Below, piece by piece: positions 1 to 64,000 of a stretch of DNA of 64,000 bases. This DNA is from Hyphochytrium catenoides (lineage: Eukaryota; Protista; Hyphochytriomycota), in assembly GCA_900088475.1 (NCBI GenBank), contig FLMG01004035.1, positions 1 through 64,000 on the forward strand. The letters are read 5' to 3'. Every line of letters begins with the position of its first letter. The first letter of the stretch is position 1. Below the pieces are notes generated by a model that saw only the letters and a program-made list of their open reading frames with translations, was not told the origin of the DNA and made no database searches. The position numbers and the translations under genes are program-made.

Positions 1-261
1 GAGAGAGAGAGAGAGCGAGAGCAAGGAAGACAGAAATATGATAGCACAGGTTGAAGGAAGCGGCTCTAACTGATCAGCACACGTGAAGAGAAGTGAGAAT
101 GAAAGCTTGAGGAGCCCATGACGAGTCTTCACCCCGCTCTTCCTGGCAGGATGAACGGAGGGCTAGTGGTTAGGCAATAATCCCTGTCGTGTCTCTTCCT
201 TCTTTCTCAATCTCTCCCTCGACTCTTCTTTCAATGCGCTCTTCAGGCCGGAGTCTCGCTG

Positions 262-4364
<4,103 letters not shown>

Positions 4365-5108
4365 TGTGCTTTCTTCTAACCTCAGGCTAGTACCGCCAAC
4401 TACTCGAAGACTATCCTTGCAGCTCCTCCGCTCGGCGTCTAATGCCTATGACATACTCGCGGATAAAGCAGGTGGAGGGGACTATTGAGAAGAAGTGGTA
4501 GACGGGGGGAAGCCTGGCTAGTGCTTCACTAGCTTTCGGTCCAAGGGGCCGCATAAATGTGCTCATCACCCAGTCAAAAACATCAAGATTCTTCTCCTAG
4601 ACGATCTCATAGACTCCAGAAAAACCTCAATTGTCTCGCAACCTCTGTGCTGCTCGAGTAATGAGCAAGCGAAAGCTCCACTGTGCGGATTCTGCGTCTC
4701 TAAAAGCAGAGATTTTCAGACAAATCTGCTGCTGATGAAGACGAAGCGACAACCAAAAGCACAAGAATTTCAGAACCTAACTTGATAACTAATCCTAAGA
4801 GATTTAAGGTTATCACCATATCGACGAGGATTGATTTTGGAGACATGATCTTTTGGCTCTTGGGCGTTATTACTGGTCCTAGTCTGGCCTTTCATCTTCA
4901 CTTTCTTTTGATGCTTTCTGAGTACTCCGCGGGCCTGGCGCTGCGTGGACAACCTCTTCAGTTCCCGATGGTGGTCCCGGCTGGTGGCGCGGCTTTGCTT
5001 GTTGACCTAGCTCTACCCTTCTTGGGCTGATGCTACAGAATCGGGCTGCCCTTCCTTGGGACAGAGTACTGAGGCTTTCTGACGAGAGAATGGGCTCATT
5101 TTAGAACT

Positions 5109-5926
5109 ATGGCAGACACCAAGAGCGGTGGAGAGGCGATCGAGCCTGGGGGTGAGGATAGCACTTCGGATCTGACTTCTAATCAACCCACAGCGGTGCA
5201 AGGGTTGAGGAACTTTATTCACGGCAAGGCTGAATGGTTCCAACGATGTAGATATCAAGGCCACATCACCGCTGTCAACTCTCCGGAAGGAGCTCTCGCC
5301 GCGGCTCAAACCCTTCGCAGCATCGACAGATGGCAGAAGTGCAAGTCGATCGTTTATGCCTTTCGGATAGAGACACCGAGCGGCGAAGGTAGGTGAATAT
5401 CAGCCTTTAGTCTGCTGTTCGGGACCAGCTGTTTAGAATGAGCAATAGTGCAGGAAGGCTACGATGACAACGGCGACCCGGGGTCTGGGCAGAAAGTGTT
5501 ACACTTCCTTCAGACATGGGACGCCCGTAACCTCGCTCTTCTGGTTACAAGGTAAGCCTCTATACTGCAAACCTAACTTCTACACCCGCAACATGTTTGA
5601 TGACGGCATCAATCGTGCTCATATCAGACATCAGAGAGGTCCGATGCACCATCTTCTGGCAGAGCGCTACAGAGTTGTACTAGAGCGAGCGAAAGATGTA
5701 ATGCTGAAGTGCTATGAGGTAGGTGAAGACATAGAAAGCTGGCAGAACGAACAACGCTAATACGTAATGGGCTACGTAGACTGTTGAAGAACCTGAAAAA
5801 ACTGACTCTCCAGAGCTGCAACCCAAACCAGTAAGGCCGGAGATGAGCGATGAGAGTTCTACTATCAAGACAAACACTAGACCACCCCGAAGTCGTATCG
5901 TTGCTAATGACTGGGCCAGCTTCTAA
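5109..5926 (+). CDS. IMPACT/YigZ family (UPF0029 domain) protein, 4 exons, no RWD domain seen
   Basis: RYQGHITAVNSPEGA...IVYAFRI | VQEGYDDNGDPGSGQKVLHFLQTWDARNLALLVTR | HQRGPMHHLLAERYRVVLERAKDVM matches the UPF0029 pattern DDGE..AG..LL..L....V.VVVTR. Splice phases are consistent; the 3' end is less certain. Confidence 0.75.
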
Positions 5927-6113
5927 TGAAGCGTCTGTTGGGAGGAGAGAAGAGAGACAATTGCTACTAAGGAAGTGTGAATAAAGAAGACAAATCACAT
6001 TTAGTGTAGCGCTACCAAGTGATCTCACTAGGTCTCCTGCTGAGATATGGGCTTATAACTCTAACAGAGACATTTTTGTGGACAGGACAGGAGCGCTTTC
6101 TAGTTCCTCTGAG

Positions 6114-8053
6114 CTACGCAACGTACGAGACCTCAATCATTTGTAAGGCCGCCAGACCCTCTGTCGTTTCCTTATCGCTGCTTAGAAGAGTGCACTCGAC
6201 CACTTCAGCGCACTCTCCCGCCACGGTCTGGGTCTCGGTACTGTATTTCACAGCTGGAAGGCTTGCAATGAGCCCAAAGAAGTCTTCAAACAAGCTCTCT
6301 TGCTGCGCTCTATCTGACGGCGTCGGGACCAGGCCCAGGTGGTCGGTGTTGAGATCATGATAGTGCCAAACCCCAGGCAATATGGCAGAAGAGTCTTCTT
6401 CGAAGGACTCCAAGGGCCTCGATGCGCAGCCCAGGGGAGCCCGTTGACTGTAGACACTGACGAGTCCATCGTGACCGTACTTCAACCATTCCTTGGGGTC
6501 GAATCCGGGGAATAATTCATCCTTGGCCCATTTAATCTGCGAGTTCTGGAACGATAGCAGCGACCATGCTGCATTCCTTACTCTGCTTAGTGCCCAGCCT
6601 CCCCACGACAACATTCGCGGACTGCTGCTTCCAGCTTCCTTCTCTCTATTGCCGGTGATGCTGAAGTAATAAGTGCTAGCAGAGTCTTGCATCTCTCTAT
6701 TGCGATCCATGACAGCGTGCACACTGAGGTCGTACGCTCCGTTGTCTACGCCCTCGCAGAAAACTCCACCGTGTCTCGCCTTACTGAAGATGCTGGTCAA
6801 ATTTTTCTTCAGGCCTTGTCTCCAGGAAACATTCCAATAATCCAAACCGAAGTCATAAACGCTCTCCTTCAAGATCGTGATGTCTAGAAACTCATACAGA
6901 TGGACCTGACAAAGATTAGATGGAAATGTCAGTCTCCACCGATCAGACTTGAGAACTATACGATATGGCAGCGAGAGAACAGCTACAAAGGGACGGAAAA
7001 GTAAGAGGAAAGATGCAGGAAGTGAGAAAGTAGGCAGAGACGAAAAGCGATGGAGGTTGCAAATATATCCACTTACCCAAAGACCAAGGAAAAACCCCGG
7101 AGAAACAATGTGAGTCTTCACTGGGTCTTCCTTATTTGCTCCTAGCCCATAGACAGAGAGGGAACCATTCAACGGCGAATTGATGGCGGTAACACTGCGA
7201 ATCCAGCGCGCTGAAGTTCCCTGTTCCGCGAAAAAGCCAATTTCGAGATAGTGCTGCAAGACTCTAAGAGTCAGGCCGCCGTAGCTGTGCCCCACCAAGT
7301 GGATCTGACGGTCCGAAAGAAAGAGAAGAGGTTAGGGTCAAATCGTGTTGGATCTTTGCTTCCATATACTTCTACATGGAGACCATTCGCAGTGCCTAGC
7401 TTTATCCTCCTCCTTCCCTCAACTTCGTTGAATTGTCAATAGGCGCACTCTGACTCTATGCATCTCCTGCAATTACTTTGTGCCCTTACCGGATGATCCT
7501 CACCCCATTCAGGAAAGAGGCCCAAGCCATAGTCCTTTCCAAACTGGCAATGGCCAAACTGATCTGCATGCTCTTTTCCATAGTCCACTCTACCTCCCTT
7601 CAGCTGGTAGAATATCTCGCACACACGGTCGTGCACTGAGGCCACAGAGCTGGGAGTGAGGAAAATCTTTCTCAGTTGAGGTTGTGCAATGGCAGCGTGA
7701 CCCCAATAGGCCCTCATAGCCTGCTCAGTCTTGGGTGCCAAGAAGCTAGGAACGAGCGAAGAGAGAAAAGGCACTAATTTAGTACAGCGATTCCGATTTG
7801 CAACTTCGGCCACACAGTCTCAGACGTGTTTTAAGGTCTCTGGTAAATGTTACGCCTTGCTCAATCCAACCTACTGTCGTTCTGTTGCCCTTGAGGTAAA
7901 TATTCCCTGTACTTACCCTGCCACAAAGACCACTGGACAGTCCTTACTATCGCATGGCGTAGAGAGTCCTTCCCAGGCCTTGACTTCTTGGACCGCGCCA
8001 ACTGTTGAGAGGCTTGCTGAAGACTCTGCTGGTGCTTGAATCTGAGGCGCCAT
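6114..8053 (-). CDS. Alpha/beta-hydrolase lipase resembling bacterial family I.5/I.6 lipases; about 4 exons
   Basis: PVVFVAGFLA, SVASVHDRVCEIFYQLKGGRVDYGKEHADQFGH, IHLVGHSYGG (nucleophile elbow), INSPLNGS, HDGLVSVYSQ (catalytic Asp) and TDHLGLV (catalytic His). Confidence 0.88.
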
Positions 8054-9677
8054 GGCGGAAGGATTCTGGCTGCACCGCAAAATGAAGGTGCACGTTGGCA
8101 AGGAGGTTAAAGACTGAAAGAGCTCAGGGCGCTCATCGCGGGGTTGGCACAAAGACTTTTATTTGCAGTGCGGTCCTTTGGAAAACCTTTGTTGCTCGCA
8201 GAGTGATGTTCAAAGAGAGAAGATATGGGAGCGAATGAACCACAACCTACTCCGACCAAACCGGCTGTCTTAGCAGCTGAACCTTGGTCTCGCTCTCCGT
8301 TCCAAGTCTCTCTGTCTCGCCTACAAGTAGAACTCTCTGGCAGGTCATCACGAAGCCCTCACAATAACCTTCCTGCATCCTTCTACCACACCTGACATCA
8401 CACAATAGCCGCTGTTAATATCTATAGACATGACGAAGACACAGTCGGGCGTTGTCGGCGCGACGATGATGGCTCTGCGCTAAATAAATGACAGGGAAGT
8501 CAGGTTTCACAATCTGTCCGCGGTCAGGTTTGGCATCTGCTGTGGGGACTAAGAGAAGCGACCAACAATTTAAGTGGTGTTTAGAATTAGTATTCAGTGG
8601 CCGTCGTGTGCTTTAACTAATAGCTTACTAGCCAATAGTTTTACAAACCTTCTTTGGGCGTATTCGTCGGTAGGATCGGACGGTGGTACGTCACCCGCAA
8701 GCACTTGCCAGCCAATCAGAAGCTACACATTTCTTATGTCAACGCAGACATCCCCCAGGGGAGGTTATCCATCCGCTAACGGCTACCAATCTCTGCGTTT
8801 CGATGAAGGAAGAAGTGTCTGTTGTCGCGCTCCTGCTGCTGAAGCGCGGCAAGCGAGCACTCATTCAGCGCGCGCAGACGAGGAGGGCGCCATCCTATCT
8901 AACTCCTGATTGCACTGCCATGAAGATTCGGTGATGGTGCTACACTTATCTGTCCTTGGAGAGAGAGTCAGAATTGTCCTTGGGGAAAGTAGGTGTCGTC
9001 ACTGTCTAATGAGAGATGATAGCAGGGGATAGCATTCGGCTCGTATGTGAGAAAGGGAAGGGCCACCAAGATTCAGATGAGAGAGTGAATGGGGTAGAGG
9101 AAGAGTTGAGAAAGATCGCTCTGATCGTAATTCTCAAGAAGACAGACGGCGCGGAGCGCAGTTCTCCATTAGAAAACAGTCGCACTCAGGGCCTATGAGG
9201 TGACCGAGAAGTCAGTCTTCAAAGAGAGCTCGTCCAAGATACTTGTATACCAGGAACGGAGGAGCCTGAGGACATATACTCATAGAAAAGTATCGAGACC
9301 CGCTAAAAATTTATGATGGATATGGCATACGAAGTGATAAAGGGGACGATGAGCGAGGAGAAGACGTCAACAAAGGGATGCGGAGAACAGGGAGACAAGA
9401 TGCTAGATTTTTCTCGTCTGAGAACCGTTGTCAGCTTCGTTACTGACCCCAGCATCATACTATGGCCACAGAGCTAGAGCGAAGTAATAGAATGTCTCTC
9501 TATTTGTACACATCAAACACGATGGACACCTGAGATACGGAGATACTGCCATGAGACGTTGCCCATATACGGAGGGGGGAGAAGAAGGAGAGACAAGGAC
9601 AAAGCAAGAGGCTGCCTGGCGCCGTCGTCTTGTTACCTCCATAGTATCAAGAAAGCGTCAGCCTTGCCTTCCGCGCT

Positions 9678-11714
9678 TTAGAACTCCATAGACTCTCGAG
9701 CAAAGAGCATATCTGCCACGGACTCCTCTTTCTCCTCCAGGCGCTCCAAACCTCCAAATGCCCTGGGGCCATGTTCTTGGTCTACCGTATGAGCGCCGAA
9801 GCTTGCGGGTTGGACGACGGTGGTGCCCTTGCACTTAGTCTCTATGAGGCCTGTAGAGTGTCTGATAGGAATTGGAGGCGGAAGGTCTCCACCGCTTCCG
9901 CTCCAAAGCAATAGCTTAGGACCTTCTGTAGCAGAACCTGCGTGAGACGTTGCAATCGTGTTCCGCGAGGAGCCATCTGAAGGGGCAGTGGGAGGAGAAA
10001 TAACACATTGCTCTGCTTCTTGAGGGGGTTTGACGGTCTTAATAGGGAGCGGTGCTATGCTCACAGCCGAGGTAGATAGTCGTGGTAGGCTCTGTCTCTG
10101 ACTTGAGGCCTTGGCCCCTGCGAAAAGCTCTCCATACAGTACGGTTGGCGCAGGAGCTCGTACATCTGTGGCAAACCGGATATCTGTGGCACGTATGAAG
10201 CCCTTAGCAGACATGGAGATGAGAACTATACAAAGAAGTCAAAGATAAGGAAATAGAAGCAAACAGTCAAGCAATACCTTGAGGTACATCTCGAACAGGA
10301 TGTATAAAGAAAGCTCTTAAAGGCAAGTAAAGTTGAGGATACAACCATCCGATTCGAGATATATCCAGCTAACATCAAACAGTGACTGTGTCTTGCCTTA
10401 CCATTCTCAAGTGTAGGGGCCTCTCCAGAATTGAGACGTGCCTTAACAGCGGCAATCTTGTGCTGTAGCATTCCGGAGTCTGAGGGCCTTACAATAGACA
10501 ACCTTCCCTCTTTGCAGTAGGCCTCCTCTCCCATTGCAAGGTTGCCGTCTTCATCTCCAGAGAGGTAAAGAAAGTTCGGATCCCCTCCTGTAGAGCTGGG
10601 GCTTACCTCTGAGAAGTACTTGGAACAGTCACTGGAGGGCTGTCGCTGCGATGGGGCTCCGCCCGCGGAGGAGGAGGAGAGATGATGGACGGCCGTGCCT
10701 GCTGCGGCTAATGCTTGATGGGAAGGAAGGTCCACAGTCCGAGGTCCGCCTGGATTGTAGGTTTGCTGTGTAAGACCTGCAGGTTGATGCCACTGTGGAT
10801 GCTTCGTATCCAATGGCGTATGGGCCTTATTGTAGTTAAAGGAACGGTTGATGCTTTGCCGGGCCTGTGCTCGTCGGATGATGGAGTCCAACCGCTCATC
10901 TTCTTCTCGCTGCCGCTTGTGCTTGATGATGGCGAAGAGAGCGATGGCAAGGATCAGACAAGCTAGACATGAGCCGATGACAGCGTAAATCACTGTGTAG
11001 TCTCCCTGATTATCCTTGGTCCCCTCTTCCTCAGTCGACCCTCCGGTTGACCCCTGATTCTTAGAATTGCCTATTTTACTCTGATCTGGTTGATCCGTAG
11101 GGAAGCCATCTGTAGGGGACTCCACCTCAGGCGAGGAAGGGAGCGATCCGGCTGTGCCGCCTTGGTTGGCGGAGTCCGGTGGGTTGACCTCTACCACTGG
11201 AGTTGGCGAGGAAGGAGGAAAGAAAGGGGAAGGAGAGGGAGGAGGAGGAGGAGCGGCGGCGGAGGAGGAGGAAGGAGAGGGTGATGGAGGGGAAGGGGAA
11301 ATAGAAGTAGACGGAGGCGAGGAGGTGATTGGTGGTGATGGCGGGGCTGCTGAGGGAGTACTGGGAGGAGAGGGGGACGGAGTAGGAGTTATGCTAGGTA
11401 TAGACTGCTTAGGGGGAGGAGGAGGAGAAGCCTGTGTGGGGCTGGCTGTGGTAGCTGGTGGCGCAGTTACGGGAGCAGGAGCCGGAGCTGGTTCTGGAGC
11501 TACTTCAGAATCTGCTTGAGGGGCCCCTACTCCTCTAGTCTGTAGGCTTCTTAGCCCTGGTCCTTCGCCGACAACTGCAAGAGTGACTTAAAGTGAGCAC
11601 CATTGCATTAAACAGATAAACATGGGCGATGATATGCCTACCTCCATGACACAAGGTCAAAAGAAAGCCGATAATCAGGCAGTAGCTCAGTTCCCGCGAA
11701 TGTATCCCTTTCAT
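9678..11714 (-). CDS. Type I membrane protein: signal peptide, Pro/Ser/Thr mucin-like ectodomain, single TM helix, long disordered cytoplasmic tail; 3 exons
   Basis: MKGIHSRELSYCLIIGFLLTLCHG signal peptide, then a GT-AG intron, LRSLQ, a PSPSPP-rich stalk, TM VIYAVIGSCLACLILAIALFAII followed by KHKRQR. A second intron (~10227-10400) joins ORF 9678..10214. Confidence 0.75.
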
Positions 11715-12613
11715 CTTGAGGAGGCCCGAGCTTCGTTAATATAATAATTCAACAGCTATCGAGCATTCTCCGCGGCACGGCAATAGAGAGATACTAAAAA
11801 GGACAAGTGACGGAGCTGCTGAAGCCTTTGTCGCGATGTTCTCGAGCGCTAACCTGCGTCCTCTGGCTTCAGAAGTCGTCCAAGCGACAATCCCAATCCA
11901 CAGACCGTCTACCTCTTGAGCCCAGGAAAGTGACAGGGCAGCAGGCGGCACGGTTGTCTCTGTCACGGACTTGGCAATGAGAAGGCTGGCAGTGGCGCCA
12001 CCATCAGAAGGAGAAAAGTGTAGGTAACACTGACGGTTTCTGGGCCCTCCTTTGATCCTTGGCGCCTCCCATAGCTTATCTTCCTGGTCCATGACGACTG
12101 GCTCTAGATCTCTCTGTAACCAACAGAAAGCTTCAACGTAGCGTTAACGGCTATCCGACAGAAACATTGCACAAAGGAAACATACAACTCCCCGCGAAAT
12201 ACCCATAAGTGATACAGGGGAAACTTCTACTAGTAGAAGCTTTCCATAGTTTCAGCGGGCCAAGACTTTTTCCCAAAATTTCCCAAGGTTGTCCGTTACA
12301 CTTTTGTATCTAAAAAAAGATCTTTTCCTTTCATTGCCTGATGTTCGTATGGGTGAAGCCTGTCTAACATTGGCTGAGCTTGGCACAGGCCAGGAACTAT
12401 TCTCTCACTAGCGCGCAGTAGTGATTGGCTGCCATGGCGATGAAAGAGAGGTCAACACTCCTTCAATTGCCACTCTACCAGCCGAAGATTCGAGACTACT
12501 TCCCCTGCCACTGGCCCCTTCATTGATAGGAGAGTGGGGTGACCAGTTCGAATCAGCGCTATATTCCAACATAGTAGCGTGGCAGCGGGAAATGTACTCC
12601 CCCTAAACGGTGT

Positions 12614-15600
12614 CTAGATGTCTAGAAGACAACCATGCCGGTCTATAGAGGCGAGATAGCTGCGTAGCTCCATCTCAGAGACCTTCAACAGTAATTGAGG
12701 ATAATGTTAGTGACGCGAAAAATCCAGCCGAGGAGAGATCCTACCCTGTTGCATCGTCGGAGCCCTAAATATTGAAGCAACGGGCACTGGTCCAGGAGCG
12801 CGTAGATCGCCCTTGTTGTGACCTTACCAAAGTACATTGTGAAGTCCCTAAGCTGTTGACAGTGGCTTGATATGTAGATTAAGCCATCATCACAAATAAA
12901 CTGCCCGTACAACGGAGTTAGAAGCGCACATCTAAAGCGTCTCCCTTTCTCTTTGCGGACGCTGAGCAGATGACACTTTTAAGATAATGGATTTCTGGTG
13001 TCGCCTTCCTATGTTGACTTTGGTCTTGTCCCAACCAACCCCACCGCTTACAGTCCTTTCTCATTCACATCTTTTCCTTCTTCTTCTTTTGGTCTCGCTG
13101 TCCTTCTGCTCTCTCTCTCTCTCTCTGTTTCTCTCTGTTTCTCTCTCTCTCTCTACGTCCCTCTCGCTCTCTCTCCTTCCTCTGCGTACTGTCCTGCCAG
13201 CGCTTACCTCTTGACGGCTAAGATCCAAAACCTGAAGGCTGTTCAACTGGGCAACAAACAACTCTATATGAGGATCGCTTATGGGCCGCTTTCTGTCGCG
13301 TTTCATTTTCAACCTCACTTTGGATAGTGTAGCAAAGTAACCTCTCTGATGACTTACCGATGATTGGTCACAAAACCAAGCTTCAAGGAGACCAATGAAG
13401 AACTCCAACTGCTACTACCTTCCTCCGTCTGCTGTTCCTCTAGCTTCAGTCGCGCGAGTGTGAATGCTTCATCTTGAATGCGGCAGTGAGTGAGGTCAAG
13501 ATCTTCGAGAAGCCGGCATTCTGAGGCAAGCACTTGCTACGAGAGCGAGCAAAAAGTTAGAAGAATCCTTGTGACGGAATGATGGTGAAAAGGGCACTTA
13601 GCTCAGAGAGAAGGGGTACGGAGACGACAGAGAAACTTTTGGTAGAGAAGAGAAAAGCCGGAGAAGAAGATGCTGCAGAAGGGACACTAACAAAATGGCT
13701 CCAGAAAATAAGCGCTGGCGTGCACCATTGCAAGTACCCTCGGATCAAGGCCGGGATGAACCTATGATGTTTGTCGAAACCCACCAGAGCTTGCTTGAGC
13801 GGTTCCAAGGTTCGAAGAGTGAGCCGTCTAAGGTAGCGACAGCCCCGTGCAAGGCACTTTATGCTGTACTCTTGCAGGGTCACAAGGTGCAGTTAATTAC
13901 TAGCATGCCAACATTTCTCGAACTCTGTAAGACCTCACCTGAAGTGAAGAAACTAGTGCAAGCCTGCAAAAAAAAGAGTTAGAACATGAGAAGATCCTGA
14001 AGACGATCCATACCAAACCAGAAGGAGGAGAAGAATATACCTCGTAGTAAAGAGACTTCAAGTCAGGACAGCTTTCTCCAATTGCGATCAAAGTGTCTTG
14101 AGATAGCTGAAGGCTAATTGGGAGGTGAAGAAGATAAATGTGGTCAGTACGTACATAACATATCATCCCCTTGCAATTCTTACCCTCGTAGATCTAGAGA
14201 AATCAATCTCGCACCTCGACTGCGCACCAAGGTGACCACGGAGTACTCATGAACCAGGACACTGAGCAAGAAACAGACTCTAATCGGTAAGCAAGAACAA
14301 TAACACAATAGCAGCATGTCAAGGTGAGTGGTCATGAACGATGCCGCCCAAGCGAAAGGAGTTGAAGCCCAATATGTACGTCCAAGAGATGCAGTGCTGG
14401 AAAGAACGAGAATCGCAAGAAGAGTCTTACCATTTCCTAAGATCTAAGGTGTGCAAGCTCTGGCAGTTCTCGGCGATGAAGAGCACCTCTGAGTCCGTGA
14501 TCTTCATGCAGCCATCTAGGCATAAGACCTCTAGGGAAAGCCGGGACGTATTGACAATGGCTCTAAGAGCTTCTGGGCGCAAAAGGCGGCATTGGCTGAA
14601 GCTGAGATGCTTTATGCTATCGCAGTAGAGGGATATAGGTCCAGCTGCACTACGGATACCAGCAGAATCATTGGATTGCATACGGACCGGCAGCTTATTA
14701 AGAAAGGAAAGCAACAGGAAAGTAAGGAAGAGAGGAGTGACAACGATTACCATAAGAGCGGCAGAGAGAGGATCAAGGAAACCAATATGAACGAGCGCGA
14801 CGGATGAGTAAGAGGCAAACCAGAAGAGACAGGATGGCTTGCAACATCCAATGAAATTGTAAGGAAAGCAGAGAGAAAGCAGTAGCTTCAGAGCACACAT
14901 GCTCTAGTTGAGTAGTGCAAGCTGGGCAAGTTACGCGGGCATCCCCTCTCTTGTTGCTTACGCACCGGTTGACCATCCTCGTTAGCAGCGAAAGATCTAT
15001 ATCCTGCAGTTGTCGAAGGAACTCCGTGCAAAGTCCCTTCCATTGTTTAGAGATGGAAAGGAGGAGAAATATCTCCTCGATTCGCAGGAAGGGAAGGACA
15101 GAGAGCACGAAGACGGAGTGATGGAGAAGCTGTTTGATGGCAGACGTTGCGTCCAAAGAGTGAGGGGAGAAAGCTTCCTTCGTCGGGTCGGAGGATACTT
15201 CGCCCTTCTTTTGTCGACTGCCATGTTCCAGTTGCCTACGTTTTTTTGAATGCAGTGGCTGCTGACTAGCCTGGCTATCGGGCTTACTCCTCTTGCTTGT
15301 GACCCTCTTCTTACCATTCGCTGCATCTCTCCGGGCTGCATTGGGTCGCACAGCTACTGCTTGTTTTGCTTTGGACTTGCTCTGTGCTACCGGCTTGGTC
15401 TTGCTCTGCGGGAGTTTTCTCTGCATCTGACCATGTTTCCCTTCTTGGACCCTCTCTCCCTCTGGTGAGAAGACCGTAACCCGTGCCTTTGCTTTGCTCT
15501 TACTTCGAGGCCGTCCAGGTGGCATCCCATCCCGTGTTTTTGGCGTTGCTTTAGCTCTTGCTGAAGCCTTTGATTTGACCGCTGCACGTCTCTTGGCTGC

Positions 15601-15926
15601 TCCTTTCTGTGCTTTGGCCATTGAGGACACTCGGGTAGTGCCCTGCTCACTAGAGACGTTTGAGGCTACCTTTTTACGACTCTGTACCTTACTAGAGCTG
15701 CCGTGGGGTAGAGACTTTCCTTTTTGTTTGGCACGAGCTGTGAGGCGAACCTTCCCCGCTCGTTTCACATCTTTTGCTGCTGGTTGACTCTGACCAGCAG
15801 GAGGTTGCCATGATGCACGGCCAATGCTAGAAGCTTCCGTGTCCTTCAGTCCTTTGATCTCTCCTCTGTCAATAGTTGAACGTGCGGGCCGCGGCAGGTC
15901 CGTAAGTCTACGGAGACGTTGCTTTG
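12614..15926 (-). CDS. F-box/leucine-rich-repeat (FBXL-type) protein with basic low-complexity N-terminus; the 5' end runs into an assembly gap
   Basis: F-box-like VLSVLPFLRIEEIFLLLSISKQWKGLC. Cys-containing LRRs: LEVLCLDGCMKITDSEVLFIAENCQSLHTLDLRKC, IGESCPDLKSL, ARGCRYLRRLTL, ECRLLEDLDLTHC, DQCPLLQYLGLRRCNRVSE. The frame stays open up to the Ns at 15927. Confidence 0.82.
13105..13180. repeat. (CT)n microsatellite, intronic in the F-box gene
   Basis: Imperfect ctctct run read directly. Confidence 0.85.
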
Positions 15927-15982
15927 NNNNNNNNNNNNNNNNNNNNNNNNNNNNNNNNNNNNNNNNNNNNNNNNNNNNNNNN
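15927..15982. other. Assembly gap (other gaps at 35268-35297, 48492-48529, 48849-48895)
   Basis: Runs of N. Confidence 0.99.
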
Positions 15983-17149
15983 AAGGGACGATGGCTACAC
16001 TATATGATCCGAGCTTCTAATGCGGTCAAGGGACGAGACAGCACATGAAACACTAGAGATGACAGGACACGCTCAGAGCTAACTCAAACCGATGAGGCCT
16101 TGGTGCTAGACAATCAGTGGAACGTACATCCTCCCGCAATATCCTCAGTAGCAGCTGCTCTATACCGCATTCTTCTACCTCAAGAGCGTCATGACCACGT
16201 CCTTGGGCTCCAACAGTGAGGACTCAACCTCTTGACTGACCTTCATTGACCTTGACCATCTGCGGACCTTGGCGCCCACCTCCCCTATCTGACCGTCCGT
16301 TTGCTGCTGACAGCGGATCCATCAAGGAACCGCATTTTAGCCTGTCAGAGGATACCAGTAACGGCCGCTTTAGCCGCTTTAGAGGAGGAAGTTTTCTGTT
16401 CAAGGTTTTGTTGTGGCTCCTCCACTTCTTGTTGATTATTGGGCGCCTTCTTTCTTCTTCTTGTTTGCTGTTGATGATCATGATGAGCGCGGATGAGGAC
16501 GGCAACGGCGCGCCTGCTGGAGGCAGCTCATCTCTCTATTATGAGCGCCGTCTATCATCCACACCAGCTGAAGTCATGATAGATGGCTGACAATAATGGC
16601 AATAAGAAGAGTCCTTCTTCATACATAAGAAGAGAGTCCTTCATTCTCCCTTCTTCCCTCGCCTTTCCTGCTGCCACGTATCGGTAGCTTCTGATCGCTT
16701 TGCGCATCTACAAGGACATTTGGTCTTCTTCTTCAGCCGGCCAGGTCTTCTTTCCGTTTGCTGTACAATCAGTTGCATTCGTGCCTTGACATTGAGGAGG
16801 TAATCAAGACACATTGGAGCAAGATCTTACTCCGACCACTTCTCCAAACATAACGCCGGCATGCTTGTCCGGCCAAGCTCGCTTCTCCCTGTTGGAAGTC
16901 ATTACCAGGATCTGACATTATGAGTTGTCGGGGTCACAGGCTGATGACTAGCAGCAGGAAGCAAAGAGGAGACGAGACCTCCTTCAGCAGGTACGATGGC
17001 GGTCAGCGTTGTTGGTCCCCGCCTCTTCTCATCAACTGTTCGGAAGCCTCGGTAACCTTGCCTCAGCCTGCTGTACCCTTCTACTAGAGATAGTGGCCGT
17101 GATGAGCCAACCATGAAAATCGAGTCAGTCACTCACCATGGAAGGAAGG

Positions 17150-18120
17150 ATATAGGTACATCTTTATAATCCATACAACTACCTAACACCTGTGAAGAAG
17201 ACCATACCGGTAAGGATGGGGAGGGAGAAGGAAACTACTAGGGAGTTGGCTGCAATCGTCATTTCTCTGACACCCACGAAGTCCGCCTACTACGCGATAT
17301 GACAAGAGAGCTTAGAGAAGAATAGCCTCTGCATGATCAATAAAGCCGAGCAAAGCACACAGGAGGCTCCCGATTCCCCCAACAGCCACACCAAGAACAG
17401 TCTGTTGGTCAAATACTGAAAAGGCATCTTCCAGCCAAGAACAGGTGTGTGAGGCTCCGGATCCTCAGTTGCCCCTCAAGGCACCTGTCTTTTCATTCAT
17501 CGCCGCTGTTTCTTCTTTCTCCCGCTATGAATGCCCTGACGTCGTGTTCTACGGCATTTATCTCTCTTTTTTGCGTAAGCTGGTGGTTGTCAACAAAGTA
17601 GTAGCGGTAAGAGTTCTGCCATAACCCGCAGATTGATTGACAAGTCTCCTGCTCCTCCACATTCAAGTGGGTCGCTTTATAGTATCTTCTTCCTCCATCT
17701 TCTTGTCATCATGGGCAATGATACCAACTACTGAAGACATTTTTGGAGCTGGCTGGCAGCAGCCCTTCAAAATTACCTTAGAAATGCTGCCTGCTTTGAA
17801 CAGAATGCGCGTGAAAACAACGAAGCAGCACCGTCTCAAGTGCTTTCCACACAGTTGCGACTGCATGGCGACCCCCAATCATACTTCTCTTATCCTTCCT
17901 CCCATCATGCATGCCAACCCGACGAAGAGTCCGTCCGGCACTTATGGACATCCGTTTCAGAGCTCCAGACCTTCTGAAAATTTTGACACTTTTCCCTTCA
18001 GCGTGCATGATCAAGGAGGCGCGAACACTGATCTAATAACCTTCCTAGCCCGTGGCCTCATCAACAACCATGAGCGTCAGCGACGTAACGACCCGGACGA
18101 AACTATGTGGCTTTCTATGG
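17150..18120 (-). mobile_element. Decayed Mutator-like (MULE) transposase remnant with stops and frameshifts
   Basis: Minus-strand motifs in MULE order: LTLMVVDEATG*EG (18048-18080), HAVATVW...LLRCFH (17811-17870), and in another frame LWQNSYRYYFVD...NAVEHDVRAFIAGERRN (~17496-17625). Weak SWIM-like Cys remnants near 17150-17300. No splice signals. Confidence 0.5.
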
Positions 18121-19310
18121 CTTTTATAATAAGCCAGAGCGGATCCTTCCGCCATCATCGTCATCGTCACCCACAAAGCCAGCGTTTACAAAGGCTGGAA
18201 GCTGTAAACTAAAGGAGGAGGAGGAAGGAGAAACGCGTTTGTCTGTCATCAATAATGGATCCCTATCATCACGGTGGCAGGCAGCAAGGGCCTCCGCTAG
18301 TAATGGCACACGGCCTGTATTTGCCAGTCTATTACCTACGGTTAAGAAATAGCGAATATAGTATGCAGATTCTGAAGTATTGAACAGCTAGAACATACAG
18401 GGGCAACTCCGTACAAGGAGAGCTCTCGTCCAAGCGTTTCTTATATAATATTAGACCTAAATTATCTTGACCCTTAACGCGAATACCTTAGGTTTAGCCA
18501 TCCTAAATACTTTGACAAGGAATTTTGGCCAATGGGAGAGCAGCAACGACCGATATTAGCCAATCATGGAGAAGGGCGGTTTTGGAACAATCTCTCAACG
18601 ACACTTACACACCTCTAGGCGGCTTAGGATGAGGTCACGCTTGAAAGAGTAACACCACCTGTGTTAGCGATAGAGGATAATCCTTGAGTGATAGACAGAG
18701 GGATATGTTTGATCTTTCTGGTTGTGGGCTCTGGGTGAGGGCACTTCCGCTCGACCCTTTTGTGAGACCAAAAAACAATGTAAGGGCGGCACTTCTTTGG
18801 ATCTGGGATATGGGCTAGTAAGGACAATAAGCAGACCGGCGGCATATTCTCAGGTTAGGATGGTTTGCCAGATGAACATTGGGCGAAAAGACCCAGAAGA
18901 CCAAAAATCCTGAAAATGAGGTTGTCGAGAAAGATCAGAAGACAGAGTCTGTAAAGAGGTTTTAGACCCAGGCACAACAACTAGGAATGAGCGTTTCCTG
19001 GACAGAGACAGAGTAAAGAAGAGATACCACTAGAGATAAGCTCCCGTGTCGTTCTCAGACCCATCTGAGACAGAAAGACCAAGGGGCAGGCAGGTCTGGT
19101 GCAAATCCTGCACAGTAATATACAGACATACAGATATCCATACATAATATCAAGGGCAGCGCCCACAATCAGCAACCGTCAAACGCGTTCTTTTTACCAG
19201 CGCATCACTGGCCTCTTCCCTTCCCTTTTGTACCAAGAACCAAGAGCCACGGAGAGTCAACATCAACATCTACCACCCTACTCTCTGATCTCTTCTTCTC
19301 CTCACGCAGT

Positions 19311-19311
<1 letters not shown>

Positions 19312-19356
<45 letters not shown>

Positions 19357-19425
19357 TCTCTCTTTCTCTCTCTCTCTCTCTCTCTGTCTTGCTCCCTTGC
19401 TCTCTTGCTCTTTCTCTCTCTCATG
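19312..19425. repeat. (CT)n microsatellite, intergenic
   Basis: Long perfect then imperfect CT run read directly. Confidence 0.9.
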
Positions 19426-20047
19426 TCTTCCTTTCTCAGACTTTCGTAGCTTTCTCCCTCTTTCTCTCATTTGCGGCGCTCTTTATACTCTGCTTATCTC
19501 TTTCTCTCTTTCTTGACTACTCTCCCTCTCCCTCTCCTTCTGCCTCAGTTCCTCTGCATAGCACACCGTCATCCTCTGCGCTCCAGACCCTCCCCTACCC
19601 TGTCGTTGTCCTCTCTTCCGTGTGAAGAGTCAGCGTCGAGGATGGACTGATGGATCTTCCTCTTGCTCCTCCTTCATTCACTGGGCATATTCGAGTCCTC
19701 ACGTTCTCTTGGAACGGTGGTTTCTCTCTTCCTGGTTGGTCTCTTACACAGCCAGGCCCTTTCTCTCCGTCTTGGTCCTCCTTGGAAGAGTAGTCATGGA
19801 GAAAGGCGCCTATCTCCCCGTGCTTCCTGCACAGAATACCTTCACCTGACGATCCGAAGCTCTTGCTTACATCACTTGACGTCTTGACGTTGCCATCCTC
19901 CTCACAAAACATTCTTCAATTCACCGATAACAGAACACATCGACTCAAACCTGCCAGATCCTATTGACGGCTTCCACCCGCAAGCTCTTTCCACTTTCAA
20001 TCTCTGTCATAACCTCTTCAGAAAGAAGAGAATCAGTCTAGAGCATC

Positions 20048-20851
20048 ATGGTCGCCGCAGCCTGCTTCCAGTGCGGAACTCCGTTCACCAACCCGGCAGA
20101 GAACTTCTGCCCCAAGTGCGGCACGCAGAAAGCCGGTGTCCCTACAGCTCCAGTTGTAGGTGCAGCTCCTCAGACGACCTTCGTCGTTCACGTGACGAAT
20201 GGCCCCGTCCAGCAGGCAGGCACTGACGCTTATGGCTACTTCAACCCGCAGAGCAGCTCCTGGAGATCTGGCATCTGCGACTGCTTCCAGTTCCCAGTGC
20301 CAAACTGCTTAATGACCTACTTCCTGCCCTGCATTACCTTCTCCCAGATCAACGCCAGACTAGGCCTAAGGACCTACCAGCAGTCGTTGTTGATCTCTTT
20401 TGGTGCGTGGGTCGGCCTGATCATCGGCGCAGGCATGTGGGGAGCTAGAAGCTGCGACTACGAAGTACGGACAAGCATCGTAAGTGGAGGTACAGTTTAT
20501 AGATCATACGGCAACTGTGACTATAATGTCGTCAACTTTATTGGTCTCGCTCTCTACTGGTTGGGCCTCATAGCGGTTCTTGTTGTCCTGACTCTACAAA
20601 GAGGAGCAGTGCGCACGGTTCTGGGGCTTCCAGGAAGCTCTTTTGAAGATTGCCTCTATTCTTGGTGCTGCGGATGCTGCTCGCTCAGTCAGCTGGCTAC
20701 CCAGGCTGGATCTTTCAAGCCAGGCTCATGTGAGTTCAACTCTCCGCCTGCATCAGGCAGCGTCGTTGGTGCCTCCCAGCCAGCATACACCGCAGCTGCT
20801 AGCCCAACCCCAGTAGCTCCTAGTGCTCCAACTGTGAGCAGCCAAGTTTAG
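20048..20851 (+). CDS. PLAC8-family Cys-rich membrane protein with N-terminal zinc ribbon; intronless
   Basis: CFQCG...FCPKCG zinc ribbon; WRSGICDCF...CLMTYFLPCITFSQINARLG; RGAVRTVLGLPGSSFEDCLYSWCCGCCSLSQLATQ (PLAC8 signature). Uninterrupted 267-aa ORF. Confidence 0.88.
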   Translation: MVAAACFQCGTPFTNPAENFCPKCGTQKAGVPTAPVVGAAPQTTFVVHVTNGPVQQAGTDAYGYFNPQSSSWRSGICDCFQFPVPNCLMTYFLPCITFSQINARLGLRTYQQSLLISFGAWVGLIIGAGMWGARSCDYEVRTSIVSGGTVYRSYGNCDYNVVNFIGLALYWLGLIAVLVVLTLQRGAVRTVLGLPGSSFEDCLYSWCCGCCSLSQLATQAGSFKPGSCEFNSPPASGSVVGASQPAYTAAASPTPVAPSAPTVSSQV

Positions 20852-21719
20852 GTCTTCCTTCCCATTCACAGACCGACGAAGCTGCGGTCTCCTTTTTCAC
20901 CCTTTTTTTATGAAAGTCTGCAGAGCCAGTGATAGTCATTGATGATGGAGCGTAGCTCTGCTTGTGTCTATTAATGCATTTTACCGTCACTGCTTCTTGT
21001 GCCTCTTTAGCGCCAGCCTTAACATCCCACGACAGTTCATACAATGATAGAGGGCGGAGCACCTTGCTGCGACCTGTGACGTTTTAAGTCCACGGTGGTT
21101 GACAAGAAGCCATGTTGGCCCAAATACTTCGGCGTTCTAGCCTTAGAGGCCGCCCAGGCAACAATAAGGATGTAACGACAAAGCACTGGAGAACGTAAAT
21201 TATCACTGGAGGGAGGGTAGTGCTTCCTCGCGTATAGGCTTGACCTTGGCTCTTAGGCTTGCCTTCTTCAGCTCCAAAGACCGATTGTGCTTGCTTGTGG
21301 AGGAAGTATCATTGTCTTACTGGAACTTCGTTATTCTTGTGCTGCCTTTTCAGTGCATGACGAGTCTGTACAGGGGCCCTAGGTACGGTCAGAAGGGCAA
21401 TTTGGGCTGGGCGAGGTCATTACTTTCTCTCTGCACCTGCCCGTTCATAAAAACACCTCTACAGCTGTCTTTCTGTATAGAAAAGCCCATAATTCCACCC
21501 TCTGTCCTCTGACAGCAGGAGCACTGTTCTGTTAGGAGAGTCCAAATGCAAGCCAAACTGTACGATAAGTCTCATCACCTCCATGGCCCCTTCCCTTCAG
21601 CAACAGTGAAGACTGCATTTTTCTGATTAATAGTTAGAGGAAGAGGCGGCAGTGGGGTGGTGGTCCTCACTGCATTAGATGAGTAGTGAAGCTACAGGCA
21701 ATGTACAGAAACAGAGACG

Positions 21720-24700
21720 CTAATCAGAGGACGCTCGGTCCGTAGCAGCAGCAGCAGGGGGGGAGGTTGCTTCTCCCGAGCTGTTGATGCTGGAGACAGG
21801 AAGGACAGTTCCCTCGTCGTTCCCTCTACTAGGAGAACGCGTAGGAGAGGAGGAAGACCACAGTATCTGTTGCATACGGCGCCGGCCACCACTAGATACG
21901 GGCGAGCCCTGCGGTGAACCTTGACTCTCGGCGGAAGGCAGGTCAACCATCCGCTCATCCTCTTCTGCTTCCGGTCTGACTTCCGTCGCTGCAGGCTCTT
22001 GGGTGGATTGCATACTTGGGGCGCTAGGCGTACTGGAAAAGTCATCTGTGCTCCTTCTCGGCTGTGCAGAGTTCTCCTTCCTTTCGAGAGACTCCCGTCC
22101 TGATTCCTCCATATCTGCTGCCTCTGAGCCCGGAACGGCGATGTCTTCTCCCCGCTCTTGCATCACCTCTTCATAACCTGGAAAGTTCAACCTCAACTTA
22201 GGGCACAGTCATAAAGTACTAGCAATAATAGACAAACAACAGTAGCATCGATCCCTTGGACGAGAGAGACAGAGACAGAGTATCTTAGACTCCTATGCTC
22301 AGCGCAAACGGTGGCGACCATGGACTCAGAGCACTCACTGGCACTATTTCTGGGACTGCTACTGCTGCCGGCTCGATGCCTTCGAGGACTTGTGGCTGGA
22401 GAAAAACGACTCTCACTCGCATTAGGGCTCGTGCTGCGTGCTTCCTGCCTTTGAGAACTTCCACTGGGAGATGAAGGGCCGCGACTAGGACTTTTGCTCG
22501 TAGGAGAGCTTCCACTCCAGGGCCGTTCTCCTTCCTTGCCTACCTCTTCTCCCTCTCTTTCTTTATGCTCCTCCTGCGAAGGGCTACCTGTCCTCTCTCT
22601 ATGTCGAAGGGGGCTACTACTGTTTGCGCTCGACTTACTGGAGGAGAAAGCCACGCTGAGTTGTTCTCGCTTCTCTTCTGTTGCAATGTGCGGTGAAGGT
22701 GATGCTGCACAGGAACACAGCGTGAGGTTTCACTTTCCGAAACGAAGGGCTCATCTCTTACCTGGAAGTCTCGGCGGGCTTGTACTGCCAGAGCGCGACC
22801 GTCGAGGACTATCGCGTTTAGGACTATTCTCAGGTCTCTGTGGGGAGGTCATGTTGGCCAAGTCTTCCCTTGCCTCCCCATCCTTTTCTCCTTCAAATCT
22901 TCCTCCTCCATCAGATGCATTTTCTGGTGTTGTCACCATGGGCGGGACACTACGATGCTCCTCACTGTTGCTCGTGCTCTGGGGGGACCCTGTAAGGCTT
23001 TCCTTCTGCTCTTCTTCTTGGTGCTTTGCCTCTTCTTGCTCCTGTGGCTGCTCATCAGGCGACCCAGGAGGGGACATGTACTCCATAATAGCTCTCACAG
23101 AAAGTCTCTGCTGGGAGGAGGTACTATCCCTATGGGCAGCTTCAATCTCCTCCAGCCGCTTCCCCTCGCTCTCGACAGCAGAAGGCCCTTCATTACTAAC
23201 TTGATTTACCGGGACTGTGGTTTCTTCCTTCTCCTCTCCTTCCTCCTCATCTTGCTCCAATTCCATAGTATCAAGTTGCTCTCCTGGTCCAAATGGCCAC
23301 TCCTCTTCGTCATCCTCTTCTTGAGCTCTCTCCTTGCTGCTATCTACCTGTGTCTCGGCTATGCTAGAAAGAGGAGGGACCAACTCAGAGTTCTTCGTCT
23401 CCTCCCGGTTGCCAGTAGGCAACCTCGCCTCCTCTAAGTGTTGAGCCTTCTGAACGCCTTGCAGTCCAGTAGCGCTCTCTGCTTTCGGGCTTGCGGCTTC
23501 TGCATCCTATGGGACAGGTTGTTAACGAGCGATATGGAAAGTCATTGTTTCCTTAACCTAAGCCCTCATAGTCCCGTCTACATTTCCTTCCCCGATCATC
23601 ATTCGTGCTACGCCTCTTCTCTGCTTTGAAGCCTAGCCATCTTTCTATGCTGACCTTGTACTCCCCAAGATTCCGCGACCCTGACTCTTCATCTTCGTCA
23701 TCGGAATCATCCGTGTCATCGTCATCCTCATCGTCCTCTCCGTCATCTGAGAGGAGAAACAACAGAGGATTGAGGGTTACGAGTTCATTGCGAAGAAGGA
23801 CTGTGCCAGAGACAGGTAGGGAGATAGACAAACAGATCACGTTTAGTAAGTAAGCTTCAAATAGTGCAATGGAACGCTTTTGGTCATGCCGCGAAGTTTG
23901 GTGTAGAGTACGTTCTGATTTGAAGATCTTTGCGGCACTGCGGACAAGAAGAAAGAGGAGGCAGGAGATAGCTCTTACCGCCTTCGAGGGGAAGGCTTTT
24001 GACCTCCCGATCCTCGGGAAGGGAAGGAACTTCCTCTTTCATGCAGAGGAAAAGTGTCAAATAGTCCTCAGAACCTCCCAATGCCCTAACAGATCTTTGC
24101 ATCGCCTCTGCGAGCCTTTTCTCCATTGTATCGACTTGCCGGTTCAATACCGCTGCGCGCTTGTCGAAAGCTGTGAGGGTGAAAGGTCAATGTTAATGGA
24201 GAACAAGTAACAACGGTCTCAGGAGCCAAGGCGCGGACAGCCTTTATACAGGCCTTGCGGTGAAGATGACGTAGTCTGAGGGCTAAAGAGCCTAAGCTGA
24301 GCACCGAGGAGCAACTGATCTTGACAAAACTAGACTGAGGGGTTGGTCAACAAGCTACCTTCTCCAGCGGCTTTGTCTGCCCCAGGCCCCATCTCCACGA
24401 CATGGTAAGCAGAAAGACGCTTCCAGATGTCTCTAAGAGAGCCAAAAGGCGTCGCAAAGTTTGGTCTAAAGCTTCTTACAAGGTCCGTCCGATATGCTTG
24501 ATGTAGTCTGCTGAAGATGGTTAGAGAAATATTTGGCTCGAAAGACCAGGTGAGCTAAGATGAGGGATTTAAATAGAAGAGAGACGGTGGGAGGGTGCTG
24601 GGGCAGCCAAAGAGGAGAAGGAAAGACAGTAAAGCAGTCAGAAATGTTCTCTCATGTAGGGAGAGAAGTGCTGACCTCTTTCGTCTCTTTAACCGCTCCT

Positions 24701-26037
24701 CAGGGTCTTCATCAGCTATTTTTGGCGTAACCCTTCCACTGGCTGGTCCTCTCTTCCCTCCTAATGAACGACCAGGCGAGCCAACTGAGCCCCTTCCTCC
24801 TTGGATCTTCGGTGATTTAACTGTCTTACTTCCTGATGTGTTGTTGGGGCTCTGTTTAGTCTTGCCCGGTAGCGAAACCGTGCGAGATACCACTGCCTTC
24901 GCGCCCTTAACTTTTCTATTCACCTTCATGATGGGCTTCTTGGTGCTATTCGCACCACCGACAGCCCCTGTCATTGGAGTCTTCTTGCCTGGCCCTTTCT
25001 TTCCTTCTCCTTTAGACTTCTTAGTGTTTGACTTTTCCTCGACGCTGCTCGCCTTCCCCACAGCAAGGGGGAGATCCGTGAAAGGCTTAGGGCTAGTTGA
25101 CTTAGGTGTTGCCACGCGAGAGACGCCCTTTTTTACCCCGGTGCCACCTTTCTGGGCGGCGACCTTTGCAGACTTCTTTGTTGGTGCTGACTTTGAAGGC
25201 TGCTTACTCACCAGGGGTGGGAAAGATGGCCCAGACGAAATTGGTGAAGCTGCGGGTGACTTATGCTGTGAAGGACCGCTCACGGCGGTCACACCCAGTT
25301 CTGATGGGCCTGGCTCTGACTCCCGGGGCGACGGCTCATCATCATGGATGATGGAGTCAAAAATAGTCATCATCTGACCTCCCCCTCCCCCTCCCCCTCC
25401 CTAGAGATAATCAAAAGGAAAGAGAAAGAGCCGAGTGAAGAGGGCAAATGAGAGACGACCCAGAAGTGGCATGTAGCAGCAACAGACCCGTATCACACAT
25501 TCTGACCGAGAGAATTGCTGGATAGGGCTACTAAGAAGTGAGAAGAATATGGAACGAAGACAAAAGGTATGGTTCTCAGTAAAGTGATTGGACTGAGAGG
25601 TAGGGTTATATGCGCACACTCGCAGAGGTGGCATGTAGTGCCTTCAGTTGTTCAGAACCAGTCAGCCGGTGGGCTTTTGGGCTTTCATATATGACCTCCC
25701 TCCAACTTACCGAAAAGCCAGAGCTCATGCCGTTGCGTCCAGGTAGGGAGAAGGTGTGAGAAGGCGAAAAGATGTTCCCACCGCTTGACTCCTGGCTAGA
25801 CAGCGCCACTATGAGAGAAAGGCAGAAACATAGCTATTAGTTCAGAAAATAGCAAAGACACGCTAGAGAACGACTCTTACTTCGGTCCTGTGAGCCCAGC
25901 ATGGGAGAAGAAACTCCCACACCTGTTGAGTGTCCGAAGCCGCCATGGAGGCTCATGGGCATGGGAATAGGAGCGGCAATTGGATCCAGGCCAAAGCTGT
26001 TCCTCGCGTCTAGGTGGCCCTCATCACCGCTATCCAT
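21720..26037 (-). CDS. Large low-complexity nuclear protein with a GLTSCR1/BICRA-like domain; multi-exon, start may lie up to ~26205
   Basis: An exon missing from the ORF track (24360-24510) reads RLHQAYRTDLVRSFRPNFATPFGSLRDIWKRLSAYHVV, matching the GLTSCR1 motif PD..TPF.S.EDA..RLLPYHV. It is followed by the helix AFDKRAAVLNRQVDTMEKRLAEAMQR. Flanking Lys-rich and acidic/Ser-Pro exons join at GT-AG sites. Confidence 0.68.
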
Positions 26038-26906
26038 GGTACTTCCACCCCTCTGAGCTTTCCCTTCACACCTTACGGCAGCTTAAGCAATCAGAATGTT
26101 GCTCTCCTGTCCCTAGACTAAAAGCTATTGTGCAAGATAGCGCGGGGTATGCACACCCCTTGTTGGCCTGTGAGTCAGAAAGGAGGAGGACGCCGCCCAT
26201 AACCATCTCGTGCTAACGTCATGTCCAGGCAACCAAAACCCTTTCGCCAGAGATGGACACACCCACTTATAAGCTGTCTGCCGGGCTCCTTTTGTCGCCA
26301 ACGGCTCTCAGGGTTGGAAGAGGCTCTGTGAGGCCCGGACTCGGGGAGTCTGCAGCCATCATTTGTCCCAAGAATCTCCCCCAAAACTCTTTCTGCAGAC
26401 AAAAGCTTCATCGCATGAAGGCCGTTAGCGGTAGTTTGAAATCAAAAACCGGTATGATGTTCAGTACGTGCTATTAAGAGTAGCTACCTACGCCTAGCCT
26501 CTAAAGGCAGATATTACTACGTTTGCAATTTGAAAAGATCAGTCCGATCTCTAATTCTTTGATGGTATAAAAGGAATTGGAACGCTTGTTTGCAAAGATC
26601 AGAAACGAGTCCAAGATGCTGATTTAGATTTGATACAGTAACTGTCAAAAGGAATCTTTCGTTTAATTCATCTCTGATCTCTCTACTTGATCTGGTGGTG
26701 GATGGAGACAACAGAACGGAGACCCAGGCTGCAGACTGAAGATGCAGACGAAGATTGCAGATGATGAAGCTTCAGACGTACGAGCATCGCTTCCTTTGAA
26801 GATACAGAAATCTTGAAAACTAAGTCCAGGTCTGAGTCGTTGGATTCCAGATCAGCCAGGGCACGGTGTACACTACACAGTCTTAGGATTCTATCGGCTA
26901 CAAATT

Positions 26907-27382
26907 ATGGCTCTTAGGTGAGAAAGTTGCTTGCTGAGATCTGAAGACTGCCCTCTCGCCTCCCACTAAAGCCACTCCTCTCTCTCATAGCTTTGTAAGG
27001 TCCCTCTTCAGTCCAATTTCAACCGTCCTTCCTTCCAGTCTCACACCAGCGCCAGCATGTTTTCAGGTCCCTGCCTTAGGGGTAAGTTTAGTTTATTGAT
27101 TTGCTGCTGCTGCAGTGGTAGCTGACTGCCTTAACTTTTTTATAGCCAGGAGGGTTACTAGGATCTGTCCGTTCAATGGGCAAGTATAAGCTCAAGACTC
27201 ATCAGTCCGTGAAGAAGAAGTTCTGGCGCACCGGCTCTGGGGCGCTGGTTAGAGCTCAATCTAACCGGAATCACAAGCTGTCGAAGAAGAACAGGCATCG
27301 CCTCAGCCGGTTAGGCAACACAGTCACAGTGATCGGACAACATCGGAAGAATATCCTTAGACTGATGCCTTACAGCAAATAG
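26907..27382 (+). CDS. MRPL35: Mitochondrial ribosomal protein L35 (bL35m), 3 exons, with targeting presequence
   Basis: Core KLKTHQSVKKKFWRTGSG..VRAQSNRNHKLSKK..RLSRL...ILRLMPY. Upstream exons splice in frame to give the acid-free leader MALSFVRSLFSPISTVLPSSLTPAPACFQVPALGPGGLLGSVRS. Confidence 0.9.
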
Positions 27383-27812
27383 TTAGATTCAATAACACAT
27401 ATTTAAGCCCCGCTTTGGACTGTCTGACCAGTTGAAGGGCTCCGGCTGTTTGACCATATCAGATGCGAAGGAGAGCTCTAGCCTTCGGTCGTGGCGCGCC
27501 CCACATTCTTTTTCAAGAGGAAAGCCGGGAGCGCTTGATAATCCTGACGGCGCTAGCAGTAGAACAAAGGTGCTTCAATTGAGACTCTACAGTCTCTTAC
27601 CTGCTCTTGCAGAGAGAGGACGAGAGAGGGTCCCTTGATTCATGATGGCATGGTTAGATTCACACCCTTTGTCAGAAGGAATTCGGAAGCGCTTCATAGG
27701 CCCTTCCTCACTAGCCGTAGAACCGAGGTGCCTTGATTGGAGATTCTAGAGTCTCATACCTTCTCGTGTAAAGCGAGGACAAGAGAGGAGTGCTGGACCC
27801 TTGACGGCATGG

Positions 27813-30800
27813 TTAGCTCTTGATGTCATCAAGGTACTCCTTGACGCCAGCGACAATGCTCTTCCACTCCGCAACCATCGCTTTTTCCTCCTTCATCATC
27901 TTCCTCTTGTACTGCAACTCAAAATTGCTCTGATACTCCTTCTGAAAGTCTTTCCATTTCTTGATGTGCTTCTTTGCTCTCTTCACCGTGGCAGGCAGCA
28001 CCTCCCCATAGTCTAGGAGCTCCTTTTCCATCAGAGAGATCACCTGCGCACTTTCCTCCCTTAATTTCAAGGCTTCAGAAGGTTCAGCGGTGACCTTTCT
28101 CTTGGGCACTTTTCTCTTCACGTAAGTGATCTTGCCATCCTCTGCAACAACCTCCTGTTCCTCGATGACGTAGTCTTCTCCCTCGACACCGTCAAGATCT
28201 CCGTCTTCTGGTGGAAGGACTAACCTGTCCTCCTGCTTTGGGTCTGTCTCAAGCTTGGCTTCGGCTATCTTGATACCTTCACCTCCATCAGGTAACTCTT
28301 TTGAAGTCTCATGTCCCTCTTTCTCTTCGCCTATCTCCTGTTCCGTCTTCCCCTCCTTTTCCTTCTCATTCGAGGACTCATTCGGTAAAGGTTCTGAGCC
28401 AGTGAGTTGGGCCGAGGGCTCTGGCAGCTGCTCTTGCCCGTCTAAGTGGGTTCCTGTCAAGATGGTGAAAGATAGTATGCATTAGAGCGGCACTGCGTAC
28501 AGAGCAATCAAGATAATCCTGAGAATGTCAAGGGAAGAGAAAAATGAGAAAGGGATAGAGCGCTAGGCAAACATCGGCATGCGGCTGGAGGATTAGATAC
28601 CTTTTCCGCCGTCAGGTGGTTCTTTATCCACGCCTACATTGACTTCTGGAACGCCCGCTGCCGTGCAAGATTGCTTCTTAGCAGCATCGGCAGGTAGCGG
28701 GGTTTCTCTCAAGCGGAGCAGCAGTTTGTCTCCCGTCTGTCCCTTAATAATATTCTTCACCTCCTCCAAGGTCTGGAAGTTTGTCACGTTTTTGCCATTT
28801 GCTTCCACCAGCTGCTGTCCAGGCTTTATCGTAGAGCGAAGCGAAGGATATGGACAAGAAGTCTCCAAGGATGCAACGATAATATGAAGCCTATTCTCAG
28901 ACTTCTGCTCTTCTAAGTGCAGCCAATTGAGAAGCAAGGTGCCGCTGATTCCCCGAAGCTCCAGAGCTAGTTCATCCTTCTCGAGTCTGGCTACGAAGAC
29001 AGAGGCTTCTACCGTGCCTATAGGATAGCAGTGAGTCAGGAGACCCCTTCAGATTGAACACGATGAGCTGGGAACTTAAGATTGGCAATCTGAGTAGGGA
29101 TAGACCTTGCCGCATGGAAGAGAAAGACGGAGACAGATCACATAGATACAAAGCCAGACAGAGATAGGGAGATATCAAGAGAGCGAAGCGAGCTAACACA
29201 TAACAGAGAAGTTAATCCACTACACCCGCAAGGGAGAATCGTGACTGCAAAAAGGTATCCATCAGCAGCGTCAAACCCAAACTCAAAGACGTACTCTGCT
29301 CTTTCTCTATAACATCCAGACTCGTTCGATAGAACCCTAGCAGCGCCCTGGACTTCAAGCGAGAGAGGATACTCACGACTTCTTCCAGAGTCTCACCATC
29401 CACAATCCTCCCATTAATCCGCACAAGCTGGTCGCCGGGTCTCACCACCGAAGAGATGGCAGGAGGACAGTGTGCATTTATCTTAGAGACAACCACGGCA
29501 GAGCAAGACGCAGACGATATAGGAGTCTCCGGTGCATTTTGTTCCCCTTCAATCTTCTTCTCCTTATCAACTATGCCCCTCTCCACTTTGAAGCCCAACC
29601 CAAGACGAGGAAATAGACGTGGGTCCCAATAAACTGCCAAAGGAGGAGGTGCTGCCCTTCCCGTCGGGCCCTTTGCATCTCTGAAGTATTTTCTCCCTCT
29701 TAGAAAGGCGGAGCAAGCTAGAGCTCGGATGAGAAACTGCTTTTTGAAGGGCAGGAATAGGGCCTGCAAGTTCAGAGGTGGCGAAGAGGGATACCGCTAG
29801 CGGTCAATCGTAGCAGTCGAAGGAGAGTCTCAAAGATTTAGAGTCACATTAGATAAAGTCAGAGAAGTAGATGACAGAACAAACTTCAATAGCAATGCCG
29901 AGAGGGAGAGGACAGCATCATCAGGGAAGAGCACGGCGTTCTGAAGGGCGTATTTACGTTGTTAGTTGTTCCTTCTTACCCTCTGATAATCATGTCTTTC
30001 TACTTCCTCTTTGAGCTGTGGCAGATCTCTTTGCAGGAGAGGATGCGGCCGGTAGGAACGTGGAGCCACCAGCTGGTATGCGGCAGAGACTTCTGATGCC
30101 GCACTGCGCAGAGAGGCCTAATCGATTGGATATTAGTAAAGTGGCGAAGTTAGGCAGCCCTTGCGATGGAGCGAAGATGTTTTTCAGCTATAGGAAGTAT
30201 CGCAAAGAGGAAAAAAAAAGAGACAGACCTGTATAAAGCAGTCCGTTGTAGACGCAGTAGCCAACTCCGCTCGCAGTGAAGCATAGATAGGAGGCAGAAG
30301 GTCCACAGGAGCGATACTTTGAGTGGACGAGTAAACCTAGGCAGGTAAACAGTCAAGGAGTCTGATGGGGGCCACGATCAGAGGCATAGGAGAAAGAGAG
30401 CAAAATGGTCTACTTAGGGTGGAAGAGTAAAACAGGAGAAGATAGAGGCAGAGAACCCTTATCAAAGACCAGGATAAGGTAGAGCTAGGCAGGTGGGTAA
30501 GCCAGGCAAAAGAGAGCCAAAGTGCAGAGACATGGCGGACTCAATGGAGCGATCTCAAAAGAAGGGAAAGATCATGTACCAGCTGTACGGTCCTTCGGGC
30601 CTCCTCAATAAGCACGAGAGCCTTTCGAACTAGGCTCTGGTGAGCTATCACAGAAGGATGCACTCTACAGACCGGCCATAGGTGGAGCTGCCAGGCCAAG
30701 GAAAGGGGAGACAGGAAAGTCAGGGACCAAGGATCGGGAAGAAGACGTTAAAAAACGGCTCCAGAAGAGAGAAAGAAAGAGAGAGACAGAGGGACAGAGA

Positions 30801-33800
30801 GTGACACCGAGAGAGAGAGACCCACACAAAGAGAGGAGATCTCACCCCTCTCCGTGACAACTCTTTTTTTTCTTGTGTGGACCCTCTGGAAAAAGCTTTC
30901 CAGAGCTTGTACTCCGACCAGAAGAAGAGACAGAGGCGTCCCAGCGTGAGCCCATTTATCAATATAAGTACTATATTTTGAGAGTACGCCACTGTGAAGA
31001 CGCTTTTCCAGCCGCTGGCGATCAAAACACCTAGCAGAAGGGGAAGTTGATAGATAGGAAGTAGCAAGGATATGGTCAGCAAACCCACCACTAGATGAAC
31101 CAGGCACAAGTGTGAAAGAATTGGGAGGTTGATGGCTTCATAAAGACAGAGTAAAGTAGAGTGAGAGAAGCCAGAAGACCTATGTAATACACCGAAAATG
31201 GATAAAGGAAGAGATAGGCGTCAGAGACCGTGAAGTTTGCTTGTAACGGTATCTCTATTCTTAGGTTACCTGTAGCTGCATTCAGCACCAGCGCTGTGTC
31301 CAGCAGGTGACAGAGCTCGTTGGAAGAGCGCAGACGGAAGGGAGATTGGTAACCCCTGTACACTGCATAACAGAGAAGTACCAGAAAGGTACCCACACTT
31401 TGCGGGAATGAAGAGGAAAAGATCGGTCCGACAGTCATCGCCGCAATAATACCCTTGAGAAGAGAGAAGGGAGTGAGTGATAGGGACTGAGATCAGAATA
31501 GCAGTAACACCAAGAAGTCACTGAGTAAAGACTGACCGCTCTATATAAGAACTTTTAAAGGCGTACGTAGAAGCTAGTCAAACTCTCAAAGAGTAGAGAG
31601 GATATAGACGAAGGTTTGATAGGCTTTCTCCTACCAGGCGTAAGCAGAGGCTAAACACAGGCATCCAGATGCCTGAGCGGGTGAGAGAGGACACGAGGTA
31701 AAAACCTTCAGTGTAGTAGTCGGAGCTAAGGCCAAAGAGAAGCTCGTACTCCTTGAGCTCCAATAGAGCCAAATGAGACTCTGCAGTACCAGTGAATGAG
31801 TATATTAGCAAGAGAGTGAGGAGTGAGAGAGAGAGAAGAGAGAGATGGAAGAGCGAGGGCGAGAGAGAGAGAGGGAGAGAGACTCCCGGAGGACGACAAC
31901 CCAACACTGGAAGATATATTACCCTCCCGTAGGTCATAACGTGTCGTCTAGGTCCTCACCTTGTCCATCTAGGATCACCGTCGCTTTCACCAGCCCTACA
32001 ACGTGTGACAAGCTCCAGATGGCAATGGCCAGTAATACCAACAAACAAGTTGCAGCGATGGCGCTGTAACGAGAGAGTGAGACGTTAGGCAGATACCCCT
32101 CGGCGAGTAATTGCAGTGAAATTAAGAGGATATATCTTTGCAGGCGATGGTTACGGCCGGGTAGGAGTTAATTATATAAGAAAGCCACCAATCAATAAAA
32201 GGCTGAAGAATCAGTTGACCAAGAATAGGCGACGCTTGAGACATAGGGGAGAGAACAGATAACGATGGAAGGTAAATGAAGATGCGAATGAGAGAGAAGA
32301 AGAGAATTAAAGAAAGAACGAGAGGCGGAGCGAGAAAGAGAGAGCTAGAGGGAAAAAAAGAGAAAATGAGAGACAGAGACAGAGTGAGTAAGAGAGAGAG
32401 AGGCGCAGAGGAAAAGAGCAGAAAGAGTAATATGTCTAGCAATAATACGTACAGGTTATTCGAAGTGATGCATCTCTCAGTGGGGTCAAGGGCGAACTTT
32501 CCCTCGAATGTGCAAACAAGCGGTCTACTGAGCGTGAGCAGAACTACGGAAGTGCGTTAGAAGAAAAGGGGAAACGGGGGGAAAAACGAAGAGTTACGGG
32601 CAGAACGCTCCCGCATCATCCCTGTTTAAAGTTCTTTTTCCTTCTTGTTCTCACCAGGGACAAACACCAGTTGGCCGATGTAGAGAGCGTATGCCTTAAG
32701 TCTTGCTTCAACTTCAAGAGAACTGCCTCTGAAGTATAACTGCAGCCATTGCCTCTGACGGGAGGTCCAGAGGAGGAGGAGACAATAAATGGACAAAGGC
32801 ACCAGGAGCCAGAGTCCAGCATAGATCACGTACAGCTCGTAGCTGGTCCTAGATAGAAAGCAGGCGCAACTGACGGTGAGAGGGAGCTAAGCCTTGGAGA
32901 GCTGTACGGTAACGGAAGGAAGACGCAGAGACGAGAAGAAAGAGAAGTGAAAGAACTGGAGGATGCGTGAGGAAGAGGGCAAGAGCTACAGGCAATGACA
33001 GAGGGAGGCGCATGAAATGGAAAGCCTACAGGTAGAGAGAGAGAGAGAGGCAGAGAGAGAGAGAGGGAAAGAGAGAGCCAGAGAGAGACAGAGAGAGGGA
33101 AAGAGAGGGAAAAGTAAGTGAGAGGGAGAGACAAACAGAGAGAGACAGAGAGAAAGACGGCGCAAGGTACGAGGAGGACGATAAGATAAAGTCCCAGTTC
33201 GATAGCAGGAACGATGTATGCCTTTCAGACTTGATTCGTTTGTCTAGTTCCGAAATGCACATGAATAGATAAAGCTTCTGAGCCCTCACCAAGAGTTGCC
33301 TGATCCGGCTCTAAAGGCTCCAGGCGCTAAGCTGTACCAGTCACAGATAAAGACAAGGACCCACTGGGTCCAAGCCGTCCACTGCTGGGACCAGGGCCAA
33401 GCTCTCGAGGCGTTCCATAGGAGACCGTAGAGCTGAAGAAACTCTAGGATAAGAAGCGCTTTCTCTGCCCAGAACCTGGAGAGTTGGGAGCTGATGAAAG
33501 GATAAGAACCAGGTGAAGATGATAGTTAACAAGAGTAAAAGAGCCTATTTTATACCACAGACAAGCTGATGATAGGGAGACGTAGAGTAGGAGAACTACG
33601 GAGAACATGCCTTCATAAGTATGGAGCTAAGCTGCAAGGAGCAAGGGAGTGAGCCAACAGCTACTGGTATGGACGTACTCTTCCGTAAGGTTCGGGTTCT
33701 GGCGCTTCAGCTCTTGAAAATAAGCATCAATATCCTCTTTCTCCGCCGGCTGAACGACCTCCACTAAAGATCCCGGAGCTCGGACCTCACCCAACAGCTT

Positions 33801-33857
33801 ACTCCCAGGAGGCAAGGGTGTGATATTCGTGCTTCTGCGGCGTAACAGAGACATCAT
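27813..33857 (-). CDS. Multipass membrane protein with two C-terminal PDZ-like domains and a charged helical tail; many exons
   Basis: Hydrophobic exons: FWAEKALLILEFLQLYGLLWNASRAWPW; YVIYAGLWLLVPLSIYCLLLLW; AIAATCLLVLLAIAIWSL; TFLVLLCYAVYRGYQSPFRLRSSNELCHLL; IVLILINGLTL. PDZ1: LGLGF...VVVSKI...VRPGDQLVRINGRIVDGETLEEVVSIL. PDZ2: IIVASL...IKPGQQLVEANGKNVTNFQTLEEVKNII. Not every junction was resolved. Confidence 0.62.
33034..33152. repeat. Imperfect (GA)n microsatellite, intronic in the PDZ membrane-protein gene
   Basis: GA-rich run read directly. Confidence 0.85.
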
Positions 33858-35458
33858 TCGAGCCGCCACTTAAGTTTTAACGGAATCAGAGCAGGTTACC
33901 CCATAGGGGCGTGTCCGGAGCTTTATCACCCATTCAGAGCCAAAGATGGCTCACGCCAAAAGTCAGTCGAATATGCGGCCTGATGGGAGATCATCCTACC
34001 GAGCCATCACTCATCAGCTTTGACTTAGCCATCCGCTCTCATCCTTGCTTCGTCCCCGTCCGCCTGACTTCTATATATATATAGCTACGACATGACTACG
34101 CGGCGACAGGCGCAGCATGGACAACAGCCAAGAAGCAGTGAGTTGGCTGGCAGGTTCGATGAGCCTGCTGATCGAAAGGAGAGACAGGACTCCGCGGAAG
34201 GGGAAGAAGACCTTGACCATCCTGTCAGCAAAGAAAGAAGCACTTCTTGTCTTGGTCTGCGAAGATAAGGATGTCCGTTTCAGGCTAAAGGTTTCGTTTC
34301 GCTGTTAGAATTTTAAAGTTGGAAACCTTGCCAGCAATAAATACAGCGAATAAAGGAGGCGAAAACTTGATACTGAAGCTTTCGCACAACCAAGAATAAG
34401 TTTCCTTTCTGAAAAACTATCTTCAATAAGCTGGTGATTGACGCTGCGAAAGCGGTGCGTCTTCCCTTCTACACCTTCTCGTCTCCATCACCAACGAGAA
34501 GCTGGATGGATCGGCAAGAAGAAAGGAAGCGCATGCTCAGTGACAGAGTGTGTCATTCTTTCTTTTGACAGAGTGAACGTGGGCTTGCTTGGGTGGCTAT
34601 CGCTGGTCTCTGCCAATTTTCGGATGTGTATTGTCTGGTCCAATGTATTGGACCTTAAGAAACGGTTGGGTCGAGATAGAAGAAAGAAGACCGCAGATTG
34701 GCAACATGGTGACGCTGAAACGTCTTCCTTGTACTATCACTTAATTGAGCTGGGTCTCCTTGCCTTTCCCTTTCGTGTGGTCTCTGAGCTGTTGCCTGGC
34801 TCACAATATTAGAACCTTGACCCTGAGGATCAAAGGCAATTGCTAAAGGGTAGTAGACATAGATTGTGAAGGTTACCTTAGGGCGTACATTGAAACTTCA
34901 ATAAGGACATGAAGAGAAGGCAGGCCAGATGTCAATAGTGCTGTGGGGAGGCCAAGCAATCTGGCTCTTGGCCAGTATTTACCGGGTGAACCATGCGCCT
35001 AATAACACTTTTTTAAAAAGTTGATGAGCTTCGAAAAGTATCACCCTGTTACTGGCTTCCTTTCTCCTTCACTGCTTATCGAGCTTCCATGTTCTGTAAG
35101 AGGTGATATACAGCAAGCCCTCATTATCTACCACCACAATAGCTTCAACGACGATCCTATCTTCAGCTCTGTAAGACACTGTCAGAAGCATCTTCCAACG
35201 GAGCTTATTACTTTGTCACTCCTTCCTAGCATAGATATGGCCTCGTAGCGTGAGACTGTACACCGGANNNNNNNNNNNNNNNNNNNNNNNNNNNNNNTGT
35301 TGCAGGGAAGCTGGCCTAGTAAGACCGTGACAAATGGACAGCTAACCAAAAAGAGCAGAGTAATAAGATTTATGAATAATACTCCGTTGTTTCTTTGCTT
35401 TATAGCGTACTAAAAGGACTTATAGCCGCCGCAAGGGAAGCCGGTAGACGGAAGGAAG

Positions 35459-36462
35459 TTACATCAAAGAGTATACAGCGAACGCTACAACCGTAGAAAC
35501 GACGCTGAGGCAGACTGAAGCAGCATCGCTCTTCTTTGCAGGCTGCACGTTGTTCTTGGTGGTCGTCTGAGTTGCTGCCTTTGCAGTAGAAGGAGCGGGC
35601 TCTGCCTTTTTGGTGGTAGGAGCAGGAGTCGGAGCAGGAGCAGGTGCTCTCTCAGTAGGAGCAACGGTAGGAGCCACAACTGGTACCGTGGTGGTAGGAA
35701 CCACAGGGGCGTGGGTTGGTGCCAGAGTGGGTTGTGTTGGGACCACAGGTGGGCGAGTGGTGGGAACGTGTGGCTGGTAGTAGATCTTGTCAGTCTTATC
35801 AAAGTCGTAGTGCTTGGTCTTCTTCGCTCTCTGCCACTGGGTGTGCACGTTCTTTCCGTGGTACTTGAAGAGATCATCTACGCCGTAGATCTTAGGCTTG
35901 TAAGGCTCCTCATCATCCTTTTGATAGTGACGTCCATACTCATCAGGATAGTAATCCTCGTCGTAGTATTCGTCCTCTTCCTCAGGGTAGTACTCGTCCT
36001 CCTCTCCGTAGTAATCCTCCTCTGGATAGTACTCTTTCTCATGGCCATACTTGTCCTTGCCGTACTGCTCCTCGGGGTAATACTCCTCTTCATGGCCATA
36101 CTCGTCCTTGCCATAGTACTCGTCTCCGTGATACTTATCAGGATAGTACTCGTCCTCTTCGCCATAGTATTCATCCTCTTCAGGATAGTACTCATCATCC
36201 TCCTCGTAGTAGTCGTCTCTGGGCTGAGAGTAGTGGTTGCTGTAAGTGCCAATACCTACCGACTTCTGCATGACCTGACCTCTTCGACTGCACGTTTATA
36301 GGACGAGAGAAGTCAAGAGGGGAATATTAGACTTTTCTGCGTGTGCTGTTCTACGATAACATAGACTTACACTGAAGGGCGGAACTGCCTGTGCTGGCGG
36401 ACATCAGCAGAAGCACAGGCAGCAATGGCCGCAAGGGTGATGAGCTGGGTAGCGATCTTCAT
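35459..36462 (-). CDS. Secreted, probably GPI-anchored surface protein with Tyr/Glu/Asp-rich repeats and a Pro/Thr/Ala stalk; 2 exons
   Basis: Signal MKIATQLITLAAIAACASA (exon 36371-36462) splices in frame to ORF 35459..36271. Repeats EEDEYY(P/G) and YGKDxYGH, a PTLAPTHAP stalk, and C-terminal KKSDAASVCLSVVSTVVAFAVYSLM. Confidence 0.85.
35940..36215 (-). repeat. Imperfect coding tandem repeat (~21-bp GAGGAGGACGAGTACTAC-type units)
   Basis: Recurrent tagtactcgtcctc, tagtattcatcctc and catggccatact units on the plus strand, encoding EEDEYYx and EYGHE. Confidence 0.8.
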
Positions 36463-37949
36463 CTTTCTAGAGATGCAAAGGCCGGTGGAGACACGACAGT
36501 ATCGACACTAGGCGGGAGAAAAGAGTTATGAGCTAGCTATCCAAAGCGGCAGTGACGCTGGTCGAAGTGTCGTCTGGGCCCTAGTACGTCTTTTCAAAGA
36601 GAGAAGAAAGAAAGAGAAAGAGAAGTTCATGAAGAGAGATAAACGTGCCAGAAGGAGAGAGAAAGATCGATGGCACACATACATAGAGAGAGAGAGAGAG
36701 CACCTGCTTGGAGCTGGCACGGGCGTGTCGGCATCGGAAGGCCGGCAAGGAAGGGTCCATGAGGAGGCAATCCGGCCGTTGGTCGCTCAGGAGACGGAGT
36801 CGAGATCCTCGAAGTGACCACTGTGACTCACGCTTCTCTTCAAACACATCTATATCTCAAGCTCAGTGCTCTTAGTCCCCTCAGAAACCTAGTGTTCACT
36901 ATGAGGGACAAGTTCAAACACAACGATATTGGACAGACACACGTTGAAGACGAAAGGGAGCGAAAGACTGACAACCTTTCGCTCTCCTGGGAGAGCCCAC
37001 CCACCCTGCCTCTGAAGACAGCACAGCTAGGTATAAACGATGGAGATTGAAAGGTCGAAAACGGGTGGGACGGCGTAATGCTGGTAAATGTATGGATGTG
37101 TCTACCCCTTTCCGGTCAGCTGGGGCCATGACCTTCACAACAGACAAAAACGTCAAAAGAGGGTCTACGTCAAAAAAGCAAAGAGAAAGCTTTCTCTATG
37201 TCTCTATACCCATTTCCCATAGCTGGCTAGAAGAGTCTTTATACCCCGTTTCGCTTCAATATCTCCAACAGGACGTGAACAGTCGCAAGAAGGGGCGATA
37301 ACTCCTTCCCCCTCCTCCTCCTTTCTGCAAACTGACAAACCCTAACATTTACTATGGCCTCCAGAAACCCTAACAATCTAGTTCACTCGATATGGTCTCT
37401 TCGTCTAACGTCTGGCGCCACCCCCATCAGGGCCGGAAACCCCATGTTGCTGTCTAAATACTTAGAGGGAGTGCCTACTATGCCGGGGTTGTTGGAAGCT
37501 ATCACCAGAAACTGCTATGTTGGTGTCTAAGGTGGAAGAAAGAGGAAAATCAAGGGCGGCAGACAGGCAGGCGGCCCCCAGGCACATAGTCAGTCTCCTT
37601 GCCTCTACTTGATGGCCATGGCTCCTTGCTCTTCACCTCTCTGCCCCTGTTACGAGTAGAAAGTACAAAGGACCAAAGGAGAAAAAGAGAGAGGGAGAAA
37701 GAGAGAGAGGAGAGGAGAGAGCGAGAAAGAGGAAAGGAAGGAGAGAGGGGAAGACAGGAGAAAGGGTAGACTCTCATTCAGAGCCATGGAGAGGTGCAAG
37801 GAGGACATGCATAGCGAAGAGAGGATGACAAGACGACGCCAAGAAGGAGAGTTCAAGGGTTACAGAGGAAGAGAAAGGGAGAACGATGAGAGGAAAAGAG
37901 AGAAATGTCGACACAAGGCAGGAGGAGGCTCCTCTGAAGGATTAAATAT

Positions 37950-39920
37950 TTAGCGTTTGGGGCTCTTAGCTGCCTCCAATCGATCATCCAAGCGAACAGT
38001 GAGAACTTGCAGGTCAAAGAGATAGTCGAGAGACCAAGGCTTCCGAAGAAGCAGGGACATAGTCACGAAAGGAGTTCCCATCCTACTCGTACTCTCCTTG
38101 CCGTCGTGGTTCAGGATGTTTCCTGCTAATAATAAGTCCTTCACCTACATCCCTCATCTTCACTCCGTTCACCCTGGCAGTCCACCTCGTCTTCTCGAAA
38201 GCTGATGATGCATATCACTTTCTAAATGACAGGTAGACGAAAGCTATACTTATCCTTGCTCCATTAGTAATAGTTGATGTAACCACGAGGGAAGGGCATA
38301 GTCTCTTGTTCCTATAAGATTGACCTGACCCAGCTTCCATGTCCTCCTTTCTACTCGTACTCTCACGGCCGAATGTGGTTGGATGAGAACGCTATTCAGA
38401 AGAGTTCGCAGCGTTAACTTCCAGGGCAAGTTGGCGCGTGGAGCTCATAAGGTGTTCTGTTGACCTGGCAAATAGCCCTGCACCTCACAACGGCCAACGC
38501 AACGTCTAATAAGCTGTCATCCTCTCTTCCCTTGCGCCCCACAGTGAGTGCAGATGCGACTGGTGATATGACAACATTTGGGTCACACAGCTTTATCCGC
38601 TCTCACATCACAAAGTAGTATTGAGAAGAAGAAACGAAGGCAGGACGCCGCAGCACACCGTAGATAGAAAGTCACCGCAATTGTTAAGGACGTGGGCCTC
38701 ATCATTTCGCCTTTGTCCTCACGTATACTAAGTTCTTTAGAACGTAGAAGCTCACGAGGATAGTAGCAGAGCTTGTCAAACTTATTGTGGGTTTGTCGGC
38801 AGAATGTCAGTTTTATATGTTCCTGCTGCCTTCCACTACCCTCTACGCGATGCACAGGGTAACCCTGCTTCCCTGGAGGTTGCGTCCATTGGCTTCAATC
38901 CGCGTCAACGATTGCTAAAGGCAGGATATGATAAGAGACAGCTTTACATATGGAGAGCTTCGAGCTACCCATAATAAGGGCTTTTATGGAAACTTGGTAC
39001 CCAGGTCACCTAGGCTAGTCACGGAGAGAACTGCGCCGTGGGAGGCCTTCGACTCCGCTACTGAGGTCCACGAAGGAGTACAGAACGGCACCAGGTGACG
39101 GTCGAGTAAGACTATCTTCTAGGAGATAAATAAAGGAAAAACACTTTATTGCTTTTCTAGAGCTCATCATGGGGCGCACAAGTTAACTAGAAACTCTCTG
39201 AGCCGCCTCCTATCTGTTCCTGCCCCAGTACAATTGCAAAGTTTAGCTTAGGCAATGATAATATTGGCCTTCTTTCTATGTTCAGTTCTACTATCCACCA
39301 CCTCCACGGATAGTAACTTGGACATCTAACAAGCGTTCGGGACGCTTTCGGACGGTTTTAGACGGAGGATGCTTGGGACTTTGGTTCCGTCATCGTAGGA
39401 TCCCATTGACAGGCTGGGATAGAGACTCGTCTCTACAGCACCGGTACTTACAATGCTGCTCTACGAAACTCAATAGCCCTTATTCAGTTGGTCATCAAGC
39501 CTCGTTCCTCCTCGTAGTCATCAGATCTTCTGTCCTGTCTCCCGGCATAGAGCGCAGCTCGCCCTCCCACATCCAAACCAAGGCTCCATACTTTGAGTCC
39601 ATCAGATAGAGCTCGCCTTACTTCTCATCAGGGCTTCGGATGCATGCAAAGAGACAATAAGAGACGAAGACTGCACGATAAGAACCTCAACAAAAATATT
39701 ACTACACCCGTAAGATAATGGAGGATTCACCAAGAGCCTGAGCCTATTATTACACCGAGGACTGCCAGATTGAGAGTTGGAGACTCATGTGAACAGTTTC
39801 CAAGCTTCTCGAAGGGGAAGAGTTATGTCTGACCTTGAGACTCGTCATAGAGGTTGCAGCCGAGGCGAGCTTCATCCACAGCGCGTGCTTTGCCCAGCAG
39901 ATGGTAAGGGCACGAGCCAT
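37950..39920 (-). other. Possible short-exon spliced gene of unknown function
   Basis: Several AG-bounded open segments with GT donors on the minus strand (e.g. VKDLLLAGNILNHDGKE; MARALTICWAKHALWMKLASAATSMTSLK). No family recognised and no complete model built. Confidence 0.2.
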
Positions 39921-40131
39921 TGAGCAGGACAAGGTTAGGCGTTAAGGGTCCCAGAATAGCTATTGAGGGTGGAGGGGCTTCTGGAAGGGCGGTGCTTCTG
40001 TTCGCCCACGGTTTCAGTACGCCAAAGGTTCTTCGGATAACCCAGTTCTAGGTATATCCTCAAAAGGTAGACCTGCAGGTGGAGCCTCTGAGGTGTTCAC
40101 CCGCTCCGGTCCGGAGCGACCTCCTTGCTTA

Positions 40132-41478
40132 ATGCCGCCTATCCTGTCGGCAGCTCCTCTGTCTACCTCTTTGCTCCGCAGCCTGATGCCGGGAGAGAAC
40201 TCATATACCGACGAGCCCCCTCAAAATGCCAGCACCGCGCAGTATCGCAAAGGTAAGGACATTTGCGTCGTGCCAGTGCGAAGGTCTTCTGTCTGTTGTG
40301 TCCTGAGGACGGCCTCTCCGCAATCACCGGCCTGCCACGGTCTTTGGTGAGGTGTCAAGGAGCTGTGCTAAGGTCCTCCTTCCTCTATGCATTGTGTGGC
40401 TATCTCCTGTCTTTTTGGTATTATCTTTTCGACCTTCTATCCCCCGGGGGTTCCTGACTTCTTGTCGTACGGACGTTCAGGCGTGTGGCTGAGCAAAGAA
40501 GAGAGAGGATCAATCTTGTCGTGTCTCTTCTGCCGTATAGCGCATGGTTTAGAGGGAAGCAGAAAGGAAGGTCTCCTCTACGAGGATGAGCACATTGCAG
40601 TCTTTCGCCCGCTCAGGATAGCAGGCGCAGAGCACTGTCTGGTACGCCTAATCTTCTGTCTTCACTGTTGCGGGGTTAGGGCCCTTGCAGTCTCTGTCTA
40701 GCCACCCTCTTAATCTATCCTACGCTTGCCCTAGCTTCGTCCAGTCTCTTCCAAATATCTCAGTACTCTCAAGCCCAATTTTTGCCTGGCAGGTGCCTGG
40801 CAGTCTGTCTCCCTATTTCTTTCTATCTCTTCCCTCAACTTACGGTTAGCTGATCTCATCGTCTCTTTTGCCTAGACATACCTTCGTGCTTATCAGAATG
40901 CCTTACTTCTCTATCACTATCATTCTCAGGTTGTTCCCAAGAGTCATATCGGCACCACCAGGGAGCTGAAGAGCCATCATCTGGAACTTTTGAGACACAT
41001 GGCTGACACGGGGTTGAATACGATTAGGGCCTCTGAGAACTTGAGGCTAGAGGAAATAGGAGACAGAAGACGGACCCAAGCCGTGGTGCAAGTATTTCAC
41101 GTAAGCGCGTGGATGTACGCGTATCCTCGCCACCATGGCCTATAACAATCTTGCTTGCCTACCTTCTATTCTCTCCTTTTCATCGCCTCTCCCCGCCATC
41201 TGTCAGTTGCGGATTTCATTGGTTACTGTCTCTCCCTTCCTTAGTTTCCTCATAGCGTCTCACACTCTCCTCTCTCTCCGTTTTCTCACTTGCTTCCTGT
41301 CGTTGTTGTCTTGGTCCTGTGCACGTAGGTCCCACCTTTTAACAGCATCGACCACTTGCACCTTCACTGCATCGTACGACCCTTTCGGTCACTCTTCATG
41401 CGAGTCAAGTACTTGCCGGGTATGCCATGGTGCAAATCGTTTGGCAAAGTGTATGAAGAATTGGGGGGAAAGACGTAA
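40132..41478 (+). CDS. Histidine triad (HIT) nucleotide hydrolase, HINT3/HINT4-like; 4 exons
   Basis: Spliced product contains CLFCRIAHG, LLYEDEHIAVFRPLRIAGAEHCL|VVPKSHI and FH|VPPFNSIDHLHLHCI (HxHxH triad), then RVKYLPGMPW. Stop TAA at 41476-41478. Confidence 0.9.
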
Positions 41479-41510
41479 AGCAGCCCGCAACGAAAGATAG
41501 AGTGGATGTT

Positions 41511-44500
41511 CTAAATAGCTAGGCTAAGTAAGGCTTCGGCCCCTTTCTCATGTTGGGTCGAGCCAGACTTGGAAGAAATGAGATAGATAAGGGGACGTGA
41601 TAGAGAAGTTTCTCCTAGAGGAGCGAGACAAGGCGATAGAGCTTTTCGTGAACTCCTTAGAACCCCTAGGCGACTGCAGCTTTCAAGCTTCAACGAAAGG
41701 AGTCTATCCGAAGAAGACTAAAAGCTCAGGTCTACCTCCAAGCTATCTCCAGATGTCAGTAAGGAATGACAAACGTGCCCAAGGACAATGGCAGACAAGC
41801 GTGCGGAACAAGGAAACGGCCATGGTCAGCTGAGGCGCCAAAGGAGCCGTTTCTCTTCATTCTGCAGTATGAATGCGACAGAAAATAGAGTCGGAGTACT
41901 GCAGGGGAGTGGGAGCCTGGGCTTGATCGATGGGAAAAAATGTCCAGGTCTAGTTCCCTTTGTCTACTCTGGCTCACTCTTGGCCCCTCCAGTATTGCAG
42001 GTCGGCGAAGATGAGGCTTCTACAAAATCAAACTGCTGACTATCCGGCAGCACTATCCCATGCTTCGTCACACACACGCTAAGATGTCTCCGGGCCGTCC
42101 TCGGAAAGATGGCACTGAGGTCCATCCCACCACCATTTTATTTAAATGTGAGCGATAAGGTGGACCTTTGTCTGGTGATGCCAGTGAGCCTCATGCACTA
42201 GTTAAAGGATAAAGACTCCTTGCTGAGAGCTTGCAAATGCCAAGATATAGCCAGCACTGAGAGGGATAGCCAGTTGTTGGCACGAAAAGGCGCAAGTTGC
42301 CACAAATAGGCTCAAACGTTAGACTCTCGATAAAGGTAGAAAGTACAGAGAGAGGGTACATCCTTTCACGCTTGTGTCGCGCCATTAGCGGTCATCATAT
42401 CGGTCATTACTTCTACGCTTGCCCTCAAATCTCTAAGAGCCCATATCTCGTTCATAGAGACCCCTGCCCACCAGACCACCGCCCGCAAAAACTGCCATGA
42501 TCTAGGCGCCTCTAGTCGCGCTTCTAGGTCGGAGTACTGGGATAGATACGATAGGAGATTGAATGCACTTTTAAAAACATCCAGTAGCGGGATTGGAGGT
42601 AGCTGCCGAGAAGAGGATGAAGGGAGTTGTCTCGTATCCAAGGCTTGAGAAAGCATATTGTCTTCCTTCAACCGGTGCATCTTCCAGAAAAGGAGCTCTA
42701 CTACAATGGCCTCAAGACGGACATGTTGGTCCTCTGCCGCAGAGCCAGAAGTCGCTAGTGATTGGGAAAGGTCGCCCAGTAAACACTCCAGGCCTATAGG
42801 TTCGGGTGAGATCGTAAAGAGAGGTGGATAACCACGTACAAAGATGACAGAGGTTCATGAGCAGTATTCTTCTTCTCGACCTCAATGCAACAGAAGACAG
42901 ACAAGGAGGTCTATTTCAAGAGCAACCTCCAGAGGAAGATTTCAGCACTTTTCCACGATCCGGACGCCAGGTACTCTATAAGTTTCATCCTTACCGGTAT
43001 TCGGATAGGAGATGAGCACGAAGAAAAGATTGCGCAAAACTAAGGACTGCAGCCGTAGGATATCCGGTTCATGTTCCCTCTCTCCTTTGATGAGCAAGAG
43101 CCTCACCAACGAGAAGAATGAGGAGCCTTTTCCACCATCCTTAGTCTTCATAAGGCCAAAGAGTTTAGGGGACTGCACTAGCTGCCCAAAGAGCTGCACG
43201 CTTCGTATTTTATCGTGCAGAGAGGTGTCCTTGTCGTTATCTAGGATCTGCAGAATGTTGACTCAGTTTTCAAGGCATTAGTTTTACAGAGACAGGCCTC
43301 AAGGGCCTCTGCAGACAGGGTCAGAAGTACAGATAGTTAACATGGCAGTGCTTGACATATGTCCTAGAGTCAGGCGCTTTGCGTCATATAGAAGAAGGTT
43401 TCTTCAGAGAGCACCTTGATGACGCTTGTCTAAGCGACAAGAGGACATTCAATGAGGCAGAAGACTTTACTTCCGCCGAAGCGAAGGTAGAGGGCCACAA
43501 TAGCTCGCGGAAACAGAGGGACGTAAGTTCTAGGGTGGAAGGAAACGAGGACAATGAAGCTAGTACAGCACAAAGTAGTAGGAGAAAGCCTTCGTCTCCA
43601 AGTACGTACTCTCTCAAAGAATGGCTTCTCTATAAGAGCTCTAAAGTCGTCTAACTCCTTCGGAAGCCCTGCTAATGCACCCAAGATATCTAGATATCGG
43701 CCGATAAGGGACGGAAGAGGATTTCTTCCGGATATCCTAACTGCCGCATCGCAAACACTTCGAATCAACTCTGAGGTCTCGTCCCAAGCTCTATCAACAC
43801 GCTATAGGGATGGAGAATGAGACATGTTAGAGTTATACCAAGCTAACAAGAACAGGTAGGCGCCTGCACCTCGATATTGCGGTTCTGTAATTTATGTAAA
43901 GTCTTCGTCGAGATATTGATACCATGGACCCTCGACCTCTGCCAGACGCACGGCCGGTCAGGCCACCGCCAGGCAACGTCGTTCAATAGTGAGGAAAGTG
44001 ACTGTTAGCACTTGAATTAAAGAGGAGGCATCCTGCCATAACTCCAAGTTACCTACCACGGTATCTCCTAACTCTGTATGGTTCAAGGAGAAGCCTCGAT
44101 AAGGCATGGAAGAAGTGGTTATGAGGCAGAGCAAGATATTGAGTACGTAGCTCTGGATAGTGACATCCTATCGACGAGTTACATTGAGCAGATGAAGAGA
44201 GAGAGAGACAGAGGAGACCCTTGTCAAGACGTTGCATTTCTCTTGGGCACGAGAGGATCGAGGCAGCTTGAGAACAGGCCTTACCACACCGGAGAGCTGA
44301 AAGAACGCTGTGAATGGGGGTAGGATGGCGGTCAGTGAGTATGCGGGTATCCGTTGGACAGCTATACTAATGTCGTGCAATACCCTTCTTTCTTCTGGCG
44401 TGAGACCTAGAGCGCAGGCTTAACAAGAGGAAGCATGAAGTGATCTTGAAGGGGCGCCACACTGACCGGCACTAGTAGGAGGGTTGATAAGCTGTGCCAG

Positions 44501-46665
44501 ATCGTCACCACAGTCCGCTAGTAGTCTACTGAGTGTATGAGATACTTCCTGCGGTGGGCGAGAAGATATATAGAGATAACGTTAGTTTTCCCTCCACACT
44601 CTGCCCCCATCGGTGTTGATTTTAGCTCCAACAGCTCATCGAGCTCCCCAGACCTGTGTCTCTATAGCGACGATATCTCCGAAGTAAGGTGATGCACGGT
44701 TAGGTCTTGCAGCTTGGGTCTGTGCGTCTCTTAGTTCTACAGTCCGTTTGCTGCATTGAAGGCAAAGAGGAAGCTGTGGTTAAAATAAGGTGCCATGCAA
44801 ACTCGGACTACGGGTAGGAAGGATACAAGAAAAGCACCACAGGGCAGACAGCATGCTGCCTTCCGAGAAGTGTTTTAGGCCTTAGGTATTGTACATACGA
44901 GATGCCAGCAGCGAAGAACATGAGAGCACGAAGAGACATTAGGTTACTGATCTTGACCAGGGAAGGCTGTAGTAAACGAGAAACGGTGCAAGCATTGAAG
45001 GAAGGAGCCAACGCGCACCTGCGTCTAGGGGTGGTCGCGTGTGGGAGTCCCGGGCCAGTACCAAAGGAATGAGAAGGGGAGAGTTCTGCACTTGAAGACG
45101 AGACGTCACGTCTCAGCTTCACGGTCTGAAGGTCCCGCTGATGGTTTCGTTGAGCCGATTTTAGCTCCTCCTCCTTTAACAAGTAATAAATTGAGTTATG
45201 GTGGCAAAGATTCCAAAGGTGTTGGCTCAGCACCTTCTTGGGCCGCCTTAGCTGTGCTTGTACCCCTTCCCCCATGTTCATTACAAGGCCACTATGGAAC
45301 CTCTCTCCACAGCCATCCCAAGACTCATGACGGCCCCTTTCCCTAATCTTCCTTATAGACCATTTCCTCTCTCCACCAAGAGACCGTAGCCCATCCAACT
45401 GCCAAGAGCACATCAACTTTCTTTTCTGACCTTGAATGCCAGCTGGGCTTGAAGGTTCTCAAGTTCTTTTTTGGCATTGGCTTCATGCTGCCGCACTTTG
45501 TAGTTTGCTTCAGCCTCAATAGTCATCAGCTGTGCTCGCAACTCAAAGATATCCTCCTCTGCCTACCATGAACGTACGTCAGGCGTGTGACACGCGGAAT
45601 AGTAAAGGCACGATGATAACCTTCAGGAGATTAGCCCTAAGCTCCCCAATCAAGGCAGCTGACTTGGCACTCTCTGCTTGGGCGTCCGTCTGGGAGGGCA
45701 TAGTTGAAGACTTTAGGGCGGATTAGGCCACTGCATGGGCAATGGCTTGACATAGTAGGTGCAAACCCAGAAACAGAGTAGTAAATAAGACTTACACCTG
45801 ATGTTTGAACTACGGGTTCGGACTGGCCTGCGGGGAGGATGTCGGGTTAGGGGTGCACTTGAGAGTTATGCAAAAAGTCCTACCACGGTTTGAGAGCAGC
45901 TGGCTATTAGTATGGGGACCTTCGGGCTCTCTGGACGGATGGCGATAGGAGGGCATCTCTAGATTGAAAGATGCGTCCAGATGAACGCTTCGGCTACTAC
46001 GAATGCCCACAAGTTCTTTTGGAGCAATGGTTATACATGGTTTTGGGGGTTGAACAACTGTCATATGACATCTGGTGAGTTAGGTTGTCGCTTCTTGTGG
46101 CAGTGGAAATGTGAAGGCATTGCAACGCGGCAATTGGAGGTGGAACCTACCCAACGTGAGATCCGAAATTCTTTATGGCCGCGGGCTTTCACGAAGCGTG
46201 GTGCAGGGTCCAACCTATTCGTCATCCTGGCTTATTATAAGCAGGGCACTATTCGGACGCTATTGTGAGTCGTCTAGGTCAGGAAGCGGATGTAGCGTAG
46301 GAATAGCTCTATAGCTGTGTCGCTTGGCATCGACAAGCAAAGCGCTCCCCAAAGAGCAGGATTTTAGACCAGGAGCATGAACATACCCGTCTACAGCTCA
46401 TCCTCTTCCCGTCTGCACCAGCTCCTGTTTGTACCTTCTATCGCACACTGTCTCGCAAGTCTGGCATCATGCAACAACCATCATAGGGGCTCTCTATAAA
46501 GAAGCTTGTAGAGGCAGCGTCCGCCTTGCCGGAACTGTCCCTATAAACCCCTAAAAATCTGCGGTCAGCTCCGGAAGCACCAAGGCCCCACCTATCTGTC
46601 ACGCACTTTCTGCTCTGACATTTGCGGTCTCTGCCTCCCTGGCCACGCAGGCTGCTCCTGGCCAT
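41511..46665 (-). CDS. Multi-exon protein with an N-proximal coiled coil and a Leu-rich helical C-terminal region; possible ATRIP/Rad26-like; both ends uncertain
   Basis: Exons join to LIGELRANLLK|AEEDIFELRAQL...NAKKELENLQAQLAFK|EEELKSAQ, resembling the ATRIP coiled-coil L..LQ.EL.FK..E motif. Downstream helical ORFs: 43430..43768, 42942..43199, 42366..42680. Confidence 0.45.
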
Positions 46666-46722
46666 CTTCTGGCTCTCTCGATGCGAAGCTCTTCTGCTGC
46701 TTCGCGGGCTGTCTTCGGAAAG

Positions 46723-48117
46723 ATGAAGCTAAGACCTCCCCCAGGACTGCAAGGTAAGTTCCGATGCTCCTAACTTTGACGCATTTACTCCCCCTCTATA
46801 GTTACCTATTAACAGAAATAGGTAGATATTATTGCTGTTTACCATCAAGAGCAATGGACCAATGTATATACGATCAAACCTTGTACCATGGAAGCGCGAT
46901 ATAGTCGTATATCAGAAGAGGAGACAGCGGATGAAGCTTTTTATTGAGTTTTGATGGATCTTTGTAAGCCTACCAGATCTTGCTCATTCAACGAGCGAAG
47001 AGTTTGGAGGCGAGTGCTTACAGAGAGACAGACAGATGACTGCAGTGATCCTCTAGGTAGTGGCAATAGACCAGCTTCGACCTTTTCCCTCAGAATCCTT
47101 TCGGTGCACTAAGCGGTCTACCTGGCACGAGACTAAGTAATGGAGTTCGCAGTACTTCTGTGCCCTCAAAGGAGAGGTACGGAGGTGGCGGGCTCCAGCT
47201 GGACTTCCAGAAGTCCACGTACCCTCGAGGTACACACCCGACGCGCCGTGGTGATTTAGAAGGAAGTCCAGACTCTGGTAAACAGCATTCAGTACTGGCG
47301 ACTGATCAATTTTGTTTATGCAAACAGATCCATCTTGGGGCCAATGCTGAAAACAGTCTACCTCAGCCTCTAGGAGCTGCCCCTTACTATTCTCTTGTCA
47401 AAGTCAAAATACCCTGCAAGCCGAGACAACCTGCTGAGGGCTTATGATTTGAACGCAAAATTAGAACAGCTTTTCCGTGTGACCATTTATTCGTTAGTAC
47501 CCGCAGCACAGTTGTAAGACGGGCTAGATGGGATCTGTCCCGTTCTGCAAAAGTTATATCAGCTCCAGGTTTGGTATAGGATCAACTTCAGCAGTACTAC
47601 GTATCACTTTACAGCATGTGATGGCTCAAGCTTCTATGAGTAAAAGCTAGAGATATCACCGGACATTGCTTTTTCCAATACGTTAGGAGGATCGCTGTGT
47701 TCGTCAACAAGCGGCGTGCCACTCATTTTGACGCAACTTCTACCCTTATCCTATCGTTCATCGTTCTTTTCAGCAGCGCCTTCTAGAGCACATAAGATCG
47801 CTCTCTTCCTATCCATTACCCGGTAGGCACAGTGAACAATCCTGCCGATGAGTAGGGTCTTCTTCCCGCAAGTCGGCAGCCAGGACACCTAGATGCTGCA
47901 CCTTGCGTTTCCTAGCTCGAAGCCCTAGCGTAACGGACCGAGATTTCTCTCGAGTTCTTCCCCACCGTCCCTCTTTCTCCATCTCTTTGTCTCCTCAAGT
48001 GTGTTTTCTCTCTCTACGTGACACCTCCGAGTCAGCGCTGGCGCAACAGTGCTTTCTCTGTGCCGAGCACGCTTCCTTCCCAACCACTGCCTATGAAGGC
48101 TTCTCAAGGCTCTATTG
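46723..48117 (+). CDS. Putative small multi-exon gene, unknown product
   Basis: ATG...CAAG|gtaag first exon and an AG-bounded open exon NPFGALSGLPGTRLSNGVRSTSVPSKERYGG... Other junctions could not be phased. Confidence 0.25.
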
Positions 48118-48456
48118 ACACACATGACTAAACACAAACTAGGAGCAAACTCACGCTCCCTAATACGGGGGGCAAGAGTGAGGTTACTAGTGGTATCAAA
48201 GCACAAACCCAGTTGAGGAGGTCCACGGATGCGCTGTGTTTGGTCGTTAAGTGCGAGTGCGAGTGAGTGGTGTTTATTGCCGTAAAGGGTGCGATGGGCG
48301 TTACACATGGGGCGTAGTAATGACAAGGTCGTACTGTTAGACCCTTCAAAGCCCAATGACTGTTTAGTAGTACGTTTCTGTACCAACTGAGTGAAGACAT
48401 CATCCATCGACAAGCCCAAACAGTTAGAAACCCAGAGAGAAGAGAAGCGCGTGCGC

Positions 48457-48458
<2 letters not shown>

Positions 48459-48491
<33 letters not shown>
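48459..48491. repeat. (GA)n microsatellite running into an assembly gap
   Basis: Perfect GA run followed by Ns. Confidence 0.9.
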
Positions 48492-49039
48492 NNNNNNNNN
48501 NNNNNNNNNNNNNNNNNNNNNNNNNNNNNAGTCACAAACCTGGAAGTGGATTAAGTACGCGAAGATAGAAGAAGCTTGATGAACAGGCTTAGCTGAACGA
48601 GGCCCCAGGTCACACCGCGCACGCTGGCGCTCCTGCCCGATCGTATGAGCTGCCCGTCGTGCGGCACAGGGCAGTAGGAGCACAACATTAGCGAGCGCGT
48701 AGTGGTCTATAGACACTATAATGGACCTGAGCCCATCGGGCTCTCACTGGTCTCGGAAGGAGTAAGGTCCGGGATAAGAGGACGAGCCAAGATTGAGGAA
48801 AGATAGGCGCAGATCGGGCTCAGGTGGCGCCAAGAGTTATTCTGCTGTNNNNNNNNNNNNNNNNNNNNNNNNNNNNNNNNNNNNNNNNNNNNNNNTTTCC
48901 ATGAAAGAAAGATACTTTACAGGCAACCTGGCGCCATGGTTGGGGAGAAAGTCTACCCTTAGGGTGGGCCGGCGGAAATATCGCAGCTCGGCTCAGGGAT
49001 AGCAGAGCAGAGGCTAAAAAGGACTCCTGACAAGTTATA

Positions 49040-52000
49040 ATGCCAGGCGTTCAGGTCCGTCCGGCTGATGATTCGCAGCCTCCTGGTGTGGCAAGAGGGA
49101 GCGTCTTTGGACCGTCTTTCCCTGGCGGCGGTCACAATGATAGACATGAACCACCCCCCAGCACCTCGATCGGCCCCCTTGCGAGCCTGCAGGGCGCGGG
49201 TAGCCAAGAGGCTGCCACCGGGTCCTTACCAGGGCAACGAGGTTCCGTCCATATCGCCGGCTATGCTAGGTTTGCGAATATCGCTGACGTGATGTTGAAG
49301 AAGGCCAAGGACAAGACGCGCTCTAATAAAGAGCAGTTGGTGAATTTCCAGAAATCTAATAGGAAAGTGCTCGTGAAGGACAAAAAGTCATTGCAGAAGC
49401 TGTTGTTGAAGATCTGGAGGAGCCCCTTGGTAAAGCGCGCAATCATGGTCCTAAACGTTGCAATAATCTTCGGCTCTAACCTCATCATGGTTTTGGAGAC
49501 ATGTGATGGACCGAACTACTATGATGAGGCAAATAGGTCGCTCTCTGACTATCCGGAACTGTTCACTTCAGAGCAGTACGATCAGCTAGAGATCTTCTTC
49601 ACCGTTGTCTTCACAACGGAGGTCCTCTTTCGACTGGCGCGCTTCCGTTCATTCAACGCCTACATCAGCAACTTTCATAACGTGGTGGACTGGATCTCCA
49701 TTCTTCCTCTATATTTGCAGCTCATCTTCAAGGCGTCTGGGAGCTATGGGGAAGATCCTACGAATGAGAATACCTTGATGAGGAACACAGTCACACTTCT
49801 AAGAATATTCCGTGTCCTGAAAGTGGGTCGGCACTTCGCGGACATGGAGGTGCTAGTGGATGCGCTGTTCCTGTCTTTCAAGCCTCTTATTATTCCGATG
49901 GTCTTCTTCGCTGTGGTCGCTCTTATTTTTTCAGTAGCGCTCTTCATGCTGAACCCTTGTATGGATAAGGACGAGTGCAGTCACTCGTTCACGGACGTCT
50001 TCAACGCGTTGTACTTCGTGATCGTCACTATGCTTACGGTCGGCTATGGAGACATCGTCCCAGGAGCGGAGAATTTCCTAGCGCGCTTTGTGGCCGGCGT
50101 AGCAATGGTCTTCGGCTCGTTATACCTTGCCATGCCTCTCGCTGTCATCGGTAACAACTTCGAGGCGGCGTGGAAGAAGCATATACGCAAGCTTCAAAGA
50201 CAGAGAGTGAAGGCCGTATCAGAGCGGCTAGTAGCGGGTACTGCAGATATCTCAGAGTTGAAACTCGAGGAGGATGTGATCATCCGCATAGGGAACAATA
50301 GGCTGCTCGAGACATACTTTGACCTCTCATACTACCTTGGAAGATTAGAGGAAACGATTCGCACTGTCCCAGAGAAGAAGATTGTAAGTAGAAATGAGAC
50401 TGTCCGTCGACGAGTCCTTTGTAGGCCTTGACTGGTATTCGAATGTCTGCTGATTCATTGTCTCACTGTTCACCACCTTGTGGATATGGTCGTACGCCGC
50501 CGCCTACTTACCACGCCTTCCGTATCTTCCCTGTGCAGGATTCAAACCAGTCCTCAGCCATGATGCAGGACATTAAGGCTGCCATCAACAAGGAACTGTC
50601 CACCTGCATCAGCTCGCATGAAGCTCTTATGAGAGACGCTAAGATAACATTAGGACCTCTGCCTGAAGATATCTTCTGCAACCTGGTCCGCTTGATGAGG
50701 TTCGCAAAGATCTCCACTAGCAAGTATAAAATTATCCTCGAACGACGAAAAGCGGCCGCTAACCAGTCAAAGAAGAAGAAGAAGCTGAGGCGGAGCAGTA
50801 CGGTTCTGGTCATGAAAATGAATGAGAAGCAACAGAAAAGGTGATCGAGACTTTCGCTAACTGTTCCATCTTTGAATTTCCATGTGCAATTACTTGCCCA
50901 TTCCCTGCCATGGGCAAAGTCTATCCTGGATCTGTCCTGTTCGGCTCACACATTTGCGTGTAGACTGGATAACTCACGCTTGCTATTCTTTCCCTTAACT
51001 GTCGTCAACTCCTGCCCATCGTCCCCAGGCTACCGGAGAAGATTTACCTTGCATTGGAGCTACCACAGTCTTCTCCTTTTGCTATGATGCTCAGTCGTGT
51101 TCTCTTATTTGTCAATATCATGAGCGTCATTGTATTCTTCGCCCAGACGATGCCTGAGCTTCAGAAGTTAGGACCCCAGTCGCCCTTATGTAAGGAGGTT
51201 GTTCAGTCTTATTGTCAAGAGCAGACTCGTGCAGACCGTGGTTGTTATACGGTGAGCCTTGTAACCTTACTATATTCGAATGAGGGCCGCGCGAACTAAC
51301 AACCCTTGCCTGCTTGGTCCACCATCTCTCCGTCTGTGCTCCCTTGCTTGACTGATCAGACGGACAACCAACCTCTCAAGTTTGCTTGTTCTCTCAAAGA
51401 AATAACTCCCGACTGTTACGAGGGCGAATCTAACTTTGGCACGAGAATCACAGAGCTCAGGCCTGACTGTGAGAAGATGTTCCACACCCCTTCTGGGAGA
51501 TACATATGTGACAGACCCCAGTGCAACTATAAGCATGAGGTAAGTGGCGACGGTGTAGGGAACATTAGAGGTAACGATGTCTTCCTATCCAGGCTGTCAG
51601 GGTAGATGGTGTTTATGCTTGTTTCAAATTTGCCCCCTCACCCTCTCTCCTTCCCCTCCTTGGCGCTCTCCTGATCCCTCTTCCTTCCTTTGTCTCTTTG
51701 ATCCTCTGTCTGACCCTTCTGTGCAGCCCATGTATGACGCCTCAGGCTACTGGCAGCCTCTAGAAATATTCTTTACTACGATCTTCACGCTGGAGCTGAT
51801 ACTTCGGGCGTACGGCTCTCCGACTTGGAAAAACTTCTTTCATGTCTATAACTGCGTGGATCTCTTGTCTCTTTCGCCCTCGTACTACCAGTTCATAGCC
51901 AGCGCTATCACAGGTAGACGAAAATGACCGACAACTCTTCTATCAGCCTACTAGTACTCCTTATATCCCAGTCGATGAGTTTGACGCTCTTAGCGCCGCA

Positions 52001-54156
52001 CTTGCTCCTGCAGTCAGCCGTTCACCGACAGGATCGGCCACAATTCTTTTGCCTTTTATTGAACCATTGCTCTGTCCCCCTACGATGGTGTCTGGATTGT
52101 TAAGGCAACCGGCCCTTCCGTGCTATAACTCACCTGCTACCAATAGGGGTCCCTATTATCTATGAAATATCTAGCTCAGGACTCAGTTGGAATGCCGGTA
52201 TGAAGCTGCTCAAGTTCTCTCGAGTGGTTCGTCTGCTGAGGGTAAGTACAAAGAGTATGAGCATCATGTTGAGAACTCGAAGCTGAACCTTGACTGTTTC
52301 GTATCTCAGCGGTTTTCAGACTGGGAAATTCTCAGCCGAACCTTTTCAGTGATCTCGGGCAGGCTCTTTATCCCGGTGAGTTAGTGCCAGAGCTCTAATA
52401 AGACGACGGCTCTATGCTTATCTCGCTGTTGGTTTCTTGCTCTGTGATCCTCCGCTGTTTTGCAGGTCACCTTTCTCTCCATCTTTATCTTTATTGGTGG
52501 CTATGTGGAGTTCCAGTTAGAACAGGGTCATGACTGCTTCTACTATGCTGAGAACCCGCTGTGCTTTGACAGAGCTACGAACCTTACGGTAAGTAGAGAA
52601 ACAGATAGAGAAGAGGCATTCAGACGCTGTGACAGATTAGCTTAACGGCTTGATCCCTGAGCCTTATGTGGACCCAATAAGCTGTCCGCGACGCATCTGG
52701 ATCCTCCACCCCATCTTCGTCTCTCGATTGGCAAACTAATCTTAGCTGCTTGTAGCTAACTCCCTGCTAACGCACTCGTAGGCTAACCTCACAGCCCTAC
52801 TGACGGCTGCCGGGGTCGAGATGGTGGAAGGGCGGCGCTATCTTATTAATATGTTTGGGAATCCTTCTCTTATTAAGGATGTAGCCATAGGAAGTTGGTT
52901 CAGTGCATTCACGTAAGTGGAGAGCAGAGGAGAGAATTGCATGAAAGGGACGGACGGGGCGACGGGGCTCTTACCCTTCGGAACGAACTCTAGTTTCCCG
53001 CATCGAGAGAACGTCTGCTGCTGGTTGTCCTCTGGTACCATTTTTTGCTCCAGCACCCAGCTCCCCTTTTCCTCGAAGGAGAACTGGCACTTTTCTGTTT
53101 TTCATTGTGCAGCTTCTCACATCTCCCCTCTTATTTACATTCTCAGTATGACCACTACTGGCTATGGCGATGTTTATCCTGTGACTCGGTTTGGTCGATT
53201 ATTTGCGGTCATCATGATGATTGGAGGCTCAGCGTGGAACTCAATGCCTCTCTCGCTCGTGGGCGGCGAGTTCTACTCCATCTACTCTGAAAAGGAAAGC
53301 CAAAGACGACTGCAGGTAAGTCGGAAGCCCTCTTCTCACTCTTGGTCACCTTTCCGCAGCCCTTCTAGCCCTGTGAAGCGCTGCGTCAACGTTTGAGGTA
53401 ACGCTCAGCATTGACTCCTCTGTTGCCCCCATCTCTCTTCTGGCTCCGGTCAAACAGGAGATGCGCAAAAATAGAAAGAGCCTTTGGTTAGACAACAAGA
53501 ACACTCGACTGTGGAACCAGTACGCGGAAACGCTAACGCTGCTGCAAACCATGGTCGCATTAGTAGAAGGTCTGCCCTCTTCCTCTCTCTCTGACGCAAT
53601 GGTGTCACCTAGGTCAATGTCCTTCAATACATCGTCATCTACCCTTACCTTTGAGGGTTCTTGTCTGCCTCAACCGTTATAGCCTATCGATGGCCTTGAT
53701 AGCTTATTAGCGCTGATCCTATATGTCATGACATTCTGACTTGCTCTGTCCTTTCTTGCAGAGATCCCGGATCAGAACAAGGCAAAAGGAGGAGGCCCTA
53801 AAAAGAAAGCGACAAAAGTGGAGCCCGAGGAGTTGAATGATCCGGACACTGTCTTTTTGAAGGAGGAGATCCTGAAAAAGCTTCATCATGTACAGGTAGG
53901 CAAAAGCAGAGAGAGGAAGGGAACAGACGGCCTAGCGGGAAAGAGGCAAGTTCACACCTTCAGGGGATAAGGGTGTTCAACATAGTGAACAATATGAGTG
54001 AAGAGCGACCGAAGTGAAACGAGTCTGTAAGGGGTCATCATGGCCTCTTTGATTCCTGACGTTACCCTCTGTTTGGCCTCTCTTCAGCTCTTGCACATGA
54101 AGATTATAAAGATTATGGCCATCGCCAAGCAGGAGGGTATCGTCTCAGACCTTTAA
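49040..54156 (+). CDS. Two-domain (2x6TM) voltage-gated potassium channel, ~1044 aa, 13 exons
   Basis: Exons 49040-50383, 50539-50840, 51029-51251, 51360-51539, 51727-51913, 52147-52241, 52310-52375, 52466-52588, 52782-52912, 53147-53315, 53458-53569, 53762-53895, 54088-54156 sum to 3135 nt in one frame, all GT-AG. Repeat I: S4 LLRIFRVLKVGRHF, pore VTMLTVGYGDIVP. Repeat II: S4 MKLLKFSRVVRLLRRF, pore FTMTTTGYGDVYP. Confidence 0.9.
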
Positions 54157-54686
54157 GACCCAGCTAGAGCAAAAAAACTGGCGATAGAGAAGGCCAAGGA
54201 CTGCTCAACCAACGGGACGGCAGGGGCAAGGATAGAGGAGGGATGTCCTCACGTGCTCATATCATCATAGAGAAGGAACCAAGGGTGGTGTCCAGTAATG
54301 GTTTCTAATAAAGTAATGGAGGTCTTGTGCCATATGTGGCAGTATCAAAGTAGTCCCTCTCTATCCTATTCCTTCTCTCACAATCTCCTTCTCTCCCTCT
54401 CCCATTTCTTACAGATTAAGCTCCTTCTCCCCCTTCTCTCGAGCATCAATAGTGCTGACCTAGATCCACTTTCTTTGCCTGAATCCAGGGGACTTTTCTC
54501 CGCCATATCCTACTTCTTCGTGGCTCGTTTCTCTTCTACATATCCATTACTAGCTTTGGCTCTCTTCTTATCGCCAGTGTTCCTATTTATGTATAAAGAG
54601 TACAATGTAAGAGATGAGGATCCTCGTGGACGCCATTTTCTATATACATCGGCTTTCTGAGGCCTACTTCCTTTAGTGGCTAGGAA

Positions 54687-57600
54687 TCACCCCATCTCGT
54701 TAAGGTGCAGAAGGACGTCCACTCTATCTGCCAGTTCGCTACATCCTTGGCGTTTACAGCGCTGCGCAGTAAGTAGCAGGCGCTGTCTCTTTTCCGCCGT
54801 AGCGAACTCCTCGGAGCCAAGAGTGAGCTCCATCTCTGTCAAGGCTGCCTCGATGATAAGACCCCCGGCCTTACTGCTTGCCAGCCCTTTCCTCCACTTC
54901 CGTAGTGCCCTTGACTTTCTTCCTGAGAAACATAGAAACAAGAAGCTCAGCACCACGATCTCCCACCGTCGCGCCTACATATTCGTCACCTCATTTTGAC
55001 AATTCTTCACCCTCATCAAAGAATTATTACCTTTTACCATATGGTAGATACCCTTCAGACGCTCATAGCAGCCGATGAAGTAAGGATAAACCTTGCAGTA
55101 TGCACGGAAAAGTGACAGGAACTATACAGATGAAGGCAGAAAGGTCGTCAGGCATCCATACAAGGAACGCTCCGATCACAGATGCGCGGGTAATTAGCAG
55201 ATGCAGCTTTAGGAGACGATGCAACCCTTGCCAGGAGTGAATGTAAACTTTATCAGATGGGCTCTGATCTCCAACCACTTCATCTTTCACTTTACCTCCT
55301 TGATCCAGTTAATAGCTTCCTTGAGATCCATTTCTTGATCCGAGTCAAGTGCAGGTTCTATTACGTCCTGAGGGGAATGACGCCGATACCCTGAAAGCCA
55401 ACTTGCGCTCTGTGGGGATTCGATTGGTGTAGTCAGGTTTGGCCATATTAGAGAATCAGTACTTCTGCGCCCGGCATAATCGATCGCTCTCCGCGAAGCT
55501 GCCTGTTCCCGTCCACAACCCGCTTCCTTTGCAAGCCAAGGATACCCTAATTTTTGTCTCAGACTCGGTCTAAGGGTCACTTCCTACCGTTAGCAGGGTT
55601 TCCAAAATGTGGATGAAGCCAAAAACAAGAGACAGCGAATAGAGTGAGGGAGGACACAGAAGTTCCTTCAAAATCCTACGAACTGAGTCATAGCGGGATA
55701 GACGTGGGAAGCGAAGGGAAAGCGCGAGCGTTCCCCAGCGGACCTCAGGAATAACCTCTACCATCCTGTCAGCAATCTAGACATCAAAGGATTAGGTCAG
55801 CATTGATTTCAGCACCGGAAGGAGAAATAAGCCAAGTGTACCAGCTGCAGGCATGTCATCTCTGCCGCCGCAGCCTCTCCGATGTCCTTGTAGTATGTTG
55901 CGTTCGCCAATCCCAGCTGTCCAATTCCCAGGACTACGATGCAACATCAAAACAGGCTAAGAGGAGTGACGGGAAAAGCTACATAAACTAAATAAGTCGT
56001 AGGAAGCAAGGGTTTAGGGATGATGAGCTACAATCGTGCAGGCAGGCAATGAGTGTAAGGCTGAAGAGAGGCCGAAAGGCAAAATTAGACAAACCAGTCG
56101 CATCATTTCTGATGGAGGCGGAGATAATGGCCTCAAGGTAGCAGGTCCTGCTCTTCTCAGGGAAGCCCTTCATGCAATTAGCGAGCGAGAGTCACGTTGA
56201 GCCCTGACCAAGCCCATCACCCTACTCTTTTGGTGTTGCCCTCCCCATTGCTCTCACCGTATCTTTTGGTGCTCTCATTCTTTCCATATGTCATCGACAT
56301 CCCCTCCAACATACCTGTAGCAAGTAAAGACAGCCCAGTTGAAGCTTCATTCTCTCGACGTTTTGCAGTTTTCCTTGCGCCTCGTATAGGCTGGTCATAC
56401 TCAATGCCTCATCAATCAAATCTGTGAAGAGCGCGAGTTATCTTGGGCATTCTCATACCAATGGAAGTACCTATCGGTTCTGAGCCCAATGGTCTGCCCA
56501 CATTGACCTGTGTTAGGTTTCCTCCTTATTTGCTCCTCTTCTTTTCACGCTGTCTAGCCCATGTTAGCATGTACGCTATATTTGGAAACTTACATTGTAG
56601 CCCTGAAGTTTCTCCGTCACTCGGGCCTATAAGGAAGTGCTGTTGAAGCTGACACTCGGCTATATCTATTGGGAGATGCCCGCTTGTTGTTTGGTTCTGT
56701 ACTCCTTCCTTGGTCGACCCATGGTCGTCTTTGTGTGGCGTCGGTACGTCTGGCACATCGTTCAAATCGGCATATGATGGAGGAAAATATAAAGCTCGTA
56801 GCTTGCGGGCAGTGTCAATGCTCTTTTCTGCGGACTTGTAATCTTTTAGAATGATCGTGGAAAAGAAGGAGAGAAGAACGTAGCCCTCAGAAAGAACATT
56901 GGGGAGGATTAAACCCCTTCCATCTCCTCCTGAAGTATGCTTGACTCGGCCAAGTGCAAAGACTGTGGCCTGCAGGCCAGCCCTAAACTGTATGTGGACA
57001 AACAAGCAAGTGCTTTGATCAGTGGAAGCTATCTTCTTCCATCAGATCGCGTGTGACAAGGACAAACAACGAGGGTCCTTGGTCAAGAAAATGTAAAAGC
57101 AAATTTGTTACCTCTCTCTGCAGACAGAAGATTCTGGCAAGTCCAACAGCACTCTCAACGACCAGGGGCTGTGCCCATGACGAAAGGAACGGTTCAGAAT
57201 AGGAGGGTCTCCGAGCGCAGTAGCTGGGAAAATGTCGAGCCAATTTGGACACCTGTTGTGGTTAAGATATAAAACTTAAGGGTCAGAAGCCTAGATCGCC
57301 AGAAGCGTGCCCAGTACCGAGTGAGCCAATTTGGTGGTGTGCAGGAAACTGGGCTTGTCTGAAGGAAACACCCCATGGAGACTCCTCTCTACCTCTTCCA
57401 GGGTGACAATGGTACCTATGTCTGGAAGTTACTGTGAGTAGATGCTCAAAGGATCGTGTGCTAAGCAGGGTCAGATTATGGGATGGGTTCTATCTATCTT
57501 CTTCTATCTTCGCCCAGACTTATTAGCTCTCACTGTCGTCACCTGCTTCGCATGCATCCCGCTGCAGGCATCTCTCAGACAAGATCAGCACCCTTACGAA

Positions 57601-60600
57601 ACACACGAAAGCCATATACATCCGGCTCGTTTCGAGGCATGCTCTGCCTTGCCTTAGAGACAGTTCAGCAATCCAGCGATATTTGGAAAGGGACATGATG
57701 GACTGCAATGTACGAGAGGGGAACAAGGTTGAGCTCAGGACCTAGTAGCCGTAGGTCAAGGATTAGGTTACATGACAATGAGGAACAACCGAAACAAGCG
57801 GATTAAGAGATCGAAAAGAGAGTTTGCTAGAACAGGAACTACGAACTAAAGAACGCCGGGAGAAAAATAAGACTCACCTGCGTCGCATGGGAATGTTCCG
57901 GCAAGCCTCCCTAGTGATTAGAAGGTGTCGGAGAGAAAGGAAATGAAATGAGACGTCAAGTGGGGAAAGCATATGTACACATAGAGAATTGCTGCAATAT
58001 TATAGATTCAGCGAAGGACACTCCTCAGTATGGGCCTTAGCGGCGGAGGAAGAGGTGGATGTGACACTTGCCTGTGGTTTTAGGAAAACGGGCTCTCTTG
58101 CCAGTGAGGGACAAGCCGATAAAAATAGGCTGCTCTGGCACAAATGATAGTCTACTTGGGATATTAGCTGCATAGCGCCTGTCCACCCGCTCAGCGTCAG
58201 AATTAACCACGTGGACAGAGAGGATAATCAAAGATGACATCACAACGAAGTTTCAGCAGAAGACAAGAACGACACGCATGTATTGTTACTGTCCAAAGGG
58301 GGTTCAGTGAGTAGGGAGAAAGTTGACTTACTTCTATCGCAACATAGGGCCTTCTCTAGAAAGCGCATAACTTCTGAGGGGAGAGATTTGGACTCGCAAA
58401 GCCCAGCCGCTTCTTCGTATGTTTCTCCGGCCAGGTGTTCGACTTTTGCAGCTTTCAAATGGAGTCCCACCTTCTCATACAGATCGAGCACTTTGGATAA
58501 TCGTTCAGTGTTCCCATCTTTGTGCGTGCTTCCCACACCGTCGTCCTTATCGTTCTCTTGCTGGATGATATTTTTAAGGTACTTTCCCGCCTCGGCATGC
58601 CCTTCCTCCCGGATCTGGTGCAGGAGCATGGAGTAGGCGGCCTCTCTTACAAGCTGGTTTCTAAAGGAAAAGGTTTGGTCTGAACCTAGTGACAAATTTT
58701 TATAAAGGGACGACCGGTGTAAGTGGGTGACAAGATAAGAAAGTGTACGAGGTAAGGAATCCAGCCACATACCATCCTCATGTTGCAACAGAAAGCCTTT
58801 CTCAACTAAAGCAATTAGGTCCAAGTCCAAACTGGCAACAGAAGGGGTATTCCTTTCTGCGTCCCGCGATTCGGTGTCTGCTTGACAATGACGTTGCCCA
58901 GTAAGGCGCAGGAGTAGGTACCTGGCATAACGATATAGAAACTGAATAAGGGGTTCCAGATATGTGTCTAATATACAGCAAGTCCTACCTGAGCATGTCT
59001 CTCTTGATCTCTGAGACACCTATTATACTGGCTATCTGCCGATCGCAACTTAGTAAGCAAGCAGCACTCGTTTTCATAGGAACAATCTTTGTTAGAAAGA
59101 AAACAGATCTACGCGAACAGTAAGATAGGCAAAGAATAAAAACAAACGCTGAGAGCAAAGGTTCCTAGGGACCAATACAAAAGCTAGCTGCGCCTCTACC
59201 TTCAAGAGGTCCTGTTCGCTGTGCACTAATCGATCTATTCGACTGGCAAGGATGCCTTGAATACTATCTGGCAGAGGTAGCGACGAGAGGTTTTCTTTCA
59301 AGTCGACCTGGAGATCCTCGCCTTCATACACAAGGGGTTCATCGTCCACTGAGCATTCCATTCCTCTTTTAGCCCTTCTAGAGACAGAGAGAACATTCGA
59401 GTCCTGCAGTGCTCTTAGGAGTTCTTCTACGTACTGGGGGTTGCCCTCCGTTCTGCTGAATATAAGCTCCTGAAGAGGCGCGGGGATAGCTGTGGGCACC
59501 AACAGAACGACAGATTAAGCGCAGATCAAAGGACGCAGAGCATATATATCTGGAGGATGATAGCGCTTATCACAAAAAGGACTAAGATAGAGTTTGCAAG
59601 AAAGTTGTGGGACAGACGAGGTGTAAAGGGCGATTGTAACGTAACGAGAGAACTCCTGAGGGCGTTAGTCTGTCAAGTTGTCGCGCACCATCTGCTGTGA
59701 CGTTCAGTAAGTTTGCAATGAGCTCGGTTGTCTCTTCCAAGTTTAGAGCCTTGAGCTCCAGGTGTAATAACGGTTGGGACGCATGCAGCTTCGCCAGCTC
59801 TGGCTCAAAAACCAGTTTCCTGTGAGCATTAAGGAACATCAAGGGGGAGAGTGCACGAAGATATCAAAGGGATATCCCACGACTGATGCTAAATAGTACC
59901 AGATAGAGACAAAGACCACAGGAGAGGTTCAGATAATATGGGGCCTATGGAGTAAGCTCTTGTTACCTGAATGGAGACTGATCTGATGCCTCCAAGGGCC
60001 GGCTGGATAGCAGGAGTAGAAGTTGCCCGCTGCCCACTTGGACCCAGCGGGTTATTTGCTGCGGTCAGGCCGTACTAGATTCAGACGACCTCATCTTCTC
60101 TGAATGGGTGCCGTGTTTTTCTCTATATCGTTAGATCTCCTTTCTGGTGTTACCCCATTCTTTACAGGCCTGTTGCTGCCCACCTGTGCATAACCCACGC
60201 CAAATTTCTATACTTTACGACTGTCTGACCTGTACTAGACTCCAAGACTCATGGTCCATCCACTGCAAATCTTCTATGACAAGCAGCATCCCTTGCTCCT
60301 CTTTGCTCAACGTCTGCATGAGATTCAGCACCAAATCGCGGAGAAGTCTAGCTAGGGCAGCCTTCCTATCAGTAGAGATGGTGGTCAAGCGATAGCCGGT
60401 CCTGCCTCTTTTCACAGTTCAATTTTGTTGCCAGTGTCGTTCTGCCTCGGAAATTGGCATGCTAGTCCTCCTACATAGCTCTCCCCTCATTAACACCACA
60501 AAAGCACCTCACCGCTCCTATATGCCTATTGATGCTTACCTGGCCTCTCCAAAGAAGTTGCATTCCACAACATCTATGCCTGCTGCCTGTAGACACCCTG

Positions 60601-63600
60601 CACCGTGCATGAATGATATCAGGGTAGTTATTCCACCAGACCTAAATCCTGTCAACCCCCGGTGATTGGAGCCTTGAGGTTAGACTCATATCTTTACCTG
60701 GGAGAACATCTTCAAGCAATGGGAGAAGCTCCCTGGCACCCTGATGTTCCGTCACAAGACACGTTGGGGGTAGCGAGGCAACCGTAGCCCTCCAACCGTC
60801 GGAGTTCCGCCTACCCAACTCCGGGCTATTGGCCCGGCTGACACCAATATCTTCTCCTTTCCAGTGTACTACGAGGTAATGGCAGAGCAGGCTTCAGAAC
60901 GTTGCTAGAGGGTTATGAGCAGCCGCAATCAGTGAAGGCCAGAAGGAATTACCTGGGTAGGATACAATCCGCCTGTGGGATGGCGCCGACTTTCTAAATG
61001 GCGAAAGGAAATATCAGGGGCTTGATACAGAGCGATGGGAAACGAATAAAGTGGTCGAGTTTGTTTTTAGTAAAAAGGTAGCTGGACGGAATTGCAGCAC
61101 GACGACTTAGAGTCATAGCACTGACTCAGGAAAGTCACTAAGAAAGAGCTCCGTACAGCATAAAGATGGCGGAGATCGAGAAGACCAGGATACCCATTCC
61201 AGACGGCAGTTAGCCTTGCTTCTGTTGAGGTCCTCCACCTCGAAGACACCCTCGCGTCCAAGCAAGTCAAGTAGGAGCTCCGGGCTAGTCGCCCTTATTA
61301 GCAGTGGGAGCAGAGCACGATATGGAGAGAACCGTATCGTGTATTCTGCTGCACAGACACAGGGAGTTATTGTGCCAGGATATCTTTGAAGAGAGAGGGC
61401 ATCAATTAGGTTGACAGTACGAGTGCATCTCAAACTCTCATTGAGCTTCTTCTATTGGATGTTTGAAAGGCAAGATCTAAGAAGCAAAAACGAGACAACT
61501 CTCCGCTGCCATCTGAGAGATCAATAGCGGTCTAGGCACATTGATGACGGACCCTTGAAGTAGAAGAGATACTTCATACCTTTCCCCAGCAATTTTGACG
61601 ACCTCTTGGAGGCATCTGCTCTTTCCCATCCCAAGAGATCCCGATAGCAAAACAACATTTCCTCTGTTCGCCTGGGACAGAGACTCTAGGCGGGTTTCGA
61701 GAGCTATGAGCACCTTTTGATGGCCAACCATATGGACTCCCCTTTTGAGAGGCGACGTCAGGATTGAGCTCCTCTTGCCCAAATGACCCTGAAACCAGAC
61801 AGAAGTCAGATTACAGGTAGGAGTCTATTGCTGAGACTGGATAACAACCAGAGATGTGAAGATAAAAGGTGGACCACAAAGGGATTCTTGAGCTGCAAGG
61901 GCCATATAGAGCTTGATAAAATGATAAACCAAAAGGTATAAGAAATGAAGAAAGAAAAACCAACGCAGATGAAGAGGGGAATGAGTCATCAAGGCGGTAC
62001 TATGTGGCTGTTCGACATCTGACCGTCTTTCTCTCTTCTATAGGGGCAAAGACAAAGACCTCTTCTGCCTTCCCTTTCAACCTATGTGATAGTATGAAAA
62101 GCAGAGTGTCGGTAGAGCAAGTGTAAATGAGACACTATAGAAGATGGATGCTCCTTATGTGAGTGCAGTATTCAACCCGACGTAGAAGATAAGGGGAGAT
62201 AGGTCGGCGCGTCAAGAAGGCTAAGTGATACTGCCGGCAATTGGTAAAGAGGGACGAGTGGACTAACAAAAACGAAGGCAGGAGCTGCTAACTGGTTGAG
62301 GTCTTGGTCCTGCATAGACTTAACTGACGAATTCAAAACTGCAGTGGGGAAAATAGCTCCTTAGAGTCAACTGCTCTGGAGCACGCGAGACATAGTGACG
62401 AGTAGGACCGTACCTTGCCGCAGGCATACTTTAAACTTAATTTTGGCATGCGATTCTCTGTAGGTCTCTTTGTCCACGAGAATATGTATTCTCTGGGAAC
62501 TAGCCACGTTCTGGTCGTTTTCAGCCAGGCTACGGTTGTTCTGTAATCTTCCCAGCTTACATGCCTCTCCCATGAGTCTTGCCGCCAGGTTAACGCTATC
62601 TCCAATCACTGCGTACTCGCACCTCCGTCTGCTTCCTACTACTCCAGCGTACACTCTCCCGGTGGCAATTCCTACCTTGCAAGGGACTGAACGCAAGGAT
62701 AGTTCGTGTACCAAGCGCATTGCACACCTGGGGATTGTGGGTGAGTGAGAAAAGATAGGCTGCAGGGAATAGCCGAAGCCATGGTCAAGCCTTGGAGGGA
62801 ACCAGTAAGGCAGTCGATCAAAGAAAGAGCACATGCCAATGTAAGGTCCAAAGTACCCATAGATGGAGGGGTCTGCCTTAAGTGACCGGGAATTGGCATA
62901 AATAGGCGCGAAAGGACCTTGTAGCCAGGACGGCATCGTTTTCGTGGGCCAATGGGTAAAGTCCAAACACTGCAATCATTACTGTTCCTTTATCATCCAT
63001 AAGGAACTGACGCATAGAACCTTCATATAGGTAGAGGACTTCCTGCATGATCTGTAACGATGTCTGCACCAGTTGGAGATCAAAGCATGGGAGCAAGAGG
63101 ACAGGCCGTTAACAGGGAGATAAAGAGATCAGAGGAGCCTATGCTGTGTTGAAAATCGAGTACTAGCACCGCCGTGACAGAAGCAAGACAAGACTGCCTT
63201 TGACTAGTAATACCTGCAAAGTATGGAGTATCTCGTCATCTTTTCTTGAGTAGTCGACATCTGAGAGGTTGATAAAGAGAATTGTGGTCCGTCGAAGCTC
63301 CCCCACGGTCCTTCTTTCCCACTCCTCTTCTCTAACCCCTTCACGTACCGAGCCAGGAAGATATCTGGGTACCCAGATAGAGTTGAAGTGGAAACACATT
63401 TGCAGTGAACAGAGTAGGGAGCCAAGGTATGGGGAACGGCGTTAAGGTGGAGTCGGGAAGCAAGGAATGAGAGATGGCCTTTTACCTGAGAAGCACTTGA
63501 CAGACATCCATGCTGAAGAGACTTGTGCTGTTTCACAAACGAATCCGAATGCAGCAGATTAGACGGCAGAGCTGCTCCAGAATATGAAAATCAAGGTCTA

Positions 63601-64000
63601 GGGGAGTGGCGTAGAACAAGTCGCGGGACCCGAGTTTAAATCGGGAAGGTCGCAAGGCTTAATGTTCTCACGGGCACTTGAGGATAACATGAACCGAATC
63701 GATGCTTTTTGAAATCATATTGATCGGAAGACATACCTAGTCTGCCTTTGGCTCTCTGCCCACCTGGCCCATCTCCATTGCGAAGGCAACAGCTGAAGCC
63801 GCTCTTTGAGCCCACATACTCGAACCACACCTCCGTATCGTCTAGGCATCTCGGCATGGCAGCGTGAGGAGATTAGAGCCCAGGTCTACATTCCATAAAC
63901 AAGAGTCAAAATAACTGACAGTCAAAGCAGCCTTGTCGGTCAGAGTGAAGAGCGTGATCTGCATGCTCATAGGCCAATGTATATACGCTCCAGATAAGGC
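54687..64000 (-). CDS. Soluble adenylyl cyclase (ADCY10/sAC-like): class III cyclase domain, STAND P-loop NTPase and helical repeats; 5' part beyond the window
   Basis: Cyclase: GELRRTTILFINL, YEGSMRQFLMDDKGTVMIAVFG..AHENDA, VGIATGRVYAGVVGSRRRCEYAVIGDSVNLAARLM. NTPase: Walker A LSGSLGMGKS, Walker B LLVIEDLQWMD, RTEGNPQYVEEL, LPDSIQGILASRIDRL, FSFRNQLVREAAYSML. Confidence 0.9.

Follow-up and report, generated by a model that had tools for sequence, protein, structure and literature searches.

A probable intact gene for a tandem two-repeat Kv-like channel in Hyphochytrium catenoides, a new member of a family described from oomycetes

Kv channels of the Shaker family are tetramers of single 6TM subunits that bear an N-terminal T1 domain. 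TPCs dimerise into a pseudo-tetramer, their filters lack GYG, they conduct Na+ or Ca2+, and their sequence kinship is closer to Cav and Nav than to Kv. K2P channels, which have no voltage-sensor domains, and fungal TOK channels, which are 8TM proteins with a single S1-S4-like part, are both dimeric. Tandem two-repeat Kv-like channels were described in oomycetes by sequence analysis, with Aphanomyces invadans XP_008861292.1 and Phytophthora infestans XP_002907851.1 as named members (Pozdnyakov et al., 2020; PMC7576140). The proteins of this class carry two Kv-like 6TM repeats per polypeptide, without a C-linker or CNBD, and have a TVGY/FG-type filter in both repeats, an inter-repeat identity of at most 30% and an unequal R/K content of the two S4s (PMC7576140). 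In phylogenies the first repeats of different tandem channels group together, as do the second repeats, the S4-S5 linker of the oomycete cluster is short in repeat 1 and long in repeat 2, and several independent fusions were considered a possible origin of tandem channels (PMC7576140).

The window analysed here, a 64-kb stretch of DNA from Hyphochytrium catenoides, contains a tandem Kv-like channel gene at 49040-54156 on the + strand, as are all the features given below, and we regard this gene as a new member of the family already described by sequence in 2020. Its protein and the oomycete class have in common two Kv-like 6TM repeats (here D1 and D2), TVGYG-type filters, the absence of a CNBD and an inter-repeat identity of about 27-30%; in both, the S4 charge numbers differ between the repeats, and D1 and D2 cluster by repeat. 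In contrast to the oomycete class, the host, Hyphochytrium catenoides, is not an oomycete, the gene has 12 introns, and the identity of its repeats to the oomycete proteins is only about 27-35%. The published difference in S4-S5 linker length does not show in our alignments, in which the segment ends as defined in that paper could not be reproduced: from S4 to S5 the two repeats are equally long and free of gaps, in the window protein and in the oomycete proteins alike. The hyphochytrid Hyphochytrium catenoides is sister to the oomycetes, and the closest named relatives of the window protein are oomycete proteins.

An independently rebuilt model of the coding region (49040-54156) bore out the single 13-exon frame of 3135 nt that an earlier note on this DNA had proposed: all 12 introns (68-234 nt) are GT-AG, and the spliced frame, when translated, gives 1044 aa with a sole, terminal stop, while read-through of any intron left unspliced meets a stop within 1-37 codons. 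Exon 1 (49040-50383) encodes an unconserved N-terminus (aa 1-120), the full D1 and the start of the linker; exon 2 (50539-50840) encodes lysine-rich cytoplasmic linker of unconserved sequence (aa 449-549); and exon 3 (51029-51251) encodes the D2 pre-S1 motif (aa 554-564), the S1 of D2 and the start of a cysteine-rich S1-S2 loop, the end of which lies in exon 4 (51360-51539). The model continues with exons 5 (51727-51913), 6 (52147-52241), 7 (52310-52375), 8 (52466-52588), 9 (52782-52912) and 10 (53147-53315), and exons 11 (53458-53569), 12 (53762-53895) and 13 (54088-54156) encode a C-terminal cytoplasmic tail (53458-54156, aa 941-1044) that is predicted to be helical and is unconserved, at 5-20% identity to homologues. 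The linker between the S6 of D1 and the S1 of D2 measures about 190 aa (aa 375-567), in agreement with the cytoplasmic linker of roughly 200 aa claimed before; its length is similar to that in homologues, and its identity to theirs is only 10-16%.

When four homologues were compared with the whole window (tblastn), their matches were confined to the exons of this gene. Exon junctions are gap-free in the homologue alignments, except for a 7-residue insert, relative to oomycetes, in the variable turret loop of D2 directly after the exon 8/9 junction. A different acceptor for exon 9, which would drop this insert, was rejected, the next AG being out of frame. The boundaries of introns 1 and 2 were set by GT-AG and frame only, because the linker sequence is unconserved; exon 2 has an open frame of 138 codons in its assigned frame, and its codon-position GC bias (GC3 0.63, GC2 0.37) matches that of exon 1. 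An assembly gap at 48850-48896, which precedes the start codon by about 150 nt, leaves room for an additional 5' exon. A search for sequencing runs listed no RNA run for the locus; of a metagenome and three tiny runs, the metagenome alone covers it, through a single contig of 204 bases inside exon 1, and no other contig encoding the exon-1 ORF was found on record.

D1 spans aa 121-376 and D2 spans aa 554-926; both are 6TM repeats of Kv type, and they align with each other at 27% identity (E 3e-19). S1-S6 of D1 (aa 134-374) lie wholly within exon 1, which matched Pfam Ion_trans at aa 140-376 (E 4.7e-30) and Ion_trans_2 (6e-14); for D2, the match of exon 5 covers Ion_trans positions 34-85 (E 1.5e-7), and Ion_trans_2 was matched by exon 10 (E 7.7e-9). 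These searches were run on pieces of the protein. The S4 of D1 (49793-49834) has four basic residues, one at every third position (R255, R258, K261, R264), and aligns with the S4 of homologues, while that of D2 (52200-52312), which is split by intron 6, has six (K765, K768, R771, R774, R777, R778). In S2, both repeats carry the pattern E-x6-F-x2-E (E184/F191/E194 in D1, E696/F703/E706 in D2), which we take to be a match to the charge-transfer centre of Kv1.2. The filter of D1 is TVGYGD (50036-50053, aa 333-338), as entered in the family motif table, and that of D2 is TTGYGD (53154-53171, aa 887-892), a variant shared with other family members.

The Pfam matches, the alignment of D1 with D2 and the mapped residues agree with the claim of two S1-S6 repeats, each with a basic S4 and a GYG filter, and the TVGYG and TTGYG filters and the differing S6 strings were located in the translation as reported. 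The earlier note had also stressed that the filters are unequal; the difference is real and is ordinary variation within the tandem family, T-T-G-Y-G being present in the first or the second repeat of several further members (motif table). Pfam searches of exon 1, exon 2 and exons 11-12 recovered no BTB/T1 or cyclic-nucleotide-binding (cNMP) domain, in line with the absence claimed; PF02214 (BTB_2, T1), which animal Shaker matches do carry, gave no match to exon 1 with a cut-off of E 0.1. For the C-terminal tail, exons 11-12 gave no Pfam match of any kind.

The window protein shares with the Shaker-family channels Kv1-Kv4 the S2 E/F/E pattern, a regular S4, GYGD and the S6 proline, and departs from them in having no T1 in exon 1 and in the fusion of two unlike repeats. 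Among the matches listed, the best solved relatives of D1 are Kv2.1 (3e-22), Kv3.1, Kv1.2 and Kv4.2 (E 3e-22 to 1e-18). Kv2.1, Kv1.x, Kv3.1 and Kv4.x are the closest solved structures by sequence, and the same Kv structures are closest by fold to the Achlya homologue, with a TM-score by target of up to 0.89. No TPC appears among the best 60 sequence matches or the best 50 fold matches. With TPC1-3 the protein has the 2 x 6TM chain in common, a likeness of architecture only; in contrast to TPC, both of its filters are GYG and the solved relatives listed are all Kv. Each of its chains has a pair of GYG-type pore loops, as in K2P and TOK; the complete charged S1-S4 sensor in each repeat sets it apart from them.

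Phylogenetic analysis of the repeats placed D1 with D1s and D2 with D2s. In a quick tree (75 rows), all D2 formed one clade (support 81) and all D1 fell on one side (96), and in a careful tree the split of D2 from D1 was supported at 100/100; D1 and D2 belong to two old, separately conserved repeat lineages. Within the careful tree, 13 oomycete D2 and P0021 share a clade with the window D2 at moderate support (93/89); there the window D2 is sister to the main oomycete group (91/76), and we tentatively group it with the oomycete D2s. The window D1 falls in the D1 clade without finer resolution there. Long branches, of 1.25-1.84 changes per column, make the exact place of the window repeats unsure.

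By sequence, each repeat is a Shaker-type voltage sensor followed by a pore with a GYG filter, and we propose that two chains would assemble, by analogy with TPCs, so that the pore domains of D1 and D2 alternate around one central pore. The assembled channel would be two-fold symmetric, K+-permeable and voltage-gated, with two kinds of voltage sensor, of four S4 charges in D1 and five or six in D2.

We think it likely that a single intact gene with many introns occupies the locus, and that it encodes a member of the two-repeat tandem Kv-like family with the order D1, linker, D2. The same DNA could be read as two adjacent single-repeat Kv genes, gene A ending at 50429-50431 or 50842-50844 and gene B encoding D2: both stops are met if intron 1 or 2 stays unspliced, the linker sequence is unconserved, and an in-frame ATG at 50443 could begin the second protein. 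A second gene starting there, however, would begin only 12 nt past the first stop, and exon 3 opens with a conserved motif and without an upstream ATG in frame. Since the frame of exon 3 contains no ATG between 51029 and the upstream stop at 50970-50972, this exon must join an upstream coding exon, and the conserved pre-S1 motif aligns to the family consensus right after the exon 2/3 junction. Collinear BLASTP matches over D1, linker and D2 were found for P0021 (E 2.5e-103), Lagenidium P0006 (2.3e-99) and P0018 (1.2e-88), Achlya P0010 (7.7e-97), Phytophthora oleae P0026 (6.2e-88), P0023 (8.5e-87), Saprolegnia P0007 (9.1e-79) and Aphanomyces P0028 (4.9e-77). All close homologues join D1 to D2 through a linker about as long as the one here, and the pairing and order of D1 and D2 are kept throughout the family; in one of these homologues, the marine relative P0023, an ORF of 2946 nt runs without interruption on a contig of 3113 bp and contains Ion_trans and Ion_trans_2 twice each (Pfam), and the P0002 cluster includes an MMETSP transcript ORF marked 'complete'. 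We consider the two-gene arrangement quite improbable, and the homologues support D1, linker and D2 as one chain. The best identity to the window protein in the representative protein library is 36% for long matches and 52% for a 233-aa fragment. Relatives also occur in the ochrophytes Triparma and Heterosigma; together with the collinear oomycete proteins, they are the uncharacterised protist homologues whose existence had been anticipated.

Even as one chain, the protein might be a non-selective cation channel, might contain one repeat that is a degenerate regulatory module, or might function only as a heteromer. GYG-type filters are also found in non-selective HCN channels (PMC7576140), T replaces V in the filter of D2, and the number of S4 charges is unequal between D1 and D2. 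Yet T-x-G-Y-G-D is present in both repeats, T-T-G-Y-G is found in other members, the closest solved relatives belong to the K+-selective Shaker family and not to HCN/CNG, and both repeats have regular S4 charges and the acidic/aromatic pattern of S2; departures of this kind from a K+-selective, voltage-gated channel seem unlikely to us. The long tree branches would also suit a decaying or unexpressed copy, that is, a pseudogene, but the 13-exon frame is intact, the splice sites are all canonical, and the family-invariant residues that were checked (filters, 8/8 loop cysteines, turret cysteines and S4 charges) are all present, so that a pseudogene is scarcely credible here.

The earlier note had called this a poorly characterised channel class; the family had already been described by sequence (PMC7576140). 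No functional study or electrophysiological recording of any family member was found in the literature searched; for oomycete Kv function it yielded only a zoospore membrane proteome paper in which tandem Kv channels are not treated, and a bioRxiv item on 'tandem Kv' was set aside as it concerns tandem gene arrays and not tandem repeats. A natural two-fold symmetric Kv would bear on how two unlike sensors and two unlike filter halves share one K+ pore, a question that, to our knowledge, has so far been studied only with engineered concatemers. As the family has been on record since 2020, the window locus does not open this question, and any family member would be equally suited to a first functional study. 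The range of the family now reaches a hyphochytrid and, via relatives, photosynthetic stramenopiles. The kalium channelrhodopsins that serve as optogenetic tools come from Hyphochytrium catenoides, and for this reason its native K+ channels have some practical interest.

What is added here, besides a member outside the oomycetes (Hyphochytrium catenoides) and ochrophyte relatives, is the finding that the extracellular loop between S1 and S2 of D2 (51189-51524, exons 3-4), which goes unmentioned in PMC7576140, contains eight cysteines that hardly vary in the family. The cysteines are C603, C611, C621, C633, C642, C660, C673 and C678, and each of the eight columns is kept in 26-27 of 27 tandem proteins; the alignment of 28 proteins shows ten invariant cysteines and another three that are nearly so. 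We infer that the loop would be disulfide-rich and extracellular, and carried on the second sensor. It is conceivable, although we would sooner doubt it than assert it, that the D1-D2 channel with its eight-cysteine loop was a single ancient invention common to pseudofungi (oomycetes and this hyphochytrid) and ochrophytes (Triparma, Heterosigma), rather than the outcome of several independent fusions, and that the loop, as yet undescribed, serves a K+-selective 'two-pore Kv' as an extracellular domain for regulation or assembly. The cysteine loop of the Achlya homologue is folded in its AlphaFold model, with a block pLDDT of about 81-93.

The earlier note had read, from the DNA at 49040-54156, a single spliced frame for two S1-S6 repeats, each with a basic S4 and a GYG filter (TVGYG against TTGYG) and without a T1/BTB or cyclic-nucleotide-binding domain. 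This observation is confirmed in every detail that the DNA allows to be read, and the feature is real. Rebuilt independently, the gene runs on the + strand in 13 exons from an ATG at 49040 to a TAA ending at 54156, and its spliced frame of 3135 nt, with its sole stop at the end, encodes 1044 aa. All 12 introns are of the GT...AG type, with lengths of 68-234 nt, and reading any of them unspliced leads to a stop within 1-37 codons; the mean intron length in the Hyphochytrium catenoides genome paper, in which the word "channel" does not occur, is 208 bp (PMC5795050). An in-frame TGA lies 4 codons 5' of the ATG. There may be an additional 5' exon, because an assembly gap (a run of Ns at 48850-48896) lies about 150 nt upstream; N-runs also occur at about 48400-48540, just 5' of the gene, and the promoter region is therefore incomplete. 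One upstream N-run borders a CT/GA microsatellite whose ORF readings are SLSLSL or ERERER.

Both repeats are matched by Pfam, as the earlier note had expected of Ion_trans. Exon 1, which holds the first repeat (D1), matches two profiles, Ion_trans (aa 140-376, E 4.7e-30) and Ion_trans_2 (aa 291-374). The second repeat (D2) was searched piecewise because it is spread over eight small exons; exon 5 matches Ion_trans positions 34-85 (E 1.5e-7), and exon 10 matches Ion_trans_2 (E 7.7e-9) plus the end of Ion_trans. Pfam gave no BTB/T1 or cyclic-nucleotide domain in exon 1, and no domain match in exon 2 or exons 11-12. Aligned with each other, D1 and D2 match over S2-S6 with 27% identity (E 3e-19). 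The basic residues of S4 are R255, R258, K261 and R264 in D1 and K765, K768, R771, R774, R777 and R778 in D2, the filters are TVGYGD (aa 333-338) and TTGYGD (aa 887-892), and S2 of either repeat carries the pattern E-x6-F-x2-E, which we take to match the charge-transfer centre of Kv1.2. A linker (aa 375-567) joins S6 of D1 to S1 of D2. The predicted chain carries two unlike Shaker-type modules, each with the residues expected for a working sensor and K+ filter. The unequal filters are not special to this channel, because several further tandem members have T-T-G-Y-G, in D1 or in D2.

No RNA run is listed for the locus; of the other runs listed (DNA-like runs, a metagenome and three tiny runs), the metagenome and the tiny ones matched it with a single 204-base metagenome contig, in exon 1. 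The reading of the two repeats as one chain therefore rests on comparative evidence, which we call strong. A HMMER search with exon 1 against 1.84 billion representatives returned 7732 matches, the best of them mostly 950-1300 aa long with at least two matched stretches, and domain parsing resolved most long matches into a D1-type and then a D2-type repeat. When the spliced model was compared with these matches by BLASTP, single collinear alignments extended over D1, linker and D2, with E values of 2.5e-103 for the relative P0021, 2.3e-99 and 1.2e-88 for two Lagenidium proteins (P0006 and P0018), 7.7e-97 for Achlya (P0010), 6.2e-88 for Phytophthora oleae (P0026), 8.5e-87 for a marine contig (P0023), 9.1e-79 for Saprolegnia (P0007) and 4.9e-77 for Aphanomyces (P0028). 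The marine relative is encoded by a single ORF of 2946 nt that runs without interruption on a contig of 3113 bp and has two Pfam matches each to Ion_trans and Ion_trans_2, and the cluster of a further relative, P0002, includes an MMETSP transcript ORF marked complete. In the full-length alignment, homologues are gapless over the exon junctions of the window's gene, save in the variable turret loop of D2, where seven residues are inserted right after the exon 8/9 junction. Exon 2, an open frame of 138 codons, is the weakest part of the gene model because its sequence is unconserved; its codon-position GC bias (GC3 0.63, GC2 0.37) matches that of exon 1. Exon 3 opens exactly on the family-conserved pre-S1 motif and must join an upstream coding exon by splicing, because its frame is without an ATG from the stop at 50970-50972 to 51029. 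With tblastn, four homologues matched the whole 64-kb window solely at the channel exons, in the expected order. Were these two adjacent single-repeat genes rather than one tandem gene, the start of the separate D2 gene would fall 12 nt past the stop of the D1 gene, and we hold this arrangement to be very improbable. The public model of P0021, a close homologue, has 15 residues inserted within the D1 filter, which most likely reflect an intron left unspliced in the deposited model.

If the channel assembles as TPCs and K2P channels do, two such tandem chains would form a single pseudo-tetrameric pore in which D1 and D2 alternate; its filter would be two-fold symmetric, and gating would draw on voltage sensors of two classes. 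K+ permeability has been proposed for tandem Kv-like channels (PMC7576140), and a channel that is instead non-selective, or heteromeric, appears unlikely; that a gene with both sensors and both filters in place is a pseudogene is scarcely credible. The S1-S2 loop of D2 (51189-51524, exons 3-4), with its eight cysteines, is a hallmark of the family and not a local insert. Among 27 tandem proteins, drawn from oomycetes, relatives of Triparma and metagenomes, each of these cysteines is kept in 26-27. This loop of the second sensor would face outward, is probably disulfide-bonded, and may stabilise or regulate assembly. Turret cysteines are kept likewise (the D1 pair C307/C313 in 25/27, C823 of D2 in 26/27), and an alignment of 28 proteins has ten invariant cysteines and three nearly invariant ones. 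AlphaFold modelled the Achlya homologue P0010 (mean pLDDT 75.7, pTM 0.63) with D1, D2 and the cysteine loop confidently folded, and the best fold matches of this model are Kv4.2, Kv1.3, Kv2.1 and Kv1.2, with TM-scores by target of up to 0.89.

Phylogenies of the repeats support the tandem architecture that the earlier note had read. A 75-row tree placed all D2 repeats in one clade (support 81) and all D1 repeats, with fragments of tandem proteins, on one side of a starred split (96), with single-repeat Kv-like proteins and another tandem kind elsewhere. In a careful D2 tree rooted with D1, the D1/D2 split received 100/100 and the window's D2 grouped with oomycete D2 (93/89), as sister to the main oomycete group (91/76), a position that is tentative in its exact placing because of a long branch (1.84). 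The homologues that the note had suspected in protist proteomes do exist: named relatives come from Aphanomyces, Saprolegnia, Achlya, Lagenidium and Phytophthora, and a profile search from other family members added Triparma laevis and T. strigata, whose full-length homologues share 55% identity with the relative P0001 and have their D2 inside the D2 clade, as well as a fragment from Heterosigma akashiwo. Counting the window, Triparma and Heterosigma, the D1-D2 family, as judged from sequence, spans pseudofungi and ochrophytes. The claim of a poorly characterised class stands in part: our literature search found neither electrophysiology nor any subsequent paper on channels of the tandem Kv-like kind, but the class had been described in silico in 2020, from oomycetes (Aphanomyces invadans for the most part, with Phytophthora infestans as well), dinoflagellates and the chlorarachniophyte Lotharella (PMC7576140). 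The class thus appears to be described in silico only, with the window's gene as a new member, and because the family is already published this addition is of modest interest. Neither that paper nor its supplements include Hyphochytrium, and the paper discusses neither loop cysteines nor dimerisation of the tandem channels; the short-then-long pattern of S4-S5 linkers that it reports was not visible in our alignments.

In a second tandem kind (P0008, P0013, P0024, P0029 and P0034), both repeats are D1-like rather than a D1-D2 pair; they lie outside the D1 and D2 clades, across the starred split from D1, and are therefore probably independent duplications. Some exon-1 matches, namely P0004 (1748 aa), P0005 (2542 aa), P0035 and P0038 (~800 aa), string together three, four or even more Kv-like 6TM repeats, with pores of the GYG type, in a single chain; they could be natural K+ channel-like proteins of three or four repeats, or else gene models that were fused. 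Elsewhere in the window, ORFs encode a PLAC8-family protein at 20048-20851 (+; E 1.5e-17) and a PHD-finger protein at 262-972 (-; E 8.8e-8). A 204-base contig from a 2023 metagenome run is identical to exon 1 at 49718-49921, bar an A>C at 49789, and the window's organism, or a strain very close to it, is therefore present in a sample from the environment.
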